Assembly (NCBI RefSeq): GCF_055900595.2
Contig: NZ_CM148325.1
Length of the DNA stretch: 64,000 nucleotides
Reading direction: 5' to 3' (one strand)
Both the position numbers and the translations under genes were made by a program. Of the stretch, positions 1 to 64,000 are shown piece after piece. Positions within the stretch are counted from its first letter, which is position 1; the number at the start of each line of letters is the position of its first letter. The notes under the pieces are model-generated. The model saw nothing but the letters and a program-made list of their open reading frames with translations, was not told the DNA's origin and made no database searches.

Positions 1-68
1 CGCTACGGCGTTTCACTTCTGAGTTCGGCATGGGGTCAGGTGGGACCACCGCGCTAAGGCCGCCAGGC
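1..68 (-). rRNA. rrfA: 5S rRNA, 3' portion cut by window edge
   Basis: Reverse complement matches the E. coli 5S rRNA sequence (…GCCGAACTCAGAAGTGAAACGCCGTAGCG…); its 5' end (TGCCTGGCGGCC) lies at about 68. Confidence 0.9.
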
Positions 69-162
69 AAATTCTGTTTCATCAGACCGCTTCTGCGTTC
101 TGATTTAATCTGTATCAGGCTGAAAATCTTCTCTCAATCCGCCAAAACATCTTCGGCGTTGT

Positions 163-3066
<2,904 letters not shown>

Positions 3067-3250
3067 CTCACAACCCGAAGATGTTTCTTTCGATTCATCA
3101 TCGTGTTGCGAAAATTTGAGAGACTCACGAACAACTTTCGTTGTTCAGTGTTTCAATTTTCAGCTTGATCCAGATTTTTAAAGAGCAAAACTTCGCAGTG
3201 AACCTTTGCAGGTACACTCTGAAGTATTTTTTATTTAATCACTACAGAGA

Positions 3251-3326
3251 TGGTGGAGCTATGCGGGATCGAACCGCAGACCTCCTGCGTGCAAAGCAGG
3301 CGCTCTCCCAGCTGAGCTATAGCCCC
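3251..3326 (-). tRNA. alaT: tRNA-Ala (anticodon UGC), spacer tRNA
   Basis: Reverse complement is GGGGCTATAGCTCAGCTGGGAGAGCGCCTGCTTTGCACGCAGGAGGTCTGCGGTTCGATCCCGCATAGCTCCACCA. Confidence 0.95.
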
Positions 3327-3368
3327 ATAACATGTAGTTAAAACCTCTTCAAATTTGCGGTGCAAATT

Positions 3369-3445
<77 letters not shown>

Positions 3446-3513
3446 GTAGAGGTTTTACTGCTCATTCTCATCAGACAATCTGTGTGAGCACTGCAAAGAA
3501 CAGTTCTTTCAGG

Positions 3514-5055
<1,542 letters not shown>

Positions 5056-5236
5056 AAAAGTTTGATGCTCAAAGAATTAAACTTCGTAATGAATTACATG
5101 TTCACTCTTGAGACTTGGTATTCATTTTTCGTCTTGCGACGTTAAGAATCCGTATCTTCGAGTGCCCACACAGATTGTCTGATAAATTGTTAAAGAGCAG
5201 TGCCGCTTCGCTTTTTCTCAGCGGCGCGGGGTGTGC

Positions 5237-5264
5237 ATAATACGCTTTCCCGCTTCAGAGTCAA
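5237..5264 (-). promoter_or_regulatory. rrn P2 promoter (-35 TTGACT, -10 TATTAT, GC-rich discriminator)
   Basis: Minus-strand reading: TTGACTctgaagcgggaaagcgTATTATgcacaccccgcgccgc; a boxA-like antiterminator (TGCTCTTTAACAA) follows in the leader at about 5187-5199. Confidence 0.75.
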
Positions 5265-5354
5265 GCATTTTTTTGCTTTTCTCTGTCGAGATTCTCAGGA
5301 GAATCTCGCTGACCCGGCGGCGTGTTTGCCGTTGTTCCGTGTCAGTGGTGGCGC

Positions 5355-5405
5355 ATTATAGGGAGTTATTCCGGCCTGACAAGAGGAAATTTAAAATAAT
5401 TTTCC
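5355..5405 (-). promoter_or_regulatory. rrn P1 promoter with AT-rich UP element
   Basis: Minus-strand reading: aaaattattttaaatttcctcTTGTCAggccggaataactcccTATAATgcgcc; classic rrn P1 architecture with a GCGC discriminator. Confidence 0.75.
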
Positions 5406-5431
5406 GACCGCGCATTTTTTACTCTTTATGC

Positions 5432-5977
5432 TTATTTCAGCGTCGGTTTGTCGGTTAAATGGGCGATTTCTCGGGCGAAATTCGCCACCTGCTGCCAATC
5501 GGTATAGACAACTTCTTTGCGCGTATCCGTTTCACCGCCTGACATCTTCATAATCAGCTTGATCATAAAGCGGTCGTACCAGCGGTAACGTGGATAACGT
5601 AGCGCCCCGGCAATGACGGCACAGCGATCGGGACGCCATTGTGAACTCATCAGAAACTTCCGCGCGTAGCTGTTGGTCTGTGGAGTACGCTTCTCCGGTT
5701 TACGCGCCACCAGGTTTACGGAGTAAAAGGCGCTCGGCATCGAATTCAGCCGCGTCGCATGCTTTTTGACAAATTCCTGGAACGCAGAGTGGTAGTGACC
5801 ATAGCGAATAGAAGCACCAATGACCACGCGATCGTAGTTTTCCCACTGGGGTTCTTCAATGCGATGCACATTAGCGACATCTGCCTGGATCCCCAGTTCT
5901 TTCAGTTCCGAAGCCAGGTAGGCGGCAATCTCGCGCGTTTGTCCGTCCCTTGTTGAGAAAAGAATTAATGTTTTCAC
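5432..5977 (-). CDS. hemG: protoporphyrinogen IX oxidase, flavodoxin-like
   Basis: 181-aa ORF starting [29 protein letters not shown]…; matches HemG; position immediately upstream of rrnA is conserved. Confidence 0.9.
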
Positions 5978-5988
5978 GTATTACTCCA

Positions 5989-7440
5989 TCATTCACGCCA
6001 GAAAGTCGGGGTAAAGAGCACCAGCAATGTAAAGACCTCGAGACGACCAAACAGCATATTGGCAATCAGGATCCATTTAGCCACCGGGTTCATACTGGTA
6101 AAGTTATCAGCAACCACGCCAAGCCCTGGCCCCAGGTTATTCAATGTCGCAACAACCGAGGCAAAGGCAGAAAAGTCATCCACACCCGTGGCGATAATCG
6201 CCAGCATACTGACGATAAACACCAGGGCATAAGCGGAGAAAAATCCCCAAACAGCTTCGAGGATACGTTCCGGCAGTGCGCGATTCCCCAGCTTAATGCT
6301 GTAAACGGCGTTCGGATGCACCAGTCGTTTCAGCTCACGGTTCCCCTGCTTAAACAGCAGCAGAATGCGGATCACTTTCAGGCCACCGCCCGTAGACCCG
6401 GCGCAACCGCCAATAAATGCTGAACATAAAAGCAGTACCGGCAAAAAGAGCGGCCAGCGGGCAATGCTGTCAGTCGTAAACCCGGCGGTTGTCGCCATCG
6501 ACACCACCTGGAAAAACGCCTGGTTAATTGTCATCAGCGCCGAACTATAGACATTATGAAACCACAGCACGAGGGTACAAATAACCACCAGCGTAAACTG
6601 TACGCCGATAAACATGCGAAATTCCGGATCGCGCCAATAAACCTTCAGACTACGCCCACTTAACAGCGAAAAGTGCAGACCGTAGTTACAGCCGGAGATC
6701 AGCAGGAAGATAGCAATGATAGTGTTAATAGTCGGGCTGTCGAAATAACCGATACTGGCATCATGTGTCGAGAAGCCGCCAATAGCGATAGTCGCAAAGC
6801 TATGGCCGATGGCATCAAAGGCATCCATTCCGGCAAACCACAACGCCAGCGCACAGGCGACGGTCAGCAAGACATAAATCAACCACAGGGTTTTCGCCGT
6901 TTCCGCAATTCGCGGGCGCATTTTGTTATCTTTCAGCGGGCCGGGCATTTCCGCGCGATAGAGCTGCATCCCACCCACGCCGAGGATAGGCAGTATCGCA
7001 ACCGCCAACACGATGATCCCCATCCCGCCAAACCATTGCAGCATCTGGCGATAAAAGAGGATTGCGTGAGGAAGTGTATCCAGTCCCACCAGCGTAGTGG
7101 CCCCCGTGGTAGTCAGACCGGAGAAAGATTCAAAAAACGCATCGGTAATCGTGAGGTTTGGGCTTTCCGAAAAGATAAAAGGGAGCGCACCGACGCTACC
7201 CAACACGGTCCAGAACAGCACCACTATCAGAAACCCTTCACGGGATTTCAGTTCGCCCTTTTCTTTACGGTTCGGCCACCACAGCATAGAACCAATGGCA
7301 AGGGCGACAAAAAAGGTCTGGGTAAAGGCGCGGCCCGCACCATCCCGGTAGATGAGTGCTACCAGCCCAGGGATAATCATGGTCCCTGAAAATAAGATGA
7401 CCAGTAGTCCAACAATTCGGGTAATGGCGCGAAAATGCAT
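5989..7440 (-). CDS. trkH: Trk-system potassium uptake protein
   Basis: 483-aa polytopic membrane ORF starting MHFRAITRIVGLLVILFSG…; synteny with hemG and pepQ. Confidence 0.9.
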   Translation of the reverse strand: MHFRAITRIVGLLVILFSGTMIIPGLVALIYRDGAGRAFTQTFFVALAIGSMLWWPNRKEKGELKSREGFLIVVLFWTVLGSVGALPFIFSESPNLTITDAFFESFSGLTTTGATTLVGLDTLPHAILFYRQMLQWFGGMGIIVLAVAILPILGVGGMQLYRAEMPGPLKDNKMRPRIAETAKTLWLIYVLLTVACALALWFAGMDAFDAIGHSFATIAIGGFSTHDASIGYFDSPTINTIIAIFLLISGCNYGLHFSLLSGRSLKVYWRDPEFRMFIGVQFTLVVICTLVLWFHNVYSSALMTINQAFFQVVSMATTAGFTTDSIARWPLFLPVLLLCSAFIGGCAGSTGGGLKVIRILLLFKQGNRELKRLVHPNAVYSIKLGNRALPERILEAVWGFFSAYALVFIVSMLAIIATGVDDFSAFASVVATLNNLGPGLGVVADNFTSMNPVAKWILIANMLFGRLEVFTLLVLFTPTFWRE

Positions 7441-7478
7441 CTCTGCCGCTTCCTTAGTTCTGCAAAATGAAGTGGGGA

Positions 7479-8096
7479 TTATTCTTCAATCGCTAACAAT
7501 TGCAATGAACCACGGCTAAAATCCGCCAGTTTTGCGGAAAATTCAGCCACTTTCGCCGCCGGAAGCGCCACCCGCAGCAGAACGAATGTCTGATAATCAC
7601 TGTTGATAATTTTGCCGCCACACTGCCCCAGCAATGCTTCAATGCCGGTTAACTGACTATATTCACATTGCAAAGTATATTCGGTTAATGGCGTCTTGCG
7701 TTGGGTCGTTAGCTGGCGCAGTGCCTGATTCACGCCGCCGCCATACGCTTTCACTAACCCACCGGTGCCCAGCAATATGCCGCCGTAGTAGCGCACCACC
7801 ACGGCGGTAATTTCCCCGACGCCGCTGCCCATAAGTTGGGCGAGCATCGGTTTACCTGCCGTTCCCGCGGGTTCCCCGTCATCAGAGAAACCCAGTTGTT
7901 GAGAATCATCCGGTGCGCCAGCTACCCACGCCACGCAATGGTGGCGGGCATCAGGGTGTTCTGCCCGCACCGATTCAACAAACGCTTTCGCCGCCTCGAC
8001 GCCATCGGTATGCGCCAACAGCGTAATGAAGCGGCTTTTTTTGATCTCTTCAACAACCGTGACCGGTGCCGCAGGAATTAACCAGCTTTCCATCAC
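7479..8096 (-). CDS. yigZ: IMPACT-family protein
   Basis: 205-aa ORF; 4-bp overlap with pepQ stop; conserved synteny. Confidence 0.8.
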
Positions 8097-9424
8097 GCCA
8101 GTTTCAGATCCCGGGTCATGTTTTCCACGTTGTTTTCGTGGATCACCACGTTGTCTTCGATACGAATACCGCCGAACGGTTTCAGTGCTTCAATTTTCTG
8201 CCAGTTGAAGTGTTTGCTGAACTGCCCTTCACGCCACGGTGCCAGCAGCGATTCGATGAAGTAGATACCCGGTTCGATGGTTAAGACCATGCCCGGCTGG
8301 AGAATACGGGTGCAGCGCAGGTACGGATATTTTGCCGGTGCCGCGAGGTGCGTACCGCTATCATCCTGCATAAAACCGGCCACGTCATGCACCTGCAGGC
8401 CCAGCGGATGGCCGATACCGTGCGGCATAAACGGTCCGGTAAGATCATTTTCGACCATCGCCTCTTCACTCATATCGGTGATGATTTGATGTTTACGCAG
8501 CAGTTTGGCGATACGCTGATGGAACTGGATGTGGTAATCCACATAGCTGACGCCTGCTTTCATGGTGGCGATCAGCGCCAGTTGTTCATCATTTACGTCT
8601 TTCACCAGCTGTGCATAGTCGTTGTCGCTTTTTGCCGACCAGGTACGAGTCAGGTCAGCCGCATAGCCGTTATATTCGGCCCCGGCATCCAGCAGGAAGC
8701 TGCGCATCTCTTCCGGTGCCTGATGGTCGAGTTTGGTGTAATGCAGTACCGCAGCGTGTTCGTTGAGCGCCACAATGTTGCTGTAAGGCACGTCGGTATC
8801 ACGATGACCGGTCGCGGTCAGATAGGCAATGTTGATATCGAACTCGCTCATGCCAGAACGGAACGCTTCTTCTGCCGCGCGATGACCGTTGACCGCCATT
8901 TTCTGCGCTTCACGCATACAGGCCAGTTCGTACTCGGTTTTGAAGGAGCGGTAGTAATGCAGGTAGTCGATCACCCCTTTCGGGTTGATATTGCTGGCCT
9001 CAATACCCAGTTGCAGCGCACGTTCCGGCACCGGACCGATATAACCGATATTGCCGCGCGCAGCTGGCAACAGGCTACCAATGCCATCGGCTTTCGGCAA
9101 CGCAATTACTTCCACGTCCTCAGTCCAGAAGGAGGTCGGCAGTGGTTCAACGTTGTGCCAGTAATCAACCGGCAGATAAAACCACAGTTTCGGCTTGTTC
9201 ACGCCATCTACCAGCAACCAGCAGTTTGGCACCTGGGTTACCGGCACCCACGCTTTGAATTGCGGGTTCACTTTAAAAGGATAGGGATGATCGTCGAGAA
9301 AAACGTTGAACAGTTCGCCGGAGTGAATAAGTAACGCATCCAGCTTGAAGCGCGCCAGCGCATCGCGAGTCCGTTCCTGTAAGGTAGCTATATGATTTTT
9401 ATAGAGCGAGGCCAGTGATTCCAT
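8093..9424 (-). CDS. pepQ: Xaa-Pro dipeptidase (prolidase)
   Basis: 443-aa ORF starting [26 protein letters not shown]…; M24 metallopeptidase motifs ([13 protein letters not shown]). Confidence 0.92.
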
Positions 9425-9570
9425 TTTTTACCCTTCTGTTTTTTGACCTTAAGTCTCCGCATCTTAGCACAACGTTAATACAGAGCGTGATTTCTGCCGA
9501 GCGTGATCAGATTGGCATTTCTTTAATCTTTTATTTGCATATTTTTAACACAAAATACACACTTCGTCTC

Positions 9571-9587
9571 ATCTGGTACGACCAGAT
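9571..9587 (+). promoter_or_regulatory. FadR operator of fadBA (ATCTGGTACGACCAGAT)
   Basis: Perfect palindrome ATCTGGT-ACG-ACCAGAT, 26 bp upstream of the fadB ATG; corresponds to the known FadR site. Confidence 0.8.
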
Positions 9588-9612
9588 CACCTTGCGGATT
9601 CAGGAGACTGAC

Positions 9613-11802
9613 ATGCTTTACAAAGGCGACACCCTGTACCTTGACTGGCTGGAAGATGGCATTGCCGAACTGGTATTTGATGCCCCAGGTTCAGTTAATA
9701 AACTCGACACTGCGACCGTCGCCAGCCTCGGCGAGGCCATCGGCGTGCTGGAACAGCAATCAGATTTAAAAGGGCTGCTGCTGCGTTCGAATAAAGCAGC
9801 CTTTATCGTCGGTGCTGATATCACCGAATTCTTGTCCCTGTTCCTCGTTCCTGAAGAACAGTTAAGCCAGTGGCTGCATTTTGCCAATAGCGTGTTTAAT
9901 CGCCTGGAAGATCTGCCGGTGCCGACCATTGCTGCCGTCAACGGCTATGCGCTGGGCGGTGGCTGCGAATGTGTGCTGGCGACCGATTATCGTCTGGCGA
10001 CGCCAGATCTGCGCATCGGTCTGCCGGAAACCAAACTGGGCATCATGCCGGGCTTTGGCGGTTCTGTACGTATGCCACGTATGCTCGGTGCTGATAGTGC
10101 GCTGGAAATCATTGCTGCCGGTAAAGATGTCGGCGCGGATCAGGCGCTGAAAATCGGTCTGGTGGATGGCGTAGTCAAAGCAGAAAAACTGGTTGAAGGC
10201 GCGAAGGCGATTTTACGTCAGGCCATTAACGGCGACCTCGACTGGAAAGCGAAACGTCAGCCGAAGCTGGAACCGCTAAAACTGAGCAAGATTGAAGCCA
10301 CCATGAGCTTCACCATCGCTAAAGGAATGGTCGCACAAACAGCAGGGAAACATTACCCCGCGCCCATCACCGCAGTAAAAACCATTGAAGCGGCTGCCCG
10401 TTTTGGTCGTGAAGAAGCATTAAATCTGGAAAACAAAAGTTTTGTCCCGCTGGCGCATACCAACGAAGCTCGCGCACTGGTCGGCATTTTCCTTAACGAT
10501 CAATATGTAAAAGGCAAAGCGAAGAAACTCACCAAAGACGTTGAAACCCCAAAACAGGCCGCTGTGCTGGGCGCAGGCATTATGGGCGGCGGCATTGCTT
10601 ACCAGTCTGCGTGGAAAGGCGTGCCGGTTGTCATGAAAGATATCAATGACAAGTCGTTAACCCTCGGTATGACTGAAGCCGCAAAACTGCTGAACAAGCA
10701 GCTTGAGCGCGGCAAGATCGACGGTCTGAAACTGGCTGGCGTGATCTCCACGATTCATCCAACGCTCGACTACGCCGGGTTTGACCGCGTGGATGTTGTG
10801 GTAGAAGCGGTTGTCGAAAACCCGAAAGTGAAAAAAGCCGTACTGGCAGAAACCGAGCAGAAAGTACGCCCGGATACCGTGCTGGCGTCTAACACTTCAA
10901 CCATTCCTATCAGCGAACTGGCCAACGCGCTGGAACGTCCGGAAAACTTCTGCGGGATGCACTTCTTTAACCCGGTCCACCGGATGCCGTTGGTAGAAAT
11001 AATTCGCGGCGAGAAAAGCTCCGACGAAACCATCGCGAAAGTCGTCGCCTGGGCGAGCAAGATGGGCAAAACGCCGATTGTGGTTAACGACTGCCCCGGC
11101 TTCTTTGTTAACCGCGTGCTGTTCCCCTATTTCGCCGGTTTCAGCCAGCTGCTGCGCGACGGCGCGGATTTTCGCAAGATCGACAAAGTGATGGAAAAAC
11201 AGTTCGGCTGGCCGATGGGTCCGGCATACTTGCTGGATGTCGTGGGCATTGATACCGCGCATCACGCCCAGGCAGTGATGGCAGCAGGTTTCCCGCAGCG
11301 GATGCAGAAAGATTATCGCGATGCCATCGACGCACTGTTTGATGCCAACCGTTTTGGTCAGAAGAACGGCCTTGGTTTCTGGCGTTATAAAGAAGACAGC
11401 AAAGGTAAGCCGAAGAAAGAAGAAGATGCCGCCGTTGACGACCTGCTGGCAGAAGTCAGCCAGCCGAAGCGCGATTTCAGCGAAGAAGAGATTATCGCCC
11501 GCATGATGATCCCGATGGTCAACGAAGTGGTGCGTTGTCTGGAGGAAGGCATTATCGCCACTCCGGCAGAAGCCGATATGGCACTGGTCTACGGCCTGGG
11601 CTTCCCTCCGTTCCACGGCGGCGCGTTCCGCTGGCTGGACACCCTCGGTAGCGCAAAATACCTCGATATGGCACAACAATATCAGCACCTCGGCCCGCTG
11701 TATGAAGTGCCGGAAGGTCTGCGTAATAAAGCGCGTCATAACGAACCGTACTATCCCCTGGTTGAGCCAGCCCGTCCGGTTGGCGACCTGAAAACGGCTT
11801 AA
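9613..11802 (+). CDS. fadB: fatty-acid oxidation complex alpha subunit (enoyl-CoA hydratase / 3-hydroxyacyl-CoA dehydrogenase)
   Basis: Protein from [32 protein letters not shown]…, 729 aa; the ORF track's upstream extension from 9415 is rejected. Confidence 0.93.
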
Positions 11803-12975
<1,173 letters not shown>

Positions 12976-12980
12976 CCACT

Positions 12981-13094
12981 TGCCGGATGCGGCGTAAACG
13001 CCTTATCCGGTCTACCGATCCTGCGCCCATGTGGGCCTGATAAGACGCGCAAGCGTCGCATCAGGCATCGTGTGCCGAATGCCGGATGCGACAT
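12981..13094. repeat. REP/BIME palindromic unit cluster
   Basis: GCCGGATGCGGCGTAAACGCCTTATCCGG…GCCTGATAAGACGCGCAAGCGTCGCATCAGGC…GCCGGATGCG; typical enterobacterial REP sequences between convergent fadA and fre. Confidence 0.8.
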
Positions 13095-13134
13095 AGATCT
13101 AAATGCCACTGTATAAAGTTTTAGTTGCCGTTCT

Positions 13135-13160
13135 TCCCGCCTGTCAGGGGCGGGTTTTTT
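13135..13160 (+). terminator. rho-independent terminator downstream of fadBA
   Basis: CCCGCCTGTCAGGGGCGGG stem-loop followed by TTTTTTAT. Confidence 0.7.
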
Positions 13161-13165
13161 ATATC

Positions 13166-13867
13166 TCAGATAAATGCAAACGCATCGCCAAACAGGCGAT
13201 CTTCCCGCGCATTACGCTCACTGCAAAACAGGTCACGGGCAATTTTCGCCATCTCAAAACGTCCGGCAATATAGATATCATGCTCTGCCAGCGTGCCGTG
13301 ATCCTGCAATACCGCCGTTAACACGGTGCCAGTACGCCCACGCCAACCCGCTTCCGGTTGTTCAACCACCGGCACCACTTGCAGACCAGGATGCTTCAGC
13401 GAAAGCGCCTCAAGCTCGGAGAGATCATAAAGATGCTGCTCTTCACGCCCGCCCCAGTAAATGGTGATATCACGGTTTGGGTTACGCGCCAGCGCCGTCA
13501 GCAAAATCGAGCGCGCATAAGAGAACCCGGTGCCACCCGCAATCAAAATCATCGGACGTTCTTCATCATCGCGCAGCCACGCTTCTCCGTGGGGAATATC
13601 GACCACGATTTGATGATCTTTGAGAATACGGTCCATAACGGCTTTCGCGTAAAGGTTAATTTCAGAAGCGCCAATATGCAGCTCGATGAAACCTTTTTCA
13701 TCCGGCGTCGAGGCCATTGAAAACGGACGTTTGTCGCGCTCATCCATCACTACCATCAAATACTGACCAGCACGAAAAGAAAAGGCCGCGTCTGGTACGA
13801 TTCGGACACGGTATACGGTATCCGTGATAGCTTCTACCGAGGTCACTTTACAGCTTAAGGTTGTCAT
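13166..13867 (-). CDS. fre: NAD(P)H-flavin reductase
   Basis: Protein from [25 protein letters not shown]…, 233 aa; the ORF-track start at 13900 is an 11-codon upstream extension. Confidence 0.9.
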
Positions 13868-13912
13868 GCGCTTTCTCTGTCGGATCGATAAATAGGGCAA
13901 AACAAACGCGCA

Positions 13913-15406
13913 TCAGGCGCTTTTACCGTTGTTAAAGATGGCCAGTTCATCCCAGATGGCGTCAATATGCGCGACAACATCCGGATCTTTTTTGATGGGA
14001 CGTCCCCATTCACGCTGGGTTTCCCCTGGCCATTTATTCGTGGCATCCAGCCCCATTTTTGAACCCAGCCCGGACACAGGCGAGGCAAAATCCAGATAAT
14101 CAATAGGCGTATTTTCTACCAGAACAGTATCCCGCGCCGGGTCCATACGGGTGGTAATCGCCCAAATCACATCGTTCCAGTCGCGTGCGTTGACGTCATC
14201 ATCGCAAACGATCACAAATTTAGTGTACATAAACTGGCGTAAGAACGACCAGACGCCCATCATGACGCGCTTCGCGTGTCCGGCGTACTGTTTTTTGATC
14301 GTCACTACCGCCAGGCGATAAGAGCAGCCTTCCGGCGGCAGGTAAAAATCGACAATTTCCGGGAACTGTTTTTGCAGAATCGGCACAAACACTTCGTTCA
14401 GTGCGACACCCAGCACCGCAGGTTCATCCGGCGGACGCCCGGTATAGGTGGAATGATAAATCGCATCTTCACGCTGGGTAATATGCGTCACAGTAAATAC
14501 CGGGAAACTATCGACTTCGTTATAGTAACCGGTGTGGTCGCCATACGGCCCTTCCGGCGCCGTTTCACCTTGTTCGATATACCCTTCCAGCACAATCTCC
14601 GCACTGGCGGGCACTTCAAGGTCATTGGAGATACACTTCACCACTTCGGTCTTGGTGCCGCGCAGCAATCCGGCAAACGCATATTCTGAAAGTGTATCCG
14701 GAACGGGCGTTACCGCACCGAGAATCGTGGCGGGATCAGCACCCAGCGCCACAGAAACCGGGAAACGTTCGCCCGGATGCGCCGCGCACCACTCCTGATA
14801 ATCCAGCGCGCCGCCGCGATGCGACAGCCAACGCATAATCAGTTTGTTTTTACCAATCAGCTGCTGGCGATAAATACCCAGATTCTGCCGTTCTTTATTC
14901 GGGCCGCGCGTTACGGTCAGCCCCCAGGTAATCAGCGGCGCGGCATCTTCCGGCCAGCAGGTCATAATGGGAATGCGGTTAAGATCGACGTCATCGCCAG
15001 AGACGATTTTTTGTTGGCAGGGCGCACCACGCAGTCGCTTTGTCGGCATGTTCAATACTTGTTTAAACTGCGGCAGTTTATCAAACAGGTCGCGGAAACC
15101 TTTTGGCGGCTCCGGCTCTTTCAGAAAAGCCAATAATTTACCCACTTCACGCAGCGCCGAAACATCTTCCTGCCCCATGCCCATCGCCACGCGCTTCGGC
15201 GTACCGAACAGGTTGCAAAGCACCGGCATTGAGTACCCTTTAGGGTTTTCGAATAACAGCGCAGGCCCACCGGCACGCAAAGTGCGGTCAGCAATTTCAG
15301 TGATTTCCAGATGCGGATCCACCGGGAGCGTGATACGTTTTAGCTCACCCTGCTGTTCAAGCAGCGTCAGGAAGTCGCGTAAATCGTTATATTTCATGGC
15401 ATCCAT
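13913..15406 (-). CDS. ubiD: 3-octaprenyl-4-hydroxybenzoate decarboxylase
   Basis: 497 aa starting [25 protein letters not shown]…. Confidence 0.92.
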
Positions 15407-15527
15407 TGTAGCCTCTTAATCTGCGCCCATTATACGGCGTTCATCTTTGCGATGCTGTAAATTTGTTAAATTAGCGTGAACTCTGACGGTATAACGCAAA
15501 CCGGGGAATATAATTAACTTAGCGTAA

Positions 15528-16852
<1,325 letters not shown>

Positions 16853-16881
16853 ATGACAACCGCCCTGACGGGCGGTTGAAT

Positions 16882-17658
16882 TTATTCTTCAGTTTTTTCG
16901 CTTTCTGCTTCAGCGTCGTTTTCCTCTTCCCGGTTTCGACCCTTACCAACGTAAAAGCGTGAGAAGAAGACACCGATTTCAAACAGGCAGTACATCGGGA
17001 TCGCCAGCAGCGTTTGCGAGAAGACATCCGGCGGCGTCAGCAGCATCCCGACAACAAATGCGCCAACCAGCACATACGGACGTTTTTTGCGTAAGTCTTC
17101 TGGCGAGGTAATTCCCATCCAGCACAGCAACACAATTGCCACCGGCACTTCAAAGGAGACACCAAACGCCATAAACAGCGCCATAACGAAGCTTAAATAG
17201 CTGGCGATGTCGGTGGATACCTGTACCCCTTCCGGCGCGGTATTGGCAAGGAAGCCAAATGCCAGAGGAAAGACCACAAAGTAGGCGAACGCCATGCCGA
17301 TATAAAACAGCAGAGAGCTGGAAACCAGCAGCGGCACCACCAGGCGACGTTCGTGCTTATACAATGCTGGGGCGATAAACGCCCACACCTGATAGAGAAT
17401 CACCGGCGCTGATAGAATCAGCGACACCATAAAGGTTAGCTTGATCGGCGTAAAGAACGGCGAGGCCACGTCAGTGGCGATCATCGTTGAGCCTTGCGGT
17501 AACTGCTTGATCAATGGCGCGGATACCAGGTGATAGATGTCATTGGCGAAATAGACCAGACACAGGAATATCACGATCACCGCGATAATGCAGTTCAGCA
17601 GACGCTTACGCAGCTCAATCAGATGCGTGATAAGCGGTTGAGTATCTTCTACAGACAT
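16882..17658 (-). CDS. tatC: twin-arginine translocase subunit TatC
   Basis: 258 aa starting [23 protein letters not shown]…; six-TM protein. Confidence 0.93.
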
Positions 17659-17660
17659 GT

Positions 17661-18176
17661 TTACGGTTTATCACTCGACGAAGGGGAAGGTGCAGCGGTT
17701 TTCGGTTCAGCGTCCGCAGCAGGTTTTACCACCGGCTCTGGCGTGGTTTCTGGCTTCTGTTCTGGCGAACTGGCCTGCGTTTGTGCAGCGGCAGGCGTTA
17801 CGCCTTCATGCGCAGCTTCATTATCTTTCACCACCGGATTATGGATGGTGTGCGCTTCATCGCTCGCCTTTTCAGGATCGTTTGCAACGTAGGAACGCTT
17901 CATCGACTCCGCGGCCTGGCGTAGTTCATCCATCGACGCTTTCAGTTCGGGCGTCAGGTTAGTGAGGCTCGCCTTTTCAACCTTTTTCAGGCTGTCCTGA
18001 AACTCCTGGAGTTTTAACTCCTGGGTCAGTTCGTTCTGCACCGTTGTCGCCAGTGAACGCAACGCGCGAATCCAGCCCGCTACCGTTTTTACCGCCACAG
18101 GCAGTCGTTGCGGCCCCAGAACGACGAGGCCGATGATGAACACCAATAGCAGTTCGCTAAAACCGATATCAAACAC
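17661..18176 (-). CDS. tatB: twin-arginine translocase subunit TatB
   Basis: 171 aa starting [26 protein letters not shown]…. Confidence 0.93.
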
Positions 18177-18179
18177 GGA

Positions 18180-18449
18180 TTACACCTGCTCTTTATCGTG
18201 GCGCTTTGCGTCTTCTGTTTTAGCCTGTTCCTGATTCGTATCCGCCTGCTTATCGGCGATAGTTTTCGCAGTAAAATCAGCATCCTGACTGGTTTTATCC
18301 TGCTTTGGTTCATCATCGCTCATTGCTTTTTTAAAGCCTTTGATCGACGCACCAAGATCGGAACCGATGGAGCCGAGCTTTTTGGTGCCAAAAAGCAGTA
18401 CAACGATGACGGCAATAATCAATAACTGCCAAATACTGATACCACCCAT
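18180..18449 (-). CDS. tatA: twin-arginine translocase subunit TatA
   Basis: 89 aa from [27 protein letters not shown]…; the ORF-track start at 18491 is an upstream extension. Confidence 0.92.
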
Positions 18450-18527
18450 ACATGTTCCTCTGTGGTAGATGATGATTAAACAAGGCCGCATTATACGTTA
18501 CACGGCCCGCCTTGAGCGATGAAAAAA

Positions 18528-20770
<2,243 letters not shown>

Positions 20771-20783
20771 TTCCGGTCTCCTG

Positions 20784-21539
20784 TCAGAACTTATAACCAC
20801 GATGCAGCGCCACAACCCCTGCCGTCAGGTTGTAATAGTCGACACTTTCGAATCCAGCATCCTGCATCATAGCTTTCAGGGTGTCCTGATCGGGATGCAT
20901 GCGGATAGATTCAGCAAGATAACGGTAGCTGTCAGCGTCGTTCGCGACCAGTGAGCCAATACGCGGCAGCACATGGAAGGAGTAAGCGTCATAGGCCTTA
21001 CTTAACGGCTCGATAATCGGCTTCGAGAACTCAAGCACCAGCAGTCGGCCGCCAGGTTTCAGAACGCGATACATTGAACGCAGAGCTTTATCTTTGTCAG
21101 TGACGTTACGCAGACCAAACGAAATGGTGATGCAATCAAAGGTGTTATCCGGGAACGGCAGCGCCTCAGCGTTCGCCTGAACATACTCAACGTTGCCAAT
21201 CACACCAATATTACGCAGCTTCTCGCGGCCCATTTTGAGCATGGATTCATTGATATCAGCAAGGACCACTTTGCCAGTTTCACCCACCAGGCGGGAGAAT
21301 TTCGCTGTCAGGTCGCCAGTACCGCCTGCCAGATCCAGCACGGTCTGCCCACGGCGTACGCCGCTGCAATCAATCGTGAAGCGTTTCCACAAACGATGTA
21401 TGCCAAAAGACATCAAATCATTCATGACATCGTATTTCGATGCCACGGAATGGAAAACGTGAGCGACCATATCCGCTTTTTGTTCCTTCGCGACGGTCTG
21501 AAAACCAAAGTGCGTCGTTTCTTGTGACTTATCCACCAT
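20784..21539 (-). CDS. ubiE: demethylmenaquinone / 2-methoxy-6-polyprenyl-benzoquinol C-methyltransferase
   Basis: 251 aa starting [30 protein letters not shown]…; SAM-binding motif LDLAGGTGD. Confidence 0.93.
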
Positions 21540-21633
21540 CTCAATGCCTGCTCATCAAAAAATTGTTCCAGAAGTGTAACAGATTGGGCGTCGATGCCCT
21601 AGATTTCTACCCGGCTTAACTACCCCCAATGGG

Positions 21634-23061
21634 CTAGCGCGACTGCTGATTATATTCATCATCGCGTTGATAAGCTTCATCATTCGGCTGCTCCGGAACC
21701 GACCGCAGTCGATACTCTTCATCCTGGCTCACCGCTTGTTCAGCCAAATCCGGATTAATCTCGCGTTTAATTTCTACCCCTAAACCGCGAAACGCTTCTG
21801 CTTGCGCCAGCACATTTCCGCGACCTGAAGAGAGTTTTTTCATTGCCTGACGATAGTTGTCCTGTGCTTTGTCCAGACTTTGACCAATCGCGGACATATC
21901 ATCGACAAACAAGCGCATTTTGTCGTACAACTTGCTGGCGCGATCGGCTATTTTCTGGGCGTTACGACTTTGATGCTCATAGCGCCAGAGGTTGGCGATA
22001 GTGCGCAGCGCCACCAGCAGCGTGGTCGGGCTAACCAGCATGATATTGTTTTTCAACGCTTCGGTGATCAGCTCCGGCTGGCGGTCAAGCGCCAGTAAAA
22101 AAGCGGGTTCAACGGGAATAAACATCAGCACGTAATCCAGGGTTCGCAGCCCCGGCAGCTGTTGATAATCTTTGCGTCCCAGCAAACGGATATGGTTACG
22201 CACCGACGCGATATGTTCCTGTAGCGCGCTTTCGCGGGTGTAGTCGTCTTCTGCGTTGAAATAGCGTTCATAGGCGACCAGCGTCATTTTTGCGTCGATC
22301 ACCACAACTTTGCCCTGCGGCAGCCGCACGATGACATCCGGCTGCATCCGCGAGCGGGCGTCATTTTCGATGCTGACCTGGGTTTCATATTCATACCCTT
22401 CACGCAGACCGGAAGCCTCCAGCACACGCGTCAATACTACCTCGCCCCAGTTGCCCTGGGTTTTATTGTCGCCTTTCAGCGCACGCGTCAGGTTGATCGC
22501 TTCCTGGGCCATTTGCGCGTTGAGCTGCTGGAGATTGCGTATTTCGTGAGTCAGGGTATGGCGTTCTTGTGCTTCTTTACCGAAACTGTCCTGAACCTGA
22601 CGACGAAAACCGTCCAGTTGTTCACGTAGTGGCGACAACAGGCTGTTCAGACTCTGACGGTTTTGCTCATCAACCCGGCGATTGCTGTGCTCGAAAATAC
22701 GGTTGGCGAGGTTTTCAAACTGCTCACTGAGGCGCTGTTCGCTGTTGATCATTTGGCGAATTTTATCGTCAGCATGTTGCTGTACGGCCTCCATTCGCGT
22801 GGTGACCTCACGCAGATCCGCCTCCAGCGAGGTGTTAATGCTTTGCAGACTGCGCACTTCATTATTGAGTAACTCGCACTCAGCACGCCAATGTTCGCTT
22901 TGGGTAATTTGTTGTTTTGCCGCACTTAACTCCGCGACCATCTCTTCACGTTCAGCGAATTGCTCGGCTTTTTGCTGCGCATGCTGATAACTGGCAATCA
23001 GCCAGCCAATCGCCACGCTCACCAACGCAATAACTGCGTAAACCATGATTGAGATATCCAC
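21634..23061 (-). CDS. rmuC: DNA recombination protein RmuC
   Basis: Coiled-coil protein with N-terminal TM segment; start placed at the GTG (VDISIMVYAVIALV…) giving 475 aa; the ORF is open up to 23154. Confidence 0.8.
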   Translation of the reverse strand: MDISIMVYAVIALVSVAIGWLIASYQHAQQKAEQFAEREEMVAELSAAKQQITQSEHWRAECELLNNEVRSLQSINTSLEADLREVTTRMEAVQQHADDKIRQMINSEQRLSEQFENLANRIFEHSNRRVDEQNRQSLNSLLSPLREQLDGFRRQVQDSFGKEAQERHTLTHEIRNLQQLNAQMAQEAINLTRALKGDNKTQGNWGEVVLTRVLEASGLREGYEYETQVSIENDARSRMQPDVIVRLPQGKVVVIDAKMTLVAYERYFNAEDDYTRESALQEHIASVRNHIRLLGRKDYQQLPGLRTLDYVLMFIPVEPAFLLALDRQPELITEALKNNIMLVSPTTLLVALRTIANLWRYEHQSRNAQKIADRASKLYDKMRLFVDDMSAIGQSLDKAQDNYRQAMKKLSSGRGNVLAQAEAFRGLGVEIKREINPDLAEQAVSQDEEYRLRSVPEQPNDEAYQRDDEYNQQSR

Positions 23062-23179
23062 AACGCCTCCAGCCTCATTACTTACCCGCACAAAATAGAA
23101 TTGTGCTGTACAAACGTCCAGTTTGAAAGAAGTTTCCTGCGAGGCGCTACGCAAAACGATCCTTAATTTTTATTATTTT

Positions 23180-23215
23180 ATCCCACAATATGAGACGTAG
23201 TTTATATTGTGGGAT
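23180..23215. promoter_or_regulatory. perfect 12-bp inverted repeat (ATCCCACAATAT-N12-ATATTGTGGGAT), candidate operator
   Basis: Arms at 23180-23191 and 23204-23215 are exact reverse complements; located about 60 bp upstream of the IclR-family regulator ATG. Confidence 0.5.
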
Positions 23216-23276
23216 ATATCACCTTTTCCCCACGTCATTATGTGGAACACTTCAGCAATATCATCAGGAGAAACGT

Positions 23277-24044
23277 ATGGCAGATACCTCTTCAACCACC
23301 GCTGGCGCACAAACGTTATTACGCGGGCTGGCGGTTCTTAATGCTGTTTATAACGGCTGCCATGACCTGAAAAGTATCGGCGAGTTCACCGGCACGACCC
23401 GGAGCACAACCCATCGTTTAGTCACCGTTCTGGTGGAACAACGCTACCTGCGCCACGTCCCAACGCAGGGCTACCAACTGGGCGCCAAACTGATCGAATT
23501 CGGTGCCAGAGCACTGGAAAGCACCTCGCTGTACGAAGTTGCGCTGCCCGTTTTGCAGCGTCTGGCCCGTTACACCCTGGACACCGTGCATCTGGGGATC
23601 GTTGAAGGCGGCGAAGTGCTGTATCTGGAGAAGATCAACAGTCAGCGTGGGCTGGAAATGCGCTCACGCCCAGGCCATCGCATGCCACTGGCAATCACCG
23701 GCATCGGCAAGGCATTGATCCTCAACCGAACAGAAGAAGAGTGGCGCACGCTGTTTAAGACCTGTGGTGATGAAACAAAACTGGGCACATTTATTCAGAA
23801 CATGCGTCGTTATGCCGCCAGTGGTTTTGCTTTTGATCTGGAAGAGAACGAGCCGACTATCCGTTGCGTTGCAGCGCCGGTTTACAACGCCCGGGATGAA
23901 ATTGTGGCGGCTATTTCTGTCGCCAGTACCACTACGTATATGTCACTGGCGCGTCTGGAAGAACTGGCACCTTACGTCAAATCCTGTGCAGAAGAGATAT
24001 CCGCTGAACTGGGCTGGGGTAAGCACGTCCACAAAAATAAATAA
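23277..24044 (+). CDS. IclR-family transcriptional regulator
   Basis: 255 aa from MADTSSTTAGAQTLLRGLAVLNAV…; N-terminal wHTH and C-terminal effector domain pattern of IclR/KdgR-like regulators; RBS AGGAGA upstream of ATG 23277. Confidence 0.75.
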   Translation: MADTSSTTAGAQTLLRGLAVLNAVYNGCHDLKSIGEFTGTTRSTTHRLVTVLVEQRYLRHVPTQGYQLGAKLIEFGARALESTSLYEVALPVLQRLARYTLDTVHLGIVEGGEVLYLEKINSQRGLEMRSRPGHRMPLAITGIGKALILNRTEEEWRTLFKTCGDETKLGTFIQNMRRYAASGFAFDLEENEPTIRCVAAPVYNARDEIVAAISVASTTTYMSLARLEELAPYVKSCAEEISAELGWGKHVHKNK

Positions 24045-24067
24045 ACCATGACTAAAGGAAACGGCTA

Positions 24068-25072
24068 ATGTCGGGAAACACCTCATTTATTGCCCTGGAC
24101 TGGGGAACGTCATCGCTTCGGGCATGGCGTTTTGGCGACTCACCCAATCCACAAGAAAAACGTGAATTCCCGTGGGGGATCATGAAATTACCCTCCCAGG
24201 CAGCAACACGTGAGGACGCTTTCCACGATACGTTTTTACGTGTCTGCGGCGACTGGCTGGCACAATCCCAATGCCCGGTTCTGGCTTGCGGCATGATCGG
24301 CAGTGCGCAAGGGTGGCAACCCGCAGCTTATTTACCTTGCCCGGTCACTCTCGAGGGTCTGGCAAAGCAGTTGACGCCTGTTATCTACCAGCAGCAGACA
24401 ATGCTGCACATCATTCCCGGCGTGATTAAAGAAGGTGAAATGCCCGAAGTGATGCGTGGCGAAGAGACACAAATCTTCGGTGCTATCTCGATGGAACCGG
24501 CCCTGCAAAACGCGATCCGCCAGGGTATGCCTGTGCTGATTGGCTTACCTGGCACACATGCGAAATGGGCGGTAGTTGAAAACAACACCATTACCGATTT
24601 CCGAACCTTTATGACAGGCGAGTTATTTGATGTTTTATCCCGCCATTCGATTCTCGGTGCCACCATGCGTTCGGGAGATGAACCGCACTGGGATGCCTTC
24701 ACCCATGGGCTGAAATCAGCACAAGAGCATCATCAGACCGGATTATTATCGACGCTGTTTTCGACCCGTTCGCGCCTGCTGACCAGTAATCTTACGCCGT
24801 CCTCGCAGGGGGATTACCTTTCAGGATTACTGATAGGCCATGAATTATGCGGTCTGGCATCCAGTTTGCTACGTGATTTACCCGCCACAACACCGATCGC
24901 CTTAATCGGTAGCGCCACTCTGAACAGCCGCTATTCACAAGCATTCAGCCACGTTTTTCCCGACAGACAGCTACACGCCATTCCTAATGCCACTGAACAG
25001 GGGTTATGGCGAATCGCCCACGCTGCCGGGCTACTCTCCACCAACGCCAGGGAATGTACTCATGCCATTTAA
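24068..25072 (+). CDS. 2-dehydro-3-deoxygalactonokinase-like sugar-acid kinase (DgoK family)
   Basis: 334 aa; blocks shared with E. coli DgoK as recalled: IALDWGTSSLRAW, MRGEETQIFGA, PGTHAKWAVV, DFRTFMTGELFDVLSRHSILGA, SGLLIG. Confidence 0.7.
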   Translation: MSGNTSFIALDWGTSSLRAWRFGDSPNPQEKREFPWGIMKLPSQAATREDAFHDTFLRVCGDWLAQSQCPVLACGMIGSAQGWQPAAYLPCPVTLEGLAKQLTPVIYQQQTMLHIIPGVIKEGEMPEVMRGEETQIFGAISMEPALQNAIRQGMPVLIGLPGTHAKWAVVENNTITDFRTFMTGELFDVLSRHSILGATMRSGDEPHWDAFTHGLKSAQEHHQTGLLSTLFSTRSRLLTSNLTPSSQGDYLSGLLIGHELCGLASSLLRDLPATTPIALIGSATLNSRYSQAFSHVFPDRQLHAIPNATEQGLWRIAHAAGLLSTNARECTHAI

Positions 25073-25691
25073 TACGCTTTTGCAAAAAACCGGGTTAGTC
25101 GCCATTTTACGCGGCGTGAAACCGGATGAGATTGTCGCCATCGGTGAAAAGCTGTATGCCGCTGGATTTCGCCTGATTGAGATTCCCATGAACTCGCCGG
25201 AGCCGTTGCAAAGTATCAGTTTACTGCGCGACGCCCTGCCTAAGGACTGCCTGGTCGGAGCCGGAACTGTGCTTTCGGTGGAGCAAGTCGTCGCGGTTAA
25301 AGAGGCTGGAGGCCAGATTATCGTAATGCCGCATTGCGATACTGCGGTGATCCGTCGTGCCCGTGCGCTGGGTATGTATTGTGCGCCTGGCGTCGCTACG
25401 CCCACCGAAGCTTTTGCTGCCATTGAACATGGCGCCAATGCCATCAAGCTGTTCCCGGCTGAACAAATTACGCCTGAAGTCACCAAAGCCTGGCGTGCGG
25501 TTATTCCACAATCCGTTCCGATGTTACCGGTTGGCGGTATCACTCCAGACACAATGGCGCGTTATCTGAGCCACGGCGCAAACGGCTTTGGCCTCGGTTC
25601 TGCGCTATATCGCCCCGGCATGACGCCAGAGCAAGTCTATGAAAATGCAGTACTGTTTATGAACGCATGGAACAATTTAAATAGCAAATAA
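25062..25691 (+). CDS. KDPG/KDPGal-type class I aldolase (DgoA/Eda family)
   Basis: 209 aa from MPFNTLLQKTGLVAILRGVKPDE…; LIEIPMNSP, GAGTVLSVEQV and VGGITPD blocks parallel DgoA; overlaps the kinase stop by 11 bp. Confidence 0.7.
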   Translation: MPFNTLLQKTGLVAILRGVKPDEIVAIGEKLYAAGFRLIEIPMNSPEPLQSISLLRDALPKDCLVGAGTVLSVEQVVAVKEAGGQIIVMPHCDTAVIRRARALGMYCAPGVATPTEAFAAIEHGANAIKLFPAEQITPEVTKAWRAVIPQSVPMLPVGGITPDTMARYLSHGANGFGLGSALYRPGMTPEQVYENAVLFMNAWNNLNSK

Positions 25692-25715
25692 CTGATAAAT
25701 AAGGATATAAAAGCA

Positions 25716-26690
25716 ATGATAAAACATCTTACCTTACCGAAAAAAATGGCTGCAATGGTACTTCTTGCCGGCGCTGCCCTCAGCACTGCGCCTGTGCAGG
25801 CGGCCTCCTGGCCAACCAAACAGATCGAGTTAGTCGTACCCTACGCGGCCGGAGGCGGTACGGATCTGGTTGCCCGTGCCTTTGCTGATGCCGCCAAAAA
25901 CCATTTGCCCGTCAGCATCGGGGTTATCAATAAACCTGGCGGTGGCGGCGCTATCGGCCTGAGTGAAATCGCCGCTGCCCGCCCTAACGGTTACAAAATG
26001 GGTTTAGGCACGGTTGAACTGACCACCCTTCCCAGTCTCGGAATGGTGCGTTTTAAAACCAGCGACTTTAAACCCATTGCCCGTCTGAATGCGGATCCGG
26101 CTGCTATCACCGTCCGTGCCGATGCACCGTGGAATAGCTATGAAGAATTTATGACTTACGCCAAAGCGAATCCCGGAAAAGTACGCATTGGTAACTCAGG
26201 CACCGGAGCAATCTGGCATCTGGCGGCAGCTGCACTGGAAGACAAAACGGGCGTGAAGTTTTCTCATGTCCCATATGACGGCGCAGCCCCTGCCATTACA
26301 GGCCTGTTAGGCGGGCATATTGAAGCGGTTTCCGTAAGCCCAGGTGAAGTTATCAATCATGTGAAAGGCGGCAAGCTGAAGACACTGGTAGTGATGGCGG
26401 ATGAACATATGAAAACCATGCCTGACGTACCGACGTTAAAAGAGAAAGGCGTTGATCTCTCCATCGGCACCTGGCGCGGCCTGATTGTGTCGCAAAAAAC
26501 GCCGCAGGATGTGGTGGATGTTCTGGCAAAGGCAGCAAAAGAGACGGCTGAAGAGCCTGCATTCCAGGATGCGCTGCAAAAGTTGAATCTCAACTATGCA
26601 TGGCTTGATGGTGCCAGCTTCCAGACCCAAATCAACGAGCAGGAAAAGTACTTTGACGAGCTGCTGACTCGCCTGGGCCTGAAAAAATAA
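25716..26690 (+). CDS. tripartite tricarboxylate transporter (TTT) periplasmic substrate-binding protein, TctC/Bug family
   Basis: 324 aa; signal peptide MIKHLTLPKKMAAMVLLAGAALSTAPVQA; family assignment from overall sequence character and the adjacent TctB/TctA-like genes. Confidence 0.7.
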   Translation: MIKHLTLPKKMAAMVLLAGAALSTAPVQAASWPTKQIELVVPYAAGGGTDLVARAFADAAKNHLPVSIGVINKPGGGGAIGLSEIAAARPNGYKMGLGTVELTTLPSLGMVRFKTSDFKPIARLNADPAAITVRADAPWNSYEEFMTYAKANPGKVRIGNSGTGAIWHLAAAALEDKTGVKFSHVPYDGAAPAITGLLGGHIEAVSVSPGEVINHVKGGKLKTLVVMADEHMKTMPDVPTLKEKGVDLSIGTWRGLIVSQKTPQDVVDVLAKAAKETAEEPAFQDALQKLNLNYAWLDGASFQTQINEQEKYFDELLTRLGLKK

Positions 26691-26706
26691 TCCCGAGGTA
26701 CGGTCG

Positions 26707-27213
26707 ATGAACACAAAACAGTCTGTTGCTCAACTCGCCGTACCGCACCGCAAGCGCCTTTCATCCACTGTGGTGGTGGCGCTGTTACTTTGTGTGGTTG
26801 CTGGCGCGGTGATAATTAATGCCGCTGATTTTCCAGCAACTGCCATTGAAACGGATCCCGGTGCAAGTGCCTTCCCTACTTTCTATGCCTGCGCTCTGAT
26901 TGTGCTCGCTGTCTTACTTGTGATACGCGATCTTTTGCTGGCAAAACCAGTCCCTTGCGCCAACGCACAGGAAAAACCGGCATTCAGGAAAACGGCAACA
27001 GGAATTGCGGCAACCGCGTTTTATATCGTGGCAATGAGCTACTGCGGTTATCTCATTACTACTCCTGTTTTCCTCATCGTCATTATGGCATTGATGGGCT
27101 ACAGGCGATGGGTACTCACACCGGGTATTGCGCTGCTGTTAACGGCAATCCTCTGGTTGCTGTTTGTCGAAGCGTTACAGGTGCCATTGCCTGTCGGCAC
27201 ATTTTTCGAATAA
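26707..27213 (+). CDS. TTT small membrane subunit (TctB-like)
   Basis: 168-aa hydrophobic four-TM-type protein between the TctC-like and TctA-like genes. Confidence 0.6.
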   Translation: MNTKQSVAQLAVPHRKRLSSTVVVALLLCVVAGAVIINAADFPATAIETDPGASAFPTFYACALIVLAVLLVIRDLLLAKPVPCANAQEKPAFRKTATGIAATAFYIVAMSYCGYLITTPVFLIVIMALMGYRRWVLTPGIALLLTAILWLLFVEALQVPLPVGTFFE

Positions 27214-27225
27214 CAGGGGCCTGCA

Positions 27226-28716
27226 ATGTTTGAAAGTGAACTTTTAACTCAGGGGTTTTCGACATTACTCAGTAATCCTCAGGCGCTGCTGTTTGCCACG
27301 TTTGGAGTGATGCTGGGTATTATGATTGGCGCTCTGCCTGGCCTGACAGCGACCATGGGTGTGGCGATTTTGCTGCCTTTCACCTACGGCATGGAGCCTG
27401 TTTCTGGCTTGTTGATGATTTGCGGTGTCTTTTTTGGTGGTGTGTATGGTGGTTCTATCACCGCAATTTTGCTCAAAATTCCCGGTACGCCTGCCGCCGC
27501 TGCCACCGCCATTGACGGATATGAGCTGACGAAGCAGGGAAAAGCCGGGCTGGCGTTAAGTGCCGCCACGTTCTCTTCTTTTAGCGGTGGAACGCTCAGC
27601 ATTATCGTATTGATGTTTCTCTCTCCGGTACTTGCCAGTTGGGCGTTGAAATTTAGTGCCTCGGAGTCCTTCGCCCTGGCAACCTTCGGACTGAGCATTA
27701 TTGCCAGTATTTCCGGTGAGTCACTGATTAAAGGGCTGATTGCCGGGGTTGGCGGATTGCTTATCGCAACGATAGGCCTTGATCCAATGGGCGGTTTTCC
27801 ACGCTTTACAGGTGGATTTGTGGAGCTGATGAATGTGCCATTTATCCCGGTGATGATTGGTTTATTTGCTGCTTCAGAAGCATTCCGCTCTATGGAGCAA
27901 AACCAGCAAATTCGTCAGGGGGCGAAGGTGGCTATCGGCAGTCTGTTACTGCCCTGGCAAACACTACGCCGCATCGCATTAACCATTTTGCGCTCATCAG
28001 GATTAGGGGTTTTTATCGGCATGATCCCCGGTGCGGGGGCAGATATTGCAGCTTTTGTTGCCTATAACGAAACTCGTCGTTTCAGTAAGACGCCTGAAAA
28101 CTTTGGTAAGGGTGAGATTAAGGCGGTGGCCTCCTGTGAGGCAGGCGCGAATGGCTGCACCGGTGGCGCATTGTTACCTATGCTGACGTTGGGGATCCCA
28201 GGCGATGCGGTAACTGCCATCATGCTGGGCGCGTTAACGTTACAAGGGATGCAGCCAGGCCCACTTATGTTTACCGACCACGGCGATATGGTTTATACGC
28301 TGTTTGTCGGCATGATCTTTTGTTACTTCATGCTGCTAGTTCTTGGACTGCTCTCTTTGAAAGTCATCGGTAACGTGGTGAAGATCCCCGGCAATATTCT
28401 CACGCCGATGATCCTCGCACTTTGTGTGGTCGGGACTTATGCGCTGAACAATAGCCTGTTTGATGTTGGCATTATGCTGATTGCAGGCGTGGTGGGCTAT
28501 TTCATGCAAAAAGGGGGGTATCCGGCATCACCCGTAGTGCTGGCATTGATTATGGGGCCAATGGCGGAAAGTAATTTTCGCCGTGCGCTGTCGCTTTCTG
28601 GTGGGTCACTCGACTTTCTGTATACCCGACCGATAACCCTGGCATTGCTGACACTGGCAGCCTTTACGCTACTGACGCCAATAATACGCAAAATTATGCG
28701 CTTACGGCGTCAGTAA
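27226..28716 (+). CDS. TTT large permease subunit (TctA-like)
   Basis: 496-aa polytopic membrane protein; glycine-rich blocks typical of TctA. Confidence 0.7.
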   Translation: MFESELLTQGFSTLLSNPQALLFATFGVMLGIMIGALPGLTATMGVAILLPFTYGMEPVSGLLMICGVFFGGVYGGSITAILLKIPGTPAAAATAIDGYELTKQGKAGLALSAATFSSFSGGTLSIIVLMFLSPVLASWALKFSASESFALATFGLSIIASISGESLIKGLIAGVGGLLIATIGLDPMGGFPRFTGGFVELMNVPFIPVMIGLFAASEAFRSMEQNQQIRQGAKVAIGSLLLPWQTLRRIALTILRSSGLGVFIGMIPGAGADIAAFVAYNETRRFSKTPENFGKGEIKAVASCEAGANGCTGGALLPMLTLGIPGDAVTAIMLGALTLQGMQPGPLMFTDHGDMVYTLFVGMIFCYFMLLVLGLLSLKVIGNVVKIPGNILTPMILALCVVGTYALNNSLFDVGIMLIAGVVGYFMQKGGYPASPVVLALIMGPMAESNFRRALSLSGGSLDFLYTRPITLALLTLAAFTLLTPIIRKIMRLRRQ

Positions 28717-28770
28717 TTGATATCGCTCCCCGACGTTGGGGAGTATGAGACTGATGACAAACGCTAAATT

Positions 28771-28868
28771 GCCTGATGCGCTGCGCTTATCAGGCCTACC
28801 ACAGAAATGCAATATATTGAATTTGCATGCTTTTGTAGGCCGGATAAGGCGATCACGCCGCATCCGGC
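28771..28868. repeat. REP palindromic unit pair
   Basis: GCCTGATGCGCTGCGCTTATCAGGCCTAC … GTAGGCCGGATAAGGCGATCACGCCGCATCCGGC. Confidence 0.75.
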
Positions 28869-28895
28869 ATGAACAAAGCACACGTTAACAACAAT

Positions 28896-28930
28896 CGGAA
28901 TGCTCCCCTAAGCCAGGGAGCGTTTTTTAT
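28896..28930 (+). terminator. rho-independent terminator after the transporter operon
   Basis: GCTCCCCtaagccaGGGAGCG followed by TTTTTTATTT. Confidence 0.55.
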
Positions 28931-29691
28931 TTCAGCAGACGACGCGCCGCTTCCACCACGATTTTCACCGCATGGCTTTCGGTTTGTTTCATCGTCTCAG
29001 CATTCGGGATCTCTTGTTGGGTACGATTGACGATAACGCCCGCCACCATACCGGCACGAAGGCCCTGGCTTGCACACATGGTCAGCAGGGTTGCAGATTC
29101 CATTTCATAGTTCATTACGCCCATCGCCTGCCACTCTTCCATAGAACCTTTAAAGTGACGAACTACGCGACCAGAGTAAGTATCGTAACGTTCCTGACCT
29201 GGGTAGAAGGTATCAGAAGAAGCCGTCACGCCAACGTGAGTCGTCGCGCCGATGGATTTCGCAGCCTCAACCAGCGCGGTCGTACATTCGAAATCAGCGA
29301 CAGCCGGGAATTCCAGCGGTGCGAAGTGCAGGCTCGCGCCATCCAGACGAACAGACGCCGTGGTAACCAGGACATCGCCAACATTAATATGCGGCTGAAT
29401 AGCGCCCGTTGTACCGATACGCAGGAAGGTGCGAATGCCCAGCTGTGCCAGCTCTTCAACTGCAATAGAGGTAGACGGGCCGCCGATACCGGTAGAGCAG
29501 ACGATAACAGGTTTACCATCCAGCTCTGCACGCCAGGTGGTGAATTCGCGGTGAGATGCCAGCTTAACCGGCTTATCCATCAGCGCGGCGATCTTTTCCA
29601 CACGATCCGGGTCGCCAGGGACGATGGCAAGCGTAGCCCCTTGTAAATCGTTTTTAGTGAGGCCGAGATGAAAAACATCAGACTTGGACAT
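28927..29691 (-). CDS. udp: uridine phosphorylase
   Basis: 253 aa from [31 protein letters not shown]…; the ORF-track first codon is a TTG two codons upstream. Confidence 0.92.
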
Positions 29692-29952
29692 ATACAACTC
29701 CTCTGTGAATCGGTTTAGTCAGAAGAAGCAAAAAGACACTTTACCGAAGGGTTTAACATTTTTTCGTGACACTCATCACCTTGATGCAAATGCGTTGCAT
29801 AAATTTACCCAGCAAAAGTGATGCGAATCACATAAATCACTCTTCATTCTGCATGACTGCATAAAAGATGAGCCGATTCAGGCAATGTGATTTGTTGCAT
29901 GCTGACTATAGTTAACATTGCGCAACATTTTTATAAGGGTACGGAGAATACC

Positions 29953-30768
29953 ATGGCAACAACACAACAATCTGGATTTGCACCTGCTGCATCACCTCTC
30001 GCTTCGACCATCGTTCAGACCCCGGATGACGCGATTGTAGCAGGCATCACCTCTATCCCTTCACAAGGGGATAACATGCCTGCTTACCATGCCAGACCAA
30101 AGCAGAGCGATGGCCTACTACCAGTGGTCATTGTAGTGCAGGAAATTTTTGGCGTGCATGAACATATCCGCGATATTTGTCGCCGTCTGGCGCTGGAGGG
30201 GTATCTGGCTATCGCACCTGAACTTTACTTCCGCGAAGGCGATCCGAATGATTTTGCCGATATCCCTACGCTGCTTAGCGGTCTGGTAGCAAAAGTGCCT
30301 GACTCGCAGGTGCTGGCCGATCTCGATCATGTCGCCAGTTGGGCGTCACGCAACGGCGGCGATGTTCATCGCTTAATGATCACCGGATTTTGCTGGGGTG
30401 GGCGCATCACCTGGCTGTATGCTGCGCATAATCCACAACTGAAAGCAGCGGTGGCATGGTACGGCAAATTAACCGGCGATAAGACGCTGAATTCACCGAA
30501 ACAACCTGTTGATATCGCAACCGATCTTAACGCTCCGGTTCTCGGCTTATATGGCGGCCAGGATAACAGCATTCCGCAGGAGAGCGTTGAAACCATGCGC
30601 CAGGCGCTGCGGGCTGCTAATGCGAAAGCAGAGATTATCGTCTACCCGGATGCCGGGCATGCATTCAACGCCGATTATCGCCCGAGCTATCATGCCGAAT
30701 CTGCGAAAGATGGCTGGCAGCGAATGCTGGAGTGGTTCAGGCTGTATGGTGGGAAGAAGTCGCTGTAA
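29953..30768 (+). CDS. ysgA: dienelactone hydrolase-family protein
   Basis: 271 aa from [14 protein letters not shown]…; alpha/beta-hydrolase with nucleophile in GFCWGG; RBS ACGGAG. Confidence 0.8.
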
Positions 30769-30776
30769 TGAGAAAA

Positions 30777-30806
30777 GACCGGGTGGTATTACCACCCGGT
30801 TTGGAT
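30777..30806. terminator. bidirectional terminator between convergent ysgA and metE
   Basis: GACCGGGTGGTattACCACCCGGT with T-rich runs on both strands. Confidence 0.6.
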
Positions 30807-30807
30807 T

Positions 30808-33069
30808 TTACCCCCGACGCAAATTCTGCGCCGCCTGCACCATGTTCGCCAGTGCCGCGCGGGTTTCTGGCCAGCCGCGCGTTTTCAGACCACAGTCCGG
30901 GTTGACCCACAGACGCTCTGCCGGAATGCGTTTTGCCGCTTTCTTCAGCAGGGACTCAATCCATTCCACGCTCGGTACGTTTGGCGAGTGAATGTCATAG
31001 ACGCCAGGACCGATTTCATTCGGATAATCAAACTCTTCAAACGACTCCAGCAACTCCATGTCGGAACGCGAGGTTTCGATTGTGATGACGTCAGCATCCA
31101 GCGCCGCAATCGAATCCATGATGTCGTTGAACTCGCAGTAACACATGTGAGTGTGGATTTGCGTGTCATCTTTCGCTACGGCAGCGTTGATACGGAAAGC
31201 CTCCACGCCCCACTGAAGATAGGCATCCCAGTCGCTGCGACGCAGCGGTAAACCTTCGCGTAGCGCCGGTTCATCAATCTGGATGATGCCAATTCCAGCC
31301 GCTTCCAGATCGGCCACTTCATCACGCAGCGCCAGCGCAATTTGTTTGGCGATGGTTTCACGGCTGACATCTTCACGCGGGAACGACCAGCAGAGAATGG
31401 TCACCGGACCAGTCAGCATCCCTTTCACCGGTTTGTCGGTCAGCGATTGCGCATACTTCGCCCACTCCACAGTAATCGGTGCCGGGCGGCTAACGTCACC
31501 AATGACAATCGGTGGCTTCACGCAGCGGGAACCGTAGCTCTGTACCCAACCGTTTTGCGTAAAGACAAAGCCATCCAGGTGCTCGCCAAAGTATTCCACC
31601 ATGTCATTACGCTCGGCCTCACCATGCACCAGCACATCCAGACCCAGACGTTCCTGCTCAACAATGGCCTGCTTGATATGTTCTGCAATGCCCGTACGAT
31701 AGTTGTTGGCGTCGAGATTACCCTTTTTGAAATCCAGACGCAGGGTACGGATTTCTGTGGTTTGCGGGAAAGAGCCAATCGTGGTGGTCGGCCAGGCTGG
31801 CAGTTTAAAACGCGCACGCTGGGCTTCAGCACGCACTTCATAAACGTTCGCACGCTGACTGTCCTGGGCGGTGATCGCCGACAGACGCTTTTCTACTGCC
31901 GGATTATGTACACGAGTAGAGTGACGACGCGCCTGAATCGGAGCGCTCCACCCTGCCAGAGCTGCCGTATCACCACTGTTCAGCGCATCGCGCAGCAATG
32001 CCAGTTCATGACATTTTTGCAGGGCGAAGGCAAACCAGCTTTTCACTTCTGCATCAAGACGCGTTTCCACGCTCAGGTCGATAGGGCTGTGCAGCAATGA
32101 GCAGGAAGATGCCACCCACAAATCACGTTTGCCGACAATGTCCTTAATTTGCGCATATTTCTCGGTAAGATCGGCGCGCCAGACGTTACGACCATTGATA
32201 AGACCAGCAGATAGCAGCCAGTCAGAAGGCAGACGCTTGTGCAGTTCAGCAACGTCATCTTTACCATGTACGAGATCGACATGCAGACCCTGAACAGGCA
32301 GCGCAGTAATGGTGTCGAGATTTGGCGTTACGCCTTCAAAATAGGTAGTCAGCAGCAGTTTCACCTGGCCCTGGAGCGCGTCGTAAGCGGGTTTATAGGC
32401 GTCCAGCCACGCCTGCGGCAGTTCCAGCACCAGCGCGGGTTCGTCGATCTGTACCCACTCAATGCCGCGTTTTGCCAGTTCTGCCAACACTTGCTGATAA
32501 ACCGGCAGAATGTCGTTTAGCAGGCTCAGGCGATCAAACTGTTCACCTTTCACTTTACCCAGCCACAGGTAGGTAACCGGTCCCAGCAGCACGGGCTTGA
32601 CCTTGTGGCCCAGCGCCAGCGCCTCGTCCACTTCCTCCAGCAGTTGCGTCCAGGTCAGTTTGAACTGTTGGCCTTTAACGAACTCCGGCACCATGTAGTG
32701 ATAGTTGGTGTTAAACCATTTGGTCATTTCCGCTGCCGCCGCAGGTTCGCCAGTCGGCGCACGTCCACGACCAATACGGAACAGGGTGTCGATATCTACC
32801 GAACCATCTTTGTTCTGGTGACGCGCCGGAACGTTACCCAGCAGCAGGCTGGTGGTCAGGACATGATCGTACCAGGCAAAATCACCCACCGGCAGCAGGT
32901 CGATACCTGCTTGCTTTTGTTGATCCCAGTGACGAGCACGCAGTTCACGCCCTACCGCCAGCAGTTCTTCACGCGTGGAGTTCCCCGCCCAATAACTCTC
33001 TTGCGCTTTTTTCAGCTCGCGACGCAGGCCAACGCGAGGGAAACCGAGGGTGTGATTAAGAATTGTCAT
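30808..33069 (-). CDS. metE: cobalamin-independent methionine synthase
   Basis: 753 aa starting [30 protein letters not shown]…. Confidence 0.95.
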
Positions 33070-33186
33070 TATATGCCCCTTATGGAATTTTTAGTATTTA
33101 GCCGTCCAGATGTTTACACATCCATAATTGGCGGTTACTGTATATTCCTCAAGCGCAAATTATTCATGCCGAAGTGAAGGACTTTC

Positions 33187-34140
33187 ATGATCGAAGTAAA
33201 ACACCTGAAAACGCTACAAGCGTTGCGGAACTGCGGCTCACTCGCAGCCGCTGCGGCGACGTTGCATCAAACGCAATCCGCCCTGTCTCACCAGTTTAGC
33301 GATCTGGAACAACGCCTTGGCTTCCGGCTATTTGTGCGTAAAAGCCAGCCGCTTCGGTTTACACCGCAGGGAGAAATCCTGTTGCAACTGGCGAATCAGG
33401 TGCTGCCGCAAATCAGCCAGGCACTGCAAGCCTGCAATGAACCGCAGCAGACGCGCCTGCGCATTGCCATTGAGTGCCATAGCTGTATTCAGTGGCTGAC
33501 GCCCGCGTTAGAAAATTTCCATAAGAACTGGCCGCAGGTGGAGATGGATTTTAAATCGGGCGTGACGTTTGACCCGCAGCCCGCGTTGCAGCAGGGTGAG
33601 CTGGATCTGGTGATGACCTCCGATATTCTGCCGCGCAGTGGCCTGCATTATTCGCCGATGTTCGATTATGAAGTGCGTCTGGTGTTGGCACCTGACCATC
33701 CACTGGCGACAAAAACGCGAATCACGCCGGAAGATCTCGCCAGCGAGACGCTGTTAATTTATCCGGTGCAGCGTAGCCGACTGGATGTCTGGCGGCATTT
33801 TCTTCAGCCCGCAGGCGTTAGCCCGTCACTGAAAAGCGTCGATAACACCTTGTTGTTGATTCAGATGGTTGCCGCACGGATGGGCATCGCTGCTCTACCG
33901 CACTGGGTGGTGGAGAGTTTTGAACGCCAGGGTCTGGTGGTCACCAAAACCCTGGGCGAAGGCTTGTGGAGCCGACTGTACGCCGCCGTTCGCGATGGTG
34001 AGCAGCGTCAGCCGATTACGGAAGCGTTTATTCGTTCAGCGCGCAATCACGCCTGCGATCATCTGCCGTTTGTGAAGAGCGCGGAGCGACCCACTTACGA
34101 TGCACCCACAGTGAGGCCAGGATCACCAGCGCGCCTGTAA
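33187..34140 (+). CDS. metR: LysR-family regulator of metE/metH
   Basis: 317 aa starting [37 protein letters not shown]…; divergent from metE. Confidence 0.92.
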
Positions 34141-34927
34141 TAAACGTTGGCCAGTGCGGCTGTTGGTGCCAGATAGCCAGGTTAACCAACAGCCCTGCCG
34201 GAACGTGCATATTATTCATAATGCCCAGCGTTCCGGCGTCCACCTGAGTCGCGCCGTAGTTCCACATAAAGTAGCCAATACCGGAAGCCACCACGCCAAG
34301 AAACACCAGAATGCCCCATTGCAGCGTGGTTTGCGGCATTTTCTGCGCATTTCCCAGCAAGAACCATGCAATCACCGCCACCAGGAACGCGCCAAGATAG
34401 AACCACGCAAAGGCGTTATGCTGCGGCATCGGGCGAGTTTCCATCAGGCGTTTGTAGCCCACCATGCCGATGGCAAAAGTGATATTGGAGAGTTGCACCA
34501 GCAACAGGCCGGTCCAGAAATGGTCAGTGACCTGATCATAGCGAATAATCCCGGCACCAATCACCGCCAACAAGGCGCTAAAAGCATAGCCCCAGCGCAG
34601 ACGGCGCTTACTCATGATGTCATAAATCAGCGTGATGTAGAGCGGCGTCAGTACGGTGAACAGCAACAGTTCGGAGACCGTCAGGTAGAGATAGGCGCGA
34701 AAACTCAGCATATACATCACGCCAAGCTGCATCGCGCCCACCAGCATATACAGACCGACCGTTTTCAGGCTATTGCCACGGGTACGCAGAAACGGCAGAA
34801 ACACGAGTGCCGCCAGGCCAACGCGCACCAGCACTGCAAAATAGCTATCGACGTGCCCCGCAAGGTACTCGCCATAAAAGCTAAAGGAGAAGGCCCACAG
34901 AATCGTGGTGATGATAAGTAGCGCCAC
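34028..34927 (-). CDS. yigM: DMT/EamA-family transporter (biotin uptake, BioP)
   Basis: Ten-TM EamA-type protein; start placed at GTG 34927 ([15 protein letters not shown]…) giving 299 aa; the ORF is open to 35002; 3' end overlaps metR convergently. Confidence 0.75.
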
Positions 34928-35002
34928 AATGGAAAACTCTTTGATTAACGAGTATCCATTGTAGCGAAGTATCAGGTTGACAACTGACCAAATAAAGAAC
35001 AA

Positions 35003-35803
35003 TTACGATAAATAGAGTTTACGCAGATAATGCGGCACCGCGTCGTCGGCATTAGTACCAATCACTTCCAGCTCCGGATGCAGATCTTTCAGACGCTGGT
35101 GCGCACTGCCCATAATGCAGCCTTTACCTGCCATCGACAGCATTTCGGCGTCGTTCATCCCGTCACCAAAGGCAATACAATCTTTCAGACTGTAGCCCAG
35201 TTTCTTCGCTACCGCTTCCAGGGCATGGCCTTTTGAAACGCCACCCGCCATCACTTCCAGACAAGTTAGGGTAGAGAAGCTGACGTTGACGCGATCGCCC
35301 CAACGAGCGTTGATTGCCTGCTCCAGCGGCAGCAGTTGCTCATGGGAATCGCAGGTGAAGAACACTTTGCTGACGCCTTCCGGCTCCAGTAATCCTGGCT
35401 CATACAGCGCATATTTGAACACCGCTTCTTTAAAAAAGCGCATCTCTTCCGGGCGGTGGCGATTCATAAACCATTCGTCGTCGCGATAAACGTTAGTAAT
35501 GATGTCCGGGTTGTCGTTGACCACGCCAAACAGATCGCTGGCAATGTCGCGATCCAGGTTATGAGCAAAAATCAGATTGCCATCCAGATCGTGAACACGC
35601 GCGCCATTGGAGGTAATCATGTAAGACTTAATCTCCAGATTATCGCGAATTTGCCCTACATCAACGTGGTGGCGACCGGTCGCAAACACAAAGTTAATGC
35701 CGCGCGCGGTGAGCAGCTTCAGAGTTTCTTTGGCGTAAGGGGATAACGTATGGTCGGGAGAAAGTAACGTGCCATCTAAATCAGACGCAACAACCTGGTA
35801 CAT
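35003..35803 (-). CDS. yigL: HAD-superfamily sugar/pyridoxal phosphate phosphatase (Cof-type)
   Basis: 266 aa from MYQVVASDLDGTLLSPDHTLSPYAKETLKLL…; HAD motif DLDGTLL. Confidence 0.88.
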   Translation of the reverse strand: MYQVVASDLDGTLLSPDHTLSPYAKETLKLLTARGINFVFATGRHHVDVGQIRDNLEIKSYMITSNGARVHDLDGNLIFAHNLDRDIASDLFGVVNDNPDIITNVYRDDEWFMNRHRPEEMRFFKEAVFKYALYEPGLLEPEGVSKVFFTCDSHEQLLPLEQAINARWGDRVNVSFSTLTCLEVMAGGVSKGHALEAVAKKLGYSLKDCIAFGDGMNDAEMLSMAGKGCIMGSAHQRLKDLHPELEVIGTNADDAVPHYLRKLYLS

Positions 35804-35810
35804 AAGAAAT

Positions 35811-36833
35811 TTAAACCTCTGTAGAGCGGTTTCCGCTGGGTGAGTTATGCCTGTTGAAAAAATCAACAATGGCGTGGAGCGCGACTGAGCGCATTGCGTC
35901 CTTTTCAAAAAGGATCTCATGGTACGCACCTTTAATTACCAGCGGTCGTCCCCCTTCGACAGGATGGCCCGCAGCGGTGCGGAGTTCACAAAAACGGTCG
36001 TGCATGCGGTTATCCACCACGCGTTCCTCTTCAGCCTGCAAGAGAAGCGTTGGCGTGGCGTCATCACCCGCACCGGCTAACACCTGTTCGCCAGCCAGAA
36101 TACTTTCGCGTACCCAATGGTAGGTCGGCCCACCGACGCGAATCGTTGGGTCATCAGCATAGAAGCGTAAGTTACGTCGATATCGCTGTCTGCTGTGGGT
36201 CAGTACGTTGATAGCAAACGGCAACGCGCGCCAGCGCCCGGTGCCTATTGCATAGCCATCACGGAAACGGGGATGCGCTTCGGCCCAGTTAAGGATCTGC
36301 CGCGCCATAAATGACGGCATACGAATCACGATCCCAAACATTGGCGCAGTTAGCGCAATGGCGTCACATACACCTGGATGGCGTTGCAGAAATAACGTGG
36401 AGATCGCACCGCCCATCGAATGTGCCAGTATATAGCGCTTACGCCACGGACCGGGCTGGACCTCCTGTTGCCAGAATGCCGCCAGATCATCAACATAATC
36501 ATTAAAGCGATTAACATGCCCAAGATGCGGATCGGCTAACAGGCGACCGGAACGTCCCTGCCCGCGATGGTCGATGATTAAGACATCAAACCCCAAATGG
36601 AACAGGTCGTAGGCCAGTTCCGCATATTTTACGTAGCTCTCAATACGCCCCGGGCAGATGACTATCACCCGGTCATGGTGCTGTGCGCGAAAACGGACAA
36701 AGCGCACCGGAATGTCATCTACACCAGTAAACTCTGCTTCATCACGCTGACGCCAGAAATCAGTCAGCGGTCCCATGGTAAAAGCAGCAAACGCGTTTTC
36801 TCTTGTTTCCCAGTCTTTTTGCTGCTGAAACAT
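35811..36833 (-). CDS. pldB: lysophospholipase L2
   Basis: 340 aa; alpha/beta hydrolase with HSMGG nucleophile motif. Confidence 0.9.
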   Translation of the reverse strand: MFQQQKDWETRENAFAAFTMGPLTDFWRQRDEAEFTGVDDIPVRFVRFRAQHHDRVIVICPGRIESYVKYAELAYDLFHLGFDVLIIDHRGQGRSGRLLADPHLGHVNRFNDYVDDLAAFWQQEVQPGPWRKRYILAHSMGGAISTLFLQRHPGVCDAIALTAPMFGIVIRMPSFMARQILNWAEAHPRFRDGYAIGTGRWRALPFAINVLTHSRQRYRRNLRFYADDPTIRVGGPTYHWVRESILAGEQVLAGAGDDATPTLLLQAEEERVVDNRMHDRFCELRTAAGHPVEGGRPLVIKGAYHEILFEKDAMRSVALHAIVDFFNRHNSPSGNRSTEV

Positions 36834-36943
36834 CGGGTAATCTGCCTCTTAAACCACGTAAAATCGTTTTTTTAAGCGTGTCTGACACAACGCTGCGACA
36901 GTAGCGTATTGTGGCACAAAAATAGACACACCGGGAGTTCATC

Positions 36944-37564
36944 ATGACCTTAGAATGGTGGTTTGCCTACCTGCTAACATCAATCATTTTAAGCCTGTCG
37001 CCAGGCTCTGGTGCAATCAACACCATGACCACCTCGCTCAACCACGGTTATCGTGGTGCGATGGCGTCTATTGCTGGGCTTCAGACCGGACTGGCGATTC
37101 ATATTGTGCTGGTTGGTGTGGGGTTGGGTACGCTATTCTCCCGCTCAGTGATTGCGTTTGAAGTGTTGAAGTGGGCAGGAGCAGCTTATTTGATTTGGCT
37201 GGGTATCCAGCAGTGGCGTGCTGCTGGCGCAATTGATCTTAAATCGCTGGCCTCTACTCAATCGCGCCGACATTTGTTCCAACGCGCAGTGTTTGTGAAT
37301 CTCACCAATCCCAAAAGTATTGTGTTTCTGGCGGCGCTCTTTCCGCAATTCATCATGCTGCAGCAGCCGCAACTGATGCAGTATATCGTGCTCGGCGTCA
37401 CCACTATTGTGGTCGATATTATTGTGATGATCGGTTACGCCACCCTCGCCCAACGGATCGCATTATGGATAAAAGGGCCAAAACAGATGAAGGCATTGAA
37501 TAAGATTTTCGGCTCGTTGTTTATGCTGGTAGGAGCGTTGTTGGCATCGGCGAGGCATGCGTGA
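36944..37564 (+). CDS. rhtB: LysE/RhtB-family homoserine / homoserine-lactone exporter
   Basis: 206 aa starting [27 protein letters not shown]…. Confidence 0.9.
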
Positions 37565-37572
37565 AAAATAAT

Positions 37573-37602
37573 GTCGGATGCGGCGTAAACGCCTTATCCG
37601 AC
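37573..37602. repeat. REP palindromic unit
   Basis: GTCGGATGCGGCGTAAACGCCTTATCCGAC between convergent rhtB and rhtC. Confidence 0.7.
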
Positions 37603-37625
37603 TTACTCTGATGACGCGTCTGGCA

Positions 37626-38246
37626 TCAACGCGAAATAATCAAATGAATACCAAATCCGGCAAATAACGCCCCGGCAAAACCATCAATCCACTTCGCCAG
37701 ACGTTGATAACCACGGCGCATTTGCGGCAGGGCAAACAGGCTGGCAACGACGGTAAACCACGCCAGTGTTTCGATAATAATCAACGCGAAAATGCCCCAG
37801 CGCTCAGTGGTGCCGACGTTATCGCCGACAAACAGCGAGAATACCGAACCAAAGTAGATAATCGCTTTCGGATTGGCGAGATTGGTCAGTAAGCCTTTCA
37901 GGAAACTGCGCCCGCTTTTTGCCAGTTCTACCTGTGGCGCAGGCGCAGAAACGACCTCTTTTTTCAGTGCGCTACGCAGCATCTGATAACCCATCCAGCA
38001 GAGATACAGGCCACCGCCCACCATAATCAGCGTATGCAGCCAGGCCATTTTTTCGATAATCAAATGCAGGCCAAGCAACGCGATCCCTGCCCAGACCATT
38101 ACGCCGCAGGTAATGCCCAGCACGCCCATCATCGCTTCTTTGCGCGAACGGCTAACGGCAGTCTGGGAGACAAAAAAGAAATCGGGACCGGGGCTCATAA
38201 GCGCCACGATATGAACCATGGCGACGGTGAGGAATAACATCAACAT
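37626..38246 (-). CDS. rhtC: LysE/RhtB-family threonine exporter
   Basis: 206 aa starting MLMLFLTVAMVHIVALMSPGPDFFFV…. Confidence 0.9.
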   Translation of the reverse strand: MLMLFLTVAMVHIVALMSPGPDFFFVSQTAVSRSRKEAMMGVLGITCGVMVWAGIALLGLHLIIEKMAWLHTLIMVGGGLYLCWMGYQMLRSALKKEVVSAPAPQVELAKSGRSFLKGLLTNLANPKAIIYFGSVFSLFVGDNVGTTERWGIFALIIIETLAWFTVVASLFALPQMRRGYQRLAKWIDGFAGALFAGFGIHLIISR

Positions 38247-38309
38247 ACAATTGACTCGCGGGGAAATCGTTTACGGAGTCTTCATCCTGGCACTTTTTTA
38301 TGCCGCTGA

Positions 38310-40139
38310 CTACTCTTCGTCGTCGCCATCGACATGCGCACGGATAAGTGCCATAAACGGTTTGCCAAAGCGCTCCAGTTTGCGCATCCCAACGCCGTTA
38401 ACGCTGAGCATTTCGCTGGCGGTGATTGGCATCTGTTCCGCCATCTCAATCAGGGTCGCGTCGTTAAACACCACATACGGCGGGACATTACTTTCATCAG
38501 CAATGGATTTACGCAGTTTGCGTAATTTGGCGAACAGTTTGCGATCGTAATTGCCACCGAACGATTTCTGCATCGCTTTCGGTTTGAGCGCCACAATACG
38601 CGGCACGGCAAGTTGTAAAGAGGATTCGCCGCGCAACACCGGGCGCGCGGCCTCTGTCAGTTGTAGGGCAGAATGCTGCGCAATATTTTGCGTCACCAGG
38701 CCGAGGTGAATCAGCTGGCGGATCACGCTGACCCAATGTTCATGGCTTTTATCGCGACCCATGCCGTAGACTTTCAGTTTGTCATGACCATAGTCGCGGA
38801 TTCGCTGGTTATTGGCGCCGCGAATCACTTCCACTACATAGCCCATACCAAAACGCTGATTCACACGACCAATGGTGGAAAGCGCAATCTGCGCATCGGT
38901 TGAACCATCGTACTGTTTCGGCGGATCGAGGCAGATATCGCAGTTCCCGCACGGCTCCTGCCGCCCTTCGCCAAAATAGTTCAGCAGCACCAGACGACGG
39001 CAAGTTTGCGCTTCGGCAAACGCGCCCATCGCATTGAGTTTATGACGTTCGATATCCTGCAACTGCCCCTGCGGCTTCTCTTCCAGGCAACGGCGCAGCC
39101 ACGCCATATCCGCTGGATCGTAAAACAGCATCGCTTCCGCGGGCAGGCCATCACGCCCGGCGCGTCCGGTTTCCTGATAATAGGATTCGATATTGCGCGG
39201 AATATCAAAGTGGACCACGAAGCGGACGTTTGGTTTATTGATGCCCATGCCGAACGCCACCGTCGCCACCACAATTTGCAGGTCATCGCGCTGGAATTTT
39301 TCCTGCACGTCCGCACGGACATCGTTTTCAAGCCCGGCGTGATAAGCCGCTGCGCTGATACCCTTGCTTTGCAGACGCGCTGCGGTGTCTTCTACTTTCG
39401 CACGACTATTACAGTAAATAATCCCCGACTTACCGCGTTGTTCCTGCACGTAGCGCATCAGCTGATCGAGAGGTTTGAACTTCTCCATCAGCATGTAGCG
39501 AATATTCGGGCGATCAAAACTGCTGATTTGAATCAGCGGATCGTTCAGCCCCAGCAGGCGCACGATATCCTGCCGCGTGGTGTCGTCGGCGGTGGCGGTT
39601 AGCGCCATAAACGGCAGAGTAGGAAAACGCTGACGCAGCTGACCGAGCGCGGCGTATTCCGGGCGGAAATCGTGCCCCCATTGGGAGATACAGTGCGCTT
39701 CATCAACGGCTAATAACACTGGATTCCAGTGCGCCAGATGCTCAAGGAAGTTATCCAGCATCAGGCGTTCCGGCGCGATATACAGCAGGCGGATTTGCCC
39801 GGTGCGGCAGCCTGTCATTACTTCAAGCTGCTGCTCGCGGGTTTGCGTCGAGTTAAGGCACGCCGCCGCCACGCCGTTGGCCTGTAGCTGATCCACCTGA
39901 TCTTTCATCAACGAAATCAGTGGTGAAACAACCACGGTAAGACCGTTTAGCAGTAAGGCAGGAATTTGATAGCAAAGGGATTTTCCGCCACCAGTGGGCA
40001 TGACGACCAGGCAATCGCGACCGGAAAGTACGGTGTCGATAATCTCTTCCTGGCCGGGGCGAAACTGTTGGTAGCCAAAGGTTTCTTGTAAAACCTGTTT
40101 AGCCCCGGACTCCAGATTCAACACTTCCGCCTGCGCCAC
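38310..40139 (-). CDS. recQ: ATP-dependent DNA helicase RecQ
   Basis: 609 aa; helicase motifs ([15 protein letters not shown], zinc-binding CGNCDIC), RQC and HRDC regions. Confidence 0.95.
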
Positions 40140-40270
40140 ATTAACCCCGATTGCCTGAAATAAAAACAGGCGCTATTTTCAGCGCCTGCGCGAGAAACTG
40201 CAATGCTTTTAGTCTCTGAGAGGGTAATCCTGGATGCTGGATTCCAGTTTTGCCTTTCAATCAACTCACA

Positions 40271-41140
40271 TTAGAACAAGTCGTTTAGCATAACCCCCAC
40301 ACCCACACGGGTCTGGTTAAAGTTATAGTCGATGAGCGATTCGCCATAACCGCTGTAAACCTGGGTATAAAGGCGCACATGCCTGGTGATCGGGTAACTT
40401 AAGCCTAACTCCGCACCACCGTAACCGGTGTTCCAGTTGTACTGTCCTTTCGCACTCAGCACCGCATCACCCAGGTGATAGCCGATTTTAAGCTGGTAGT
40501 AACCCATATATTTGGTGATATCTGGGTTATCGTCAGTATTCCCCACCACATACCACGGCTTCACCTCTACCAGCCAGTTACCGTTTTCTGCCATCAGACG
40601 GGTATAAAGGCGGTTCCAGCTGCGGGAAGTCGGGTCTGAACGCCCGTTAGAGTCGTGGTTATAACCCATCTCCACATCGCGCAGCGTCCAGCCAGCAAAG
40701 CGGTAATCTGTGGCAAAACCAAGGAACAATTGCGGTTCGTAGTTGGTTTCACGAAACGGTGAAGACTCTTCGCTATTGGACAGTTGCCACCAGGATTTTT
40801 GCGTGTAAGAAGCTCCCAACACCGAATTTGGCCCCAATATTCCGCGCCACAGCGGAAATGCCAGACTCAACTGGAATTTCACTTCATCCTTACGCGCATT
40901 TTCCGCCCAGTCATAACTGGCAATCGCTTCTTTATTCAGATCGCTGGTTTGGGTGTAGATGAGGTAGTTGGTGTCATAAGGATAGAGCGTGAAAGGATTG
41001 TCATGCTCCTGCAGCATATTCGCAATAATACTGCCACGCACCGCAGGCGCGTCATGCACCTCTTTTACCGTTGCCTCTTGCGCATACACTGCCATTGGCA
41101 ACATAAACACCGGCAACAACCAGCCCTGCAGAGTCCGCAT
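40271..41140 (-). CDS. pldA: outer-membrane phospholipase A
   Basis: 289 aa with signal peptide MRTLQGWLLPVFMLPMAVYA; beta-barrel OMPLA. Confidence 0.92.
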   Translation of the reverse strand: MRTLQGWLLPVFMLPMAVYAQEATVKEVHDAPAVRGSIIANMLQEHDNPFTLYPYDTNYLIYTQTSDLNKEAIASYDWAENARKDEVKFQLSLAFPLWRGILGPNSVLGASYTQKSWWQLSNSEESSPFRETNYEPQLFLGFATDYRFAGWTLRDVEMGYNHDSNGRSDPTSRSWNRLYTRLMAENGNWLVEVKPWYVVGNTDDNPDITKYMGYYQLKIGYHLGDAVLSAKGQYNWNTGYGGAELGLSYPITRHVRLYTQVYSGYGESLIDYNFNQTRVGVGVMLNDLF

Positions 41141-41304
41141 CGGTCGTGTTCTCCGTAACGAATTATTGATTAGATGAATATTTTTCTGCGGGCTATTTTA
41201 CATACTTAACTCCTTTGCCGTTAGTTATCCCTTCCTAAAGTAGAAACCAACAAAAAAGAAGCATAAAATCAACATTTCATTAACCAATAAAGTGTAAGGA
41301 TGAT

Positions 41305-41772
41305 ATGTCTGCCGTACTGACCGCTGAACAAGCCCTGAAATTAGTGGGTGAGATGTTTGTTTATCACATGCCATTTAACCGTGCGTTAGGGATGGAACTG
41401 GAGCGTTACGAAAAAGAGTTCGCACAGCTGGCCTTTAAAAATCAGCCAATGATGGTGGGTAACTGGGCGCAAAGCATTTTGCACGGCGGGGTCATTGCGT
41501 CGGCGCTGGATGTCGCCGCAGGTCTGGTGTGCGTGGGAAGTACCTTAACCCGCCACGAAACCATCAGTGAAGATGAACTGCGCCAGCGGCTATCGCGGAT
41601 GGGGACCATTGATCTTCGCGTCGATTATCTGCGCCCAGGCAGAGGCGAGCGTTTTACTGCTACCAGTAGCCTGTTGCGGGCAGGCAATAAAGTCGCCGTC
41701 GCCCGCGTTGAATTACACAATGAAGAACAGCTTTATATTGCCAGCGCTACAGCCACCTATATGGTAGGTTGA
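41305..41772 (+). CDS. yigI: hotdog-fold acyl-CoA thioesterase (PaaI-like)
   Basis: 155 aa; conserved position between pldA and rarD. Confidence 0.85.
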
Positions 41773-41823
41773 TAACGTAAAAGCAGGTAAACTGCTTTTA
41801 CCAATAAAAAATGAGTTTTGCCA

Positions 41824-42714
41824 ATGGACACCAAACAAACGCGGCAGGGCGTATTACTCGCTCTTGCCGCTTATTTTATTTGGGGTATTGCGCCAGCGTA
41901 CTTCAAGCTGATTTACTACGTGCCCGCCGATGAGATCCTGACGCATCGCGTGATCTGGTCGTTTTTCTTTATGGTGGTGCTGATGAGCATCTGCCGCCAG
42001 TGGTCTTATTTAAAAACGCTGATTCAGACGCCACAGAAAATTTTTATGCTGGCCGTCTCTGCCGTACTGATTGGCGGCAACTGGCTACTGTTTATCTGGG
42101 CGGTGAACAATCACCATATGCTGGAAGCGAGCCTCGGTTATTTTATTAACCCACTGGTGAATATAGTGCTGGGAATGATTTTCCTCGGCGAGCGATTCCG
42201 CCGGATGCAATGGCTGGCGGTGATTCTGGCGATATGTGGTGTGTTGGTTCAGTTGTGGACTTTTGGTTCACTGCCGATTATCGCGCTGGGGCTGGCGTTT
42301 AGTTTTGCCTTCTACGGCCTGGTACGCAAGAAGATTGCTGTTGAAGCGCAAACCGGCATGTTAATCGAAACTATGTGGCTGCTGCCCGTGGCGGCGATTT
42401 ACCTGTTTGCTATTGCCGACAGCTCAACCAGCCATCTGGGGCAAAACCCGATGTCGCTGAATTTACTGCTGATCGCCGCCGGTATTGTCACTACCGTACC
42501 GCTGTTGTGTTTTACTGCGGCTGCGACACGCCTGCGTCTCTCAACGTTAGGCTTTTTTCAGTATATTGGCCCGACGCTGATGTTCCTGCTGGCTGTGACG
42601 TTTTATGGTGAAAAACCGGGTGCCGATAAGATGGTGACCTTCGCCTTTATTTGGGTGGCGCTGGCAATTTTTGTGATGGATGCGATTTATACGCAGCGTA
42701 GAACGTCCAAATAA
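41824..42714 (+). CDS. rarD: DMT-superfamily permease RarD
   Basis: 296 aa from MDTKQTRQGVLLALAAYFIWG…; the ORF-track start at 41818 is a TTG two codons upstream. Confidence 0.9.
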   Translation: MDTKQTRQGVLLALAAYFIWGIAPAYFKLIYYVPADEILTHRVIWSFFFMVVLMSICRQWSYLKTLIQTPQKIFMLAVSAVLIGGNWLLFIWAVNNHHMLEASLGYFINPLVNIVLGMIFLGERFRRMQWLAVILAICGVLVQLWTFGSLPIIALGLAFSFAFYGLVRKKIAVEAQTGMLIETMWLLPVAAIYLFAIADSSTSHLGQNPMSLNLLLIAAGIVTTVPLLCFTAAATRLRLSTLGFFQYIGPTLMFLLAVTFYGEKPGADKMVTFAFIWVALAIFVMDAIYTQRRTSK

Positions 42715-42801
42715 ATATATTCTGAAAAAATATGCCGACTCTTGCATGAGAGTGGGCATATTGTCATGCTGACAGGAGACTCACACAAGGATGTAAAATT
42801 T

Positions 42802-43182
42802 ATGTTGCGTATATTTATCCCAACATCTAACGGTAAGATTTCCAGACGTCGTTATATATTTTCATTTATTTTAATAAATTTCATTTTTGCCTTTCTTATT
42901 ATCTTTTTTAACGATGGGGACGCAGGTTTTCTTGTTATTGTCTCTACCATCGCACTCCATTATCTCGTCATCAACATGAATTGCCAACGACTCCGTGATA
43001 GTGGTTTCATATATATAAAAACTTATGTTTTTGGTACATTAGCAGTATATATCATCTCTATCATCACAATGATAGCCGAACATTTTGATTGTTCAGGCAA
43101 TGGTTCGATGATTTTTTTGATTTGTTATTTTTCTACTTTCAGTATGCTAATGCTTGCACCTACTGATTCATCAAAACAATAG
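42802..43182 (+). CDS. yigG: small inner-membrane protein of unknown function
   Basis: 126 aa from [20 protein letters not shown]…; RBS AAGGA upstream of ATG 42802; conspicuously AT-rich. Confidence 0.75.
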
Positions 43183-43195
43183 TTATGGAGTATTT

Positions 43196-43576
43196 ATGAG
43201 TAAGGAATATATGAACGATGGTTCATTAAGTGAAAAATGGAAATATCGCTTTAGTTTTTATGATCAACATGGCTTTCCTGGATTCTGGGGGGCAACACCA
43301 GAATATAAAGCAGCATTTAAAGCATTAAAAGTAAGACAACGATTAACTATTCAAATTAATTTCATTGCTTTCTTCTGTTCCTGGATCTATCTATTTGTTC
43401 TGGGTTTATGGAAAAAAGCAATTATAGTTCTATTACTTTGCATTCTATCTCTATTTGTTGGTGCACTAATTGGCGTTAACATTTTGGGAATTGCCGTAGC
43501 AGCCTATGTTGCTGTTAACACGAACAAATGGTTTTATGAGAAAGAGGTAAAAGGGTTAAATACCTGGAGCCTTTGA
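43196..43576 (+). CDS. yigF: small inner-membrane protein of unknown function
   Basis: 126 aa from MSKEYMNDGSLSEKWKYRFSFYDQHGFPGFWG…; RBS GGAG upstream of ATG 43196; AT-rich. Confidence 0.75.
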   Translation: MSKEYMNDGSLSEKWKYRFSFYDQHGFPGFWGATPEYKAAFKALKVRQRLTIQINFIAFFCSWIYLFVLGLWKKAIIVLLLCILSLFVGALIGVNILGIAVAAYVAVNTNKWFYEKEVKGLNTWSL

Positions 43577-43618
43577 ATAACTGGTGGCTTAGCCGGGCTA
43601 AACCACCACTCTCGTTTT

Positions 43619-44569
43619 TTACAACCAGTTCTTCCGTTTAAAGTACAGATACGGTGCCAGGCCCGCGAGGATCATAAAGATAATCGCGCCTGGGTAGCCG
43701 AAGCTCCACTTCAGTTCCGGCATAAACTCAAAGTTCATCCCGTAGCTGGAAGCGACCAGCGTCGGTGGCAGGAACACCACGGATACCACCGAGAAGATTT
43801 TGATGATGCGGTTCTGCTCGATATTGATAAAGCCCATCGCCGCCTGCATCAGGAAGTTCACCTTCTGGAACAGGGATTCGTTATGCGGCAGCAGGGATTC
43901 GATATCTCGCAGGATTTCACGCGCCTGTTCCAGTTGCCCACCCGGTAAGCGTGCTTTACGTACCAGGAAGTTGAGCGCGCGCTGGGTATCCATCAGACAC
44001 AGGCGAACTTTCCAGCCGATATCTTCCAGTTCCGCCAGCGTGGAGAGCGCCTCGTCGTACTCATCGCCCTGATGCCCTTCCATAATTACCCGGCTCAACT
44101 GCTCCAGGTCGCTGTAGATATTTTCAATTTCATCTGCCAACTGTTCGATTTTGGTTTCGAACAGATCCAGCAGCAGCTCGTAGGCGTTACCGTCCACCAT
44201 TGACTGGCTACGGGCACGCATACGATACAGACGAAAAGCGGGCAGTTCACGCTCACGCAGAGTAAACAGACGACCATCACGGATGGTAAATGCCACAGTG
44301 GAGTTACCGGCGTGATCTTCCGCATCTTCAAAGAAGAAGAAGGAGTGAATATGCAGGCCGTCATCGTCTTCAAAGAAACGTGCCGATGCTTCGATGTCTT
44401 CCAGTTCCGGGCGGGTTGCCAGGCTCTGCCCAAGTTCAGATTGTACGCGCAGTCGCTCGTCGTCATCCGGTTCGACAAGATCAATCCATACTGCATTTAC
44501 AAGGGGTTGTGACTCTTCGACTTCCAGCCGGGTCAGTCGGTTATTTTCCAGTTGAAATGCGCTCAGCAT
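43619..44569 (-). CDS. corA: magnesium/cobalt transport protein CorA
   Basis: 316 aa from [31 protein letters not shown]…; C-terminal YGMNF motif. Confidence 0.95.
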
Positions 44570-44938
44570 GACCGGGACTCCCAATGCTTAAAATATCGGA
44601 CAGTTCGGTGGGCACACAGAAACAAATTGGGTTTCAGACCATTAAACAGCCTGACTCAGCGCGACGGGAAAAATTGAGGTCGCTGACAACCGCTAAGGCT
44701 ATCAGCAAAAAGGGATAGCCTTAGGAGTTGATCCTGGATGACAGGATAATGAGCCAGTATCTACTGGGTGTGTCCAAGGCGAATGTCCTCTTAGAGTGAT
44801 CGTGCGCGCATGTTACGCCAGCAAAATTTTGCCGTCAACACGCAACAGAACACCACAGAACAATAGTTGAACTTCGCGCTTTTTGGTACTCGTCAAGGTC
44901 GCTAACAGGATAAAAAAATCCCACATCCAGGACCTATA

Positions 44939-45703
44939 ATGGCGCATCGGCTACTCATTGGTAAAGGAATGATCACCTTGAATCTCAAACGGATTTTTCT
45001 CGCCCTCACCTTACTTCCCTTGTTTGCTGTTGCCGCTGATGATTGCGCACTATCAGATCCGACACTGACCGTACAGGCGTATACCGTTAATCCTCAAACA
45101 GAGCGGGTGAAAATGTACTGGCAAAAAGCCAATGGCGAAGCGTGGGAAACGTTACATGCGCTGCTGACGGATATTAATAGTCAGGGTCAGGTGCAAATGG
45201 CGATGAACGGCAGCATATATGATGAAAGCTATGCGCCGCTCGGTTTGTACATCGAAAACGGTCAGCAGAAGGTGGCGTTAAATCTCGCTTCAGGTGAAGG
45301 GAATTTCTTTATCCGTCCTGGCGGTGTGTTTTATGTCGCGGGAGATAAAGTCGGCATCGTTCGTCTGGATGCCTTTAAAACCAGTAAAGAGATTCAGTTC
45401 GCGGTGCAGTCAGGGCCAATGTTGATGGAAAACGGCGTCATTAATCCGCGTATTCATCCCAACGTCGCCTCACGCAAAATTCGTAACGGTGTTGGGATTA
45501 ATAAACAAGGGAACGCCGTGTTTTTGTTGAGCCAGCAGGTGACAAATTTTTATGATTTTGCCTGTTATGCCAAAACGAAACTGAACGTTGAGCAACTGCT
45601 TTATCTTGATGGCACGATTTCACATATGTATGTGAAAGGCGGGGCAATCCCGTGGCAACGCTATCCTTTTGTTACCATGATTTCCGTCGAGCAGAAAAGT
45701 TAA
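44939..45703 (+). CDS. yigE: secreted protein of unknown function
   Basis: 254 aa; N-terminal signal-like segment (MITLNLKRIFLALTLLPLFAVAA); conserved position between corA and uvrD; true start may be the internal Met. Confidence 0.7.
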   Translation: MAHRLLIGKGMITLNLKRIFLALTLLPLFAVAADDCALSDPTLTVQAYTVNPQTERVKMYWQKANGEAWETLHALLTDINSQGQVQMAMNGSIYDESYAPLGLYIENGQQKVALNLASGEGNFFIRPGGVFYVAGDKVGIVRLDAFKTSKEIQFAVQSGPMLMENGVINPRIHPNVASRKIRNGVGINKQGNAVFLLSQQVTNFYDFACYAKTKLNVEQLLYLDGTISHMYVKGGAIPWQRYPFVTMISVEQKS

Positions 45704-45736
45704 AACAACCGTTTTGTGTCACTGAATATGGTGCAG

Positions 45737-45841
45737 ATGCCGGATGCGGCGTAAACGCCTTACCCGGCCTACATGACATTGCAATTTATTGAATCTACAT
45801 GATTTTGTAGGCCGGATAAGGTGCGCAGCACCGCATCCGGC
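45737..45841. repeat. REP palindromic unit pair (BIME-like)
   Basis: GCCGGATGCGGCGTAAACGCCTTACCCGGCCTAC … GTAGGCCGGATAAGGTGCGCAGCACCGCATCCGGC in inverted orientation. Confidence 0.8.
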
Positions 45842-45845
45842 AACG

Positions 45846-48008
45846 TTATACCGTCTCCAGCCGGGCGTAAGCCGCCACCAGCCATTTAATACCCTGGCCC
45901 TGAAATGCCACCTGCAAACGACTATGTTCGCCGCTGCCTTCCATATTGACGATAGTCCCTTCACCAAACTTGGCGTGTCGTACGCGCTGGCCGAGTTTGT
46001 AACCGCTGTCGTTCTCAACCATCGGCGTACCCATACGCTGATGGCTGACCGGGCGGCTTACCGTAGCGCGTAAACGCACCTCTTCCACACACTCTTCCGG
46101 CAACTCGCCAATAAAACGCGACGGGCGATGGTAAACCTCTTTGCCATACAGACGCCGGGTTTCCGCGTAGGTCAGCGTCAGTTTCTGCATCGCGCGGGTT
46201 ACGCCAACGTAGGCCAGACGGCGTTCTTCTTCCAGACGCCCGCCTTCATCCAGCGACATCTGGCTTGGGAACATGCCCTCTTCCATACCGACAATAAACA
46301 CCTGCGGGAATTCCAGACCTTTCGCCGAGTGTAGCGTCATCAGCTGTACCGCATCCTGCCAGGTATCCGCCTGCCCTTCACCTGCTTCCAGTGCCGCATG
46401 GGAGAGGAACGCCTGCAGCGGCATTAAATCTTCGTCTTCTTCGTTGTAGCTGAACTGGCGCGTTGCCGTCACCAGTTCCTCTAAGTTTTCGATACGCGTC
46501 TGGCCTTTTTCGCCCTTCTCTTGCTCGTACATGGTGCGCAGGCCGGAGTCTTTAATTACCCGATCAGTCTGTACATGCAGCGGCATATCGGCAGTTTCTT
46601 GCGCTAAGGCGTCGATCAGTTCCATAAACCGTTGCAAAGCGCTGGCAGCACGTCCGGCGAGGGCTTTTTCCTGCAACAGTTCACGACATGCCTGCCAGAG
46701 TGTTAACTGGCGATCGCGCGATGTCTGACGTACCACGTCCAGCGTCCGGTCACCAATACCCCGCGTTGGCGTATTCACCACGCGCTCAAAGGCCGCGTCG
46801 TCGTTACGGTTGGCAATCAGGCGCAGATACGAGAGCGCATCTTTGATTTCCTGGCGTTCGAAGAAGCGCATCCCGCCATAAATACGGTACGGCATACTGG
46901 CTTGTAATAACGCCTCTTCCAGTACACGCGACTGGGCATTGCTACGATAGAGAATGGCGCACTCGGCGAGCGCCCCGCCGTTGTCCTGCCAGGTCTTGAT
47001 GCGGTTAACAACAAAACGCGCTTCGTCGAGTTCGTTAAAAGCGCAATAGAGGGAAATCGGCTCACCGTCCGCGCCATCGGTCCACAACTTTTTACCCAAA
47101 CGCCCGTTGTTGTTTTCAATCAAGGCGTTCGCCGCGCTCAGGATATTGCTAGTGGAGCGGTAGTTTTGCTCCAGACGGATAGTTTCGGCACCGGGGAAAT
47201 CATTGAGGAAACGCTGAATATTCTCCACCTGCGCCCCGCGCCAGCCGTAGATTGACTGGTCGTCATCGCCAACAATCATCACTTTGCCAGTATCGCCCGC
47301 CAGCAGGCGGATCCACGCGTACTGAATGTTGTTGGTATCCTGGAATTCGTCTACCAGGATATTGGTAAAACGTTCGCGGTAGTGTTGCAGGATATGCGGC
47401 TTGTTAAGCCACAGTTCGTGGGCGCGTAGCAGTAGTTCAGCGAAGTCTACCAGGCCCGCGCGGTCGCACGCTTCCTGATACGCCTGGTACACCTTCTGCC
47501 AGGTCTGCTCCACCGGATTACCGTAGCTTTGAATATGATGCGGACGCAGCCCTTCATCTTTCTGGCTGTTGATGTACCACATTGCCTGGCGCGGCGGCCA
47601 CTGCTTCTCGTCGAGGTTCATGGCTTTGATCAGACGCTTAAGCAGGCGCAGCTGGTCTTCGCTGTCGAGGATCTGGAAATCCTGCGGCAGGTTGGCGTCC
47701 ATATGGTGCGCACGCAGCAGACGGTGTGCCAGCCCGTGGAAAGTGCCGACCCATATACCGCCCTGGCTGGTACCCATCAGTTGCCCGATACGATGGCGCA
47801 TTTCCGCCGCCGCTTTGTTGGTAAATGTCACCGCCATAATCGAGTACGGCGAGCAGTTTTCCACGCTCATCAGCCAGGCGATACGATGCACCAGTACGCG
47901 CGTCTTACCACTGCCCGCGCCCGCCAGCACCAGAAGGTTGCTGCGTGGCGCGGCCACCGCTTCGCGCTGTTTGTCATTAAGGCTGTCGAGCAGGTAAGAA
48001 ACGTCCAT
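45846..48008 (-). CDS. uvrD: DNA helicase II (UvrD)
   Basis: 720 aa from MDVSYLLDSLNDKQREAVAAPRSNLLVLAGAGSGKTRVL…; the ORF-track start at 48194 is a 62-codon upstream extension running across the SOS box. Confidence 0.95.
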   Translation of the reverse strand: MDVSYLLDSLNDKQREAVAAPRSNLLVLAGAGSGKTRVLVHRIAWLMSVENCSPYSIMAVTFTNKAAAEMRHRIGQLMGTSQGGIWVGTFHGLAHRLLRAHHMDANLPQDFQILDSEDQLRLLKRLIKAMNLDEKQWPPRQAMWYINSQKDEGLRPHHIQSYGNPVEQTWQKVYQAYQEACDRAGLVDFAELLLRAHELWLNKPHILQHYRERFTNILVDEFQDTNNIQYAWIRLLAGDTGKVMIVGDDDQSIYGWRGAQVENIQRFLNDFPGAETIRLEQNYRSTSNILSAANALIENNNGRLGKKLWTDGADGEPISLYCAFNELDEARFVVNRIKTWQDNGGALAECAILYRSNAQSRVLEEALLQASMPYRIYGGMRFFERQEIKDALSYLRLIANRNDDAAFERVVNTPTRGIGDRTLDVVRQTSRDRQLTLWQACRELLQEKALAGRAASALQRFMELIDALAQETADMPLHVQTDRVIKDSGLRTMYEQEKGEKGQTRIENLEELVTATRQFSYNEEDEDLMPLQAFLSHAALEAGEGQADTWQDAVQLMTLHSAKGLEFPQVFIVGMEEGMFPSQMSLDEGGRLEEERRLAYVGVTRAMQKLTLTYAETRRLYGKEVYHRPSRFIGELPEECVEEVRLRATVSRPVSHQRMGTPMVENDSGYKLGQRVRHAKFGEGTIVNMEGSGEHSRLQVAFQGQGIKWLVAAYARLETV

Positions 48009-48066
48009 TGGCACCGCCGCGTAAAAATAGGTTGGGCGGAGAAGCGCAACGCCCTCCGCCAAAAAG

Positions 48067-48082
48067 CTGGGTATATATACAG
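48067..48082 (-). promoter_or_regulatory. LexA (SOS) box of the uvrD promoter
   Basis: CTGGGTATATATACAG fits CTG-N10-CAG with an alternating TA core; 59 bp upstream of the uvrD ATG. Confidence 0.75.
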
Positions 48083-48091
48083 ATTTGCTGA

Positions 48092-48808
48092 TTATATCAG
48101 CGAGGTCAGAGATGCCAACCGGGAAATTTCCAGATGCGGGAGTAAACGGCTGTCCCAGGTTTGCATCAGATCGCCATTTTCCGGTCTGATCCAACAGGCC
48201 TGCATTCCGCTGCGAATTGCCCCACCCACGTCAGTGGTGAGATCGTCCCCGACATGTAAGATCTCACCGATCGGCACGTTGAGTTTTTCCGCCGCCAGGA
48301 AGTACATATCGCTGAACGGTTTCGAGCGCCCGTGCGGACCAGCGCGCAGCACAAACTCAAAATAATGCCCCAAACCAAACAGCTCCGGCTGGGCGTTACC
48401 GTTGGTGATCGCCACCAGCGGCCATTTCTTCGCCAGCTGTTTTAAGGTGTCGTGCGTTTGCTGCGGAACGTCGATCCGGCTACGCCATTTGGCAAAGTTG
48501 ATCATTGCCGCGTGTGCGCCTGCACTGGCCTCTTCCGCGCTCAGCCCGGCATCAAGCATCGCTTGTTCTATTGAGCGAAAACGCCAGCGCGTCACATCAT
48601 GATAAATCTCGGGTTCCGCTTCCCGTACCGCCTGACGCAGACGTTGCAGATCTTCATTCTGGAAGCTGCGCAGCGCCGGATGGTAATTTTGCACAAAGGT
48701 AAGCGCCTCCTGCTCAGTGCGCAAAATCACCGGACGGTTATCGTAAAGGGTATCATCCAGGTCAAAGGTGAGCGCCGAGATGCGCCCCAAAGGCCGGTAA
48801 AAACGCAT
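48092..48808 (-). CDS. yigB: HAD-family phosphatase (FMN / 5-amino-6-ribitylamino-uracil phosphate phosphatase)
   Basis: 238 aa; HAD motif [12 protein letters not shown]. Confidence 0.88.
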
Positions 48809-49704
48809 TATTTCCCCCGTTTGGCGCGTGGATGCGCCGCATCGTACACCGAGGCAAGGTGTTGAAAATCAAGATGAGTATAGATTTGCGTGGTAGAAAG
48901 GTTGGCATGACCCAGCAGCTCCTGTACACCACGAAGATCACCGCTCGACTCCAGCATATGCGTAGCGAACGAGTGACGTAATTTATGCGGGTGAACGTGA
49001 TTATTCAGCCCTTGTTTTATGCCCCATTCGGCAAAGCGTTTCTGCACATTACGCGCGGAGATACGCTTGCCCAGTTTCGACAGAAAAAGCGCGTCGTCTT
49101 CGCTACCAAACAGGTCGCGCAAATCAAGCCAGTGCTCAATCCACGCCACGGCGTTGCGACCAATCGGCAGGCGGCGCTCTTTGCTGCCTTTCCCCATCAC
49201 CCACACTTCACCGGACTCCAGGTCGAGGTGTTTGATATCGAGCCCCACCAGTTCGGAAAGACGCAGACCCGCACCGTACATTACTTCCAGCATTGCCCGA
49301 TCGCGCACGGCGAGGGGATCGTTGATATCAATATCCAGCAGCCGATTTATATCATCGACGTCGATATTTTTCGGCAGATGACGCGGCGCTTTCGGTGCCG
49401 AAACACCTTTCGCCGGGTTGGCTTTAAGTTCGTTCTGGCTGACCAACCAGTCAAAAAAGCTACGTAGCGCAGAGAGGCGTAATGCGAGGCTTGCCGCGCC
49501 CAGCCCTTTACGGCGACTGCGTACAGCGAAATTGCGCACCATCGCCGCATCACATTGCTGCCAGCTTTGCAGGCCGTTTTCGCTGGCAAAATTGATGATC
49601 GCCTCAAGTTGGCGCTGGTAGTTAAGCAGGGTTATCGGGCTAAGCTGACGCTCCACGCTCAGATAACGTAGGTAGCGTTCTACATCGGTGTGTAAATCGG
49701 TCAT
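48808..49704 (-). CDS. xerC: tyrosine site-specific recombinase XerC
   Basis: 298 aa starting [29 protein letters not shown]…; catalytic R…HxxR…Y ([27 protein letters not shown]). Confidence 0.95.
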
Positions 49705-50408
49705 ACGCGTTCAATCCAACGCTCCAGAAGCTCCGGCAACATCAGCGCAATTTCATGAAGTAACTGCGTTCCCTGCCCTTGTTGATAGTGACTGGCATCG
49801 CGGCTGGTGAACAGCACGACACCCAAATCAGCATCGCTTCCCAGCATCGACATCGCCACCGATCCCACCGCTTTCGCTTCCGGTAGCACCACCAGCAGCT
49901 CCGGTCCGTTAAGCGGCCCAAGATAGTGCTGTTCCTGCCCCAGACGCTGAATACGCAGCGGTTCGAAAGACTGACGGCTTAATGCGAGATGAGTGTGGTT
50001 CGACGGCGCACCTAAGCGCCAGCGATCCGGAAACAGGCGCAGACTCGCACCTGCCAGGCCGAGATCGCGCGCCCAGCGGTGAAAACGCATCAGCATATCG
50101 TCGAGACTGCTGGCGGCTGTGAGACTACGCTGCAGGTAAAGTAAGCGATAGAACAAGCCTTCGTTGGCGATAGCCTGTTCCATCAACAGCGCCATGTTCT
50201 CTTCCAGAACATGAATATGATGACGTGCGCGGGCCATGTGCCACTCGACCAACGAAACGGTGCCGCGTACCGGATGCGGCACACGTATCGCTTCTACTGC
50301 GCGCGCATTGCGGATAAAAAACTCAGGATTTTTAATCAGATAATCGACAACCGCCCGGTCATCTAGCTCCGTGAGTGTTTCCTGTAGTTCTTCCCCTGGT
50401 TGCTTCAT
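49701..50408 (-). CDS. yigA: DUF484-family protein
   Basis: 235 aa; 4-bp overlaps with dapF and xerC; conserved dapF-yigA-xerC-yigB operon. Confidence 0.85.
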
Positions 50409-51229
50409 AGATGAATAAATCCGTCGTAGACATGTACCGCCGGCCCCGTCATATATAAGGGGTGACCCGGACCTTTCCAGGCGATATCAAGACGACCGCC
50501 GGGGAGTTCCACACGTACTTCTTCGGCCAGCAAACCTTGCTGAATCCCTACCGCCACCGCCGCACACGCGCCGCTGCCGCAGGCCTGGGTTTCTCCTGCC
50601 CCACGCTCATAAACGCGTAAACGAATATGCTCGCGCTTAACCACTTGCATAAAACCGATATTAGCGCGCTCCGGAAAACGTTCGTGGCTTTCCAGAACAG
50701 GACCAAGCGTTTCTACCGCCGCAGTATCGACATCATCAACCTGAATCACGCAGTGCGGATTTCCCATCGACACCACGCCGCATAAGATTGTCTGCTCGGC
50801 GGCGCGCATAATATAGGTCTTTTCCGCTTTGTTAGCGCGAAATGGCACGGCAGAAGGTTCGAAGTTGGGTTCGCCCATATTGACGCGCACCAGATCGTCA
50901 TCGGTGACGGTCAGAACCATCCGCCCGTTGGCAGTGCTGACGCGGATATCGCGCTTATTGGTCAGCCCTTTCAGGCGCACAAAGCGGGCAAAGCAGCGCG
51001 CGCCGTTGCCGCACTGCGTCACTTCACTGCCATCAGCATTGAAAATGCGATAGTGAAAATCCAGTTCCGGATCATACGGTGGCTCAACCACCAGCAGTTG
51101 GTCAAACCCTATCCCCAGGTGCCGATCCGCCAGGCGACGAATCAGTTCTGGTGAAAAAAAGACATTCTGCGTTACCGCGTCGACGACCATAAAATCGTTG
51201 CCAAGGCCATGCATTTTCGAGAACTGCAT
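50405..51229 (-). CDS. dapF: diaminopimelate epimerase
   Basis: 274 aa from [25 protein letters not shown]…; catalytic cysteines in GNGARC and GSGACA. Confidence 0.95.
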
Positions 51230-51265
51230 CATTTACTCCAATCACGCGGGTACAGAAACTGACTT

Positions 51266-51469
51266 TTAGTAATTCACCTGGGATGGGCCATCGCCAGTGG
51301 CGCGGTCGTTTTTATCCGGCACCGTGGATTGCGTTTGCGTCTCTACCGGTTTGGTCGGTGGCGGTGCGTTTTTATCTGCAGGCGGGAAATAGAGCGGACC
51401 TTTCAGACCGCAGCCCGTCAGGCTGAAGAGAGTAAGTAATACAGTGAGTGCCTTAAACACGTTTTTCAT
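51266..51469 (-). CDS. yifL: small lipoprotein
   Basis: 67 aa; lipobox LTGC (MKNVFKALTVLLTLFSLTGCGLKGP…). Confidence 0.85.
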   Translation of the reverse strand: MKNVFKALTVLLTLFSLTGCGLKGPLYFPPADKNAPPPTKPVETQTQSTVPDKNDRATGDGPSQVNY

Positions 51470-51602
51470 TATGGATTGCCTGTAAAGTTCATCGCTTTCT
51501 GCTTTCTATCATCGCAGGAGAAGACGTAAAAGCAAGCGTTTAGCGACTCTTTATGAAGTCTGAACCGCCCCGGGTTTCCTGGAGAGTGTTTTATCTGTGA
51601 AC

Positions 51603-52493
51603 TCAGGCTGCCAGATCATCGTTTCCGATGGAAGCATAATAAGCTTTTTCTGCTTCTGCCGGAGGAGTATGGCCCAGCCTTCCCAGCAATCGTCGATTGT
51701 TATACCAGTCCACCCACGTTAGTGTGGCCAGTTCCACTTCTGCACGGTTTTTCCAGCTCTTACGGTGTATTACCTCCGCTTTGTAAAGACCATTGATGCT
51801 CTCAGCCATCGCGTTGTCATACGAGTCGCCTGTACTCCCTGTTGATGCCAGTAATCCGGCTTCTTTTAGTCGCTCCGTATAGGCCAGTGACACATACTGA
51901 GAGCCTTTATCGCTGTGATGGATGGTGCCAGACGGACGACGGGCCCACAACGCCTGCTCCAGCGCATCCAGCACGAATGTCGTTTCCATAGACGATGAGA
52001 CCCGCCACCCCACGATGTATCCGGCAAACACATCAATGATAAACGCCACATAGACGAAGCCCTGCCATGTGCTGACGTAAGTAAAATCAGCCACCCACAG
52101 CTGGTCAGGTCGTTCTGCCACGAACTGACGGTTTACGCGGTCGCCTGCGGCAACGGCTTTCCGGCTGATGGTCGTACGGACCTTTTTACCCCGGAGAACA
52201 CCGGCAAGTCCCATAACCGCCATGAGACGTGCCACTGTACATCTGGCCACCCTGATTCCTTCCCGTAACAACTGACGCCAGACTTTACGCACACCGTACA
52301 CCTGATGATTTTCATCGTATACGCGCTGTATCTCTCTCTTCAGCCAGTCGTCGTGCTGCGCACGGGCACTGCGTTTATCCGGATGATGTCGCTGTTGCTG
52401 ACAATGGTAATACGTTGACGGGGCAATATGCAGTTCGCTGCATACCGGTCCGACCCCGTACTGCTCACGCAGCTTATCCAGCAGTGGCATCAT
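51603..52493 (-). CDS. IS3-family transposase OrfB (DDE integrase core)
   Basis: 296 aa; rve-type catalytic region (…[24 protein letters not shown]…[10 protein letters not shown]…); 4-bp overlap with orfA consistent with programmed -1 frameshifting. Confidence 0.88.
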
Positions 52494-52816
52494 TTTTTCC
52501 AGAGGCGGTCGAACTCCGCCTTCGCAAAATAAGCGGAAGCCTGGCGAAGGATATCGTTACTGCGGCGCAGTTCACGATTTTCACGTTCCAGCTCTTTCAG
52601 ACGCTGACGTTCAGCGCTGGTGAGCCCACCATCACCGCCCCCGGTATCCCGCTCATGCTGGCGAACCCAGACACGCAGAGTCTCCGGCGTACAGCCAATC
52701 TTTGGAGCAATGGAACAAATTGCCGCCCACTGTGAGTCATATTCATCCTGACTTTCCAGAACCATACGAATCGCCCGCTGACGGACTTCGGGGGAAAAAC
52801 GAGTATTTTTAGTCAT
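52490..52816 (-). CDS. IS3-family transposase OrfA (HTH)
   Basis: 108 aa [61 protein letters not shown]…; matches the IS629 OrfA sequence as I recall it. Confidence 0.88.
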
Positions 52817-52970
52817 CCTGTTTACCTCTTTCTCAGGGAGTTTAGTCTCCAGGATTTCCGGGGCGGTTCAGTCTGAAAAATGAGGAATTGCTGCGAGTAT
52901 AACGCTTACACGTGGGGATTTATGTTTTGCTGGTAGTTTCGTGATCGGCACCTCGCGCCAGGATGGCTTT

Positions 52971-54449
52971 ATGCACTATCGCAATGTGGTTTGTTTGTTG
53001 TCTTGTTCGTTATTCTTATCCCCGGCATGGGGATGTCGGCTTTCCGCGCCTGAACATAATATTTACCAGAAACAGGGAAAAGGCGTGGTGTACCTGCGCC
53101 CTTATAAAGAAACAAATCTTTCTCTACCTGACGTGAATTACAAGAGTTTGCGTCGTTTACCTAATTTATTAATAGACGCAACAACACAAGATGAATGGAA
53201 TAAAGAACCACCTCTGACTGATCTAACAACTGACAACCTCTATGAGGGCGCACAAGCCTGGTATCCCCATTACTCCTGGCATAGCGATGGTCGCTATATC
53301 CTCTACGCGGGTGAAGTAGTGCAAAATCCTCACGACGCACCACCCGTCGATATCGCCTCATTCAAGGCATGGGGAGATTTTGCCGCGGATAAACACAGTC
53401 TCTATTTTGAAGGCAAGCGCACCGATAACAATGGCGGGGGAAATAGCTTAGATATCAAAACACTGCATCAGGTGGAATTCCGGCCTCCCTGGGATCCTGA
53501 CTTACTGGGGCTGATATTACGTGACGCTAATTTCTTGTATATCAATGGGCATCGCCTCGCAGATCCCGATAGTTTCCGTGTGCTGGCACAAAAGTCATGG
53601 GATCAGCGAGGAAAGTTTTCTACCGCGTTTAATCCCTGTGTGGCTATGCCATTTGGCCCCTGGGATACCCTGGCTCGTACACGGACCAAAATCCTGATCA
53701 ACGGCGAACAGCTTGATGCCGACCCGGACACCTTTTCCGTCGTGCGCTGGATGCCCGGCTCACTCTTGACCTGGCGTGATAAAAACGGGCTACAGCGTAA
53801 AGTCCTCGACAAGGAAAATCTGGCGTGGGATGAAGATTTAACAAAGCACTGTCTGGATTTTTCTCTGCTGGAAAAGAAAGTGTTCTGGCGTAAAGGGCCT
53901 GCTTGTAAACAGGAAGAATTACCGGGGCTCGATCCTGAACAGTTCCACCCCATCAGTGATGCTGTCGCCCAGTATCAGGATTCGCTTTATACCATCATCG
54001 AAACAGAGTCTGGTGACCGCAAGCTGGAGATCGTAAAACTTGATGATCCCAATCTTATTATCAACAAACGTTTCAACGCCGGGAAACGCCATGGCTATTT
54101 ACTTACGCGTGCCGAAGGGTGGCCAAACCATTCCGGTTTACACGTGTTTGAATCTGACGGACCGCTGATCTTACTGGATAACCACTCTCCGGATGAACGC
54201 GAAGCCCATCTTGATGACCATCCCTTTTTGCGCAGATGGTATGCCCGCGATAACCGCTACGTTTACAGCTTTGATGGCGCGCAGCTCTGGCGATACCGCA
54301 CTGCGGATCCGAAACAAGTTCGCTTAATCTGGAAGGAACAACATTCGGGATATGGCTACGGGGTAAATTACAAAACGGGATATCTGGACGGAAAAATTAC
54401 CGATGACGGCGAATTTATTCCTGCCCCGCGCAATGAGGCGACAAAATGA
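52971..54449 (+). CDS. secreted repeat protein, DKNYY-like, paralog 1
   Basis: About 492 aa from ATG 52971 (MHYRNVVCLLSCSLFLSPAWGC…); an in-frame GTG at 52941 is an alternative start; repeated D-x-x-x-LY-x-x-G blocks (DKHSLYFEGKRT, DANFLYINGHRLADPDSF, GEQLDADPDTFSVV, DNRYVYSFDG). Confidence 0.7.
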   Translation: MHYRNVVCLLSCSLFLSPAWGCRLSAPEHNIYQKQGKGVVYLRPYKETNLSLPDVNYKSLRRLPNLLIDATTQDEWNKEPPLTDLTTDNLYEGAQAWYPHYSWHSDGRYILYAGEVVQNPHDAPPVDIASFKAWGDFAADKHSLYFEGKRTDNNGGGNSLDIKTLHQVEFRPPWDPDLLGLILRDANFLYINGHRLADPDSFRVLAQKSWDQRGKFSTAFNPCVAMPFGPWDTLARTRTKILINGEQLDADPDTFSVVRWMPGSLLTWRDKNGLQRKVLDKENLAWDEDLTKHCLDFSLLEKKVFWRKGPACKQEELPGLDPEQFHPISDAVAQYQDSLYTIIETESGDRKLEIVKLDDPNLIINKRFNAGKRHGYLLTRAEGWPNHSGLHVFESDGPLILLDNHSPDEREAHLDDHPFLRRWYARDNRYVYSFDGAQLWRYRTADPKQVRLIWKEQHSGYGYGVNYKTGYLDGKITDDGEFIPAPRNEATK

Positions 54450-55774
54450 AAGGTCAAATAATCACTGTTGCACTCATCCTGTTGGGGCACATATTTCTGA
54501 CGCCTGCTGTACAGGCCATAGGGTTCGACTATTACAATGATCACGGTGTTATGTCTTACGGTAAAGGTTATGGGGAGGATGAGAAAATCATTGCCCAATT
54601 TCCGAAGATGAACAGAGCCGATTTACGCCTTGTGACAAATATATCCAGGGAGCGGGAGTTGGTGGAAGGCTATATACCCACCGATGAAATAAGCATAAAA
54701 AATGAGGAATACCACTGGGTGACAGACGGCCGCGTTATTCTCTGGCGTGGCAAAATCGTTAGCAATCCACCGGGAACACCCACTGTCGATATTGCCAGCT
54801 TTCAGGCTATGGGCCGCTTCGCGGTCGATAAATATAGCCTCTATTTTGACGGACAGCGCACCGAAAGTAATAGCGGCGCGTCACGTGTTGATCTGGCGAC
54901 ACTAAAAGCTATCGAAGGTAACTCTACCACGCTGGTGGATAGTAAAAATCTCTATTTGTCCGGTCGACGTCAGGGGAGCAGCAGTAATGTTACTGTATTA
55001 GAAAAAAGATGGTGGGGTATTAATCCACGTCTTATGAGTGTAAACAGAAATTTGTATTCCAATGATCTGCTTATCCGCAGTGGGCAGAATATTTATTTAA
55101 ATGGCGTTCACCTTACGGCGAATGCAGACTCATTTGAGATAATTCGCTGGATACCTCATTCACTGCTGGTTTTTCGCGACAATAAGGGTATGCATCGTTA
55201 TCCCTTTGGGCAATTGTCTGGCAAAGCGATACCCGTAGATGATGACGTCTCTTTTGAAGTAGGGGAAAGTCGCGTTCGCTGGCGTAAACAGCTCACGTCC
55301 GACCGTCAGTGGAGCCAGTGGATAGACCTACCAGGTATTGAACCTGAACAATTTCATCTGATTACTGACAATATTGCGCAGTATAAAGATCGGCTGTATG
55401 TAACAAAATTATCGACTTTTGGTGAAGACCAGCTTGAAATAATCCCGCTGGATTTGCCAGACCTGGTCATTGATCACTCATTTAATCGCGGCAAACAGCA
55501 TGCTTACTTTATCCACCAATTACGGTCACGCAAGAGCGTGCAAATTATTCCAGTTAACGGCCCGCTAACTAAAAACGATCGCTTTGCTTATGACGATCGC
55601 AATGTTTATACATGGACCGATACAGAGGTAAGGATTACACCCTCCCCCTGCCCAGCGAAAACATACGTCAGAGAAAAGAATGTCCGTGAAATTCATAATA
55701 GCGACATTATTATTCCGGTGACGGAGGAATCGTGCCGGAACGCAGCAGCAGACGGGCAAACTTTGAAGCCCTGA
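54446..55774 (+). CDS. secreted repeat protein, DKNYY-like, paralog 2
   Basis: 442 aa; signal peptide MKGQIITVALILLGHIFLTPAVQA; start overlaps upstream stop (ATGA); collinear with paralog 1 (PTVDIASFQAMGRFAVDKYSLYFDGQRT vs PPVDIASFKAWGDFAADKHSLYFEGKRT; PEQFHLITDNIAQYKDRLY vs PEQFHPISDAVAQYQDSLY). Confidence 0.7.
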   Translation: MKGQIITVALILLGHIFLTPAVQAIGFDYYNDHGVMSYGKGYGEDEKIIAQFPKMNRADLRLVTNISRERELVEGYIPTDEISIKNEEYHWVTDGRVILWRGKIVSNPPGTPTVDIASFQAMGRFAVDKYSLYFDGQRTESNSGASRVDLATLKAIEGNSTTLVDSKNLYLSGRRQGSSSNVTVLEKRWWGINPRLMSVNRNLYSNDLLIRSGQNIYLNGVHLTANADSFEIIRWIPHSLLVFRDNKGMHRYPFGQLSGKAIPVDDDVSFEVGESRVRWRKQLTSDRQWSQWIDLPGIEPEQFHLITDNIAQYKDRLYVTKLSTFGEDQLEIIPLDLPDLVIDHSFNRGKQHAYFIHQLRSRKSVQIIPVNGPLTKNDRFAYDDRNVYTWTDTEVRITPSPCPAKTYVREKNVREIHNSDIIIPVTEESCRNAAADGQTLKP

Positions 55775-55821
55775 CACCATGCCGCTATACTGCCGCCATC
55801 ACCTAAAAACAGGAAACAACA

Positions 55822-56142
55822 ATGAACGACAGTGAATTTCATCGCCTGGCCGATACCCTGTGGCTGACCATTGAAGAACGTCTGGATGACTGGGATGGCG
55901 ACAGCGATATCGACTGCGAAATCAACGGCGGTGTGCTGACCATTACCTTTGAAAATGGCAGCAAAATCATTATCAACCGTCAGGAACCGCTGCACCAGGT
56001 TTGGCTGGCAACCAAACAGGGCGGCTACCATTTTGATCTGAAAGGCGACGAATGGATTTGCGACCGTAGCGGCGAAACCTTCTGGGATTTGCTGGAACAG
56101 GCGGCAACGCAGCAAGCGGGTGAAACAGTCAGTTTCCGCTAA
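55822..56142 (+). CDS. cyaY: frataxin homolog CyaY (iron-sulfur cluster assembly)
   Basis: 106 aa [73 protein letters not shown]…. Confidence 0.95.
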
Positions 56143-56181
56143 GATTGCATGCCGGATAAGCCTCGCTTTCCGGCACGCTCA

Positions 56182-58728
56182 TCACGAAAAATACTGCTGT
56201 AATAGCGGCGTGTCGTGATCCTGATTGGCAGGCGGCATGTTGCCGATAGATTTGGTGCGGAACGGAATCACCTGTTCACGACCATCAACCTTCACAATTT
56301 GATAGAACTGCGGCAGGTTGAAGTTGATGAAGCTTGAGCCGTAGGTGAAACGGTCGTGCGAAGACGAGTAGAAGCGACTGACGTCACGCACCAGTTCCTC
56401 TTTGCTGCCTTCGCAGTGGTGATACACCTCAACCCGGTTGCTTTCGTCGAGAATGTAGATATTAAAGCCATTCTCGTCTTGCGTTTCTTCGAAGAAGAAC
56501 TGGATGATCCCTTCGCTGGCAAAGCCGTCCACCACCGCCGGTAATTTGACGTGATTGGTTTCAACCTGCACTGACAGGCCGTGCAGTTTGTTATGCGAAA
56601 TAGCGCCATAAAACTCGATGGCATTTTCCAGTTTCTGTACCGATACATTCAGGCGTTCGAAGAATAAGCCCCAAGTTTGACCAGAAACGCGCAGCGCCTT
56701 GAAGCGCCCGGTTTCCTGGCGGGTGCTGGAAAGACGCAGTTCAATGCACTCAGAAACCAGTTGCTGCACGCGAGTACGGATTAAGCCGCGCAGATGCTGG
56801 CTGTAGCAGAAGACTTCCACGCTATCTGGCGGTGCGGCGTCCTGATGCATTTTGCCGAGAATGGTTTTCAGGGCTTCGATCATCGACTGCTCGCCGTTGA
56901 AGTGCAGCGTACGCACTTCGTTCCACGAGTTGCGGTACAGCAGGTCAACGCTACCTACCAGGCAATTTTGGTTTTCGCCAAAGCTGAAGACGTCCAGCTT
57001 ACGGAAATCAAAATGCACCACCTGATTGCGGAACGCAGCTGTCGGGTCATATTCCAGGTTAACGATAATCGCCAGATGGCGAATTTCACACGGGCTGTAG
57101 AGCGCTTTTGGCGTCGGTGCAGGCAGGCGCAGCGGGAAATGGTGCGACACATCGGCGACCATCTCCTGCAACTTAGGCAAATCGACAATGCCGTTGCCTT
57201 TAATATACAAGCGGGTGCGCGAGGTCAGCAGGCCGTTAAACCATGCCCACGCCACCAGTTTATTCAGGTAACGGTTATATTCCAGCGGCTGATGGCTGAT
57301 GATCGACTCAATATTTGGCGCGCGGTTATACAGATACCAACCTGAACGGTTAGCCCGGCCCGGCGGCACATAAATAAAGGTCAGATTCGGTTCCGAGAGA
57401 TCGGGCGAAATCTGCGGGTTTACCAGCGTCACTTTACCTGGCAATGCTTCAAACGCGGCGTACAGTTTACGCGTCAGAACACCGATATCCTGTGGGCTGG
57501 CGGAGACGCTAAGGTTATTGCGACGCGCAAAGCGGATCAGATTACGGTAGCTCTGCATCATTGCATCGAGCAGCTCGTTGTGCGCCTCACGCACCTGATC
57601 AATCTTCCAGTTAGCGCGGTTATCGAGCATTGCAAGACGACCATCGTCCCATTCCCACTCTTTCACTAACTGGGTTAGCACTTCACGACGCCAGCCTACA
57701 CAGGCGCGTTCACGGCTGAGTTTTTCGCACACTTTTAAATAGAAGCAGCGACGCACTAAATCCAGACGGGTGAAATCTTCAATCGCCGTCAGGTATTCAG
57801 TAACACGCTCCAGCATCATGCAGTACGGATCGAGACCAAACGATACAATCTCGCCGTCGTGCAAACGCTGTTTGATATCTTTCGCCAGCAGACGTGGGTT
57901 CGGGTATTCCCAGGAATAGGCTTCCAGCAGCAGTGTTTTCAGTACCGCTTTGTATGGGGAATCGATACTCTTGTAGAGCTGCCAAAGGCTGGCACCAAAG
58001 TACTCTTCAGCAGAAAGCGAGCTTAAGCCACCGAGATCCAGCCATTCATTTGGCGTCAGCACGCCCTGCGCGTAAAGCGTCATCACATAGTCATCGTAAT
58101 GCTCTTCTTCGTCACACGGCACCATATTCCACAGAATACGCTTACCGGCGAGACGCACGGCGGTACGATAAAATTCGTCAAGCAGCAGTATATGCTGGGT
58201 GGAGCCACAATCTTCGCCCCCCAGGCTGCCGCTTTCATTATGACGGAAGCGATTTTCATCAATCAGGAAGAAGCTAACTTCCACGCCCAGCGAGGCGGCC
58301 CAGCTTTCCAGCAGGCTGCATTTACGTTGTAGTAACTGGCGCTCTTCGCTATCAAGCCAGGATTGATGACAGACCCAGATATCCAGGTCAGAGGAACAAC
58401 TTTGCCCTACGGACGAGGTGCTGCCCATGGTGTATACACCAGTAATTGGAAGCTCACCTTTCGGCGGATCCTGTACTGACATTCCACGATACAGTTCAAG
58501 CTCGTTCAGGTAGTGGCGTTGAGTTTCATCAGGCGTGTAAAGGCAAATGCCTTTGGGAACGTTACCATCAAGGTAACCCGGCATTAGCGGATGGTGATAG
58601 TGCAACAATGTCGGCAGTAGACTGTAGACCTGTTGGAATGCAGGCCCCATAGCAGCAAGCGCGCGATCCACGCGCAATTGATTTATGGCATCCAGTCTCT
58701 GTTTCAGAGTCTCAATATAGAGGTACAA
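56182..58728 (-). CDS. cyaA: adenylate cyclase (class I)
   Basis: 848 aa starting [33 protein letters not shown]…; the initiation codon read on the minus strand is TTG (58726-58728). Confidence 0.95.
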
Positions 58729-59114
58729 GACGTATCGCCTGATTTGCTACCCGTCATGACTGTGATTCCGCCAACATCAACGGTAACACGCGGCATTCGG
58801 GATATTTCGTATGTCAAAGGTAACCGTTACCACTTTTCGCGCCTGGTTTTTTTAGTTTCACGACGAAAAAATGGTCTAAAACGTGATCAATTTAACACCT
58901 TGCTGATTGACCGTAAAGAAAGATGCGCTACATACAAGTGTAGCACCGTTTATTCTCTGTAAATTCCTTATTACGACGGCGTGAAACGCCTGTCAGGATC
59001 CACTGCCAGACCTCATTTTACGGTTTGCGCAGGCGTCTACGTTTCACCACAACACTGACATCGCTCTGGCAAGGATGTTAGGATGGACCACGGATGATAA
59101 TGACGGTAACAAGC

Positions 59115-60056
59115 ATGTTAGACAATGTTTTAAGAATTGCCACACGCCAAAGCCCACTTGCACTCTGGCAGGCACACTATGTCAAAGACAAGTTAATGGC
59201 GAGCCATCCGGGTCTGGTCGTTGAACTGGTACCGATGGTGACGCGCGGCGATGTGATTCTTGATACGCCGCTGGCGAAAGTAGGCGGAAAAGGTTTATTT
59301 GTTAAAGAGCTGGAAGTCGCGCTCCTGGAGAATCGCGCCGATATCGCCGTACATTCAATGAAAGATGTGCCGGTTGAATTCCCGCAAGGTCTGGGGCTGG
59401 TCACCATTTGCGAGCGTGAAGATCCTCGCGATGCCTTTGTGTCCAATAACTATGACAGTCTGGATGCGTTACCTGCAGGCAGTATCGTCGGGACGTCCAG
59501 TTTACGTCGCCAGTGCCAACTGGCTGAACGCCGCCCGGATCTGATTATCCGCTCCCTGCGCGGCAACGTCGGCACTCGCCTGAGCAAACTGGATAACGGC
59601 GAATACGATGCCATCATTCTTGCCGTAGCCGGACTAAAACGTTTAGGTCTGGAGTCACGCATTCGCGCCGCGTTGCCACCCGAGATTTCTCTTCCGGCGG
59701 TAGGACAAGGTGCGGTCGGTATTGAATGCCGCCTTAATGATACTCGCACTCGCGAGCTGCTTGCCGCGCTGAATCACCACGAAACTGCACTGCGTGTTAC
59801 CGCAGAACGCGCCATGAATACCCGTCTCGAAGGCGGATGTCAGGTGCCAATTGGTAGCTACGCCGAGCTTATTGATGGCGAAATCTGGCTGCGTGCGCTG
59901 GTCGGCGCGCCGGACGGTTCGCAGATTATTCGCGGTGAACGCCGCGGTGCGCCGCAAGATGCCGAACAAATGGGGATTTCGCTGGCAGAAGAGCTACTGA
60001 ATAACGGCGCGCGCGAGATCCTTGCTGAAGTCTATAACGGAGACGCCCCGGCATGA
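59115..60056 (+). CDS. hemC: porphobilinogen deaminase (hydroxymethylbilane synthase)
   Basis: 313 aa from [27 protein letters not shown]…; the ORF-track start at 59094 is a seven-codon extension. Confidence 0.95.
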
Positions 60057-60793
60057 GTATCCTGGTCACCCGCCCGTCTCCCGCTGGAGAAGAGTTAGTG
60101 AGCCGTCTGCGCACACTGGGGCAGGTGGCCTGGCATTTTCCGCTGATTAAGTTTTCTCCGGGTCGACAATTACCGCAACTTGCTGATCAACTGGCAGCGC
60201 TGGGGGAGAGGGATCTGTTGTTTGCCCTCTCGCAACACGCGGTTGCTTTTGCCCAATCACAGCTGCATCAGCAAGATCGTAAATGGCCCCGACTACCTGA
60301 TTATTTTGCCATTGGACGGACCACCGCACTGGCGCTACATACCGTAAGCGGACAGAAGATTCTCTACCCGCAGGATCGGGAAATCAGCGAAGTCTTGCTA
60401 CAATTACCTGAATTACAAAATATTGCGGGCAAACGTGCGTTGATATTGCGTGGCAATGGCGGTCGTGAGCTGATTGGGGATACCCTGACGGCGCGCGGTG
60501 CTGAGGTCACTTTTTGTGAATGTTATCAACGATGCGCAATCCATTACGATGGTGCAGAAGAAGCGATGCGCTGGCAATCCCGCGAGGTGACGACGGTCGT
60601 TGTTACCAGCGGTGAAATGTTGCAGCAACTCTGGTCGCTGATCCCACAATGGTATCGTGAGCACTGGTTACTACGCTGTCGACTATTGGTCGTCAGTGAG
60701 CGTTTGGCGAAACTCGCCCGGGAACTGGGCTGGCAAGACATTAAGGTCGCCGATAACGCTGACAACGATGCGCTTTTACGGGCATTACAATAA
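60053..60793 (+). CDS. hemD: uroporphyrinogen-III synthase
   Basis: 246 aa starting [32 protein letters not shown]…; 4-bp overlap with hemC. Confidence 0.93.
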
Positions 60794-60814
60794 CTCTCAT
60801 AACAGGAAGCCATA

Positions 60815-62020
60815 ATGACGGAACAAGAAAAAACCTCCGCCGTGGTTGAAGAGACCAGGGAGGCCGTGGACACCACGTCACAACCTGTCGCAACAGAAAA
60901 AAAGAGTAAGAACAATACCGCATTGATTCTCAGCGCGGTGGCTATCGCTATTGCTCTGGCGGCGGGCGTCGGTTTGTATGGCTGGGGTAAACAACAGGCC
61001 GTCAATCAGACTGCCACCAGCGATGCCCTGGCTAACCAACTTACGGCACTGCAAAAAGCCCAGGAGAGCCAAAAAGCCGAGCTGGAAGGCATTATCAAGC
61101 AACAAGCTGTACAGCTTGAGCAAGCGAATCGTCAGCAAGAAACGCTGGCAAAACAGCTGGATGAAGTCCAACAAAAGGTCGCGACTATTTCCGGCAGCGA
61201 TGCTAAAACCTGGCTGCTGGCTCAGGCTGATTTCCTGGTGAAACTCGCCGGAAGGAAGCTGTGGAGCGATCAGGACGTCACGACCGCTGCAGCGTTGCTG
61301 AAAAGTGCAGATGCCAGCCTGGCGGATATGAATGACCCGAGTCTGATTACCGTTCGTCGGGCAATTACCGATGATATCGCCAGCCTTTCTGCGGTATCGC
61401 AGGTGGATTATGACGGCATCATCCTTAAGCTGAACCAGCTTTCTAATCAGGTAGATAACCTGCGTCTGGCCGATAATGACAGCGATGGTTCACCAATGGA
61501 TTCCGACGGTGAAGAGCTTTCCAGTTCCCTCAGCGAATGGCGTATCAATCTACAAAAAAGCTGGCAGAACTTTATGGACAACTTCATTACGATTCGCCGT
61601 CGTGATGACACCGCCGTACCACTGTTAGCACCGAATCAGGATATCTATCTGCGCGAAAATATTCGCTCCCGCCTGCTGGTCGCGGCACAAGCCGTACCGC
61701 GTCATCAGGAAGAGACTTACCGCCAGGCGCTGGAGAATGTCTCCACCTGGGTACGTGCTTACTACGATACTGATGATGCCACCACCAAAGCGTTCCTCGA
61801 CGAGGTGGACCAGTTAAGTCAGCAAAATATCTCGATGGATCTCCCGGAAACCCTGCAAAGCCAGGCGATGCTGGAAAAACTGATGCAGACCCGCGTGCGT
61901 AACCTGCTGGCACAACCGGCAGCAGGGACAACGGAAGCTAAACCTGCACCTGCACCTGCACCTGCACCTGCACCTGCACCGCAAGCTGATACTCCGGCAG
62001 CCGCGCCGCAAGGAGAATAA
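60815..62020 (+). CDS. hemX: HemX (uroporphyrinogen-III C-methyltransferase-like membrane protein)
   Basis: 401 aa starting [24 protein letters not shown]…; single TM segment, coiled-coil, C-terminal (PA)n tract. Confidence 0.9.
61943..61972 (+). repeat. tandem hexanucleotide repeat (CCTGCA)x5 inside hemX
   Basis: Five perfect CCTGCA units plus one degenerate unit (CCGCAA), encoding the Pro-Ala tract [13 protein letters not shown]. Confidence 0.9.
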
Positions 62021-62022
62021 CC

Positions 62023-63219
62023 ATGCTAAAAGTGTTATTGCTCTTTGTGTTGCTGATTGCGGGGATCGTGGTCGGCCCGATGATTGCCGGTCATCAGGGG
62101 TACGTGCTGATCCAGACCGATACCTACAATATCGAAACCAGCGTCACGGGCCTGGCGATCATTTTGATTCTGGCGATGGTAGTGCTGTTTGCCATTGAGT
62201 GGCTACTGCGGCGGATCTTCCGCACAGGCGCACACACCCGTGGGTGGTTTGTCGGACGTAAGCGTCGCCGTGCCCGTAAGCAGACCGAACAGGCGCTGCT
62301 GAAACTAGCGGAAGGCGATTATCAGCAAGTTGAAAAGCTGATGGCGAAAAATGCCGATCACGCTGAACAACCGGTGGTGAACTATCTGCTGGCTGCCGAA
62401 GCCGCGCAACAACGCGGTGATGAAGCACGCGCCAACCAACATCTGGAACGCGCAGCGGAGCTGGCCGGCAACGACACAATTCCGGTAGAAATCACCCGTG
62501 TACGTCTGCAACTGGCCCGTAATGAAAACCATGCAGCACGTCACGGCGTTGATAAGCTGCTGGAAGTTACGCCACGCCATCCGGAAGTATTACGTCTGGC
62601 GGAACAGGCGTATATCCGCACCGGTGCATGGAGTTCGCTGCTGGATATCATCCCATCAATGGCAAAAGCCCACGTTGGCGATGAAGAGCATCGTGCAATG
62701 CTGGAACAACAGGCATGGATTGGCCTGATGGATCAGGCGCGTGCCGATAACGGTAGCGAAGGTTTGCGTAACTGGTGGAAAAACCAAAGCCGGAAAACGC
62801 GTCATCAGGTGGCGTTACAGGTGGCAATGGCGGAACATCTTATTGAATGTGACGATCATGATACTGCCCAGCAAATTATCATCGACGGCCTGAAACGCCA
62901 GTATGACGATCGCCTGCTGCTGCCGATCCCGCGTCTGAAAACCAATAACCCGGAACAGCTGGAAAAAGTGCTGCGCCAACAGATCAAAAACGTGGGCGAT
63001 CGCCCGTTGTTGTGGAGCACACTGGGTCAGTCGCTGATGAAGCACGGCGAATGGCAGGAAGCATCGCTCGCCTTCCGCGCGGCGCTGAAACAACGTCCGG
63101 ACGCCTACGATTACGCATGGCTTGCCGACGCGCTGGACAGACTGCACAAGCCGGAAGAAGCCGCAGCGATGCGTCGCGATGGCTTGATGCTAACCTTACA
63201 GAATAACCCGTCACAGTAA
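62023..63219 (+). CDS. hemY: HemY (TPR-containing heme biosynthesis-associated membrane protein)
   Basis: 398 aa starting MLKVLLLFVLLIAGIVVGPMIAGHQGYVLIQTD…. Confidence 0.92.
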   Translation: MLKVLLLFVLLIAGIVVGPMIAGHQGYVLIQTDTYNIETSVTGLAIILILAMVVLFAIEWLLRRIFRTGAHTRGWFVGRKRRRARKQTEQALLKLAEGDYQQVEKLMAKNADHAEQPVVNYLLAAEAAQQRGDEARANQHLERAAELAGNDTIPVEITRVRLQLARNENHAARHGVDKLLEVTPRHPEVLRLAEQAYIRTGAWSSLLDIIPSMAKAHVGDEEHRAMLEQQAWIGLMDQARADNGSEGLRNWWKNQSRKTRHQVALQVAMAEHLIECDDHDTAQQIIIDGLKRQYDDRLLLPIPRLKTNNPEQLEKVLRQQIKNVGDRPLLWSTLGQSLMKHGEWQEASLAFRAALKQRPDAYDYAWLADALDRLHKPEEAAAMRRDGLMLTLQNNPSQ

Positions 63220-63223
63220 TCTA

Positions 63224-63252
63224 TATCGCCTCGTTCAGAGGCGATATTTTTT
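63224..63252 (+). terminator. rho-independent terminator of the hemCDXY operon
   Basis: TATCGCCtcgttcagaGGCGATA followed by TTTTTT, immediately after the hemY stop. Confidence 0.7.
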
Positions 63253-63258
63253 ACCAGG

Positions 63259-63858
63259 ATGTCAAAATTGCGCACGCCGTCCCGCTATCTTTTCCGCTTG
63301 CCATCGCATGAAATTACTCCTTTTCGGGCAACGCTCTTTTTAATCTTGTTGATATGTGCCGCTCTGGCTGGCGTAAGTTGGCTGATTATTTCCTTTGTGC
63401 GTACGGGCAATACATTCATCTTCTGGTTAACACTTTTTATTGGGTATCTGATAGCTGCGGCGAAGCAGGAAAAAATCAAGCTCCTCAAGAAGTACCGAAT
63501 CATGGCAGATAAACGTCGGGTACGCTCCATTTGCCAGTTCGCCCGCGAATTTGACACCTACACCGTAGATACATGGGTGATTCGTGCGGTGTGGGATACC
63601 TTGCAAGGAAACGGCTATATCGATTACCCACTGCCACTGAAAGCCGATGATATACTGGACGATGATCTGGATTTGGTGCGCGACGCAGTCGAGTTAGAAG
63701 AGCTGGTTGAAGATACCGCTGCTCGTTGCGGGCGCGATCTATGCGGAATAGAAGAGAATCCGTTTCTTCCCATCGTCACGGTAGGCTCTCTTGTAAGAGT
63801 TTTAAACGCGCAACCGATGACCCAGGAGCGACGTAACCAGTTCTTTATTCGGTCATAA
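63259..63858 (+). CDS. hypothetical membrane-anchored protein with acidic C-terminal domain
   Basis: 199-codon ORF; predicted two TM helices (ATLFLILLICAALAGVSWLIISF; FIFWLTLFIGYLIAAA) then an acidic region (DDILDDDLDLVRDAVELEELVED); weak or absent RBS at the first ATG, so the real start is uncertain. Confidence 0.4.
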   Translation: MSKLRTPSRYLFRLPSHEITPFRATLFLILLICAALAGVSWLIISFVRTGNTFIFWLTLFIGYLIAAAKQEKIKLLKKYRIMADKRRVRSICQFAREFDTYTVDTWVIRAVWDTLQGNGYIDYPLPLKADDILDDDLDLVRDAVELEELVEDTAARCGRDLCGIEENPFLPIVTVGSLVRVLNAQPMTQERRNQFFIRS

Positions 63859-64000
63859 AAAAACGCCTGCTCTTATTACGGAGCAGGCGTTAAAACAGGT
63901 CTGTATGACAACAAGTGGGTGCTTCACTCAACGTTGTGTCCATGGTGTCTGATGAGGCATAAGCGACATCTGTCAGTGGACGATAAGCACCGTAAACGGC
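63859..64000 (-). ncRNA. glmZ: small RNA GlmZ (3' portion; 5' end beyond window)
   Basis: Reverse complement of the window end matches my recollection of the GlmZ 3' half, including the terminator AACGCCTGCTCCGTAATAAGAGCAGGCGTTTTTT; location next to hemY agrees with the known hemY-aslA intergenic position. Confidence 0.75.

What the first reader, a model, noticed from the sequence alone, without database searches (positions are those of the whole stretch)
33100..33123. Tandem degenerate MetJ boxes in the metE / metR divergent promoter region
AGCCGTCC-AGATGTTT-ACACATCC forms three contiguous 8-bp units resembling the Met-box consensus AGACGTCT, positioned between the divergent metE and metR starts where MetJ repression is known to act.
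Basis: partly seen in the sequence, partly recalled or inferred. Interest (0 to 1): 0.2.

Follow-up and report, generated by a model that had tools for sequence, protein, structure and literature searches.

The report
Known MetJ operator between metE and metR
The 24 bases are the already-published three-box binding site through which the methionine repressor MetJ shuts off both the metE and metR genes of E. coli, so the finding is correct but ordinary.

Summary
Window 33100-33123 (AGCCGTCC|AGATGTTT|ACACATCC) lies in the 117-bp gap between metE (- strand, 30808-33069) and metR (+ strand, 33187-34140). The octamers match the met-box consensus AGACGTCT at 6, 6 and 5 of 8 positions.

The 24-mer is letter for letter the three-metbox site listed for E. 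coli K-12 metR/metE by Augustus & Spicer 2011 (Table S1, 21.08 bits; I get 21.06). It ranks first of 63,977 positions in the window, both with their matrix and with one built without metE/metR. It is the only site that passes their rule, and 1 of 300 random 64-kb sequences scores as high.

In 80 of 80 Enterobacteriaceae species loci the best three-box array sits exactly 63 bp upstream of the metR ATG. Substitutions in boxes 1 and 2 are all bases the matrix tolerates.

Inferred mechanism: three SAM-loaded MetJ dimers bind side by side over the metR -35 region and the start of the metE transcript, blocking RNA polymerase at both promoters. Primary footprint papers could not be read.

Side note: the window carries the short metE leader found in about 61% of E. 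coli genomes. It lacks the ERIC-like element of K-12, so the operator is 30 bp, not 149 bp, from the metE ATG.

The parts
33100..33107 (.). Met box 1, AGCCGTCC (6/8 to AGACGTCT; 7.25 bits)
   Evidence: Varies among 80 species only A/G at position 1, C/A at 3, G/A at 5 and C/T at 8, all tolerated by the matrix or moving towards the consensus.
33108..33115 (.). Met box 2, AGATGTTT (6/8; 9.34 bits), the strongest and most conserved box
   Evidence: Seven of its 8 columns are invariant in 81 sequences, and mean column identity is 0.989.
33116..33123 (.). Met box 3, ACACATCC (5/8; 4.47 bits), the weakest box
   Evidence: It still clears the published per-box threshold of 3.1 bits. It becomes ACACATCT in many species and is degraded to ACACCGCT in 3.
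30808..33069 (-). metE, cobalamin-independent methionine synthase (753 aa)
   Evidence: ORF. Identical DNA is annotated metE in RefSeq.
33187..34140 (+). metR, LysR-type activator (317 aa)
   Evidence: ORF. Identical DNA is annotated metR in RefSeq.
33175..33187 (.). MetR-type palindrome TGAAGGACTTTCA (fits TGAANNWNNTTCA), probable high-affinity MetR site. Its last base is the A of the metR ATG.
   Evidence: It is the only match in the 64-kb window, where 0.43 are expected. Mean column identity is 0.994 across 81 sequences. Assigning it to MetR site 1 rests on the recalled consensus and was not tested.
33124..33152 (-). Candidate metE promoter: -35 TTGAGG (33152-33147), 17-bp spacer, -10 AATTAT (33129-33124), inferred start near 33117, inside box 3
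   Evidence: Relaxed hexamer scan; the pair is kept in 81 of 81 sequences. No experimental start site could be retrieved. Inference.
33113..33141 (+). Candidate metR promoter: -35 TTTACA (33113-33118, inside boxes 2 and 3), 17-bp spacer, -10 TACTGT (33136-33141), inferred start near 33148
   Evidence: Kept in 81 of 81 sequences. An equally conserved alternative is TAGCCG(33099-33104)-18-CATAAT(33123-33128), which also lies over the boxes. Inference.
33070..33099 (-). Short (ERIC-less) metE leader and ribosome-binding region. K-12-type genomes have 149 bp here.
   Evidence: Alignment. The long allele is present in 2,100 of 5,426 E. coli genomes. Species survey gave 39 short and 40 long.

Best explanation
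Window 33100-33123 is the shared MetJ operator of the divergent metE and metR genes: an array of three abutting 8-bp met boxes. By the established mechanism for MetJ, each box binds one ribbon-helix-helix MetJ dimer carrying the corepressor S-adenosylmethionine, and neighbouring dimers touch, so binding along the array is cooperative. This mechanism was not tested here. The array overlaps the -35 region of the metR promoter and roughly +1 to +20 of the metE transcription unit. When SAM is plentiful, the bound repressor therefore excludes or stalls RNA polymerase at both promoters at once. The MetR palindrome at 33175-33187 supplies the opposing homocysteine-dependent activation of metE. Shown here: the sequence, its statistical singularity, its identity to the published site and its fixed position across species. 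Inferred: the promoter placement and the steric mechanism.
For: The 24-mer is identical to the published K-12 metR/metE three-metbox entry, with gap 63 to metR as in the window. The published score is reproduced, 21.06 against 21.08 bits. The site ranks 1 of 63,977 with the published matrix and with an independent leave-out matrix, and it is the only site that passes the published rule. One of 300 random 64-kb sequences scores as high. In 80 of 80 Enterobacteriaceae species loci the best three-box array lies exactly 63 bp from the metR ATG, and all score >= 13.0 bits, above the 12.58-bit threshold. Substitutions in boxes 1 and 2 are confined to matrix-tolerated bases, often towards the consensus. 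Metboxes accompany metR and metE in 122 of 122 Enterobacteriales and in most Vibrionales, Aeromonadales and Alteromonadales, and the Enterobacteriales metE and metR operators are marked as experimentally tested for repression (Table 2). That paper measured lacZ reporter repression and gel shifts for the known E. coli genes. CRISPRi knockdown of metJ raises metE promoter activity in K-12 (PMC10505187). [quoted passage not shown] The conserved promoter candidates place the boxes over the metR -35 and at the metE start.
Against: No binding experiment on this sequence could be read. The gel-shift figure is an image and the primary footprint papers are not held. Transcription start sites are inferred, not measured, and the built-in promoter scan found neither inferred promoter at its default stringency. 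The whole interval 33097-33186 is highly conserved, so conservation alone does not separate MetJ binding from promoter function. Box 3 is weak (4.47 bits) and is degraded in 3 species. In this short-leader allele the operator is 30 bp from the metE ATG, whereas the published work was done on the 149-bp K-12 arrangement.
Confidence: 0.93

Rival explanations
1. The array works as a two-box operator (boxes 1 and 2), and the third octamer is only a weak auxiliary or non-functional extension.
For: Box 3 scores 4.47 bits and matches 5/8. Boxes 1 and 2 alone total 16.59 bits and pass the published site rule. Two boxes are the stated minimum for repression. In 3 species box 3 is ACACCGCT and the total drops to 13-17.5 bits.
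Against: Box 3 clears the published per-box threshold, and the published table counts three boxes. In 29 of 81 sequences its last base is the consensus T. Columns 33116-33119 and 33122 are invariant, although they also overlap the candidate metR -35.
Confidence: 0.12
2. The segment is conserved because it carries core promoter elements (the metR -35 TTTACA and the metE start region), and its resemblance to met boxes is incidental.
For: TTTACA at 33113-33118 lies inside boxes 2 and 3, and the inferred metE start lies in box 3. The flanking control region is just as conserved.
Against: The site is the single best matrix hit in 64 kb under a matrix that never saw metE/metR, and random sequence almost never reaches it. 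Box 1 lies outside the TTTACA hexamer yet is conserved, and its substitutions move between met-box-compatible bases. Metboxes recur at metE/metR in distant orders with different intergenic regions. metJ knockdown derepresses metE.
Confidence: 0.03
3. The operator controls only one of the two genes directly, and the other responds indirectly through MetR levels.
For: metH is repressed indirectly through MetR without metboxes, so indirect effects exist in this regulon. The start sites here are only inferred.
Against: Every conserved promoter candidate on both strands overlaps or abuts the array. The published title and text describe a common operator and common metboxes. Both the metE and metR operators of Enterobacteriales are marked as tested for repression.
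Confidence: 0.05

Closest known systems
E. coli K-12 metE/metR MetJ operator (three metboxes; Augustus & Spicer 2011 Table S1; Wu, Urbanowski & Stauffer 1993 for Salmonella)
   Same: The 24-bp sequence is identical, with three boxes, 63 bp to the metR ATG, and an identical 87-bp control region from the boxes to metR.
   Different: The distance to the metE ATG is 30 bp here and 149 bp in K-12, because this strain lacks the ERIC-like element in the metE leader. The ribosome-binding region and codons 3-4 of metE also differ.
Other E. coli MetJ operators (metA, metBL/metJ, metC, metF, metK, metNIQ, mmuP)
   Same: All are tandem, unspaced 8-bp repeats of AGACGTCT-like boxes near the promoter. The average of 7.0 bits per box here is mid-range, against 5.0 for metK and 11.0 for ybdH/mtnE.
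   Different: This site has three boxes, against two at metC and four listed at metA, metB/J, metF and mmuP. It serves two divergent promoters and is paired with a MetR activator site.
MetR (LysR-type) activator sites, TGAANNWNNTTCA
   Same: A perfect match lies at 33175-33187, next to the operator.
   Different: It is a different protein with a different motif and the opposite regulatory sign.

Membership tests
MetJ operator (met-box array) | Two or more immediately adjacent 8-bp repeats resembling AGACGTCT | tested here: met
   Three abutting octamers with 6/8, 6/8 and 5/8 matches. The best register of all 63,977 in the window is 33100.
MetJ operator (met-box array) | Passes the published weight-matrix rule: each box >= 1/4 of the consensus score, and the site total >= the consensus score (12.58 bits) | tested here: met
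   Boxes score 7.25, 9.34 and 4.47 bits, total 21.06. It is the only three-box site in the window that passes.
MetJ operator (met-box array) | Score exceeds chance under a matrix independent of this locus | tested here: met
   The leave-out matrix from the other K-12 operators gives 20.6-20.7 bits and rank 1. One of 300 random 64-kb sequences reaches it.
MetJ operator (met-box array) | Located in the promoter or 5' region of a methionine-pathway gene | tested here: met
   It lies between metE and metR, 30 and 63 bp from their start codons. Overlap with the promoters is inferred.
MetJ operator (met-box array) | Conserved at the orthologous position in related species | tested here: met
   In 80 of 80 species loci the best array lies exactly 63 bp from the metR ATG, and all score >= 13.0 bits.
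MetJ operator (met-box array) | Identity with a site already catalogued as a MetJ operator | tested here: met
   Verbatim match to the K-12 b3828/b3829 entries of Table S1, PMC3228920.
MetJ operator (met-box array) | Direct, SAM-dependent binding of MetJ (footprint or gel shift) and derepression in a metJ mutant | not testable with these tools
   The literature reports reporter and gel-shift tests of the known E. coli operators and metE derepression on metJ knockdown. The figure and the primary footprint papers could not be read.
MetJ operator (met-box array) | The cognate repressor gene metJ is present in the genome | not tested
   I did not search the window for metJ. The window is E. coli (100% match), and metJ was found in 122 of 122 Enterobacteriales surveyed.
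MetR binding site | Interrupted palindrome TGAANNWNNTTCA upstream of a MetR-activated promoter | tested here: met
   A single perfect match in the window lies at 33175-33187 and is nearly invariant across species. MetR binding itself was not tested.

The most novel reading that the evidence does not exclude
The operator itself is not new, but its setting may matter. This window carries the short metE leader found in about 61% of complete E. coli genomes. It lacks K-12's ERIC-like hairpin, has a different ribosome-binding region, and is predicted to pair less well with the sRNA FnrS. Both leader forms are shared across genera with higher identity than the flanking genes. The most novel reading not excluded is that this is a maintained regulatory dimorphism, and that post-transcriptional control of metE as worked out in K-12 does not apply to most E. 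coli.
Probability: 0.15. Interest if true: 0.4.

Novelty: already known. Interest (0 to 1): 0.08.

Why it matters
The result confirms that the scan recovered a real, well-characterised regulatory site, so it serves as a positive control rather than a discovery. The operator couples SAM level to expression of the very highly expressed methionine synthase MetE and of its activator MetR. The only new angle is contextual. In this strain, and in most E. coli genomes, the operator lies 30 bp from the metE start codon in a short, unstructured leader. That differs from the K-12 reference arrangement on which the published regulation was worked out.

Tried and rejected
1. Primary papers could not be read: Marincs 2006, Cai 1989, Maxon 1989 and Thomason 2015 are not held. 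The gel-shift supplement is images only.

2. Experimental start sites could not be found. The Kim 2012 supplements have no metE or metR start-site rows, searched by gene name and by coordinate. Two literature searches for the promoter architecture gave nothing useful.

3. The built-in promoter scan at default stringency found only ATGAAA-18-AATAAT on the - strand. I rejected it as the main metE promoter because it is kept in only 39 of 81 species and its -10 falls on non-conserved columns.

4. A fourth box on either side was considered and rejected: extending the array one octamer to the left (register 33092) adds a box of -2.12 bits and drops the total to 14.47, and neither flanking octamer (33092, 33124) reaches 5/8 matches to the consensus.

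5. Other MetJ sites in the window were sought. The next-best candidates (13257; 42836, 10.86 bits for two boxes) fail the published rule, and 42836 lies inside an ORF.

6. A riboswitch or known RNA in the leader was sought. Rfam gave only sub-threshold hits (Ysr49, V_AS5; 27-28 bits against gathering scores of 95-96) over the K-12 ERIC-like insert, and nothing relevant to the boxes.

7. A literature search for ERIC at metE-metR returned only irrelevant papers.

Full report
**What is in the sequence.** Window 33100-33123 reads AGCCGTCCAGATGTTTACACATCC. It lies in a 117-bp gap between two ORFs. One is a 753-aa ORF on the - strand (30808-33069) and the other a 317-aa ORF on the + strand (33187-34140). 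Identical DNA in RefSeq E. coli genomes is annotated metE and metR. The 521 bp around the site match 5,425 of 5,426 complete E. coli genomes, one of them at 100%. Read as three abutting octamers, the segment matches the met-box consensus AGACGTCT at 6/8, 6/8 and 5/8 positions. No other octamer in the intergenic interval reaches 5/8.

**More than chance.** I reimplemented the half-box weight matrix and decision rule of Augustus & Spicer 2011 (PMC3228920). The boxes score 7.25, 9.34 and 4.47 bits, total 21.06; the paper lists 21.08. One consensus box scores 12.58 bits. That matrix was partly trained on metE/metR sites, so I also built a matrix from only the other K-12 operators in their Table S1 (52 half-boxes).
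- With both matrices the register starting at 33100 ranks 1 of 63,977 positions.
- It is the only three-box site in the window that passes the published rule.
- Among 300 first-order-Markov random 64-kb sequences, one reached the observed score anywhere. The expectation for a particular 117-bp interval is therefore of order 1e-5.

**Identity with the published site.** Table S1 of that paper lists, for E. coli K-12 MG1655, 'b3828 metR 21.08 3 7.03 63 agccgtccagatgtttacacatcc'. The reverse complement is listed for b3829 metE with gap 149. The 63-bp gap to metR is the same in the window.
- Metboxes were found at metR and metE in 122 of 122 Enterobacteriales, and both are marked as experimentally tested for repression.
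- The authors describe lacZ-reporter repression ratios and gel shifts for 'the known E. coli genes', but the figures are not readable here.
- Independent in-vivo support comes from PPTP-seq: metE promoter activity rises on metJ knockdown (PMC10505187).
[quoted passage not shown] It and the other primary papers are not held.

**Comparative evidence.** A scan of species-representative genomes with the MetR protein returned 80 Enterobacteriaceae loci. In all 80 the best three-box array within the metE-metR intergenic region (or, for the one locus where the metE start was not found, the 400 bp upstream of metR) starts exactly 87 bp, and ends 63 bp, before the metR ATG. Totals range from 13.0 to 26.4 bits.
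- Variation in boxes 1 and 2 is confined to A/G at box position 1, C/A at 3, G/A at 5 and C/T at 8. These are bases the matrix tolerates, and several changes move towards the consensus. Box 2 is almost invariant.
- Only box 3, the weakest, is occasionally degraded, to ACACCGCT in 3 species.
- The whole stretch 33097-33186 is highly conserved. Conservation alone therefore cannot separate repressor binding from promoter function.

**Surrounding anatomy and mechanism.** The MetR-type palindrome TGAANNWNNTTCA occurs once in the 64 kb, at 33175-33187, abutting the metR ATG. The chance expectation is 0.43 per window, and the site is almost invariant across species. No experimental start sites could be retrieved. 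A relaxed hexamer search combined with conservation gave candidates kept in 81 of 81 sequences:
- for metE, TTGAGG-17-AATTAT, with a start near 33117;
- for metR, TTTACA-17-TACTGT, with a start near 33148;
- or, for metR, TAGCCG-18-CATAAT, with a start near 33135.

With any of these, the array covers the metR -35 region and about +1 to +20 of metE. This agrees with my recollection of the Salmonella work (MetR site 1 at -48 to -71 of metE), which I could not verify.

From established knowledge of MetJ (ribbon-helix-helix dimers, one per 8-bp box, cooperative contacts between neighbours, SAM as corepressor), the most likely mechanism is as follows. Three SAM-loaded dimers occupy 33100-33123 and sterically block RNA polymerase at both divergent promoters. 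MetR bound at 33175-33187 provides homocysteine-dependent activation of metE. The sequence facts are shown here; the promoter placement and the steric mechanism are inferred.

**Rivals.**
- A two-box operator with a dispensable third box is possible, since box 3 is weak, but it is a nuance of the same explanation.
- An incidental resemblance caused by promoter conservation is very unlikely. The leave-out matrix ranks the site first, box 1 lies outside the -35 hexamer, metboxes recur at metE/metR in distant orders, and metJ knockdown derepresses metE.
- Control of only one gene is unlikely, because every conserved promoter candidate on both strands overlaps the array.

**Verdict.** The feature is an already catalogued operator, so novelty is nil and interest is low.

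**Noticed in passing: a dimorphic metE leader.** K-12-type genomes have 236 bp between metE and metR, and the window has 117 bp. The extra ~119 bp lie between the boxes and the metE ATG.
- The extra DNA resembles an ERIC/IRU element. It matches the ERIC2 and ERIC1R primer sequences, which I recalled from memory, at 17/22 and 16/22 in the expected arrangement. Rfam gives only sub-threshold hits there.
- The long form is in 2,100 of 5,426 E. coli genomes, so the window's short form is the majority.
- Among 79 species loci, 40 are long and 39 short, mixed within genera.
- Several Citrobacter long leaders are 95-99% identical to the E. coli one, although the flanking metE and metR DNA is 82-89% identical. 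One Citrobacter short leader is 29/30 identical to the window's. I have not explained this.
- The short allele also replaces the ribosome-binding region. K-12 has its published FnrS target there, at -17..+13.
- Using an FnrS sequence confirmed by Rfam (134.8 bits), predicted duplex energy is -17.0 kcal/mol for the long allele and -12.8 for the short one. Shuffled targets give about -10.4 +/- 2.6.
- The short leader RNA is essentially unstructured (-5.2 kcal/mol, z +0.85). The long one folds the ERIC hairpin and can pair CCUUCC with the Shine-Dalgarno sequence.

These are hints only.

Noticed in passing
window 33070-33099 (compare L001 501-649): The window has a 117-bp metE-metR gap, whereas K-12-type E. 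coli have 236 bp. The extra ~119 bp in the K-12 metE leader look like an ERIC/IRU repeat. The long form is in 2,100 of 5,426 complete E. coli genomes, so the window's short form is the majority.
   Followed up: yes
L003-L082, region upstream of position 1414 in each locus: Across 79 Enterobacteriaceae species loci the metE leader is dimorphic, with 40 long (ERIC-like) and 39 short, mixed within Escherichia, Citrobacter, Enterobacter, Kluyvera and Pluralibacter. Some Citrobacter leaders are 95-99% identical to the E. coli long leader while the flanking genes are 82-89% identical. A second long type of ~161 nt occurs in Salmonella arizonae and diarizonae. Selection versus short-patch recombination is not resolved.
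   Followed up: partly
window 33055-33090 (- strand, metE translation initiation region): The published FnrS sRNA target on K-12 metE (-17..+13) falls in the segment that differs in this allele: the Shine-Dalgarno sequence is AAGGGG instead of GAGGAAG, and codons 3-4 carry synonymous changes. Predicted FnrS duplex energy is -12.8 kcal/mol here and -17.0 for K-12, against about -10.4 +/- 2.6 for shuffled targets.
   Followed up: partly
window 33175-33187: The only TGAANNWNNTTCA (MetR-type) palindrome in the 64 kb sits here. Its last base is the A of the metR start codon, so the probable MetR site overlaps the start of metR's own coding sequence.
   Followed up: partly
window 33107-33108: At the box 1/box 2 junction, C-to-T at 33107 and A-to-G at 33108 each occur in 7 of the 81 sequences compared and fall in the same 7 loci, giving GTCC|AGAT or GTCT|GGAT. 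This looks like a coupled change at the inter-box step, which I recall is considered important for MetJ binding.
   Followed up: no
window 42836-42851 and 13257-13280: These are the next-best met-box-like strings in the window: AGATTTCCAGACGTCG (10.86 bits for two boxes) and a 14-bit three-box string. Both fail the published rule, and the first lies inside an ORF. They are probably chance matches.
   Followed up: partly

Follow-up and report, generated by a model that had tools for sequence, protein, structure and literature searches.

The window analyzed here, 64,000 nucleotides of contig NZ_CM148325.1 (RefSeq assembly GCF_055900595.2), contains two genes that point at one another and run past one another's ends. 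On the plus strand is metR (33187..34140), encoding a LysR-type regulator of 317 amino acids and closing with a TAA stop at 34138-34140, as agreed by the list of open reading frames (ORFs), RefSeq, Pfam, and PDB. On the minus strand is bioP, also called yigM (34028..34927), encoding a biotin transporter of 299 amino acids with the ten helices of the EamA/DMT type and closing with TAA at 34030..34028 (ORF list, RefSeq, Pfam, AlphaFold2). Direct reading and a per-site table show the two to overlap tail to tail, on both strands, over 113 bp (34028..34140), with nucleotides shared by both frames up to their stops. A preliminary description of this DNA had claimed just such an overlap, and the ORF list, the direct reading, and RefSeq bear it out. 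First codon positions of the two genes face each other, second positions of metR face third positions of bioP, and third positions of metR face second positions of bioP. Directly behind the stop of metR is a further in-frame TAA (34141-34143). There is some latitude in the start of bioP: the minus-strand frame extends as far back as a TTG at 35002. The annotation begins the gene with the GTG at 34927, and that GTG is unchanged in all 76 species sequences compared. This question is irrelevant to the overlap, since an overlap of tails does not depend on the choice of start.

Strain Z0117EC0005, 100% identical to the window over the region, has the same geometry in RefSeq. The same locus in E. 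coli K-12 MG1655 (b3827/b3828; bioP 4011076..4011975, metR complement 4011863..4012816) likewise has an overlap of 113 bp. The allele in the window differs from that of K-12 in being of a divergent E. coli type, with 96-97% identity to most strains over 2 kb, and the tail of BioP differs at one residue, N298 in place of S298. All told, 5422 of 5426 complete E. coli genomes carry the segment.

An overlap of this size stands out from its surroundings. The surrounding 50 kb contains eight convergent pairs; gaps of 39-210 nt part the genes in six of them, and another, tatD/rfaH, overlaps by 4 nt, making metR/bioP a local outlier in length. The preliminary description had called the overlap unusually long for a convergent pair, and by the standard of its neighbors, with their gaps or 4 nt, so it is.

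The two proteins and the DNA they share

MetR matches PF00126 (HTH_1) over residues 5-63 (E 4e-18) and PF03466 (LysR_substrate) over residues 86-288 (E 2e-47), and both matches clear Pfam's curated cut-offs. Over residues 1-92 the protein has the same sequence as PDB 5FO5 (E. coli MetR), and PDB 4AB5, the effector domain of a Neisseria MetR, aligns to residues 87-296. With these LysR-type domains and 99.4% identity to MetR of K-12, the protein is evidently its ortholog, and the gene is divergent from metE, as it is in K-12. K-12 MetR activates metE and metH in response to homocysteine, and by orthology the protein in the window would do the same. The limits of the MetR fold used below are those of the Pfam and 4AB5 alignments; AlphaFold2, given 15 close relatives, produced a model with a mean pLDDT of only 42.

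The structural prediction is far more confident for BioP. PF00892 (EamA) matches in two stretches, the second at residues 139-275, and an AlphaFold2 model built with 76 diverse homologs (pLDDT 90.9) has ten long helices, as befits a transporter of the EamA/DMT type. Transmembrane helix 10 spans residues 259-284 in the model. Confidence drops after residue 280: residues 281-290 score 62, and residues 291-299 score 52. Biotin uptake by K-12 yigM has been demonstrated (PMC5120140, PMC4049904), and the BioP of the window, 99.7% identical to that of K-12, presumably has the same activity.

These limits determine what the overlap encodes. By the Pfam and PDB alignments, the DNA encoding the fold of MetR runs to about 34074 (residue 296). 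That encoding the BioP fold, coming from the opposite side, ends at about 34088 (residue 280). Since the two stretches do not overlap, only C-terminal tails are shared: the tail of MetR, judged by the alignments, probably lies beyond its fold, and the tail of BioP is predicted by the model to lie beyond its own. Each tail nonetheless covers something of importance to its partner. The BioP tail covers residues 281-302 of MetR, the final conserved portion of that protein, and the MetR tail covers the second half of BioP helix 10.

Conservation in enteric bacteria

One explanation for a long overlap is that it does not exist: were one of the stops mis-called, through a frameshift or a sequencing error or because an ORF was over-extended, the true genes would stay clear of each other. 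This is no idle worry. The long overlaps annotated in prokaryotes are for the most part mistaken (Palleja et al., PMC2478687), and in a single genome antisense frames as open as these match the expectation from chance, about 60% by a calculation given below. The matter can be judged from other genomes.

Genomes were scanned, one per species, the best 80 matches were listed, and a script located both genes and their stops at each locus. These 80 come from four families, Enterobacteriaceae, Yersiniaceae, Hafniaceae, and Pectobacteriaceae, and include no loci of Erwiniaceae or Morganellaceae and no MetR loci from outside the enteric bacteria. An overlap of 50-116 bp is kept in 78 of these best 80 species-level loci: 113 bp in 58 of them, 116 bp in 7, 98 bp in 3, 95 bp in 9, and 50 bp in one. 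The exceptions are a frameshifted symbiont and a Serratia locus in which the genes stand apart. Throughout the 76 full-length unique sequences there is no indel in either gene, and the distance from the start of metR to the start of bioP is always 1741 nt.

The lengths of the proteins tell the same story. MetR has 317 amino acids in database homologs from Salmonella, Klebsiella, Lelliottia, Buttiauxella, Cronobacter, and Yersinia, and 311-312 in those from Rahnella, Dickeya, Brenneria, and Pectobacterium, the C-terminal end falling by genus at residue 311, 312, 317, or 318. BioP homologs have 299 amino acids throughout Enterobacteriaceae. The BioP of Pectobacterium fontis has 284, having lost residues 285-299. 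Both C-termini in the window match the lengths of their orthologs (317 and 299 amino acids across genera) and do not look like artefacts of 3' extension. The suspicion, raised in the preliminary description, that a stop or start had been mis-called finds no support in these lengths, in the absence of indels from 76 sequences, or in the 5422 of 5426 E. coli genomes. Nor do the truly shorter C-termini that exist among the orthologs abolish the overlap: lineages with MetR of 311-312 amino acids or, in P. fontis, BioP of 284 still share 50-98 bp.

Then there is the genetic evidence. Cote et al. 2016 (mBio, PMC5120140) noted that yigM "overlaps substantially" with metR. They found that the Keio deletion of metR phenocopies loss of yigM, being synthetic lethal with bioA and sensitive in LB to an inhibitor of BioA, and they attributed the phenotype to disruption of yigM. 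The phenotype could partly reflect polarity of the cassette or antisense effects instead of truncation of BioP. As it stands, it supports the importance of the 3' end of bioP that lies inside metR, and it fits the presence of helix 10 there; indirectly, it also supports translation of BioP as far as its annotated stop. A literature search for the reciprocal effect, a yigM deletion that impairs MetR and so imposes a methionine requirement, turned up nothing usable; a bioH yigM::Km strain was grown on mineral medium with high biotin, and metR and methionine go unmentioned in that account (PMC4049904).

It is too much to ask of a mis-called stop that it recur with the same geometry in 5422 E. coli genomes and in 78 of the best 80 species loci, in four families and without an indel in 76 sequences, that it enclose the conserved and confidently modeled second half of BioP helix 10 along with conserved MetR 281-302, and that deletion of metR then disrupt BioP function (PMC5120140). 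An artefact is scarcely credible here. I consider it highly probable that the overlap is genuine, old, and conserved, that both genes are real, and that both annotated stops are right, a judgment that applies jointly to the whole explanation developed below.

How far the arrangement extends can be seen from more distant relatives of BioP. Those at 33-57% identity, found amongst 1.84 billion cluster representatives, are 280-300 amino acids long, and their matches end at residues 270-286. The relative at 57% is from a Dickeya-like locus, with the overlap with metR kept at 98 bp and metE adjoining. Five relatives at 42-51% identity (282-296 amino acids, matching to about residue 275-286) are encoded away from metR and overlap no convergent gene. 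Since the distant relatives lie away from metR, the arrangement belongs to the enteric families sampled. Within those families, the Serratia locus with separated genes contains an inserted hairpin with a run of T, and both genes have apparently been retained. Duplication of the shared segment was considered as the means by which this overlap was resolved, and the similarity proved weak (score 13 over 28 nt, gapped).

Variation, stops, and codon choice within the overlap

In the 76 sequences, the periodicity of variation switches from that of metR to that of bioP at about 34080-34092. On the near side lies a zone (34028..34086) that evolves as metR coding sequence. It encodes MetR 281-300, comprising the last helix and the conserved HLPFV, and BioP 281-299 and the bioP stop are read from it as well. 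Entropies at metR positions 1, 2, and 3 are 0.23, 0.17, and 0.83, the pattern of metR, and the changes hit second positions of BioP codons. On the far side is a zone (34093..34140) that evolves as bioP coding sequence (BioP 263-279, the second half of helix 10), from which MetR 303-317 and the metR stop are also read. Here the entropies are 0.42, 1.21, and 0.29, the pattern of bioP, with 1.21 falling at bioP third positions, and the changes hit second positions of MetR codons. The proteins follow suit: MetR 280-302 and BioP 262-283 are nearly fixed, and MetR 303-317 and BioP 284-298 vary widely. Tail residues that seem invariant owe this to the partner: BioP W274-V275, for instance, dictates MetR P307.

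The two zones meet in a hand-over at 34087..34092, where MetR R301 (CGA) and P302 (CCC) stand opposite BioP V280 (GTC) and W279 (TGG). All six bases are invariant or nearly so, and this appears to be a point of true double constraint. The preliminary description had supposed that the overlap constrains both sequences. That holds for a few sites (34029, 34032, 34087-34092, and 34121-34126); it fails for most positions, where the flip in periodicity shows just one gene to be constrained. Put in terms of purifying selection on both frames, one frame is constrained at most sites and signs of double constraint are found at few, by statistics that ignore shared ancestry.

Where each frame ends follows from a direct reading of the genetic code. 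MetR F281-I282 (TTT ATT, 34027..34033) lies opposite the codon for BioP E299 and the TAA stop. Whichever codons make up TTY-ATH, the opposite strand has TAA or TGA, and the stop of bioP is therefore fixed by MetR. On the plus strand, the TAA of metR together with the second TAA (34138..34143) is fixed by BioP F262-I263-T264 (xTY then A). The metR stop is set by I263 followed by T or I at 264, and by F262-I263 in lineages with L or V at that position; L or V puts the stop one codon later, which gives the overlap of 116 bp. Each stop is fixed, then, by a conserved hydrophobic dipeptide of the partner.

I propose that each ribosome, once past its own fold, would continue through DNA antisense to the final structured element of the partner, as far as a stop made by that partner, MetR F281-I282 creating that of bioP and BioP I263-T264 (or F262-I263) creating that of metR. 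The amino acids of the tails would change freely because each wobble position faces the second codon base of the other frame, and the partner drifts synonymously. The tails would tolerate these changes because they are short extensions outside the fold, charged and cytoplasmic in BioP and proline-rich in MetR.

How much of this requires selection on the tails? When codons were redrawn from local usage with the partner protein held fixed, the BioP frame reached 34028 in 62% of draws, and in the same test the MetR frame was open to 34138 in 60%. With some 60% of redraws leaving the frames open, open frames in a single genome need no special explanation. It might be, then, that the tails are purely neutral products of read-through, the lengths of the ORFs following entirely from the conserved protein sequence of the partner. 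Neutrality would account for stops fixed by the partner's invariant dipeptides, for the outcome of the redraws, and for tails that vary at their own second codon positions. It would account as well for the natural truncations of BioP (284 amino acids in P. fontis) and MetR (311-312 amino acids in Rahnella, Hafnia, Pectobacterium, and Dickeya) and for bioP wobble positions that are no less variable inside the overlap than outside it in the 76 sequences. The persistence of the overlap is beyond chance: 78 of the best 80 loci keep it, and synonymous codons that would make stops are avoided.

The avoidance is best seen codon by codon. At BioP V268-I269 (34121..34126, minus strand), ATT or ATC at I269 before a codon beginning with A, or GTT or GTC at V268, would put a stop in the tail of MetR. 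I269 is encoded by the rare ATA in 38 of 76 sequences, a codon that appears in at most 4 of 76 at each of 15 other conserved Ile sites and has a usage of 3.7% in the dataset. Where the next codon begins with A, such that ATT or ATC would end MetR at residue 311, ATA is found in 24 of 36 cases, and these 24 span Kosakonia, Trabulsiella, Atlantibacter, Buttiauxella, Cedecea, Yersinia, Rouxiella, and Chimaeribacter. At V268, GTG is used in 66 of 68 Val codons; GTT and GTC, with a usage of 31%, would end MetR at 312. GTG is present here even where MetR has already terminated upstream, so it may be held for another reason. The reciprocal site is MetR V296-K297 (34072..34077, plus strand), where GTT or GTC before a codon beginning with A would put a stop in the tail of BioP. 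When codon 297 does begin with A, V296 is GTT or GTC in one case of 25, against about 31% expected, and the sole case is P. fontis, whose BioP has 284 amino acids.

Frozen wobble positions point in the same direction. The wobble is invariant in 4 of 214 conserved metR codons, all of them within the overlap (F281 TTT, I282 ATT, R301 CGA, and P302 CCC), and in 2 of 144 conserved codons of bioP: V280 GTC, facing MetR R301, and the start codon GTG. Five of the six invariant wobbles among the 358 conserved codons of both genes are thus inside the overlap. Positions 34029 and 34032 are T in all 76 sequences; elsewhere in metR, 18 further conserved codons for Phe and Ile all vary at the wobble. What the frozen wobbles of F281 and I282 preserve is the C-terminal E299 of BioP and its TAA stop. 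TTC at F281 would give TGA, still a stop, so the frozen TTT is not needed merely to keep one. More generally, the wobble positions of metR vary less within the overlap than beyond it (entropy 0.74 vs 1.05, p=0.018). The binomial p-values for codon choice ignore shared ancestry; comparison with Ile, Phe, and Val codons elsewhere in these 76 sequences is the fairer control, and it softens this bias and does not remove it.

Against neutrality, then, stand the rare ATA at I269, the near absence of GTT and GTC at V296 before A, the frozen wobbles at F281 and I282, and the lowered entropy of metR wobbles. Codons that avoid stops and wobbles that do not change argue that the tails are kept translated and are not pure by-products, and I regard strict neutrality as unlikely. 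As I see it, the tails have for the most part a passenger's sequence, and their translation to roughly the present length is probably under weak selection in most lineages. They can also be lost, as MetR of 311-312 amino acids in several genera and BioP of 284 in P. fontis demonstrate.

Transcription, origin, and significance of the overlap

A scan for intrinsic terminators found none at or between the ends of metR and bioP, and in their absence both polymerases must run into the partner gene. The RNA shows no special structure: there is no Rfam family in 32900-35300 at E<=1, and folds around the overlap are no more stable than shuffles on either strand (z -1.0 and -0.7). A palindrome within metR (33927-33955), a candidate for a 3' hairpin of bioP, has pairs kept mostly by conserved residues and preferred codons. 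There is a Rho termination region on the bioP strand, with its best position at K-12 4011704 (Rho score 5.1, p 1.3e-12; Adams et al. 2021, PMC7815308 supplementary file 2), equivalent to about 34299 in the window. Such regions were called with windows of 800 nt and do not fix a 3' end. The supplements of the same work contain no curated Term-seq 3' ends for metR or yigM, and a literature search for 3'-end data specific to the metR/yigM locus found none. A Rho-dependent end of bioP transcription around the 3' end of the gene has, then, coarse support. I would suppose that each transcript, lacking an intrinsic terminator, ends within the partner gene, that of bioP by means of Rho.

From here it is a short step to the idea that the overlap is kept because it couples expression, through convergent transcription, mRNAs that overlap at their 3' ends, and interference or antisense control of the kind ascribed to excludons. 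The lack of an intrinsic terminator between or within the gene ends would serve such coupling, as would the Rho-sensitive region near the 3' end of bioP and the conservation of the arrangement across four families. Biotin synthesis consumes S-adenosylmethionine, and a link between methionine and biotin is conceivable. There are precedents as well. Antisense crosstalk has been described for convergent arfA-mscL (PMC10070815) and in the concept of the excludon (PMC7154746), and both resemble metR/bioP in having convergent genes whose transcripts necessarily overlap at the 3' end. The resemblance stops there: regulation by overlapping RNA has been demonstrated in those systems, whereas for metR/bioP it would be conjecture, and the overlap of metR/bioP goes beyond untranslated regions to coding sequence.

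The other evidence does not favor coupling. There is no conserved RNA structure and no Rfam family, conserved adjacency is already explained by the overlap locking itself in, one Serratia lineage has separated the genes with an inserted hairpin and T-run and apparently lost neither, and distant homologs of bioP function away from metR. That the overlap is maintained as a coupling device strikes me as improbable. A more specific version may be conjectured, in which the overlap is put to use: convergent transcription, ended by Rho or by collision of polymerases, would make the expression of metR and bioP mutually antagonistic, and translation of the tails would shield the overlapping RNA from Rho until each stop. 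This is a longer shot still, offered as conjecture. If there were such antagonism, the status of methionine and S-adenosylmethionine would be linked to the uptake of biotin.

Returning to the explanation I prefer, a genuine overlap with tails read from the partner's antisense, the arrangement may have arisen by loss of the 3' spacer in an ancestor of these families, and it would now be hard to undo, since both genes would suffer from any indel or rearrangement. An origin by 3' extension into a neighbor was put forward for other pairs by Palleja et al. 2008 (PMC2478687), and it fits metR/bioP. They considered overlaps of more than 60 bp plausible only in convergent pairs, 54 of the 178 examined in 338 genomes, and most of the 54 candidates are conserved only in very close species. 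The overlap of metR and bioP, tail to tail and longer than 60 bp, is like the long convergent overlaps in that work and in Rogozin et al. 2002, as cited therein; it is unlike most of the 54 in its conservation across four families. The name metR has no occurrence in the main text of Palleja et al. 2008. A nearer likeness in conservation is the holD-rimI pair of the same authors, a real overlap kept in Escherichia, Salmonella, and Yersinia, with its exact length specific to the genus. Those genes, unlike metR and bioP, are co-directional, and their overlap is shorter (32-56 bp). Being co-directional they might be coupled in translation, which is impossible for a convergent pair.

The metR/bioP overlap is real but ordinary, having been annotated and published already. 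What is added here to the accounts cited above is its conservation across families, the flip in periodicity, and the signals in codon choice, which are tidy and not surprising. They leave knowledge of either gene unchanged and open no long-standing question. The overlap does matter to those who use deletion mutants, since a deletion of one gene also truncates its partner, an effect that has already given rise to a misleading interaction between metR and bioA (PMC5120140). And the locus illustrates, with the clarity of a textbook case, how long antisense overlaps may persist: the tails lie outside the folds, the wobble of one gene faces the second base of the other, and each stop is fixed by conserved residues of the partner.

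Setting of the overlap

Most complete E. coli genomes match the 2 kb of window 33100-35100, which includes metR and bioP (yigM), with an identity of only 96-97%. At least 99% identity is reached by just 11 of 5425, and the sole 100% match seen is to an isolate from a dog in South Korea. With so few close matches among the 5425 genomes, the sequence indicates either that the source lineage is divergent or that a divergent allele is present here.

Other parts of the window can be described briefly. Between udp and rmuC (~23277-28716) lies a block with genes of a TctABC-type tripartite tricarboxylate transporter, which also encodes an aldolase, an IclR-family regulator and a 2-dehydro-3-deoxygalactonokinase; K-12 is not known to carry this block. 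At ~51628-54448, two adjoining genes on the same strand, which the annotation assigns to the DKNYY family, overlap by 95 nt (record coordinates 69317-70645 and 70551-72137). Co-directional genes with so long an overlap are likelier to reflect a wrongly called start, or one gene split in two, than a real overlap. The only convergent overlap besides metR/bioP in the 50 kb examined is that of tatD and rfaH, which the RefSeq annotation gives as 4 nt (~16058-16061).

The transcript end of bioP

One of the Rho termination regions published for K-12 peaks at position 4011704 on the plus strand, its best position, with a Rho score of 5.1 (PMC7815308, supplementary file 2). This corresponds to window ~34299 on the minus strand, within bioP and 271 nt ahead of its stop. 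Such regions were called in 800-nt windows (PMC7815308), so the region is compatible with two sites: termination could occur inside bioP or just beyond its stop, in antisense metR.

There is also a near-perfect palindrome, CCAGGGTCTGGTGGTCACCAAAACCCTGG, inside metR at 33927-33955, which is 73-100 nt beyond the bioP stop on the minus strand. It forms a hairpin when folded, and no U-run accompanies the hairpin. The pairing is preserved in most species, chiefly through conserved residues and preferred codons. The palindrome is a candidate for the 3' hairpin of bioP, and it may or may not play that part.

Frozen wobble bases within the overlap

Window positions 34029 and 34032, the wobbles of F281 (TTT) and I282 (ATT) of MetR, are T in all of the 76 species sequences aligned, in which the 18 other metR codons listed for conserved Phe and Ile residues are all variable. 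At I282, ATT retains E299 of BioP. At F281, TTC would also give bioP a stop, now as TGA, and the invariance of 34029 is therefore not accounted for by retention of the stop.

Loci with altered gene ends

Among the matches listed from 80 species loci, the overlap is undone solely in Serratia sp. PL17 (L081, 3890-4070), where the region is longer by 107 bp. MetR keeps a 316-aa form with a tail still recognisable, and BioP keeps helix 10 but ends in a short new tail, …WVAPKIISK. The 33 nt now between the gene ends contain a hairpin, AGGGCTTCC…GGAGCCCT, and then a T-rich run. The shared segment may have been duplicated in part, although the evidence for this is weak.

The locus of Enterobacterales bacterium AwEntero has frameshifts in both gene ends: BioP is broken after FIVGRR by two successive stops, and the metR frame extends to 373 codons. 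This looks like genome decay in a symbiont or like a fault of the assembly.

In Pectobacterium fontis (L078, ~3887), BioP is shortened to 284 aa by a stop that arises from V296 (GTC) and K297 of MetR, and the former BioP tail, with its own stop, remains readable downstream of the new one. This locus is a natural test of BioP residues 285-299 and shows that their loss can occur.

Follow-up and report, generated by a model that had tools for sequence, protein, structure and literature searches.

The yigG–yigF pair between rarD and corA is most readily understood as an old, AT-rich operon, silenced by H-NS, whose GC content is at equilibrium and whose products are two real, dispensable membrane proteins encoded in a small hypervariable slot; we would give this reading a probability of roughly 70%. 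The pair was analyzed within a stretch of 64,000 nucleotides (contig NZ_CM148325.1 of assembly GCF_055900595.2), hereafter called the window. An earlier note on this DNA had described two AT-rich genes for small hydrophobic proteins and suggested that they were acquired horizontally long ago and might be silenced by H-NS. That yigGF forms an AT-rich, H-NS-coated "promoter island" has already been published for K-12, and nothing is added to that point here. What is new consists of modest additions, namely the purifying selection acting on the two genes, their synteny across several genera at an apparent equilibrium GC content, and the polymorphism of the slot in which they reside.

Organization of the rarD–corA interval

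The features of the interval are collected in Table 1. The gene names yigG and yigF, with rarD upstream and corA downstream, had been given correctly in the earlier note. Its start of the locus at position 42742 does fall inside the open reading frame but is merely the first in-frame TTG, the RefSeq-style ATG being the one listed in the table; an alternative ATG at 42766 would yield the 138-aa form of YigG that is modelled by NCBIfam PRK11371. The two genes are co-directional and separated by 13 bp, and because of this short spacing they probably constitute a single operon. The borders of the AT-rich islet were set at the points where alignments to strains with other cassettes end. Immediately to the left, the 83 bp at 42709–42791 are 97.6% conserved, strains without yigGF included.

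Table 1. Features of the rarD–corA interval (positions are those of the window)
Feature	Position	Strand	Basis and remarks
rarD (EamA-family transporter)	41824–42714	+	ORF, annotated in 99.9%- and 96%-identical records; GC 0.507, GC3 0.62; left conserved flank of the variable slot
Hairpin in the rarD–yigG spacer	42729–42762		Inverted repeat; folding energy -18 to -22 kcal/mol (z -4.1 to -5.1)
AT-rich islet (variable cassette in the rarD–corA slot)	42792–43618		GC 0.337
yigG (126 aa)	42802–43182	+	ATG start; AAGGA at 42787–42791, 10 nt upstream, is the likely ribosome-binding site
Counterpart of the K-12 "yigG 1.2" fragment	42953–43102	+	Located by the primer sequences of PMC7229825; 144/150 identical to K-12, where the fragment contains the intragenic sigma-70 promoter
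yigF (126 aa)	43196–43576	+	GGAG at 43186–43189, 7 nt upstream of the ATG, is the likely ribosome-binding site
Hairpin common to the convergent yigF and corA	43583–43607		Folding; plus-strand U6 at 43615–43620
corA (Mg/Co transporter)	43619–44569	-	Convergent with yigF; right conserved flank of the slot

Two hairpins bracket the pair. On the minus strand, a U6 tract (the complement of about 42724–42730) lies directly 3' of the hairpin in the rarD–yigG spacer, which is therefore a predicted canonical intrinsic terminator for transcription running from yigG toward rarD; its plus strand carries no U-tract. This hairpin is kept in the diverged SCU-115 allele (see below) with compensatory changes, and the Salmonella version has a different inner stem. 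The hairpin between yigF and corA has a folding energy of -14.6 kcal/mol (z -2.8) for the plus strand and of -21.8 kcal/mol (z -4.8) for the minus strand; the plus-strand U6 follows it after a 7-nt spacer and overlaps the stop codon of corA. A simple terminator scan called neither of the two hairpins, a consensus scan found no plus-strand sigma-70 promoter upstream of yigG, and an Rfam search of 42.4–45.0 kb returned nothing genuine.

Base composition and codon usage

The claim that the two genes are AT-richer than their neighbors was borne out by a sliding-window calculation, which gave a GC content of 0.338 (33.8%) at 42742–43576 as opposed to a mean of 0.523 (52.3%) for the 64-kb window, so that the locus lies far below the mean (z = -5.7, with an sd of 0.032 over all 835-bp windows). 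Only 0.19% of the 835-bp windows are this low in GC and every one of them overlaps the yigGF locus, the lowest-GC stretch of its size across the 64 kb; windows of 300 bp with less than 38% GC also occur, within the 64 kb, at this locus only. Gene by gene, the GC content is 32.3% for yigG and 34.4% for yigF compared with 50.7% for rarD and 52.8% for corA, and GC3 is 0.29 and 0.27, respectively, compared with 0.57±0.04 (minimum 0.46) for 47 reference ORFs of the window. The rare codons and long A/T runs that had been remarked upon are likewise present: the relative CAI values of yigG (0.56) and yigF (0.55) are the lowest in the window (0.685±0.05), the codons ATA, AGA, AGG, and CTA make up 6% of yigGF codons as against mostly 0–2% in the ORFs of the window, and A/T runs of at least 8 nt occur at 12 per kb at the locus and at 2.2 per kb window-wide (5.5x), the longest at the locus measuring 18 nt. 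The AT content of 66%, set against a background of 48%, is what one looks for in an H-NS-silenced xenogeneic locus. Neither amino-acid composition nor hydrophobicity is the cause of this AT-richness, since RarD, a polytopic membrane protein, does not differ in GRAVY, yet the GC3 of its gene is 0.62.

Distribution, age and origin

yigGF also occupies this slot, with its gene order unchanged, in Salmonella (56% identity for YigG and 85% for YigF), Superficieibacter (45% and 82%), Atlantibacter (49% and 63%), three species of Kosakonia (~30% and ~47–50%) and E. whittamii (80% and 88%). In E. albertii, a YigF of 71% identity adjoins corA, and the contig begins just upstream of yigF so that YigG could not be scored there. 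Beyond the slot the two families differ in range. Searched exhaustively, 1.84 billion representative proteins yielded only 21 relatives of YigG, and a profile search returned nothing beyond proteins of Escherichia, Salmonella and Kosakonia and a few labelled Enterobacter. Relatives of YigF at 35–45% identity occur in Pseudomonas, Pantoea and Budviciaceae, where they stand without YigG, rarD or corA; inspection of about 60 Pseudomonas and Pantoea loci revealed no conserved neighbor of these distant homologues, only occasional LysR genes and antisense ORF artefacts.

The age proposed for the acquisition is well supported, as the pair occupies one and the same slot in five genera and, like the flanks, has reached saturation of synonymous divergence from Salmonella (dS 1.6–2.4 for yigGF and 0.7–1.6 for the flanks); yigGF has been resident between rarD and corA since before the divergence of Escherichia and Salmonella. 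YigG evolves much faster than its surroundings, with 56% identity to Salmonella compared with 90–97% for the flanks. The proposal of horizontal transfer fared less evenly. The composition of the locus fits it, as does a distribution that is patchy relative to the flanking genes, with finds of the pair confined to Escherichia, Salmonella, Superficieibacter, Atlantibacter and Kosakonia, but no donor was found; the search for a mobile element returned no tRNA in 38–48 kb, no flanking repeats around yigGF and no integrase or transposase ORF between rarD and corA. A horizontal origin of yigGF is suggested by its composition and its patchy distribution.

Low GC as a probable equilibrium state

GC3 of yigGF is 0.27–0.34 in both E. 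coli and Salmonella as compared with 0.59–0.66 in the flanks. Because synonymous sites are saturated between the two and GC3 has nevertheless stayed near 0.3, the low GC of the pair appears to be maintained, that is, to represent an equilibrium and not the fading relic of a transfer. Polarized changes within the K-12-type clade point in the same direction, with eight changes from GC to AT and eight from AT to GC (n=16 only), and the equilibrium GC derived from these small numbers, 0.33, equals the observed value. In rarD, taken as a control, 39 GC>AT and 9 AT>GC changes were counted, again small numbers. The likely cause of the low GC is that yigGF, being silent and weakly expressed, would drift to an AT-biased mutational equilibrium, and the AT-biased composition would in turn keep the pair under H-NS control.

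The YigG and YigF proteins

The description of the products as two hydrophobic membrane proteins of about 126 aa proved accurate, both being exactly 126 aa in length, with GRAVY values of 0.85 for YigG (four predicted TM helices) and 0.43 for YigF (two to three predicted TM helices). The equal length does not reflect common descent: the candidate view that the two are paralogues was rejected on an hhalign probability of 0.9%. YigG scored 251.9 bits (cut-off 217, E 1.4e-75) against the NCBIfam equivalog NF008474/PRK11371, with residues 1–126 aligned to model positions 13–138. An AF2 model (pLDDT 86, pTM 0.77) placed its helices at residues 15–38, 42–66, 72–92 and 100–117, and the family alignment revealed invariant R63, R65, D66, S67 and G68 residues, which make up an R-x-R-D-S-G loop after helix 2. 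The presumed signature of DUF805 proteins is a set of four TM helices in which TM2 and TM3 are joined by a loop with a conserved motif of basic and acidic residues. YigG appears to resemble DUF805 (PF05656), which includes small inner-membrane proteins of the E. coli YhaH/YhaI type, in its size, its four TM helices, the basic N-terminal G-K-I-S-R-R-R-Y before TM1 and the R-L-R-D-S-G loop after TM2, and some sources apply the DUF805 name to members of its family. However, none of the individually scanned family members reaches the Pfam gathering score of 25.7 bits, YigG itself scoring 17.3 bits and the SCU-115 YigG 23.1 bits; sub-threshold matches (E<=0.01) were obtained for 7 of 15 members, the best at E 3e-5. 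We refer to YigG as DUF805-like and not as a member, since its scores lie below this threshold. A profile search intended to link YigG to true DUF805 proteins returned only the slot-bound Enterobacteriaceae family, and searches with single sequences gave the same outcome.

YigF, by comparison, is a member of DUF2628 (PF10947), as evidenced by a score of 39.1 bits (cut-off 23, E 1.1e-9, residues 18–117); the SCU-115 YigF scores 41 bits. Its AF2 model (pLDDT 94, pTM 0.85) displays a short helical N-terminal part followed by two long helices; the protein has a soluble N-terminal part that carries invariant W15, R18, F19 and F21, an L-G-L-W-K-K helix, and two long TM helices. The same invariant W-x-x-R-F-x-F and L-G-L-W-K-K motifs are found in the proteins of Pseudomonas, Pantoea and Budviciaceae; unlike these, which are encoded by singletons, YigF is paired with a YigG-family gene, and this in the Enterobacteriaceae slot only. 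A PDB sequence search gave no match for YigG and marginal SemiSWEET noise for YigF, and PADLOC and PHROGs gave no match for YigG, YigF or the alternative cassette. Thus, neither protein is related to solved structures, defence families or phage families in these searches, and neither has a recognizable domain or family match of the toxin, effector/immunity or anti-phage defence kind.

The dN/dS ratios are 0.13–0.24 for yigG and 0.05–0.16 for yigF or, by comparison, 0.07–0.13 with K-12, 0.16–0.21 with the SCU-115 allele and 0.05–0.23 with Salmonella. On this substitution pattern, yigG and yigF are real genes under purifying selection. They are also dispensable, since about 45% of E. coli genomes do without the pair. 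We suggest that YigG and YigF are conditionally expressed accessory proteins of the envelope (inner membrane) under H-NS control. The sole phenotype data on the pair come from a Salmonella "yigG" deletion mutant, which showed less surface attachment and less growth under chlorine (PMC3579871). The 82% identity to K-12 stated in that study matches YigF (85%) and not YigG (56%), and for this reason the identity of the deleted gene is uncertain. Some Salmonella lineages, S. Enteritidis among them, are stated to be without the gene (PMC3579871).

H-NS silencing in K-12 and its probable extension to the window allele

In K-12, yigF/yigG forms a "promoter island" of 663 bp to which H-NS binds "according to all studies"; the compositional methods of Nakamura et al. 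and Lawrence et al. classify this island as foreign (PMC3661553, Table 1). Fig 7C of PMC8282354 uses an extended protein occupancy domain (EPOD) that spans yigF, yigG and rarD in K-12 to illustrate silencing. A sigma-70 promoter within yigG, listed among the H-NS-repressed intragenic promoters and characterized in vitro, needs an AT-tract and residue R451 of σ70 (PMC7229825), and an RNAP gSELEX peak has been mapped between yigG and yigF (PMC3946193).

The identity, position and order of the two genes do not differ between the window and this K-12 island. What sets the window apart is its origin in a divergent Escherichia lineage, with 95.4% identity to K-12 over 12.9 kb; the yigGF region itself is 96.3% identical at the DNA level, with 97% protein identity for YigG and 98% for YigF, and the AT-tract of the "yigG 1.2" counterpart, at about 43009–43030, is conserved. 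Of 5426 complete E. coli genomes, no more than 11 have an allele at least 99% identical to that of the window. Raised divergence around the slot between the window and K-12 was considered and rejected, the divergence being uniform at about 4.6%. A search for the H-NS nucleation motif TCGATAAATT with up to two mismatches was uninformative, with 59 occurrences in the window, 56 expected, and two in the islet. H-NS coating and silencing, which others have shown for the K-12 allele, may well extend to the 96%-identical allele of the window. In such a scheme, the AT-richness would create many spurious promoter-like sites on both strands, and H-NS would coat and silence the AT-rich DNA of the islet.

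The locus conforms to the general model of xenogeneic silencing by H-NS in being AT-rich relative to the host, restricted in its taxonomic range, occupied by H-NS (in K-12), transcriptionally silent and provided with spurious intragenic promoters. It departs from that model in being very old and syntenic across genera, in its lack of mobility genes and of amelioration, and in a low GC that is apparently at equilibrium.

Polymorphism of the slot in E. coli

A haplotype census of 5426 complete E. coli genomes revealed that the rarD–corA slot is a small hypervariable locus with alternative cassettes. yigGF is present in 2961 of the genomes (about 55%), and in about 550 of these it takes the form of a deeply diverged allele (SCU-115 type) with 77% protein identity for YigG and 71% for YigF; the K-12 and SCU-115 alleles are separated by a dS of 0.7–1.2, compared with 0.16 in the flanks. 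A second cassette, of roughly 33% GC and consisting of a DUF3289 and a DUF943 gene, is carried by 2627 of the genomes (about 48%). Its products have been characterized experimentally as a colicin-M-like periplasmic toxin and an immunity protein, candidate cargo of a T6SS (PMC11148199), and PAAR fusions in Klebsiella and Photobacterium agree with such a role. This pair is, like yigGF, a two-gene low-GC cassette of the rarD–corA slot; it differs in encoding proteins of no relation to YigG and YigF and in having arrived later, with a duplicated 3' fragment of corA.

In strains with the inserted DUF3289/DUF943 cassette, the last 147–243 bp of corA are duplicated. Both cassettes stand in tandem in 299 genomes, in the order yigG-yigF-corA'(147 bp)-DUF3289-DUF943-corA, and Atlantibacter has the same layout with a corA' fragment of 243 bp. 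Strain 536 retains 52 bp of yigG (window positions 42838–42889), fused to the region upstream of the cassette. In the O157:H7 type (1431 genomes, about 26%) corA' is kept and the place of yigGF is taken by a 104-aa membrane ORF, which is unrelated, and by a 128-aa gene of the YigG family that lacks annotation and whose product is only 25% identical to YigG (hhalign probability 97.6%). Three YigG-family haplotypes, at 97%, 77% and 25% amino-acid identity, coexist in E. coli; outside this species, E. whittamii carries yigGF together with an orphan DUF943 gene. These arrangements suggest a history in which yigGF would be ancestral to the slot and the effector/immunity cassette would then have entered beside corA, duplicating its 3' end; yigGF would have been lost later, at least in the 536 type, and the O157 type would hold a different cassette instead. 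Since neither YigG-like nor YigF-like genes adjoin the DUF3289/DUF943 pairs of Pantoea and Klebsiella, the co-location of the two cassettes looks positional and not functional. A literature search on the rarD–corA slot as a hotspot returned nothing relevant.

Alternative explanations

The lack of any mobility signature raises the question of whether yigGF was ever transferred. It could be an old native locus that is AT-rich simply because genes with low expression and weak selection settle at their mutational equilibrium, in which case H-NS binding would simply follow from composition and the patchy distribution would reflect repeated loss. Stable synteny in five genera and a composition at equilibrium agree with this; so do the recent changes in rarD (see above), from which an unselected locus would be expected to become AT-rich, and the GC3 of 0.57 in the Kosakonia copies, which partly tracks that GC-richer genome. 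Against it stand the confinement of the YigG family to a handful of genera, with its 21 matches among 1.84 billion representatives, and a scan of 100,044 species genomes that found none in Klebsiella, Citrobacter or Cronobacter, a pattern-limited scan that missed Salmonella too. Furthermore, the closest relatives of YigF outside the slot are in distant taxa, published compositional methods label the pair as foreign (PMC3661553), and other cassettes have demonstrably been inserted into the same slot; on balance we regard a purely native origin as unlikely. Farther still from our reading is the notion that the two ORFs are spurious, chance frames in an AT-rich spacer that are annotated out of habit. 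The proteins are without known function, many database copies are truncated or pseudogenized (yigG of FDAARGOS_1250 has an internal stop) and almost half of the E. coli genomes lack the pair, all of which such a notion would accommodate. It is hardly credible, however, in view of dN/dS ratios well under 1 in all comparisons, a length of 126 aa that is constant across alleles of 71–77% identity, motifs that are invariant between genera, a YigF score above the Pfam DUF2628 threshold, confident AF2 models (pLDDT 86 and 94) and likely ribosome-binding sites at both starts; the substitution pattern effectively refutes it.

The company that yigGF keeps allows a functional alternative, in which the slot is a competition/immunity islet and the YigG family, with or without YigF, supplies orphan immunity or exclusion factors that defend the inner membrane from a toxin or from phage; frequency-dependent selection would maintain the diverged YigG haplotypes, as it would the T6SS effector/immunity pair of the slot. 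Several observations are in keeping with this: a colicin-M-like protein toxic in the periplasm and DUF943 share the slot in close to half of the genomes surveyed, an orphan DUF943 sits beside yigGF in E. whittamii, the three YigG haplotypes coexist, the K-12 and SCU-115 alleles are far more diverged than their flanks, YigG evolves fast, and the pair encodes small, polytopic inner-membrane proteins and is frequently lost. Yet no toxin gene adjoins yigGF in the window, the gene-wide dN/dS of 0.05–0.24 makes no positive selection visible at the gene level, and PADLOC and PHROGs gave no matches; moreover, the YigF relatives at the Pseudomonas and Pantoea loci are singletons lacking a conserved toxin-like neighbor, and the DUF3289/DUF943 pairs of Pantoea and Klebsiella lack a YigG- or YigF-like one. 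We consider a role in immunity quite improbable on this evidence. A broader version, according to which the slot is a long-lived hypervariable islet where trans-specifically old YigG haplotypes persist as immunity or exclusion factors and where the T6SS cassette later joined an H-NS-controlled "arsenal", strikes us as slightly more doubtful again.

Implications

The reading that we prefer, an old, H-NS-silenced operon at its equilibrium composition, bears on how AT-rich loci are interpreted. A foreign-looking composition has here outlasted saturating synonymous turnover, which calls for caution in the use of low GC as a clock for recent transfer. The equilibrium fits a self-reinforcing loop in which a silent locus would become AT-biased and an AT-biased locus would be bound by H-NS. 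For E. coli itself, the slot offers a clean multi-haplotype presence/absence polymorphism that may serve as a typing marker, and its reconstructible history of insertion and deletion may give a hint at the possible role of these orphan membrane proteins.

Slot contents in E. coli and other taxa

Coordinates of the features are collected in the table below, in which the L-handles denote comparison loci from other genomes. The O157-type haplotype of the variable rarD-corA slot was present in 1431 of the 5426 complete E. coli genomes, and its 128-aa YigG-family ORF is left unannotated in the RefSeq record of strain O157:H7 Wll001. The tandem layout of Atlantibacter, which combines a duplicated corA 3' fragment (corA') with the colicin-M-like DUF3289/DUF943 effector/immunity cassette, is matched in 299 E. 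coli genomes. The E. whittamii slot contains DUF943 without the DUF3289 effector.

Features of the slot and its surroundings
Feature	Location	Strand	Remarks
YigG-family ORF, 128 aa	L009 1090-1476	+	hhalign 97.6%, 25% identity, R-I-R-D-T-G motif
Membrane ORF, 104 aa, unrelated to YigG family	L009 575-889	-	E. coli O157:H7 Wll001
Orphan DUF943 immunity-type gene	L013 4487-4984		E. whittamii; between yigF and corA
yigGF-corA'(243 bp)-DUF3289-DUF943-corA	L016 4429-6477		Atlantibacter subterranea; full tandem layout
Hairpin + U6	window 42724-42762		Past rarD stop codon; U6 directly adjoining on minus-strand reading
ysgD/corL leader ORF, 18 codons	window 44721-44777	-	Upstream of corA
yigE-uvrD gap	window 45704-45845		SAM hydrolase / halogenase-family gene at L001 7854+, L002 5579+, L005 7284+

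The Salmonella 'yigG' of a produce-attachment study was reported to share 82% identity with K-12 (PMC3579871), vs. 56% for Salmonella YigG and 85% for YigF in the present comparison with L006; judged from these identities, the LT2 annotation may have interchanged the two gene names. The same study noted that S. Enteritidis lacks the gene under investigation, which suggests that the slot is variable in Salmonella too.

Some database records are artefacts: several 'plasmid' entries contain the recQ-pldA-rarD-corA-uvrD core of the chromosome or are in fact chromosomes of 4.9 Mb. Artefact records involved L006, L007 and L010, together with PLSDB CP047533, LN868946, CP019447, CP134663 and CP141089. 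One MAG labelled 'uncultured Alistipes sp.' includes a 1.5-kb contig that is 97-100% identical to rarD-yigGF-corA of E. coli, pointing to contamination of the bin.

Flanking elements

A further presence/absence polymorphism lies 2 kb from the slot, in the yigE-uvrD gap. Strains 536, SCU-115 and FDAARGOS_1250 have a SAM hydrolase / SAM-dependent halogenase family gene 3' of yigE; in the window and in K-12, yigE is followed directly by uvrD without it. The ysgD/corL leader ORF of the window strain starts with TTG.

Read on the minus strand, the hairpin in the rarD-yigG spacer is a predicted intrinsic terminator of canonical form, directed from the AT-rich islet towards rarD, despite the shared orientation of rarD and yigG. 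Compensatory changes preserve this hairpin in the deeply diverged SCU-115 allele and in Salmonella. Such a terminator may shield rarD against antisense transcripts arising from spurious promoters within the islet.

What the first reader, a model, noticed from the sequence alone, without database searches (positions are those of the whole stretch)
48067..48082. LexA box in the yigB / uvrD intergenic region
CTGGGTATATATACAG fits CTG-N10-CAG with an alternating TA core and sits 59 bp upstream of the uvrD ATG. The ORF-track call for uvrD (782 aa) reads through this site, which supports choosing the shorter 720-aa start.
Basis: partly seen in the sequence, partly recalled or inferred. Interest (0 to 1): 0.2.

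Follow-up and report, generated by a model that had tools for sequence, protein, structure and literature searches.

The report
Known LexA operator of uvrD

Summary
The 16-mer is at 48067..48082. On the gene (minus) strand it reads CTGTATATATACCCAG, identical to the published E. coli uvrD SOS box.

- **Position.** It starts 8 nt downstream of a near-consensus sigma-70 promoter (TTGGCA, 16 nt, TGnTATAAT) that lies in the last codons of yigB. It therefore covers the predicted transcription start. It sits 58-59 nt upstream of the uvrD ATG at 48008.
- **Score.** A LexA matrix built from 17 other published boxes ranks it first in the 64-kb window. About 0.08 hits of that score are expected by chance. 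The runner-up is the known rmuC/yigN box.
- **Conservation.** All 80 Enterobacterales species sampled keep a LexA-type box just after the same -10. The leader downstream of it varies from 14 to 178 nt.
- **Literature.** Published work reports a heterology index of 8.5 and modest, lexA-dependent induction by DNA damage.
- **Start codon.** The 720-aa start is supported independently. Solved UvrD structures begin at residue 63 of the 782-aa ORF. RefSeq annotates the same start. In 74 of 80 species an in-frame stop lies within 40 codons upstream of the ATG.

Verdict: already known, low interest. Side notes are a REP-like leader hairpin (the reported attenuator) and one genome with a TA deletion inside the box.

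The parts
48067..48082 (-). LexA operator (SOS box) of uvrD: CTGTATATATACCCAG on the gene strand. The 20-mer ATCTGTATATATACCCAGCT spans 48065..48084.
   Evidence: Sequence. Top PWM hit of the window. Identical to the published uvrD box. A box is kept in 80 of 80 species.
48113..48118 (-). -35 hexamer TTGGCA of the uvrD promoter, inside the yigB coding sequence
   Evidence: Promoter scan, 11 of 12 matches. TTGGCA in 77 of 80 species with an invariant 16-nt spacer. This conservation is confounded by the coding constraint of yigB.
48091..48099 (-). Extended -10 TGaTATAAT (TG at 48099..48098, TATAAT at 48096..48091). The yigB stop codon TAA (48094..48092) lies inside it.
   Evidence: TATAAT in 79 of 80 species.
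48082..48086 (-). Predicted transcription start (about A48084, 7 nt after the -10). This is an inference, not a mapped start.
   Evidence: Geometry. No TSS data could be read here.
48035..48060 (-). Leader stem-loop GGCGGAGGGCG-UUG-CGC-U-UCUCCGCC, a candidate attenuator and REP-like element
   Evidence: Fold. Conserved in 9 species with one compensatory pair. Aligns with REP elements. The title of Easton & Kushner 1983 reports attenuation.
48023..48027 (-). T5 run, 7 nt after the stem (CAACCTA-TTTTT)
   Evidence: Not called as a terminator by the scan. Present only in Escherichia and, as CTTTT, in two Citrobacter.
48012..48018 (-). Shine-Dalgarno-like GGCGGTG, 3 nt before the ATG
   Evidence: The consensus GGCGGTGCCAATG is the best-conserved non-coding stretch next to the box across 80 species.
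45846..48008 (-). uvrD coding sequence, 720 aa, DNA helicase II
48092..48808 (-). yigB coding sequence (238 aa). Its 3' end carries the uvrD promoter.

Best explanation
The 16-mer is the LexA operator of the uvrD promoter.

Shown here:
- A near-consensus sigma-70 promoter (TTGGCA, 16 nt, TGnTATAAT) lies in the last codons of yigB.
- The box begins 8 nt after the -10, so it covers roughly +1 to +20 of the transcript.

Inferred from the established behaviour of E. coli LexA:
- In undamaged cells a LexA dimer binds the two CTG/CAG half-sites and hinders RNA polymerase at the start site.
- After DNA damage, RecA bound to single-stranded DNA triggers LexA self-cleavage, the operator is vacated, and uvrD transcription rises.
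- The right half-site is imperfect (ACCCAG rather than ATACAG; published heterology index 8.5). Repression is therefore partial and induction modest (about 2-fold) and early. This leaves the high basal UvrD level needed for mismatch and excision repair.

Downstream, a GC-rich leader hairpin followed by a T run is reported to attenuate transcription before the ATG at 48008.
For: Exact identity to the published uvrD box and to K-12.

Best LexA-PWM hit in 64 kb with uvrD left out of the matrix. The second-best hit is another known SOS box, rmuC.

Promoter geometry.

Phylogenetic footprint across 80 species:
- The best box in the 300 nt upstream of uvrD scores at least 11 bits in 70 of 80 loci, against 0 of 867 control blocks of the same size.
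- CTG/CAG columns are 98% identical and the 16-mer 85%, against 52% just 5' of the box and 39% just 3' of it.
- The box lies 1 to 13 nt after TATAAT in every locus, while the distance from box to ATG ranges from 14 to 178 nt.

Within E. coli, the 117-bp promoter and leader is at least 99% identical in 5401 of 5425 genomes. The same holds for only 1326 of 5425 genomes over the surrounding 401 bp.

Literature:
- uvrD is induced 2.1-fold by AZT, with 1.7-fold lexA dependence and HI 8.5 (PMC11228462).
- A UV-induced transcript has this motif upstream (PMC3009722).
- A uvrD promoter-GFP reporter is UV-inducible and classed as 'early' (PMC5999292).
- Ciprofloxacin induction reaches about log2 2 (PMC11002266).
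- Salmonella uvrD is induced 13.9-fold and has one box (PMC8072944).
- Two primary papers are known here by title only: Easton & Kushner 1983 and Pang & Walker 1983.
Against: No binding or expression experiment can be run here, and the primary footprinting paper was not readable. The PWM score sits at the low end of bona fide sites (15.9 bits against a training range of 13.2 to 29.3). About 4% of random 64-kb sequences contain an equal hit. Reported lexA dependence is small (1.7-fold). In Salmonella, basal heterogeneity of uvrD expression is LexA-independent. The transcription start is predicted, not mapped. The conservation of the -35 and spacer cannot be separated from yigB coding constraint.
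Confidence: 0.96

Rival explanations
1. A chance AT-rich palindrome with no regulatory role. CTG-N10-CAG is common and the TATATATA core is simply promoter-proximal AT-rich DNA.
For: The bare pattern occurs 34 times in the window. 13 of 300 random 64-kb sequences reach the PWM score.
Against: A box is retained in 80 of 80 species while the flanking leader is unalignable, and control blocks never reach 11 bits. Published lexA-dependent induction also argues against it.
Confidence: 0.01
2. The conserved element acts mainly as a core-promoter feature (initial transcribed region, or a second -10-like TATATA) rather than as a repressor site. This could also hold in addition to LexA binding.
For: The box overlaps the predicted start site, and its core TATATA resembles a -10 hexamer. 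Basal uvrD expression is largely LexA-independent.
Against: The promoter scan finds only the upstream promoter. The conserved columns are the CTG and CAG triplets exactly 10 nt apart (98%), not a hexamer. The box also shifts 1 to 13 nt relative to the -10 between clades, which a core-promoter element would not tolerate.
Confidence: 0.03
3. Control of uvrD at this locus is mainly post-initiation. The leader hairpin and T run terminate both yigB-operon read-through and most uvrD-promoter transcripts, and LexA is a minor modulator.
For: A stable stem-loop (11 pairs) followed by T5 lies between the box and the ATG. The title of Easton & Kushner 1983 names attenuation. No other terminator follows yigB. 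LexA dependence is only about 1.7-fold.
Against: The T run starts 7 nt after the stem and the terminator scan does not call it. The fold is no better than shuffles (z = -0.11). The hairpin and T run are confined to Escherichia and two Citrobacter, whereas the box is universal. This reading complements the LexA operator and does not replace it.
Confidence: 0.3

Closest known systems
E. coli uvrD SOS box (Easton & Kushner 1983; listed by Courcelle et al. 2001 with HI 8.5)
   Same: Identical sequence, identical genomic context (yigB-uvrD spacer) and identical distance to the ATG. The K-12 sequence is 100% identical over 151 bp.
   Different: Nothing differs. The window comes from a non-K-12 E. 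coli strain (100% identical over the 401-bp promoter region to strain 2016C-3878), but the regulatory region is the same.
Other gammaproteobacterial LexA operators (recA, lexA, uvrA, uvrB, sulA, umuDC; consensus TACTG(TA)5CAGTA)
   Same: CTG-N10-CAG palindrome with an alternating TA core, located at the promoter.
   Different: It is weaker than most, with an imperfect right half-site (ACCCAG) and non-consensus flanks (AT...CT instead of TA...TA). It lies downstream of the -10 over the start site, not between the -35 and -10 as described for recA in PMC5999292.
rmuC (yigN) LexA box in the same window (23104..23123)
   Same: Second-best PWM hit, about 44 nt upstream of the gene start, with a similar published heterology index of 8.8.
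   Different: Different gene. Its core is less AT-rich (GGACGTTTGTA).
REP (repetitive extragenic palindromic) elements
   Same: The leader hairpin aligns with the window's own REP copies. The Citrobacter and Salmonella versions share TGxCGGATG...CTTATCCGxCCTAC.
   Different: The E. coli copy has 3 of 14 mismatches in the REP tail, which is chance level. No REP is annotated there in K-12. The inner stem bases are swapped (GGCGG/CCGCC against GCCGG/CCGGC).

Membership tests
LexA operator (SOS box), Escherichia/gammaproteobacterial type | Two CTG/CAG triplets exactly 10 bp apart in inverted orientation | tested here: met
   CTGTATATATACCCAG at 48082..48067
LexA operator (SOS box), Escherichia/gammaproteobacterial type | Overall similarity to bona fide operators (AT-rich core, consensus TACTG(TA)5CAGTA) | tested here: met
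   15.9 to 16.45 bits with a matrix built from 17 other published boxes. Training sites score 13.2 to 29.3. Top hit of the window, p = 1.2e-6 per position. Published HI is 8.5, below the usual cut-off of 15.
LexA operator (SOS box), Escherichia/gammaproteobacterial type | Placed where a bound repressor interferes with a promoter | tested here: met
   The box starts 8 nt after an 11-of-12 sigma-70 promoter with an extended -10. The TSS itself is predicted only.
LexA operator (SOS box), Escherichia/gammaproteobacterial type | Conserved upstream of the orthologous gene in related species | tested here: met
   At least 9 bits in 77 of 80 loci and at least 11 bits in 70 of 80, against 4 of 867 and 0 of 867 control blocks
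LexA operator (SOS box), Escherichia/gammaproteobacterial type | Physical binding of LexA | not testable with these tools
   Only indirect support. The title of Easton & Kushner 1983 is the main pointer, and the paper is not held. LexA off-rates were measured for native operators, including the promoters studied in PMC5999292, but the values sit in a figure that could not be read.
LexA operator (SOS box), Escherichia/gammaproteobacterial type | Downstream gene induced by DNA damage in a lexA-dependent way | not testable with these tools
   Literature only: 2.1-fold AZT induction with 1.7-fold lexA dependence, UV induction, ciprofloxacin induction, Salmonella 13.9-fold
Intrinsic (Rho-independent) terminator / attenuator | GC-rich stem-loop immediately followed by a U tract | tested here: inconclusive
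   The stem-loop is present (48060..48035). However, T5 starts 7 nt after the stem and the scan does not call it. The whole-leader fold has z = -0.11.
Intrinsic (Rho-independent) terminator / attenuator | Conservation with covariation | tested here: inconclusive
   The hairpin is present in 9 of the 80 loci, with 1 compensatory pair of 11. The T run is found only in Escherichia and two Citrobacter.
REP element | Match to the REP consensus (GCCGGATG...CTTATCCGGCCTAC) | tested here: inconclusive
   E. coli leader has 3 of 14 mismatches, which is chance level. Related species have 1 of 14 and align with window REPs. Not annotated as REP in K-12.

The most novel reading that the evidence does not exclude
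The stretch between the LexA operator and the uvrD ribosome-binding site may be a tolerated landing pad for small intergenic repeats. REP-like hairpins occupy it in Escherichia, Citrobacter and Salmonella, and an ERIC-like element in Kluyvera. On this reading the E. coli 'attenuator' hairpin is a decayed REP-like element that was co-opted to damp uvrD transcription.
Probability: 0.25. Interest if true: 0.25.

Novelty: already known. Interest (0 to 1): 0.07.

Why it matters
It matters little as a discovery. The uvrD SOS box has been in the literature since 1983 and appears in every list of the LexA regulon. Its value here is as a positive control. A reader working from raw sequence located a real operator and used it correctly to reject a spurious 62-codon N-terminal extension. 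A leave-one-out LexA matrix then recovered both known SOS boxes of the window (uvrD and rmuC) as its two top hits.

The cross-species comparison adds a small point. The promoter and operator are fixed at the end of yigB across Enterobacterales, while the leader behind them is free to vary and to accept repeat insertions.

Tried and rejected
- **Primary papers.** Easton & Kushner 1983 and Pang & Walker 1983 are not held by DOI or PMC id. Only their titles, from reference lists, could be used.
- **Operator position and LexA half-life.** The supplementary table in PMC5999292 that gives these is an image and could not be read.
- **Rfam.** Nothing was found in the promoter and leader at E <= 1, nor in 12 loci with long leaders at gathering score.
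- **Terminator scan.** It does not call the leader hairpin. The leader fold energy is no better than shuffled sequence. I therefore do not claim a terminator from sequence alone.
- **Wrong colinearity assumption.** I assumed the window was colinear with strain 2016C-3878 in order to annotate position 23104. That was wrong, and unrelated genes came back. A direct search solved it.
- **Bare pattern.** CTG-N10-CAG alone was rejected as evidence because it occurs 34 times in the window.
- **ChIP-chip literature search.** It gave nothing directly useful.

Full report
**Observation.** The + strand at 48067..48082 reads CTGGGTATATATACAG. On the minus strand, which is the coding strand of the neighbouring genes, it reads CTGTATATATACCCAG.

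The window is an E. coli chromosome. A 401-bp query around the site is 100% identical to several complete genomes and is present in 5425 of 5426. RefSeq annotates dapF-yigA-xerC-yigB-uvrD there. In window coordinates:
- yigB is 48092..48808 (minus strand).
- uvrD is 45846..48008 (minus strand, 720 aa).
- The spacer between them is 83 bp.
- The mechanical 782-aa ORF starting at TTG 48194 runs through it.

**Is it more than chance?** The bare pattern CTG-N10-CAG is uninformative, with 34 copies in the window against 14.8 expected. I built a symmetric 20-bp LexA matrix from the 17 other boxes printed in Table 4 of PMC3009722, leaving uvrD out.
- The site is the top hit of the window. It scores 15.9 bits against a uniform background and 16.45 bits with window base frequencies.
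- The per-position p is 1.2e-6. That gives 0.076 expected per 64 kb and 1e-4 per 83-bp spacer.
- 13 of 300 Markov-1 simulations of 64 kb contain an equal hit.
- The runner-up (23104..23123, AACTGGACGTTTGTACAGCA, 14.5 bits) lies about 44 nt upstream of rmuC/yigN. That is another classical SOS gene, which validates the matrix.

**Anatomy.** On the minus strand the elements are:
- -35 TTGGCA at 48118..48113.
- A 16-nt spacer.
- An extended -10, TGaTATAAT, at 48099..48091. Together with the -35 it matches 11 of 12 consensus positions.
- The yigB stop codon TAA (48094..48092), which lies inside the -10, so the uvrD promoter is built into the end of yigB.
- The box, which begins 8 nt after the -10.

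A start site about 7 nt after the -10 (A48084, predicted and not mapped) puts the operator at roughly +1 to +20.

Downstream come a stem-loop (48060..48035: GGCGGAGGGCG-UUG-CGC-U-UCUCCGCC), then CAACCTA, a T5 run (48027..48023), a Shine-Dalgarno-like GGCGGTG (48018..48012) and the ATG.

**Related sequences.** A scan of one genome per species with UvrD residues 1-200 returned 80 Enterobacterales loci. They span Escherichia, Salmonella, Citrobacter, Klebsiella, Enterobacter, Pantoea, Erwinia, Pectobacterium, Serratia, Hafnia, Budvicia and others.
- The best LexA-matrix hit in the 300 nt upstream of uvrD has a median of 15.3 bits. It reaches at least 11 bits in 70 of 80 loci and at least 9 bits in 77 of 80.
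- Other 300-nt blocks of the same loci reach those scores in 0 of 867 and 4 of 867 cases.
- Every locus has a -35-like hexamer (TTGGCA in 77), a 16-nt spacer, a -10 hexamer (TATAAT in 79) and then the box 1 to 13 nt later. The gap is 8 nt in Escherichia, 10 to 13 nt in most Enterobacteriaceae and 1 to 3 nt in the Erwinia/Pantoea group.
- Anchored on the box, CTG/CAG columns are 98% identical and the 16-mer 85%. The 8 nt before the 20-mer are 52% identical and the 20 nt after it 39%.
- The distance from box to ATG ranges from 14 to 178 nt. The operator is held in place while the leader is free to vary.

Within E. coli, the 117-bp promoter and leader is at least 99% identical in 5401 of 5425 genomes. 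The surrounding 401 bp reaches that level in only 1326.

**Literature.**
- The 25-mer AAATCTGTATATATACCCAGCTTTT is printed as the uvrD SOS motif upstream of a UV-induced transcript (PMC3009722).
- K-12 is identical over 151 bp.
- uvrD is induced 2.1-fold by AZT, with 1.7-fold lexA dependence and HI 8.5 (PMC11228462).
- Ciprofloxacin induction reaches about log2 2 (PMC11002266).
- A uvrD promoter-GFP fusion is UV-inducible and classed as 'early' (PMC5999292).
- In Salmonella, uvrD is induced 13.9-fold and has one box 105 nt upstream, with HI 11.48 (PMC8072944). That agrees with the 107-nt spacing I find in two Salmonella loci.
[quoted passage not shown] It could be cited only by title because it is not held.

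**Mechanism.** What is shown is the sequence, the promoter geometry, the conservation and the published inducibility.

What is inferred comes from the established LexA paradigm. A LexA dimer on the two half-sites occludes the start site. RecA-stimulated self-cleavage then relieves repression. The imperfect right half-site (ACCCAG) and non-consensus flanks fit the published HI and the modest, early induction. They also fit the substantial LexA-independent basal expression expected for a helicase needed in mismatch and excision repair.

**The leader hairpin.**
- It is stable, but the whole-leader fold is no better than shuffles (z = -0.11).
- The T run starts 7 nt after the stem, and the terminator scan does not call it.
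- It is shared by 9 of the 80 species, with one compensatory pair of 11.
- It aligns with the window's own REP elements. The match is close in the Citrobacter and Salmonella versions but at chance level in E. coli.
- No REP is annotated there in K-12, and Rfam has nothing.

I treat attenuation as reported in the literature but not demonstrable from sequence here.

**Start codon.** The 720-aa start is supported independently of the box.
- The promoter lies downstream of the TTG at 48194.
- Solved UvrD chains begin at residue 63 of the long ORF, and homologous helicases align only from there.
- RefSeq uses that start.
- In 74 of 80 species an in-frame stop lies within 40 codons upstream. Only three Escherichia loci and one other keep at least 62 open codons.

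**Verdict.** Both the observation and the interpretation are correct. The feature is already known and of low interest.

Noticed in passing
window 23104..23123 (minus strand AACTGGACGTTTGTACAGCA): The second-best LexA-matrix hit of the window (14.5 bits) lies about 44 nt upstream of the rmuC (yigN) start at about 23061. rmuC is a known SOS gene (HI 8.8 in PMC11228462), so this is the window's second real LexA box.
   Followed up: partly
window 23190..24044 (+): An IclR-family regulator gene lies divergent from rmuC. The 501-bp rmuC-upstream query is covered at 80% or more in only 1456 of 5425 E. coli genomes, so the DNA next to rmuC is strain-variable.
   Followed up: no
L084 (E. coli AMSCJX02, NZ_CP031105.1), equivalent to window 48071..48080: One of 5426 complete E. 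coli genomes has a 2-nt TA deletion in the (TA)n core of the uvrD box, giving CTG-N8-CAG. That should abolish LexA spacing. It is either a real slippage mutant with constitutive uvrD or an assembly error.
   Followed up: partly
window 48035..48060 (minus strand) and loci L004, L006, L007, L014, L016, L017, L047, L053: The uvrD leader hairpin looks like a diverged REP element. Citrobacter and Salmonella copies read TGGCGGATGGCGCTACGCTTATCCGCCCTAC and align with REPs of the window. The E. coli copy has drifted further.
   Followed up: partly
L033 1340..1480 (Kluyvera genomosp. 3). Similar long leaders in L010, L028 and L043.: A roughly 125-bp insertion lies between the LexA box and the uvrD ribosome-binding site. 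It contains CACCCCAGTCACGTACTGAAGTACGCTCCTGGGGATGAAC. From memory, this resembles the ERIC/IRU repeat core. Rfam gives no match.
   Followed up: partly
window 45759..45772 (+) and 45807..45820 (-): An inverted pair of REP elements lies immediately downstream of the uvrD stop codon at 45846. Further REP copies are at 13002/13031 and 28786/28835.
   Followed up: no
L003-L082, position of the box relative to the -10: The gap between TATAAT and the CTG of the box differs by clade: 8 nt in Escherichia, 10 to 13 nt in most Enterobacteriaceae and 1 to 3 nt in the Erwinia/Pantoea group. Six species have TTG and one has ATG in place of the first CTG.
   Followed up: partly
window 48012..48018 and the same position in L003-L082: GGCGGTGCC(A)ATG is almost invariant across 80 species even where the rest of the leader is unalignable. 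It is probably the ribosome-binding site, with one mismatch to GGAGGTG.
   Followed up: no

Follow-up and report, generated by a model that had tools for sequence, protein, structure and literature searches.

A complete IS1203 element upstream of lptM in a rare Escherichia coli lineage

The lptM-cyaY interval and its neighbors

The window, the whole 64-kb stretch of E. coli DNA analyzed here (contig NZ_CM148325.1 of RefSeq assembly GCF_055900595.2), contains a single copy of an insertion sequence (IS), located between the divergently transcribed lptM (yifL) and the first of two genes coding for DKNYY-like hypothetical proteins (Table 1). The genes lptM-dapF-yigA-xerC-yigB form a co-directional cluster according to annotation in relatives, and are described as an operon in one paper. 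The lptM ATG is at position 51469, 91 bp from the IS, and lptM is co-oriented with the transposase; on the other side, the ATG of the first DKNYY-like gene at 52971 is 100 bp from the IS, and this gene and the transposase gene are transcribed divergently (a GTG at 52941 lies in the same frame as the ATG). In the empty site, the divergent intergenic region between lptM and the DKNYY-like gene is 188 bp long.

The original prediction placed the element in the yifL-cyaY interval, about 100 bp upstream of the first DKNYY-like gene, which is accurate, and about 90 bp downstream of the yifL start codon, of which the distance is right but the direction is not. Because lptM is read from the minus strand, the IS lies on its upstream side, in its 5' control region, and 'downstream' is true in window coordinates only. 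The transposase is also on the minus strand, so the IRL or transposase-promoter end abuts the DKNYY-like gene, and IS transcription runs toward lptM in the sense orientation.

Table 1. Coordinates of the insertion sequence, its component parts, and the flanking genes in the 64-kb window
Feature	Coordinates	Strand	Basis
lptM (yifL), first gene of lptM-dapF-yigA-xerC-yigB	51266-51469	-	NF047847 LptM, 44.5 bits (cut-off 27.7); annotation in relatives
Target-site duplication, left copy (GTC)	51558-51560		Empty sites with a single GTC
IS1203/IS629 insertion sequence, complete, 1310 bp	51561-52870	-	1310/1310 bases identical to many E. coli copies
IRR, orfB-downstream side, TGAACCGCCCCGG... on the plus strand	51561-51587	-	End-to-end comparison
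orfB, 296 aa, HTH_21 and rve integrase core, -1 frame relative to orfA	51603-52493	-	ORF; PF00665, E 6.3e-26
ALIL frameshift-stimulating pseudoknot region (Rfam RF01497)	52419-52535	-	121.5 bits (gathering score 50), E 4e-32, full model 1-117
orfA, 108 aa, HTH_Tnp_1 DNA-binding part	52490-52816	-	ORF; PF01527 residues 1-87, E 1.6e-10
A6 slippery run (TGG AAA AAA TGA), predicted -1 shift site joining orfA to orfB	52493-52498	-	From sequence; identical RefSeq copy annotated 'programmed frameshift'
IRL, orfA-upstream side, ends ...CCGGGGCGGTTCA on the plus strand	52844-52870	-	13/13 terminal bases match IRR
Target-site duplication, right copy (GTC)	52871-52873		Empty sites with a single GTC
First DKNYY-like hypothetical gene, 492 aa from the PGAP start	52971-54449	+	ORF; PGAP start in relatives

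The DKNYY-like designation is weak for both of the genes carrying it (52971-54449 and 54446-55774), as the first protein matches the Pfam DKNYY family (PF13644) with an E value of only 4.9, and neither protein matches an NCBIfam model. In RefSeq, the orthologues of the closest relatives are named 'hypothetical protein', and those of other genomes 'DKNYY family protein'.

The gene content of this interval differs among E. coli strains. In K-12 (locus positions 1060-1523, compared with window positions 52874-55774), the intergenic region on the lptM side is complete and is followed by the first ∼100 nt of DKNYY-like gene 1, joined directly to the last ∼70 nt of DKNYY-like gene 2; K-12 therefore has a deletion remnant of both genes. 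Among the matches listed, the majority of complete E. coli genomes align with the reconstructed insertion site (described below) only to about query position 754, and at least 80% of this query is held by only 1574 of the 5426 complete genomes, which suggests that most carry partial DKNYY-like remnants similar to that of K-12. In E. coli S51, the leader and 5' end of DKNYY-like gene 1 are present twice (locus positions 3489-3659 and 4571-4741, with 96.7% and 91% identity to the window, respectively), the duplicated unit of ∼170 nt corresponding to window positions ∼51549-51560 plus 52874-53032 and starting ∼12 bp from the IS insertion point. The duplicate copies in S51-type genomes flank an extra DUF3304-domain gene, with a third small gene after the pair, and the interval between lptM and cyaY is therefore variable and cassette-like among E. 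coli strains.

A six-gene block is located elsewhere in the window, between rmuC and udp (∼23277-28716; 7278-12717 in the locus of the closest relative), and according to the annotation of that relative codes for an IclR regulator, a 2-dehydro-3-deoxygalactonokinase, a 2-dehydro-3-deoxy-6-phosphogalactonate aldolase, and a TctC/TctB/TctA-type tripartite transporter. As rmuC and udp are presumably adjacent in K-12, this block may be an accessory island.

Structure and identity of the element

The extent of the element as first proposed (51561-52870, with inverted-repeat ends) is exact, and its length of 1310 bp is inside the IS3-family range of ∼1.2 to 1.55 kb. The terminal inverted repeats are imperfect and of the TG...CA type, with IRL and IRR agreeing at 22 of the first 25 positions. 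The terminal sequence TGAACCGCCCCGG occurs at only two places in the 64-kb window, 51561-51573 on the plus strand and 52858-52870 on the minus strand, against a chance expectation of 0.14.

Both orfA and orfB are uninterrupted and are on the minus strand, overlapping by the sequence ATGA, and their fusion through a -1 shift in the A6 run yields a protein of 404 aa (...LWKK/MMPLL..., with the slash at the junction). The OrfAB fusion matches the NCBIfam IS3 family transposase model NF033516 with 366 bits (cut-off 160) over the complete profile (1-369/369), and has Pfam matches to HTH_Tnp_1 (PF01527), HTH_21 (PF13276), rve (PF00665), and rve_3. The fusion has the catalytic motifs, with the DDE residues D244, D303, and E339 (numbered in the fused protein) intact. 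The reading frames together with the NF033516 and Pfam matches bear out the initial description of two overlapping, uninterrupted IS3-family transposase genes.

All 1310 bases are identical to those of copies on many E. coli chromosomes and plasmids. RefSeq gives an identical copy the name 'IS3-like element IS1203 family transposase' and a CDS in two pieces (1214 nt) with a 'programmed frameshift', and the internal coordinates of this CDS and of the RefSeq 'AL1L pseudoknot' feature are equal to those of the element described here. Near-full-length copies (at least 80% of the element covered) are present in 3042 of the 5426 complete E. coli genomes, and 565 plasmid records have the element at 99% identity or above. 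Chromosomal copies in O157:H7 and O111 strains and copies on pO157-type plasmids are 99.5 to 99.8% identical, and Shigella flexneri plasmid copies are ∼96% identical. At least 1000 public contigs encode the exact OrfA, and 425 encode the exact OrfB, under source names that include 'IS1203 family', 'IS629 family', and a Stx2-variant entry for 'ORFa and ORFb'.

IS1203 and IS3411 are isoforms of IS629, subtypes of which are 4 to 5% apart (PMC3271280), a distance that the ∼96% identity to the Shigella copies fits. On the basis of the RefSeq labels of identical copies and these published subtype distances, the element is the IS1203 isoform of IS629, since it is 100% identical to the RefSeq IS1203 copies and ∼96% identical to the Shigella copies. 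It is an intact IS629-like element, as predicted, and the match to RefSeq IS1203-family copies extends over its full length without frameshift or truncation.

The IS911, IS3, and IS150 paradigms are different elements, although they too have TG...CA ends, a -1 phase between orfA and orfB, a slippery A-run with structure downstream of it, a DDE core of the rve type, and a target duplication of 3 bp; IS911 makes a strong junction promoter upon circularization. IS629, with its Shigella sonnei prototype and Shigella-type copies, is closer, having the same length class, ends, gene organization, and target duplication of 3 to 4 bp (PMC3271280), and differing by the sequence distance noted above for the S. 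flexneri plasmid copies. For IS1203v/IS629, orfA and orfB are reported to be in -1 phase and to code for a DDE triad (bioRxiv 10.1101/2023.06.07.543989). IS1203/IS1203v, IS3-family elements of E. coli O111:H- and O157:H7, have the same orfA/orfB layout, frameshift site, and pseudoknot, and there are no differences in the element itself. The element is thus not new, and catalogued copies have the same sequence as this one; only the insertion site, in the lptM upstream region, is new among the sequences searched.

If the copy functions as its sequence suggests, OrfA would be expressed, and a pseudoknot-aided -1 ribosomal frameshift at the A6 run would give the OrfAB DDE transposase. Judging from membership in the IS3 family, movement would be by a copy-out-paste-in process via a circular intermediate; this is the IS3-family route, and excision of IS1203v/IS629 is transposase dependent and boosted by the IS-excision enhancer (IEE) (bioRxiv 10.1101/2023.06.07.543989). 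The copy should still be capable of transposing and, with an IEE present, of excising. The original prediction considered the element to be potentially active, and this is supported as a possibility by the intactness of every required sequence feature; it is strengthened by the occurrence of identical copies on unrelated replicons and by the youth of the insertion.

Target site and possible effects on the flanking genes

The 3-bp GTC duplication flanking the element is genuine. When the IS and one GTC are removed, the reconstructed empty site (a 997-base query compared with complete E. coli genomes) matches at 100.0% over 997/997 bases, in one piece, in seven genomes. Both strain E200086 and the K-12 alignment read ...TTTATGAAGTCTGAAAA..., with one GTC each, and the empty site recovered from strains without the insertion thus confirms that the GTC repeat is not part of the uninterrupted sequence. 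IS629 target duplications are 3 to 4 bp and are without a target consensus (PMC3271280).

The four target bases following GTC, TGAA, are the same as the first four bases of the IS, and the literal direct repeat is therefore 7 bp long (GTCTGAA, 51558-51564 and 52871-52877); the BLAST alignments of the two flanks share 8 bases on the empty site. We considered whether TGAA is a sign of an inverted repeat-like target choice and rejected this as unsupported, as a 4-bp match is within chance; the correspondence between the target and the IS terminus is probably coincidental.

The element pushes the two divergent genes 1.3 kb apart, and it was originally proposed that it may have displaced the native promoter of the DKNYY-like gene or may supply that gene with outward transcription. 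Neither idea is supported, as the transposase is transcribed away from the gene, and no promoter-like site reading out of the IS toward it was found in strict or relaxed scans. Moreover, the stretch of ∼100 bp that precedes the DKNYY-like gene is duplicated together with the 5' end of the gene in S51-type genomes, which hints that its own leader is on the side that remains attached.

A broader reading is that the insertion has functional consequences, with either the lptM operon or the DKNYY-like genes severed from upstream promoter or regulator sites, or with the lptM operon driven by the IS, through read-through from the transposase promoter or from a weak promoter inside the IS, close to where orfB ends. 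The location inside the divergent control region, so close to both start codons, argues for this, as do the shared strand of the transposase and lptM and two 8/12 promoter-like sites within the IS pointing toward lptM (51696-51666 and 51662-51636). The sole terminator-like hairpin found at the IS end sits on the plus strand, and no terminator-like hairpin with a U-tract was found on the minus strand between the orfB stop and lptM, so that low-level read-through into lptM is possible; such transcription would enter the lptM operon in the sense orientation, and not the DKNYY-like gene. However, the promoter-like matches are all weak: a strict sigma-70 scan detected none, whether the site was occupied or empty, and the relaxed scan gave only candidates scoring 7 to 8/12, which we treat as leads. 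One of these, located between the IS and lptM, has an extended -10 (TTGCTT, 16-nt spacer, TGcGATGAT; 51535-51508) and is a candidate core promoter of lptM that would be kept. IS3-family transposase promoters are generally weak, and the lack of a site facing the DKNYY-like gene and its apparently retained leader also weigh against an effect. We therefore regard functional consequences of this kind as unlikely, and a measurable change in expression from the insertion is similarly doubtful. If expression does change, transcription from the IS would more probably reach the lptM operon than the DKNYY-like gene, the opposite of what was first suggested.

Published data and sequence conservation were also examined for the lptM promoter. 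No K-12 transcription start for lptM/yifL was found in the papers and supplements searched: the only entry for dapF is a 5' end within the coding region (PMC2760140), and rows for yifL/lptM are absent from the supplements of PMC7815308 and PMC10301672. Conservation did not bound the promoter either: genomes without the DKNYY-like genes were compared for the point at which homology ends, but the intergenic region is retained in full in every E. coli genome. LptM is not required unless dsbC is missing as well (PMC10567701).

A stronger version of the same reading, in which the insertion rewires the divergent control region, changing expression of lptM-dapF-yigA-xerC-yigB or uncoupling the DKNYY-like genes so as to give a selectable envelope phenotype, is considerably less probable still. 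If it were true, the functions affected would be LPS-translocon maturation, peptidoglycan precursor synthesis, and chromosome dimer resolution. The insertion is most likely tolerated and near-neutral, although we hold this view with low confidence.

Age and distribution of the insertion

No match spanning the IS and both flanks is present among the 5426 complete E. coli genomes, and the left junction was not found in GTDB representative genomes or JGI metagenome contigs. The flanking 21.5 kb of core genes (window positions 30000-51560) is at least 99% identical in only eight of the 5426 complete genomes, with the next best at 98.4% and much of the ranking at ∼96%, and the host lineage is represented by few of the E. 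coli sequenced so far. Of these eight near-identical relatives, two were isolated from human stool in Mali and India. The empty site is present in all eight, including E500002, which differs from the window (positions 16000-64000) by 8 substitutions in 46.7 kb, an 18-bp change in repeat length in hemX, and the IS; the other complete E. coli genomes that have the site are all uninterrupted, with one GTC. The hemX change involves a perfect hexanucleotide array near the 3' end of the gene (ACCTGC, 6.5 copies, 61942-61980), which is three units longer than in E500002 and remains in frame.

Because the nearest relative, only 8 substitutions away, has an empty site, the insertion appears to be recent, and gain in the strain's own lineage is the simplest reading of these sequence comparisons. 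The reverse scenario, in which the site was occupied ancestrally and the IS was removed from the relatives by precise IEE-assisted excision, draws on the documented transposase- and IEE-dependent precise excision of IS629/IS1203v (bioRxiv 10.1101/2023.06.07.543989), but it is very improbable, as it requires many independent and perfectly precise excisions to account for the uninterrupted sites, and the 100% identity to copies in unrelated strains is what a young insertion would show. Less credible again is an assembly artifact in which the repeat was misplaced: IS copies often cause misassembly and the junction was seen nowhere else searched, but the junctions are clean, and the flanks minus the IS and exactly one GTC rejoin as 100% real genome sequence, a signature of true transposition that misassembly does not make.

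We are highly confident in recent transposition as the preferred reading, with a complete IS1203 copy having moved into the 188-bp divergent control region between lptM and the DKNYY-like gene in the strain's own lineage. As no other searched genome has the insertion, it is a clean lineage marker for the strain, with little importance beyond strain typing; a change in lptM-dapF-xerC expression, if there were one, would make it a modest case of regulation altered by an IS. Few mobile elements of E. coli and Shigella are as well catalogued as IS1203/IS629, and the insertion shows that this element has been recently active in a rare E. coli lineage.

Follow-up and report, generated by a model that had tools for sequence, protein, structure and literature searches.

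The cyaA gene, which encodes adenylate cyclase, is read from the minus strand of the stretch of DNA analysed here (the window; 64,000 nucleotides of contig NZ_CM148325.1, assembly GCF_055900595.2), and its frame opens with TTG rather than ATG. This raises two questions: is that codon the true start of translation, and, if it is, why has so poor a start been kept? We began from a reading made from the sequence only, which had stated that the 848-codon CyaA frame opens with TTG. Direct reading of the minus strand at positions 58728..58726 indeed gives TTG, and the ORF list agrees, placing the coding sequence (848 codons plus stop) at 56182..58728 on the minus strand with TTG as its first codon. 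The codons that follow (TAC CTC TAT ATT GAG ACT CTG AAA CAG) give the N-terminal sequence (M)YLYIETLKQ. Upstream, the frame is closed by an in-frame TAG (58747..58749, minus strand) that lies 7 codons before the TTG, at −21, and the codons between the two (CAA ATC AGG CGA TAC GTC) include no in-frame ATG, GTG or TTG. The next in-frame canonical starts inside the gene are a TTG at codon 18, a GTG at codon 20 and an ATG at codon 27. The better ATG that could have displaced the TTG is therefore absent from its neighborhood, the frame being shut upstream and codon 27 being the first ATG downstream. In the E. coli frame, no canonical start other than the TTG is able to encode the conserved CyaA N-terminus.

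That the TTG is the first start codon after a stop is insignificant on its own, because the same mechanical rule yields false TTG starts in this very window. The TTG listed for udp at 29697 lies two codons upstream of the annotated ATG at 29691, and the TTG listed for rarD at 41818 lies two codons upstream of the annotated ATG at 41824. For hemC, the listed ATG at 59094 over-extends the gene, standing 7 codons upstream of the annotated ATG at 59115. These annotated starts were placed on the window by sequence anchoring, using strain Z0117EC0005. (That strain differs from the window by indels outside the cyaA region.) The sequence-only reading had cautioned that listed TTG and GTG starts need to be checked singly, and the false starts of udp and rarD, each with its annotated ATG two codons downstream, bear this caution out. 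For annotation, the practical point is that the mechanical ORF start was correct for cyaA and wrong for udp, rarD and hemC within one window. Because the first-start-after-stop rule is unreliable here, the cyaA TTG needed independent support, and what makes it real is its annotation, its conservation and the coding signature of the codons that follow it.

Annotated cyaA entries begin at this codon. The gene of E. coli K-12 MG1655 (b3806 / NP_418250.1, 3991153..3993699) starts at the same TTG, and the window is identical to K-12 across the 101 nt compared around the start. The RefSeq coding sequence WP_000281697.1, taken from a strain with 100% identical DNA, also has a start that maps to window position 58728. 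We find no material difference from K-12 cyaA, which is the same gene with the same codon and the same annotated start. When complete E. coli genomes were searched, the 701 nt around the start were found in 5425 of 5426, under a feature annotated cyaA. Gene order agrees as well: hemC lies divergently upstream and cyaY downstream, and the order hemCDXY / cyaA / cyaY is found in both the annotated identical strain and K-12. Farther afield, hemC also adjoins cyaA in Photobacterium, Vibrio-like and Aeromonas loci. Elsewhere the window strain does differ from K-12, for example in a variable segment with a DKNYY gene between cyaY and lptM.

The encoded protein has the domain architecture of a class I adenylate cyclase. 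Pfam PF12633 (Adenyl_cycl_N) matches residues 5-200 at profile positions 2-198 (E = 1.2e-82), and PF01295 (Adenylate_cycl class-I) matches residues 228-825 (E = 2.3e-258). The NCBIfam equivalog NF006977 covers the protein from end to end (1-848 of 848), with a score of 2047.4 bits (cut-off 1761). Every class I adenylate cyclase feature that lends itself to testing is present. Judging by the 100% identical N-terminal region, and by the equivalog that links it to the characterised enzyme of E. coli, this CyaA would be expected to make cAMP from ATP. The N-terminal Pfam domain begins at residue 5 (profile position 2), and initiation at codon 18, 20 or 27 would thus truncate a conserved domain.

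Comparison with other species supplied the coding signature. We aligned codons 2-17 with three loci from Enterobacterales outside the Enterobacteriaceae (L083, L091 and L084; 71-80% protein identity) and counted 25 synonymous-only codon changes and a single amino-acid change relative to E. coli. This excess of synonymous change indicates that codons 2-17 are translated, and initiation solely at codon 18, 20 or 27 is thereby excluded. The start codon itself has been retained across the family and beyond it. TTG occupies the homologous position in 78 of the 78 Enterobacteriaceae species that had enough upstream sequence, and also in 6 of 6 loci at greater distance but with at least 47% identity, namely the same three Enterobacterales loci together with Photobacterium sanctipauli, a Vibrio-like contig and Aeromonas veronii. 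In-frame stops are found upstream at −18 in L083 and L091, at −12 in the Vibrio-like locus and at −18 in Aeromonas (the E. coli TAG being at −21), and TTG is the sole canonical start that they all share where the conserved peptide begins. Homologs with no more than 43% identity (L088, the Pseudomonas-like L089 and L090 from Thiohalobacter) use ATG, so UUG is not intrinsic to the enzyme family.

These comparisons also bear on whether selection acts on the codon or only on the presence of a start. In all 84 loci with a non-ATG start the codon is TTG and never GTG. Four-fold degenerate sites are invariant at only 3 of 60 positions in the same Enterobacteriaceae set, and about a third of such sites are identical to the distant loci. 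With so few invariant four-fold sites, a freely varying first base would not have remained T, given that A, G and T all make starts. Among complete E. coli genomes, the 65 nt initiation region (−28 to +37) is 100% identical in 5418 of 5425. The single variant genome inspected differs at −25 only and keeps TTG as the annotated start, and queries in which the start had been changed to ATG or GTG found no E. coli genome at 99% identity or above among the 5425. As a rule, UUG starts tend to give way to AUG or GUG (PMC5622118), and that cyaA has kept its UUG against this trend speaks for selection acting on the weak codon as such. We conclude that selection keeps the TTG codon, beyond merely keeping some start at this position. 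The cyaA UUG had already been listed as phylogenetically conserved across Enterobacterales and other gammaproteobacteria (PMC5499595); what we add is a count of its strictness at the scale of a population and across families, and the accepted picture is unchanged by it.

The ribosome-binding site is weak too. The only Shine-Dalgarno (SD)-like sequence upstream of the TTG, AGGCGA (58735..58740, minus strand), whose AGG core is 9 nt before the TTG and which is near-invariant in 78 species, forms a predicted duplex of −2.9 kcal/mol with the 3' tail of 16S rRNA, a value equalled or bettered at 36% of random window positions. The corresponding duplexes of udp (−8.6 kcal/mol), hemD (−6.6 kcal/mol) and recQ (−5.7 kcal/mol) are all stronger. 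SD energy does not separate the TTG from codon 18 or codon 27 (−3.1 kcal/mol each); SD strength is therefore no evidence for one start over another and is merely consistent with a weak site, as the literature would lead one to expect. Folding of the region from −60 to +60 brought out no structure (z = −0.45), and Rfam returned no family match at the cyaA start, even at E ≤ 1.

Of the three canonical start codons of E. coli, UUG is the weakest. The CAU anticodon of initiator fMet-tRNA pairs with it despite a mismatch at the first position, and the N-terminal residue is therefore Met. A start poorer than AUG, combined with a minimal SD (AGG, 9 nt upstream), would hold translation of cyaA mRNA low, and low translation would in turn limit adenylate cyclase and cAMP production. 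The two weak signals together may be viewed as a throttle on the translation of a signalling enzyme that is harmful in excess. On the evidence of sequence, annotation and conservation, we have very little doubt that the TTG at 58726..58728 (minus strand), decoded as fMet, is the genuine start codon of cyaA, the gene for E. coli class I adenylate cyclase, and that this account of low translation holds with it. Both the TTG start and its reading as a weak signal have been known since the 1980s, and UUG initiation of K-12 cyaA was reportedly described by Roy et al. 1983, Aiba et al. 1984 and Reddy, Peterkofsky and McKenney 1985. The locus restates a textbook case, in which a rare start codon and a weak ribosome-binding site hold a potentially toxic signalling enzyme low.

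Published mutagenesis of this codon is in keeping with the throttle. As PMC5499595 gives the results of Reddy et al. 1985, expression from UUG, GUG and AUG at the cyaA start stood at 1:2:6, and the lacZ fusion version of the swaps gave 1:2:3. The sequence-only reading had linked the TTG to the known inefficient UUG initiation of E. coli adenylate cyclase, and both the annotation and this part of PMC5499595 agree with that link. We infer that low expression is the selected trait.

In infC, an IF3 autoregulatory loop has been shown to act on the rare start codon. To our knowledge no such feedback loop exists for cyaA, and, in contrast to infC, the simplest reading of cyaA is a constitutive throttle. 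In other respects the genes are alike: the AUU of infC, the UUG of spoT and the GUG of hupB and of tufA/fus, non-AUG starts through which expression is set or regulated, are, like the UUG of cyaA, rare starts that are phylogenetically conserved at a particular gene (PMC5499595). The same end is reached by other means in Pseudomonas putida, where, according to PMC11139211 (citing Arce-Rodriguez 2021), CyaA is kept low through a poor SD. Adenylate cyclase is thus held scarce at translation initiation in both species, but the throttle in P. putida is the SD and not the start codon, and the Pseudomonas-like homolog in our set has ATG.

We next considered readings that compete with, or add to, a constitutive throttle. 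The one that survives best holds that the UUG is a regulatory device rather than a mere throttle, with a distinct response to IF3/IF2, ppGpp, cold and nutrition, such that CyaA synthesis would be comparatively spared in starvation. In vitro, initiation at UUG was the least sensitive to ppGpp and cold, and the authors of that work tie this insensitivity to the conservation of UUG at cyaA and spoT (PMC5499595). The use of TTG specifically, and not GTG, in every non-ATG locus points in the same direction. However, the in vitro data come from a model infA-type mRNA and not from cyaA (PMC5499595), and a plain throttle accounts equally for the keeping of the weakest canonical start. The ATG of the Pseudomonas-like and Thiohalobacter genes, and the reliance of P. 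putida on a poor SD to limit CyaA (PMC11139211), also tell against it. Initiation that is robust to starvation or ppGpp is a non-exclusive alternative to the throttle, and we regard it as rather unlikely.

A second possibility arises from constraint on the coding side of the start. In the alignment of 78 species, codons 2-14 (58687..58725, minus strand) have unusually conserved synonymous sites: their third positions average a major-allele frequency of 0.949, and none of the 174 other 13-codon windows (codons 15-200) exceeds 0.873. Such constraint near the 5' end is common among coding regions. Folding energy offers no explanation in this case, as 64% of 1000 synonymous recodings are folded no more strongly than the native sequence. 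The constraint could stem from an influence of codon context on UUG initiation, or else from pairing with a regulator. Like the count of TTG strictness, it is an observation added here that leaves the accepted picture as it was.

Directly upstream, the alignment contains a conserved initiation block from −18 to −1 (58729..58746, minus strand), which reads aAcATCAGGCGATAyGTC in relatives and is one base short in E. coli. The columns of this block have a major-allele frequency near 0.97, apart from −4 (C/T, about 0.5), and conservation stops abruptly upstream of −18. We rejected the idea that the block is exceptional, as the initiation region of hemC is equally conserved (mean major-allele frequency 0.963 vs 0.942, same species). 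Taken together with codons 2-14, the block makes up a constrained region from −18 to +42 that might bind an undescribed trans-acting factor regulating the translation of cyaA in Enterobacteriaceae. By analogy, one candidate could be a base-pairing sRNA, since the Qrr1-4 sRNAs pair with the cyaA mRNA of Vibrio cholerae (PMC9732341). If a regulator of this kind exists, the UUG would be one part of a regulated initiation region and not a fixed throttle. We consider this improbable, and more so than a response to starvation.

The leader also contains a short reading frame that might interfere with the start. A 17-codon uORF, which runs out of frame from an ATG at 58757..58755 to a TGA at 58706..58704 (58704..58757, minus strand), overlaps the TTG. 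It could in principle govern initiation there, its ribosomes either occluding the TTG or delivering ribosomes to it. The uORF spans the TTG, and its ATG has an SD-like duplex of −4.8 kcal/mol, somewhat better than that of the TTG. In addition, 37 of 79 sequences, from many other genera, have an out-of-frame ATG at −5 (reading gatATGtc) that uses the same AGG. Against such a role, 32 of the 79 sequences have no ATG in that frame, Citrobacter and Salmonella have the same ATG in frame at −30 through a 1-nt indel, the surrounding leader is unconserved, and our search found no published evidence for it. The out-of-frame ATG is lineage-specific, and we rejected a conserved regulatory uORF on that ground. 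The overlap with the cyaA TTG is probably incidental, and control of the TTG by the uORF seems to us very unlikely.

Least tenable is the reading that the TTG is an artefact of the first-start-after-stop rule and that the true start lies downstream, at the TTG of codon 18, the GTG of codon 20 or the ATG of codon 27: the rule does misplace udp, rarD and hemC, the SD-like pairing before codons 18 and 27 matches that before codon 1, and the codon 27 ATG is found in 79 of 79 sequences, but codons 2-17 evolve as coding sequence, the Pfam and NCBIfam models cover the protein from residues 1-5 on, the codon 18 and codon 20 starts are missing in many species (18 of the 79 sequences have the codon 27 ATG only), the curated K-12 annotation takes the TTG, and expression shifts with mutation of this start codon (PMC5499595), so that this reading is already largely refuted and has next to no chance of being correct.

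In the hemC-cyaA intergenic alignment, a block of about 80 nt (58865..58945, minus strand) is at least 95% conserved in 75 species, and the leader between it and the initiation region (58860..58747) is not. The block contains an inverted repeat, the promoter-like hexamers TTTACG/TTAAAT and a CRP-like site, TGTTAAATTGATCACG (58897..58882, minus strand), which has 2 mismatches to the consensus. A scan of the whole window with the CRP consensus gave 16 matches where 25 were expected, and the CRP-like site is not significant alone. The conserved block is presumably the cya P2 promoter with its CRP operator, as reportedly described by Aiba 1985 and Roy 1983.

The start of an open reading frame listed by a mechanical rule, as the first start codon after a stop, was compared with the annotated start for other genes in the window. 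For udp (29691..29697, minus strand) and rarD (41818..41824, plus strand), the listed TTG lies two codons 5' of the annotated ATG, at 29691 and 41824, respectively. These two TTG codons are artefacts of the first-start rule, unlike the TTG of cyaA. The same comparison yielded annotated non-ATG starts for recQ (GTG 40139), bioP (GTG 34927) and ysgD (TTG 44777). The mechanical rule also over-extends the divergent neighbor hemC at its 5' end (59094..59117), giving a frame of 320 aa (59094..60056, plus strand). RefSeq and K-12 annotation place the hemC start at ATG 59115, for a product of 313 aa, and this codon is found in 75 of 75 species, preceded by an invariant sequence from –13 to –1 (ATGACGGTAACAAGC ATG).

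Automated calling can also hide a UUG start, as exemplified by L084, the cyaA locus of an Enterobacterales relative outside the Enterobacteriaceae. On this single metagenomic contig, the gene caller places the cyaA start at a GTG 11 codons 5' (L084 218..250), but the conserved TTG is still there at the homologous position, as is the ATCAGGCGA element.

Synonymous sites in cyaA codons 2–14 (58687..58725, minus strand) are near-invariant across 78 Enterobacteriaceae species, and their conservation exceeds that of every other 13-codon window up to codon 200. This synonymous conservation in codons 2–14 is not accounted for by predicted folding. The cyaA TTG is also spanned by an out-of-frame upstream ORF of 17 codons on the minus strand, which runs from ATG 58757 to TGA 58706..58704. 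A 1-nt indel brings this ATG into frame, at –30 relative to the TTG, in both Citrobacter and Salmonella. An out-of-frame ATG at –5 is often found instead in Klebsiella, Enterobacter and allied genera (37 of 79 sequences). In the collection of 5426 complete E. coli genomes, a single one is without any cyaA 5' region, and one match to this region falls on a plasmid record.

Between hemC and cyaA, a block of about 80 nt (58865..58945, minus strand) shows conservation of at least 95% across 75 species, and the leader 3' of it (58860..58747) is without conservation in the same set. The block has TTTACG/TTAAAT hexamers, a CRP-like site (58897..58882) and an inverted repeat (58946..58925), and presumably corresponds to the P2 promoter of cya with its CRP operator.

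On the other side of cyaA, two overlapping plus-strand genes for DKNYY family proteins lie between cyaY and lptM (~52870..55800). The first starts at a GTG near 52941 and the second occupies 54446..55774. This segment is highly variable: among 5425 E. coli genomes, no more than 1394 cover 80% or more of it, and identity reaches at least 99% in only 10. K-12 derivatives match about 9% of the segment, and K-12 carries yzcX at this position.

What the first reader, a model, noticed from the sequence alone, without database searches (positions are those of the whole stretch)
58881..58899. Candidate CRP-like site in the cyaA / hemC divergent region
The 386-bp region between cyaA and hemC contains ACGTGATCAATTTAACACC, which loosely fits the CRP consensus TGTGA-N6-TCACA. 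cyaA transcription is known to be repressed by cAMP-CRP. A short inverted repeat GCTACA-tacaag-TGTAGC also lies at 58925-58942. Both are weak by eye.
Basis: inference. Interest (0 to 1): 0.2.

Follow-up and report, generated by a model that had tools for sequence, protein, structure and literature searches.

The report
Known CRP operator on cyaA promoter

Summary
The window is E. coli. The string ACGTGATCAATTTAACACC is exactly at 58881-58899, in the 386-bp cyaA/hemC divergent region. In the full 22-bp CRP register it is 58879-58900 (cyaA strand: AGGTGTTAAATTGATCACGTTT).

- **Core match alone:** 8/10 is no better than chance.
- **Matrix score:** a matrix built from 106 published in vivo CRP sites gives 11.1 bits. 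That ranks third of about 64,000 positions, behind only the two udp-promoter CRP sites.
- **In vivo binding:** published CRP ChIP-seq in ETEC H10407 reports this same 16-mer, CGTGATCAATTTAACA, as the hemC/cyaA site.
- **Promoter position:** a published cyaA start site at -153 (window 58881) has -35 TTTACG, 17-bp spacing and an extended -10 TGtTAAATT. The CRP site therefore spans -19 to +3.
- **Conservation:** across 77 distinct Enterobacteriaceae upstream regions this is the most conserved 22-nt stretch of the intergenic region (98.9% against a 61% mean).

The best explanation is cAMP-CRP occluding cyaA P2, giving negative feedback on cAMP synthesis.

The inverted repeat is real but lies at 58927-58944, two bases off. 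It is statistically unremarkable, conserved without compensatory changes, and unassigned.

Verdict: already known, low interest.

The parts
58879..58900 (-). 22-bp cAMP-CRP binding site of cyaA P2 (cyaA strand AGGTGTTAAATTGATCACGTTT). Half-site cores are TGTTA (58897-58893) and TCACG (58886-58882). It spans -19 to +3, centre about -8.5, relative to the start site at 58881. Corresponds to MG1655 3990981-3991002.
   Evidence: Matrix scores of 12.3 and 11.1 bits. ChIP-seq site CGTGATCAATTTAACA for hemC/cyaA. It is the most conserved of the 365 possible 22-nt stretches in the intergenic region; only spacer position 9 varies (A/G). The 50-mer around it is identical in 5421 of 5424 E. coli genomes.
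58912..58917 (-). cyaA P2 -35 hexamer TTTACG
   Evidence: Read directly from the sequence. Same box reported in Mendoza-Vargas 2009 Table S1 (atctTTCTTTACGgtca, 17-bp spacing). 99.8% conserved.
58889..58897 (-). cyaA P2 extended -10 element TGtTAAATT (TG 58897-58896, hexamer TAAATT 58894-58889). It lies inside the upstream half of the CRP site.
   Evidence: Mendoza-Vargas 2009 Table S1: aggtGTTAAATTgatc, extended -10 'yes'. Conservation.
58881..58882 (-). cyaA P2 transcription start, 153 nt upstream of the TTG start codon (the previously known start is 1 nt away)
   Evidence: 454-sequencing start-site mapping, frequency 3, comment 'Known', promoter distance 1. Converted to window coordinates with the cyaA start at 58728.
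58726..58880 (-). cyaA 5' untranslated leader (about 153 nt) and the TTG start codon (58728-58726)
   Evidence: ORF call, MG1655 annotation, start site. The last ~16 nt before the TTG and the first codons are invariant; the middle of the leader is poorly conserved.
58927..58944 (.). Inverted repeat GCTACA-N6-TGTAGC (extendable to 58925-58946), at -63 to -46 from the P2 start. A neighbouring element of unassigned function.
   Evidence: repeat I8. As RNA, -11.2 kcal/mol, z = -2.2. 93% conserved, but no compensatory changes, and the 6-bp stem is intact in 61 of 77 sequences. No held paper contains the sequence.
58819..58833 (-). GalR operator GTGGTAACGGTTACC in the cyaA leader (+49 to +63). A neighbouring element, not part of the CRP site.
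   Evidence: Palindrome I3. GalR ChIP-chip peak at 3991055, score 12.4, same 15-mer, validated by ChIP-qPCR (Qian 2016, PMC5110547). Coordinates agree through the mapping.

Best explanation
This is the cAMP-CRP operator of the major adenylate cyclase promoter, cyaA P2.

The 22-bp site (58879-58900) has one good half-site, AAACGTGATCA, lying between the -10 hexamer and +3. Its other, weaker half-site, AGGTGTTAAAT, contains the extended -10 element. When cAMP rises, a CRP dimer occupies -19 to +3 and competes with sigma-70 RNA polymerase for the -10/start region. cyaA transcription falls, which closes a negative feedback loop on cAMP synthesis.

Shown here:
- The sequence match and its matrix score.
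- In vivo CRP occupancy of the identical sequence in another E. coli strain, from published ChIP-seq.
- The position of the start site and the promoter boxes.
- Near-invariance of the site across Enterobacteriaceae.

Taken from literature statements: CRP represses cyaA.

Inferred: repression works by steric occlusion of the promoter.
For: - **Locus.** It is the E. coli cyaA/hemC region.
- **Matrix scores.** 12.3 and 11.1 bits, rank 4 and rank 3 in 64 kb. The only better hits with the ChIP-derived matrix are the two udp-promoter CRP sites, which serve as an internal positive control.
- **ChIP-seq.** Haycocks 2015 lists CGTGATCAATTTAACA for hemC/cyaA (value 2 in the table's 'FAT' column, whose definition I did not read) among 111 high-confidence CRP targets. 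MEME was run only on +/-50 bp around each peak. The published coordinates run about 160-230 bp below NC_017633.1 at three control loci as well. After that correction the peak falls on this site and not on the second CRP-like 16-mer 121 bp away.
- **Promoter.** Start site at -153, -35 TTTACG, 17 bp, extended -10 TGtTAAATT, within 1 nt of the known promoter. The site therefore covers -19 to +3.
- **Rule-based prediction.** The RegulonDB-trained rule 'site within -31..+23 without TTAC or GAGC means repressor' (7/7 accurate) is satisfied.
- **Conservation.** 77 distinct upstream regions from Escherichia, Salmonella, Citrobacter, Klebsiella, Enterobacter, Kosakonia, Kluyvera and others. The site is 98.9% identical against a 61.1% mean and ranks first of 365 22-nt stretches. 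The 10 nt downstream of the -10 hexamer (GATCACGTTT) are 100% invariant; from general knowledge, sigma-70 places little sequence requirement there.
- **Within E. coli.** The 50-mer is identical in 5421 of 5424 genomes.
- **Literature.** CRP represses cyaA in E. coli, and in Y. pestis it binds over the cyaA -10 (PMC3050693). CAP binds the cyaA promoter in V. campbellii by ChIP-seq and ChIP-qPCR.
- **From memory, not verifiable here.** Aiba 1985 (J Biol Chem 260:3063) footprinted this site. The 'cya' entry of the classic Stormo-Hartzell CRP data set contains AAGGTGTTAAATTGATCACGTTTT.
Against: - The core is only 8/10, and by the core consensus alone the window holds fewer such matches than chance would give.
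- One directly contacted base is lost: G7 becomes T in the upstream half.
- With the 16-bp matrix, 3.8 sites of this score are expected per 64 kb of random sequence, so the score alone would not prove function.
- Genomic SELEX did not recover cyaA as a CRP target (Shimada 2011, PMC3105977). The ChIP-seq 'FAT' value is only 2, against 4 for udp and 20-45 for the highest entries.
- Conservation is confounded, because the site overlaps the -10 element and the start site.
- The primary footprint papers are not in the held library, and no paper text containing the longer 16-mer version of the site was found.
- From memory: later work (Inada et al. 1996) concluded that transcriptional control of cya contributes little to cAMP down-regulation compared with control of enzyme activity.
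Confidence: 0.93

Rival explanations
1. The stretch is conserved only because it is the core of promoter P2 (-10, discriminator, start site). The resemblance to a CRP site would then be incidental, with no regulatory consequence.
For: The site overlaps the extended -10 and +1, so the two constraints cannot be fully separated. The core match is at chance level. Genomic SELEX missed it.
Against: CRP occupies exactly this sequence in vivo. The better half-site lies at -9 to +3, where (from general knowledge) sigma-70 promoters tolerate variation, yet it is 100% invariant in 77 sequences. The literature reports CRP repression of cyaA and binding over the cyaA -10 in Yersinia.
Confidence: 0.04
2. 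The CRP site serves the divergent hemC(DXY) operon as an upstream activator site, rather than or as well as cyaA.
For: The ChIP-seq table lists both hemC and cyaA as neighbours. The region is divergent.
Against: The site centre (58889.5) is about 200 bp from the only hemC-side promoter-like match (59055-59084). The conserved hemC-proximal block lies at 59075-59130. From general knowledge this is far outside the usual class I/II positions, and Haycocks reports peaks at about -40.5 and -92.5. The DNA between them, 58975-59050, is poorly conserved.
Confidence: 0.03
3. The inverted repeat at 58927-58944 is a functional RNA hairpin. It would act as a terminator or attenuator for transcripts entering from an upstream cya promoter, or for a divergent transcript.
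For: Terminator-like matches were called on both strands. The RNA hairpin folds at -11.2 kcal/mol, z = -2.2. The element sits in a nearly invariant block. A GC to GT change in 19 sequences would keep a G-U pair.
Against: No pair shows a two-sided compensatory change. Pair-breaking changes occur in 16 of 77 sequences. The T-run is interrupted (ATCTTTCTTT). There are ten such short inverted repeats in 386 bp. Rfam finds nothing. No start site upstream of it was found in the data I could read.
Confidence: 0.1

Closest known systems
E. coli K-12 cyaA P2 cAMP-CRP operator (Aiba 1985; Mori & Aiba 1985; RegulonDB/EcoCyc CRP-cyaA interaction)
   Same: Same locus and same sequence. The window differs from MG1655 at 3 of 501 bases, none of them in the site. 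The site overlaps the -10/+1 of the major promoter and represses it.
   Different: Nothing detectable. The primary footprint coordinates could not be read in the held library, so identity with the footprinted site rests on my recollection of the published 'cya' CRP sequence plus the ChIP-seq motif call.
Yersinia pestis cyaA promoter CRP site
   Same: CRP binds a region overlapping the cyaA -10 and is said to block RNA polymerase entry (PMC3050693). The negative-feedback logic is the same.
   Different: A different genus. Its sequence was not examined here, and the source cites the data as unpublished.
Other CRP-repressed promoters where the site overlaps or follows the core promoter (proP P1, spf/Spot 42, pck at high cAMP, crp site I)
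   Same: Repression follows from the position of a standard CRP site relative to the promoter rather than from a special motif.
   Different: The crp autoregulatory site lies about 40 bp downstream of the start. The cyaA site lies directly on -10/+1.
Class I/II CRP activator sites, for example the tandem udp-promoter sites in the same window (29765-29780, 29817-29832)
   Same: Same protein and same 22-bp motif family. The scores are comparable or higher, and both loci were found in the same ChIP-seq experiment.
   Different: From general knowledge, the udp sites lie upstream of the promoter and activate it. They are 52 bp apart. The cyaA site overlaps the polymerase footprint and represses.

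Membership tests
cAMP-CRP (CAP) DNA binding site | 22-bp two-fold symmetric site with TGTGA-N6-TCACA cores and a 6-bp spacer; scores in the range of known sites with a CRP matrix | tested here: met
   cGTGA-TCAATT-TaACA, 8/10, 6-bp spacer. 12.3 bits (22-bp matrix) and 11.1 bits (16-bp matrix from 106 ChIP-seq sites), above 10 of 25 and 30 of 106 real sites.
cAMP-CRP (CAP) DNA binding site | Occupied by CRP in vivo or in vitro | tested here: met
   Published ChIP-seq, retrieved here: hemC/cyaA peak with MEME site CGTGATCAATTTAACA in ETEC H10407. That strain's intergenic region differs from the window at 2 of 386 bases, neither in the site. The coordinate offset was calibrated at three other loci. 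Genomic SELEX did not detect it.
cAMP-CRP (CAP) DNA binding site | cAMP-dependent regulatory effect on the adjacent promoter (here, repression of cyaA P2) | not testable with these tools
   Only secondary statements could be read (PMC3050693; reference list of PMC5772556). The primary papers are not held.
cAMP-CRP (CAP) DNA binding site | Position relative to the transcription start consistent with the claimed role (a repressor overlaps the core promoter or start) | tested here: met
   Start site at -153 = window 58881, so the site spans -19 to +3. It satisfies PredCRP repression rule 2.
cAMP-CRP (CAP) DNA binding site | Conserved in orthologous regulatory regions | tested here: met
   98.9% identity over 77 distinct Enterobacteriaceae sequences, rank 1 of 365 22-nt stretches. 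Both core pentamers are invariant.
Sigma-70 promoter (cyaA P2) | -35 and -10 hexamers at 16-18 bp spacing, with a mapped start 6-8 nt downstream | tested here: met
   TTTACG-17 bp-TAAATT with an upstream TG; start site 7-8 nt downstream. The consensus scan missed it because it matches only 8 of 12 positions.
Intrinsic terminator / structured RNA (for the inverted repeat 58927-58944) | Stable stem supported by compensatory substitutions, followed by an uninterrupted U-run | tested here: not met
   No two-sided changes at any of 8 pairs; the stem is broken in 16 of 77 sequences. The tail is ATCTTTCTTT. No Rfam match.
TyrR box (for 58958-58975, noticed in passing) | TGTAAA-N6-TTTACA with invariant G-N14-C; binding by TyrR | tested here: inconclusive
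   The window has CGTAAT-N6-TTTACA and MG1655 has TGTAAT-N6-TTTACA. A published matrix scores the MG1655 box at 9.79, similar to many probable false positives in the same table. G, TA and TTTACA are conserved at fixed spacing. Binding was not tested.

The most novel reading that the evidence does not exclude
The CRP site itself holds no novelty. The most novel reading left open concerns the DNA just upstream of P2. It carries conserved elements with no factor assigned in anything I could read:
- The nearly invariant block 58907-58946, which includes the inverted repeat at -63 to -46.
- A TyrR-box-like element at -94 to -77 (58958-58975), whose half-elements keep a fixed spacing across genera.

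At least one of these could be the binding site of a further regulator of cyaA. For example, TyrR-phenylalanine could account for the published observation that cyaA promoter activity is best explained by cAMP plus L-phenylalanine (PMC5293157).
Probability: 0.2. Interest if true: 0.35.

Novelty: already known. Interest (0 to 1): 0.08.

Why it matters
The site closes the negative feedback loop in which cAMP-CRP limits synthesis of its own signal. It is a textbook example of CRP acting as a repressor through its position on the promoter.

Confirming it adds no new biology. It does show that the first-stage reader can pick out a genuine, moderately degenerate operator by eye. It also gives a calibrated map of the cyaA control region in window coordinates: TyrR-like box, inverted repeat, -35, extended -10 with the CRP site, start site and GalR operator.

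The only open point of some value is what constrains the invariant 40 bp upstream of the -35.

Tried and rejected
- **Core-consensus counting** (TGTGA-N6-TCACA, <=2 mismatches): 16 found against 25 expected, so it does not discriminate.
- **Consensus promoter scan:** it did not call P2, which matches 8 of 12 positions. It called two other sites near hemC.
- **Primary papers:** Aiba 1984 and Mori & Aiba 1985 are not held. Full-text search for the longer 16-mer found nothing. A 13-mer search found the ChIP-seq paper.
- **Sources for a CRP site list or a cyaA start site that gave nothing:** PredCRP supplement, Cameron & Redfield supplement, Thomason 2015, Kim 2012 supplements, Conway 2014.
- **Second CRP-like 16-mer** at 58761-58776 (8.7 bits): rejected as a chance match. 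Conservation is 16%, and it lies outside the ChIP-seq motif search range around the peak.
- **Inverted repeat as a structured RNA:** no covariation and no Rfam match.
- **Annotation from the 100%-identical strain Z0117EC0005:** it did not line up across the window until a ~1.3-kb IS insertion in the window was recognised.
- **Informal comparison from memory** of the inverted-repeat block with motifs for Cra, LexA, OxyR, the mar box, IHF and sigma-54/sigma-E promoters: no convincing match.
- **Literature search for the inverted-repeat sequence:** no hits.

Full report
**1. What is in the sequence**

The window is Escherichia coli. A 551-bp query spanning the region matches 5425 of 5426 complete E. 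coli genomes, under the annotations cyaA (class I adenylate cyclase) and hemC. cyaA is the 848-aa ORF on the minus strand, 56182-58728, with a TTG start.

Aligned to MG1655, the region differs at 3 of 501 bases. The mapping is MG1655 coordinate = 4049881 minus window coordinate.

The 19-mer ACGTGATCAATTTAACACC is exactly at 58881-58899. In the standard 22-bp CRP register the site is 58879-58900:
- Plus strand: AAACGTGATCAATTTAACACCT.
- cyaA strand: AGGTGTTAAATTGATCACGTTT.

Against the half-site consensus AAATGTGATCT quoted in PMC1635313, the promoter-distal half, AAACGTGATCA, matches 9 of 11 positions. The other half, AGGTGTTAAAT, matches 6 of 11 and has T in place of the contacted G7.

The inverted repeat is real, but its coordinates are 58927-58944, not 58925-58942.

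**2. Is it more than chance?**

By the 10-base core alone it is not. Sites with up to two mismatches number 16 in the window, against 25.4 expected from shuffles.

Scoring the whole site changes the picture.
- A symmetrised 22-bp matrix from 25 classic footprinted sites, which I wrote down from memory with the cya site left out, gives 12.3 bits. That is rank 4 of 63,979 positions and exceeds 10 of the 25 leave-one-out scores. Random sequence gives 1.9 such sites per 64 kb, or 0.011 in the intergenic region.
- To remove the dependence on memory, I rebuilt the matrix from the 106 other CRP sites in Table 1 of Haycocks et al. 2015. The site then scores 11.1 bits, rank 3 of 63,985, above 30 of the 106 in vivo sites. 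About 0.023 such sites are expected in 386 bp.
- The only two better hits, 29817-29832 and 29765-29780, lie 52 bp apart in the ysgA/udp intergenic region. That is the other locus in this part of the chromosome with a high-confidence CRP ChIP-seq peak (Table 1); the full peak list also has motif-less low-stringency peaks here. The matrix therefore recovers the two loci whose peaks carry a CRP motif.

**3. Direct evidence that CRP binds here**

A full-text search for a 13-mer from the site found Haycocks et al. 2015 (PLoS Pathog, PMC4287617). Their ChIP-seq of CRP in ETEC H10407 lists a peak assigned to hemC/cyaA with the MEME-derived site CGTGATCAATTTAACA. It carries the value 2 in the table's 'FAT' column, against 4 for udp and up to 45 for the highest entries. 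I did not read the footnote that defines that column. This 16-mer is window 58882-58897.

The ETEC intergenic region differs from the window at two positions, neither in the site.

The published peak coordinate lies 209.5 bp from the site in NC_017633.1. The same offset of 160-230 bp holds for the udp, yibI and mtlA sites, so it is a difference in coordinate systems. MEME was run only on +/-50 bp around each peak centre. The peak therefore sits on this site, not on the second CRP-like 16-mer 121 bp away.

Against this, genomic SELEX did not recover cyaA, although RegulonDB lists it as a CRP target (Shimada 2011, PMC3105977). That fits a site of moderate affinity.

**4. Position on the promoter**

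Mendoza-Vargas et al. 2009 (PMC2760140, Table S1) report for cyaA:
- A start site 153 nt upstream of the gene start (454 sequencing, frequency 3).
- A -35 box atctTTCTTTACGgtca and a -10 box aggtGTTAAATTgatc.
- An extended -10 TG and 17-bp spacing.
- The comment 'Known', with the start 1 nt from the previously known promoter.

In window coordinates the start is 58881 (or 58882). The -35 TTTACG is 58917-58912 and the extended -10 TGtTAAATT is 58897-58889. The CRP site therefore spans -19 to +3, with its centre near -8.5. It contains the whole -10 element and the start point.

A RegulonDB-trained rule set classifies sites lying within -31 to +23 and lacking TTAC or GAGC as repressor sites, with 7 of 7 correct. 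This site meets the rule. Retrieved literature states that CRP represses cyaA in E. coli, and that in Y. pestis CRP binds over the cyaA -10 and blocks polymerase entry (PMC3050693). CAP also binds the cyaA promoter in Vibrio campbellii.

**5. Phylogenetic footprint**

A scan of one genome per species with the first 250 residues of CyaA returned 80 loci from Escherichia, Salmonella, Citrobacter, Klebsiella, Raoultella, Enterobacter, Kosakonia, Kluyvera, Leclercia and others. Together with the window itself, the loci with enough upstream sequence gave 78 upstream regions, 77 of them distinct.

Aligned, the intergenic region averages 61.1% identity to the window. The stretch 58868-58946 is nearly invariant and is flanked by poorly conserved DNA.
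- The exact 22-nt CRP register is the single most conserved of all 365 possible 22-nt stretches, at 98.9%.
- Its only variable position is spacer position 9 (A in 58 sequences, G in 19).
- Both core pentamers are invariant.
- So are the 10 nt downstream of the -10 hexamer (GATCACGTTT), which carry the better half-site. From general knowledge, sigma-70 places little sequence constraint there.

Within E. coli, the 50-mer around the site is identical in 5421 of 5424 genomes. A 41-mer 70 bp upstream is identical in only 2762 of 5426.

**6. Mechanism and confidence**

The best explanation is the textbook one. cAMP-CRP occupies an operator that coincides with the -10/+1 of cyaA P2 and excludes, or renders non-productive, RNA polymerase. 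This gives negative feedback on cAMP synthesis.

Binding, position and conservation are shown. Repression is taken from the literature. Steric occlusion is inferred from geometry.

From memory, not verifiable in the held library: Aiba 1985 footprinted this site, and it is the 'cya' entry of the classic CRP motif-finding data set. Later work (Inada et al. 1996) judged the transcriptional loop a minor contributor to cAMP control.

Rivals:
- An incidental match inside a conserved core promoter is argued against by the ChIP-seq data and by the invariant half-site downstream of the -10.
- A role at hemC is unlikely. The site is about 200 bp from the hemC-proximal promoter-like match and conserved block.

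**7. The inverted repeat**

GCTACA-N6-TGTAGC at 58927-58944 lies at -63 to -46 from the P2 start.
- It is one of ten short inverted repeats in the 386 bp.
- As RNA it would form a hairpin of -11.2 kcal/mol, z = -2.2, and it was flagged as terminator-like on both strands.
- It sits in the invariant block at 93% identity. Across 77 sequences no pair shows a compensatory change, and the 6-bp stem is broken in 16 sequences.
- Rfam finds nothing, and no held paper contains the sequence.

I conclude it is part of a conserved upstream element of P2 whose function I could not assign. Candidates are a regulator site, an upstream promoter or an attenuator. It is not evidence for or against the CRP reading.

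**8. Other features of the control region**

- The palindrome GGTAAC-c-GTTACC at 58819-58833 (+49 to +63) is the GalR operator reported for hemC/cyaA by ChIP-chip. The peak is at 3991055 with score 12.4, was validated by ChIP-qPCR, and has the same 15-mer (Qian 2016, PMC5110547).
- A TyrR-box-like element lies at 58958-58975. It was predicted by Mendoza-Vargas and shows conserved half-elements at fixed spacing with a variable spacer.
- One study found that cyaA promoter activity is best explained by cAMP plus L-phenylalanine (PMC5293157). That makes the TyrR-like box a lead, but nothing more.
- The second CRP-like 16-mer, 58761-58776, is not conserved (16%) and is rejected.

**9. Verdict**

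This is the already known cAMP-CRP operator of cyaA P2: ordinary, of low interest and not novel.

Noticed in passing
window 58819-58833 (- strand): Conserved palindrome GTGGTAACGGTTACC in the cyaA 5' leader (+49 to +63). It is the published in vivo GalR binding site for hemC/cyaA: ChIP-chip peak 3991055, validated by ChIP-qPCR (PMC5110547). [quoted passage not shown]
   Followed up: yes
window 58958-58975 (- strand): TyrR-box-like CGTAAT-AAGGAA-TTTACA (MG1655 has TGTAAT) at -94 to -77 from P2. The half-elements are conserved at fixed spacing across Enterobacteriaceae, with a variable spacer. A published promoter-activity model needed L-phenylalanine as well as cAMP for cyaA. The element is polymorphic within E. 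coli: the 41-mer is identical in 2762 of 5426 genomes.
   Followed up: partly
window 58907-58946: A 40-bp block upstream of and including the P2 -35 is nearly invariant in 77 Enterobacteriaceae sequences. By my judgement that is more than a -35 hexamer would require. No assigned factor was found.
   Followed up: partly
window 29765-29780 and 29817-29832: Two strong CRP sites 52 bp apart in the ysgA/udp intergenic region. They are the top two matrix hits in the window and served as positive controls. This strain's allele of the region is rare: only 17 of 5425 genomes are >=99% identical over 29500-30100. The spacer bases of both sites differ from the ETEC sites.
   Followed up: partly
window ~51600-52820 (- strand ORFs 52490-52816 and 51603-52493): IS3-family insertion sequence (HTH_Tnp_1 transposase ORF plus rve integrase-core ORF). 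It accounts for a ~1326-bp insertion relative to the otherwise identical strain Z0117EC0005. It sits next to DKNYY-family genes between cyaY and lptM that are absent from MG1655.
   Followed up: partly
window 23188-23259: Cluster of three CRP-like matches (best 23205-23226, TATTGTGGGATATATCACCTTT, 14.6 bits with the 22-bp matrix). They lie in the divergent region between rmuC and an IclR-family regulator gene that heads a strain-variable tricarboxylate-transporter / 2-dehydro-3-deoxygalactonate island. A candidate CRP-dependent promoter, not verified.
   Followed up: no
window 58761-58776: Second CRP-like 16-mer, TGTGATTCCGCCAACA, 33-48 bp upstream of the cyaA TTG (8.7 bits). It is not conserved (16% identity) and lies outside the ChIP-seq motif search range; judged a chance match.
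   Followed up: yes
L083-L085 (NC_017633.1, ETEC H10407): The peak coordinates published in Haycocks 2015 are 160-230 bp lower than the positions of the same motifs in the current RefSeq record, at all four peaks (three loci) checked. The published coordinates cannot be used directly on NC_017633.1.
   Followed up: yes
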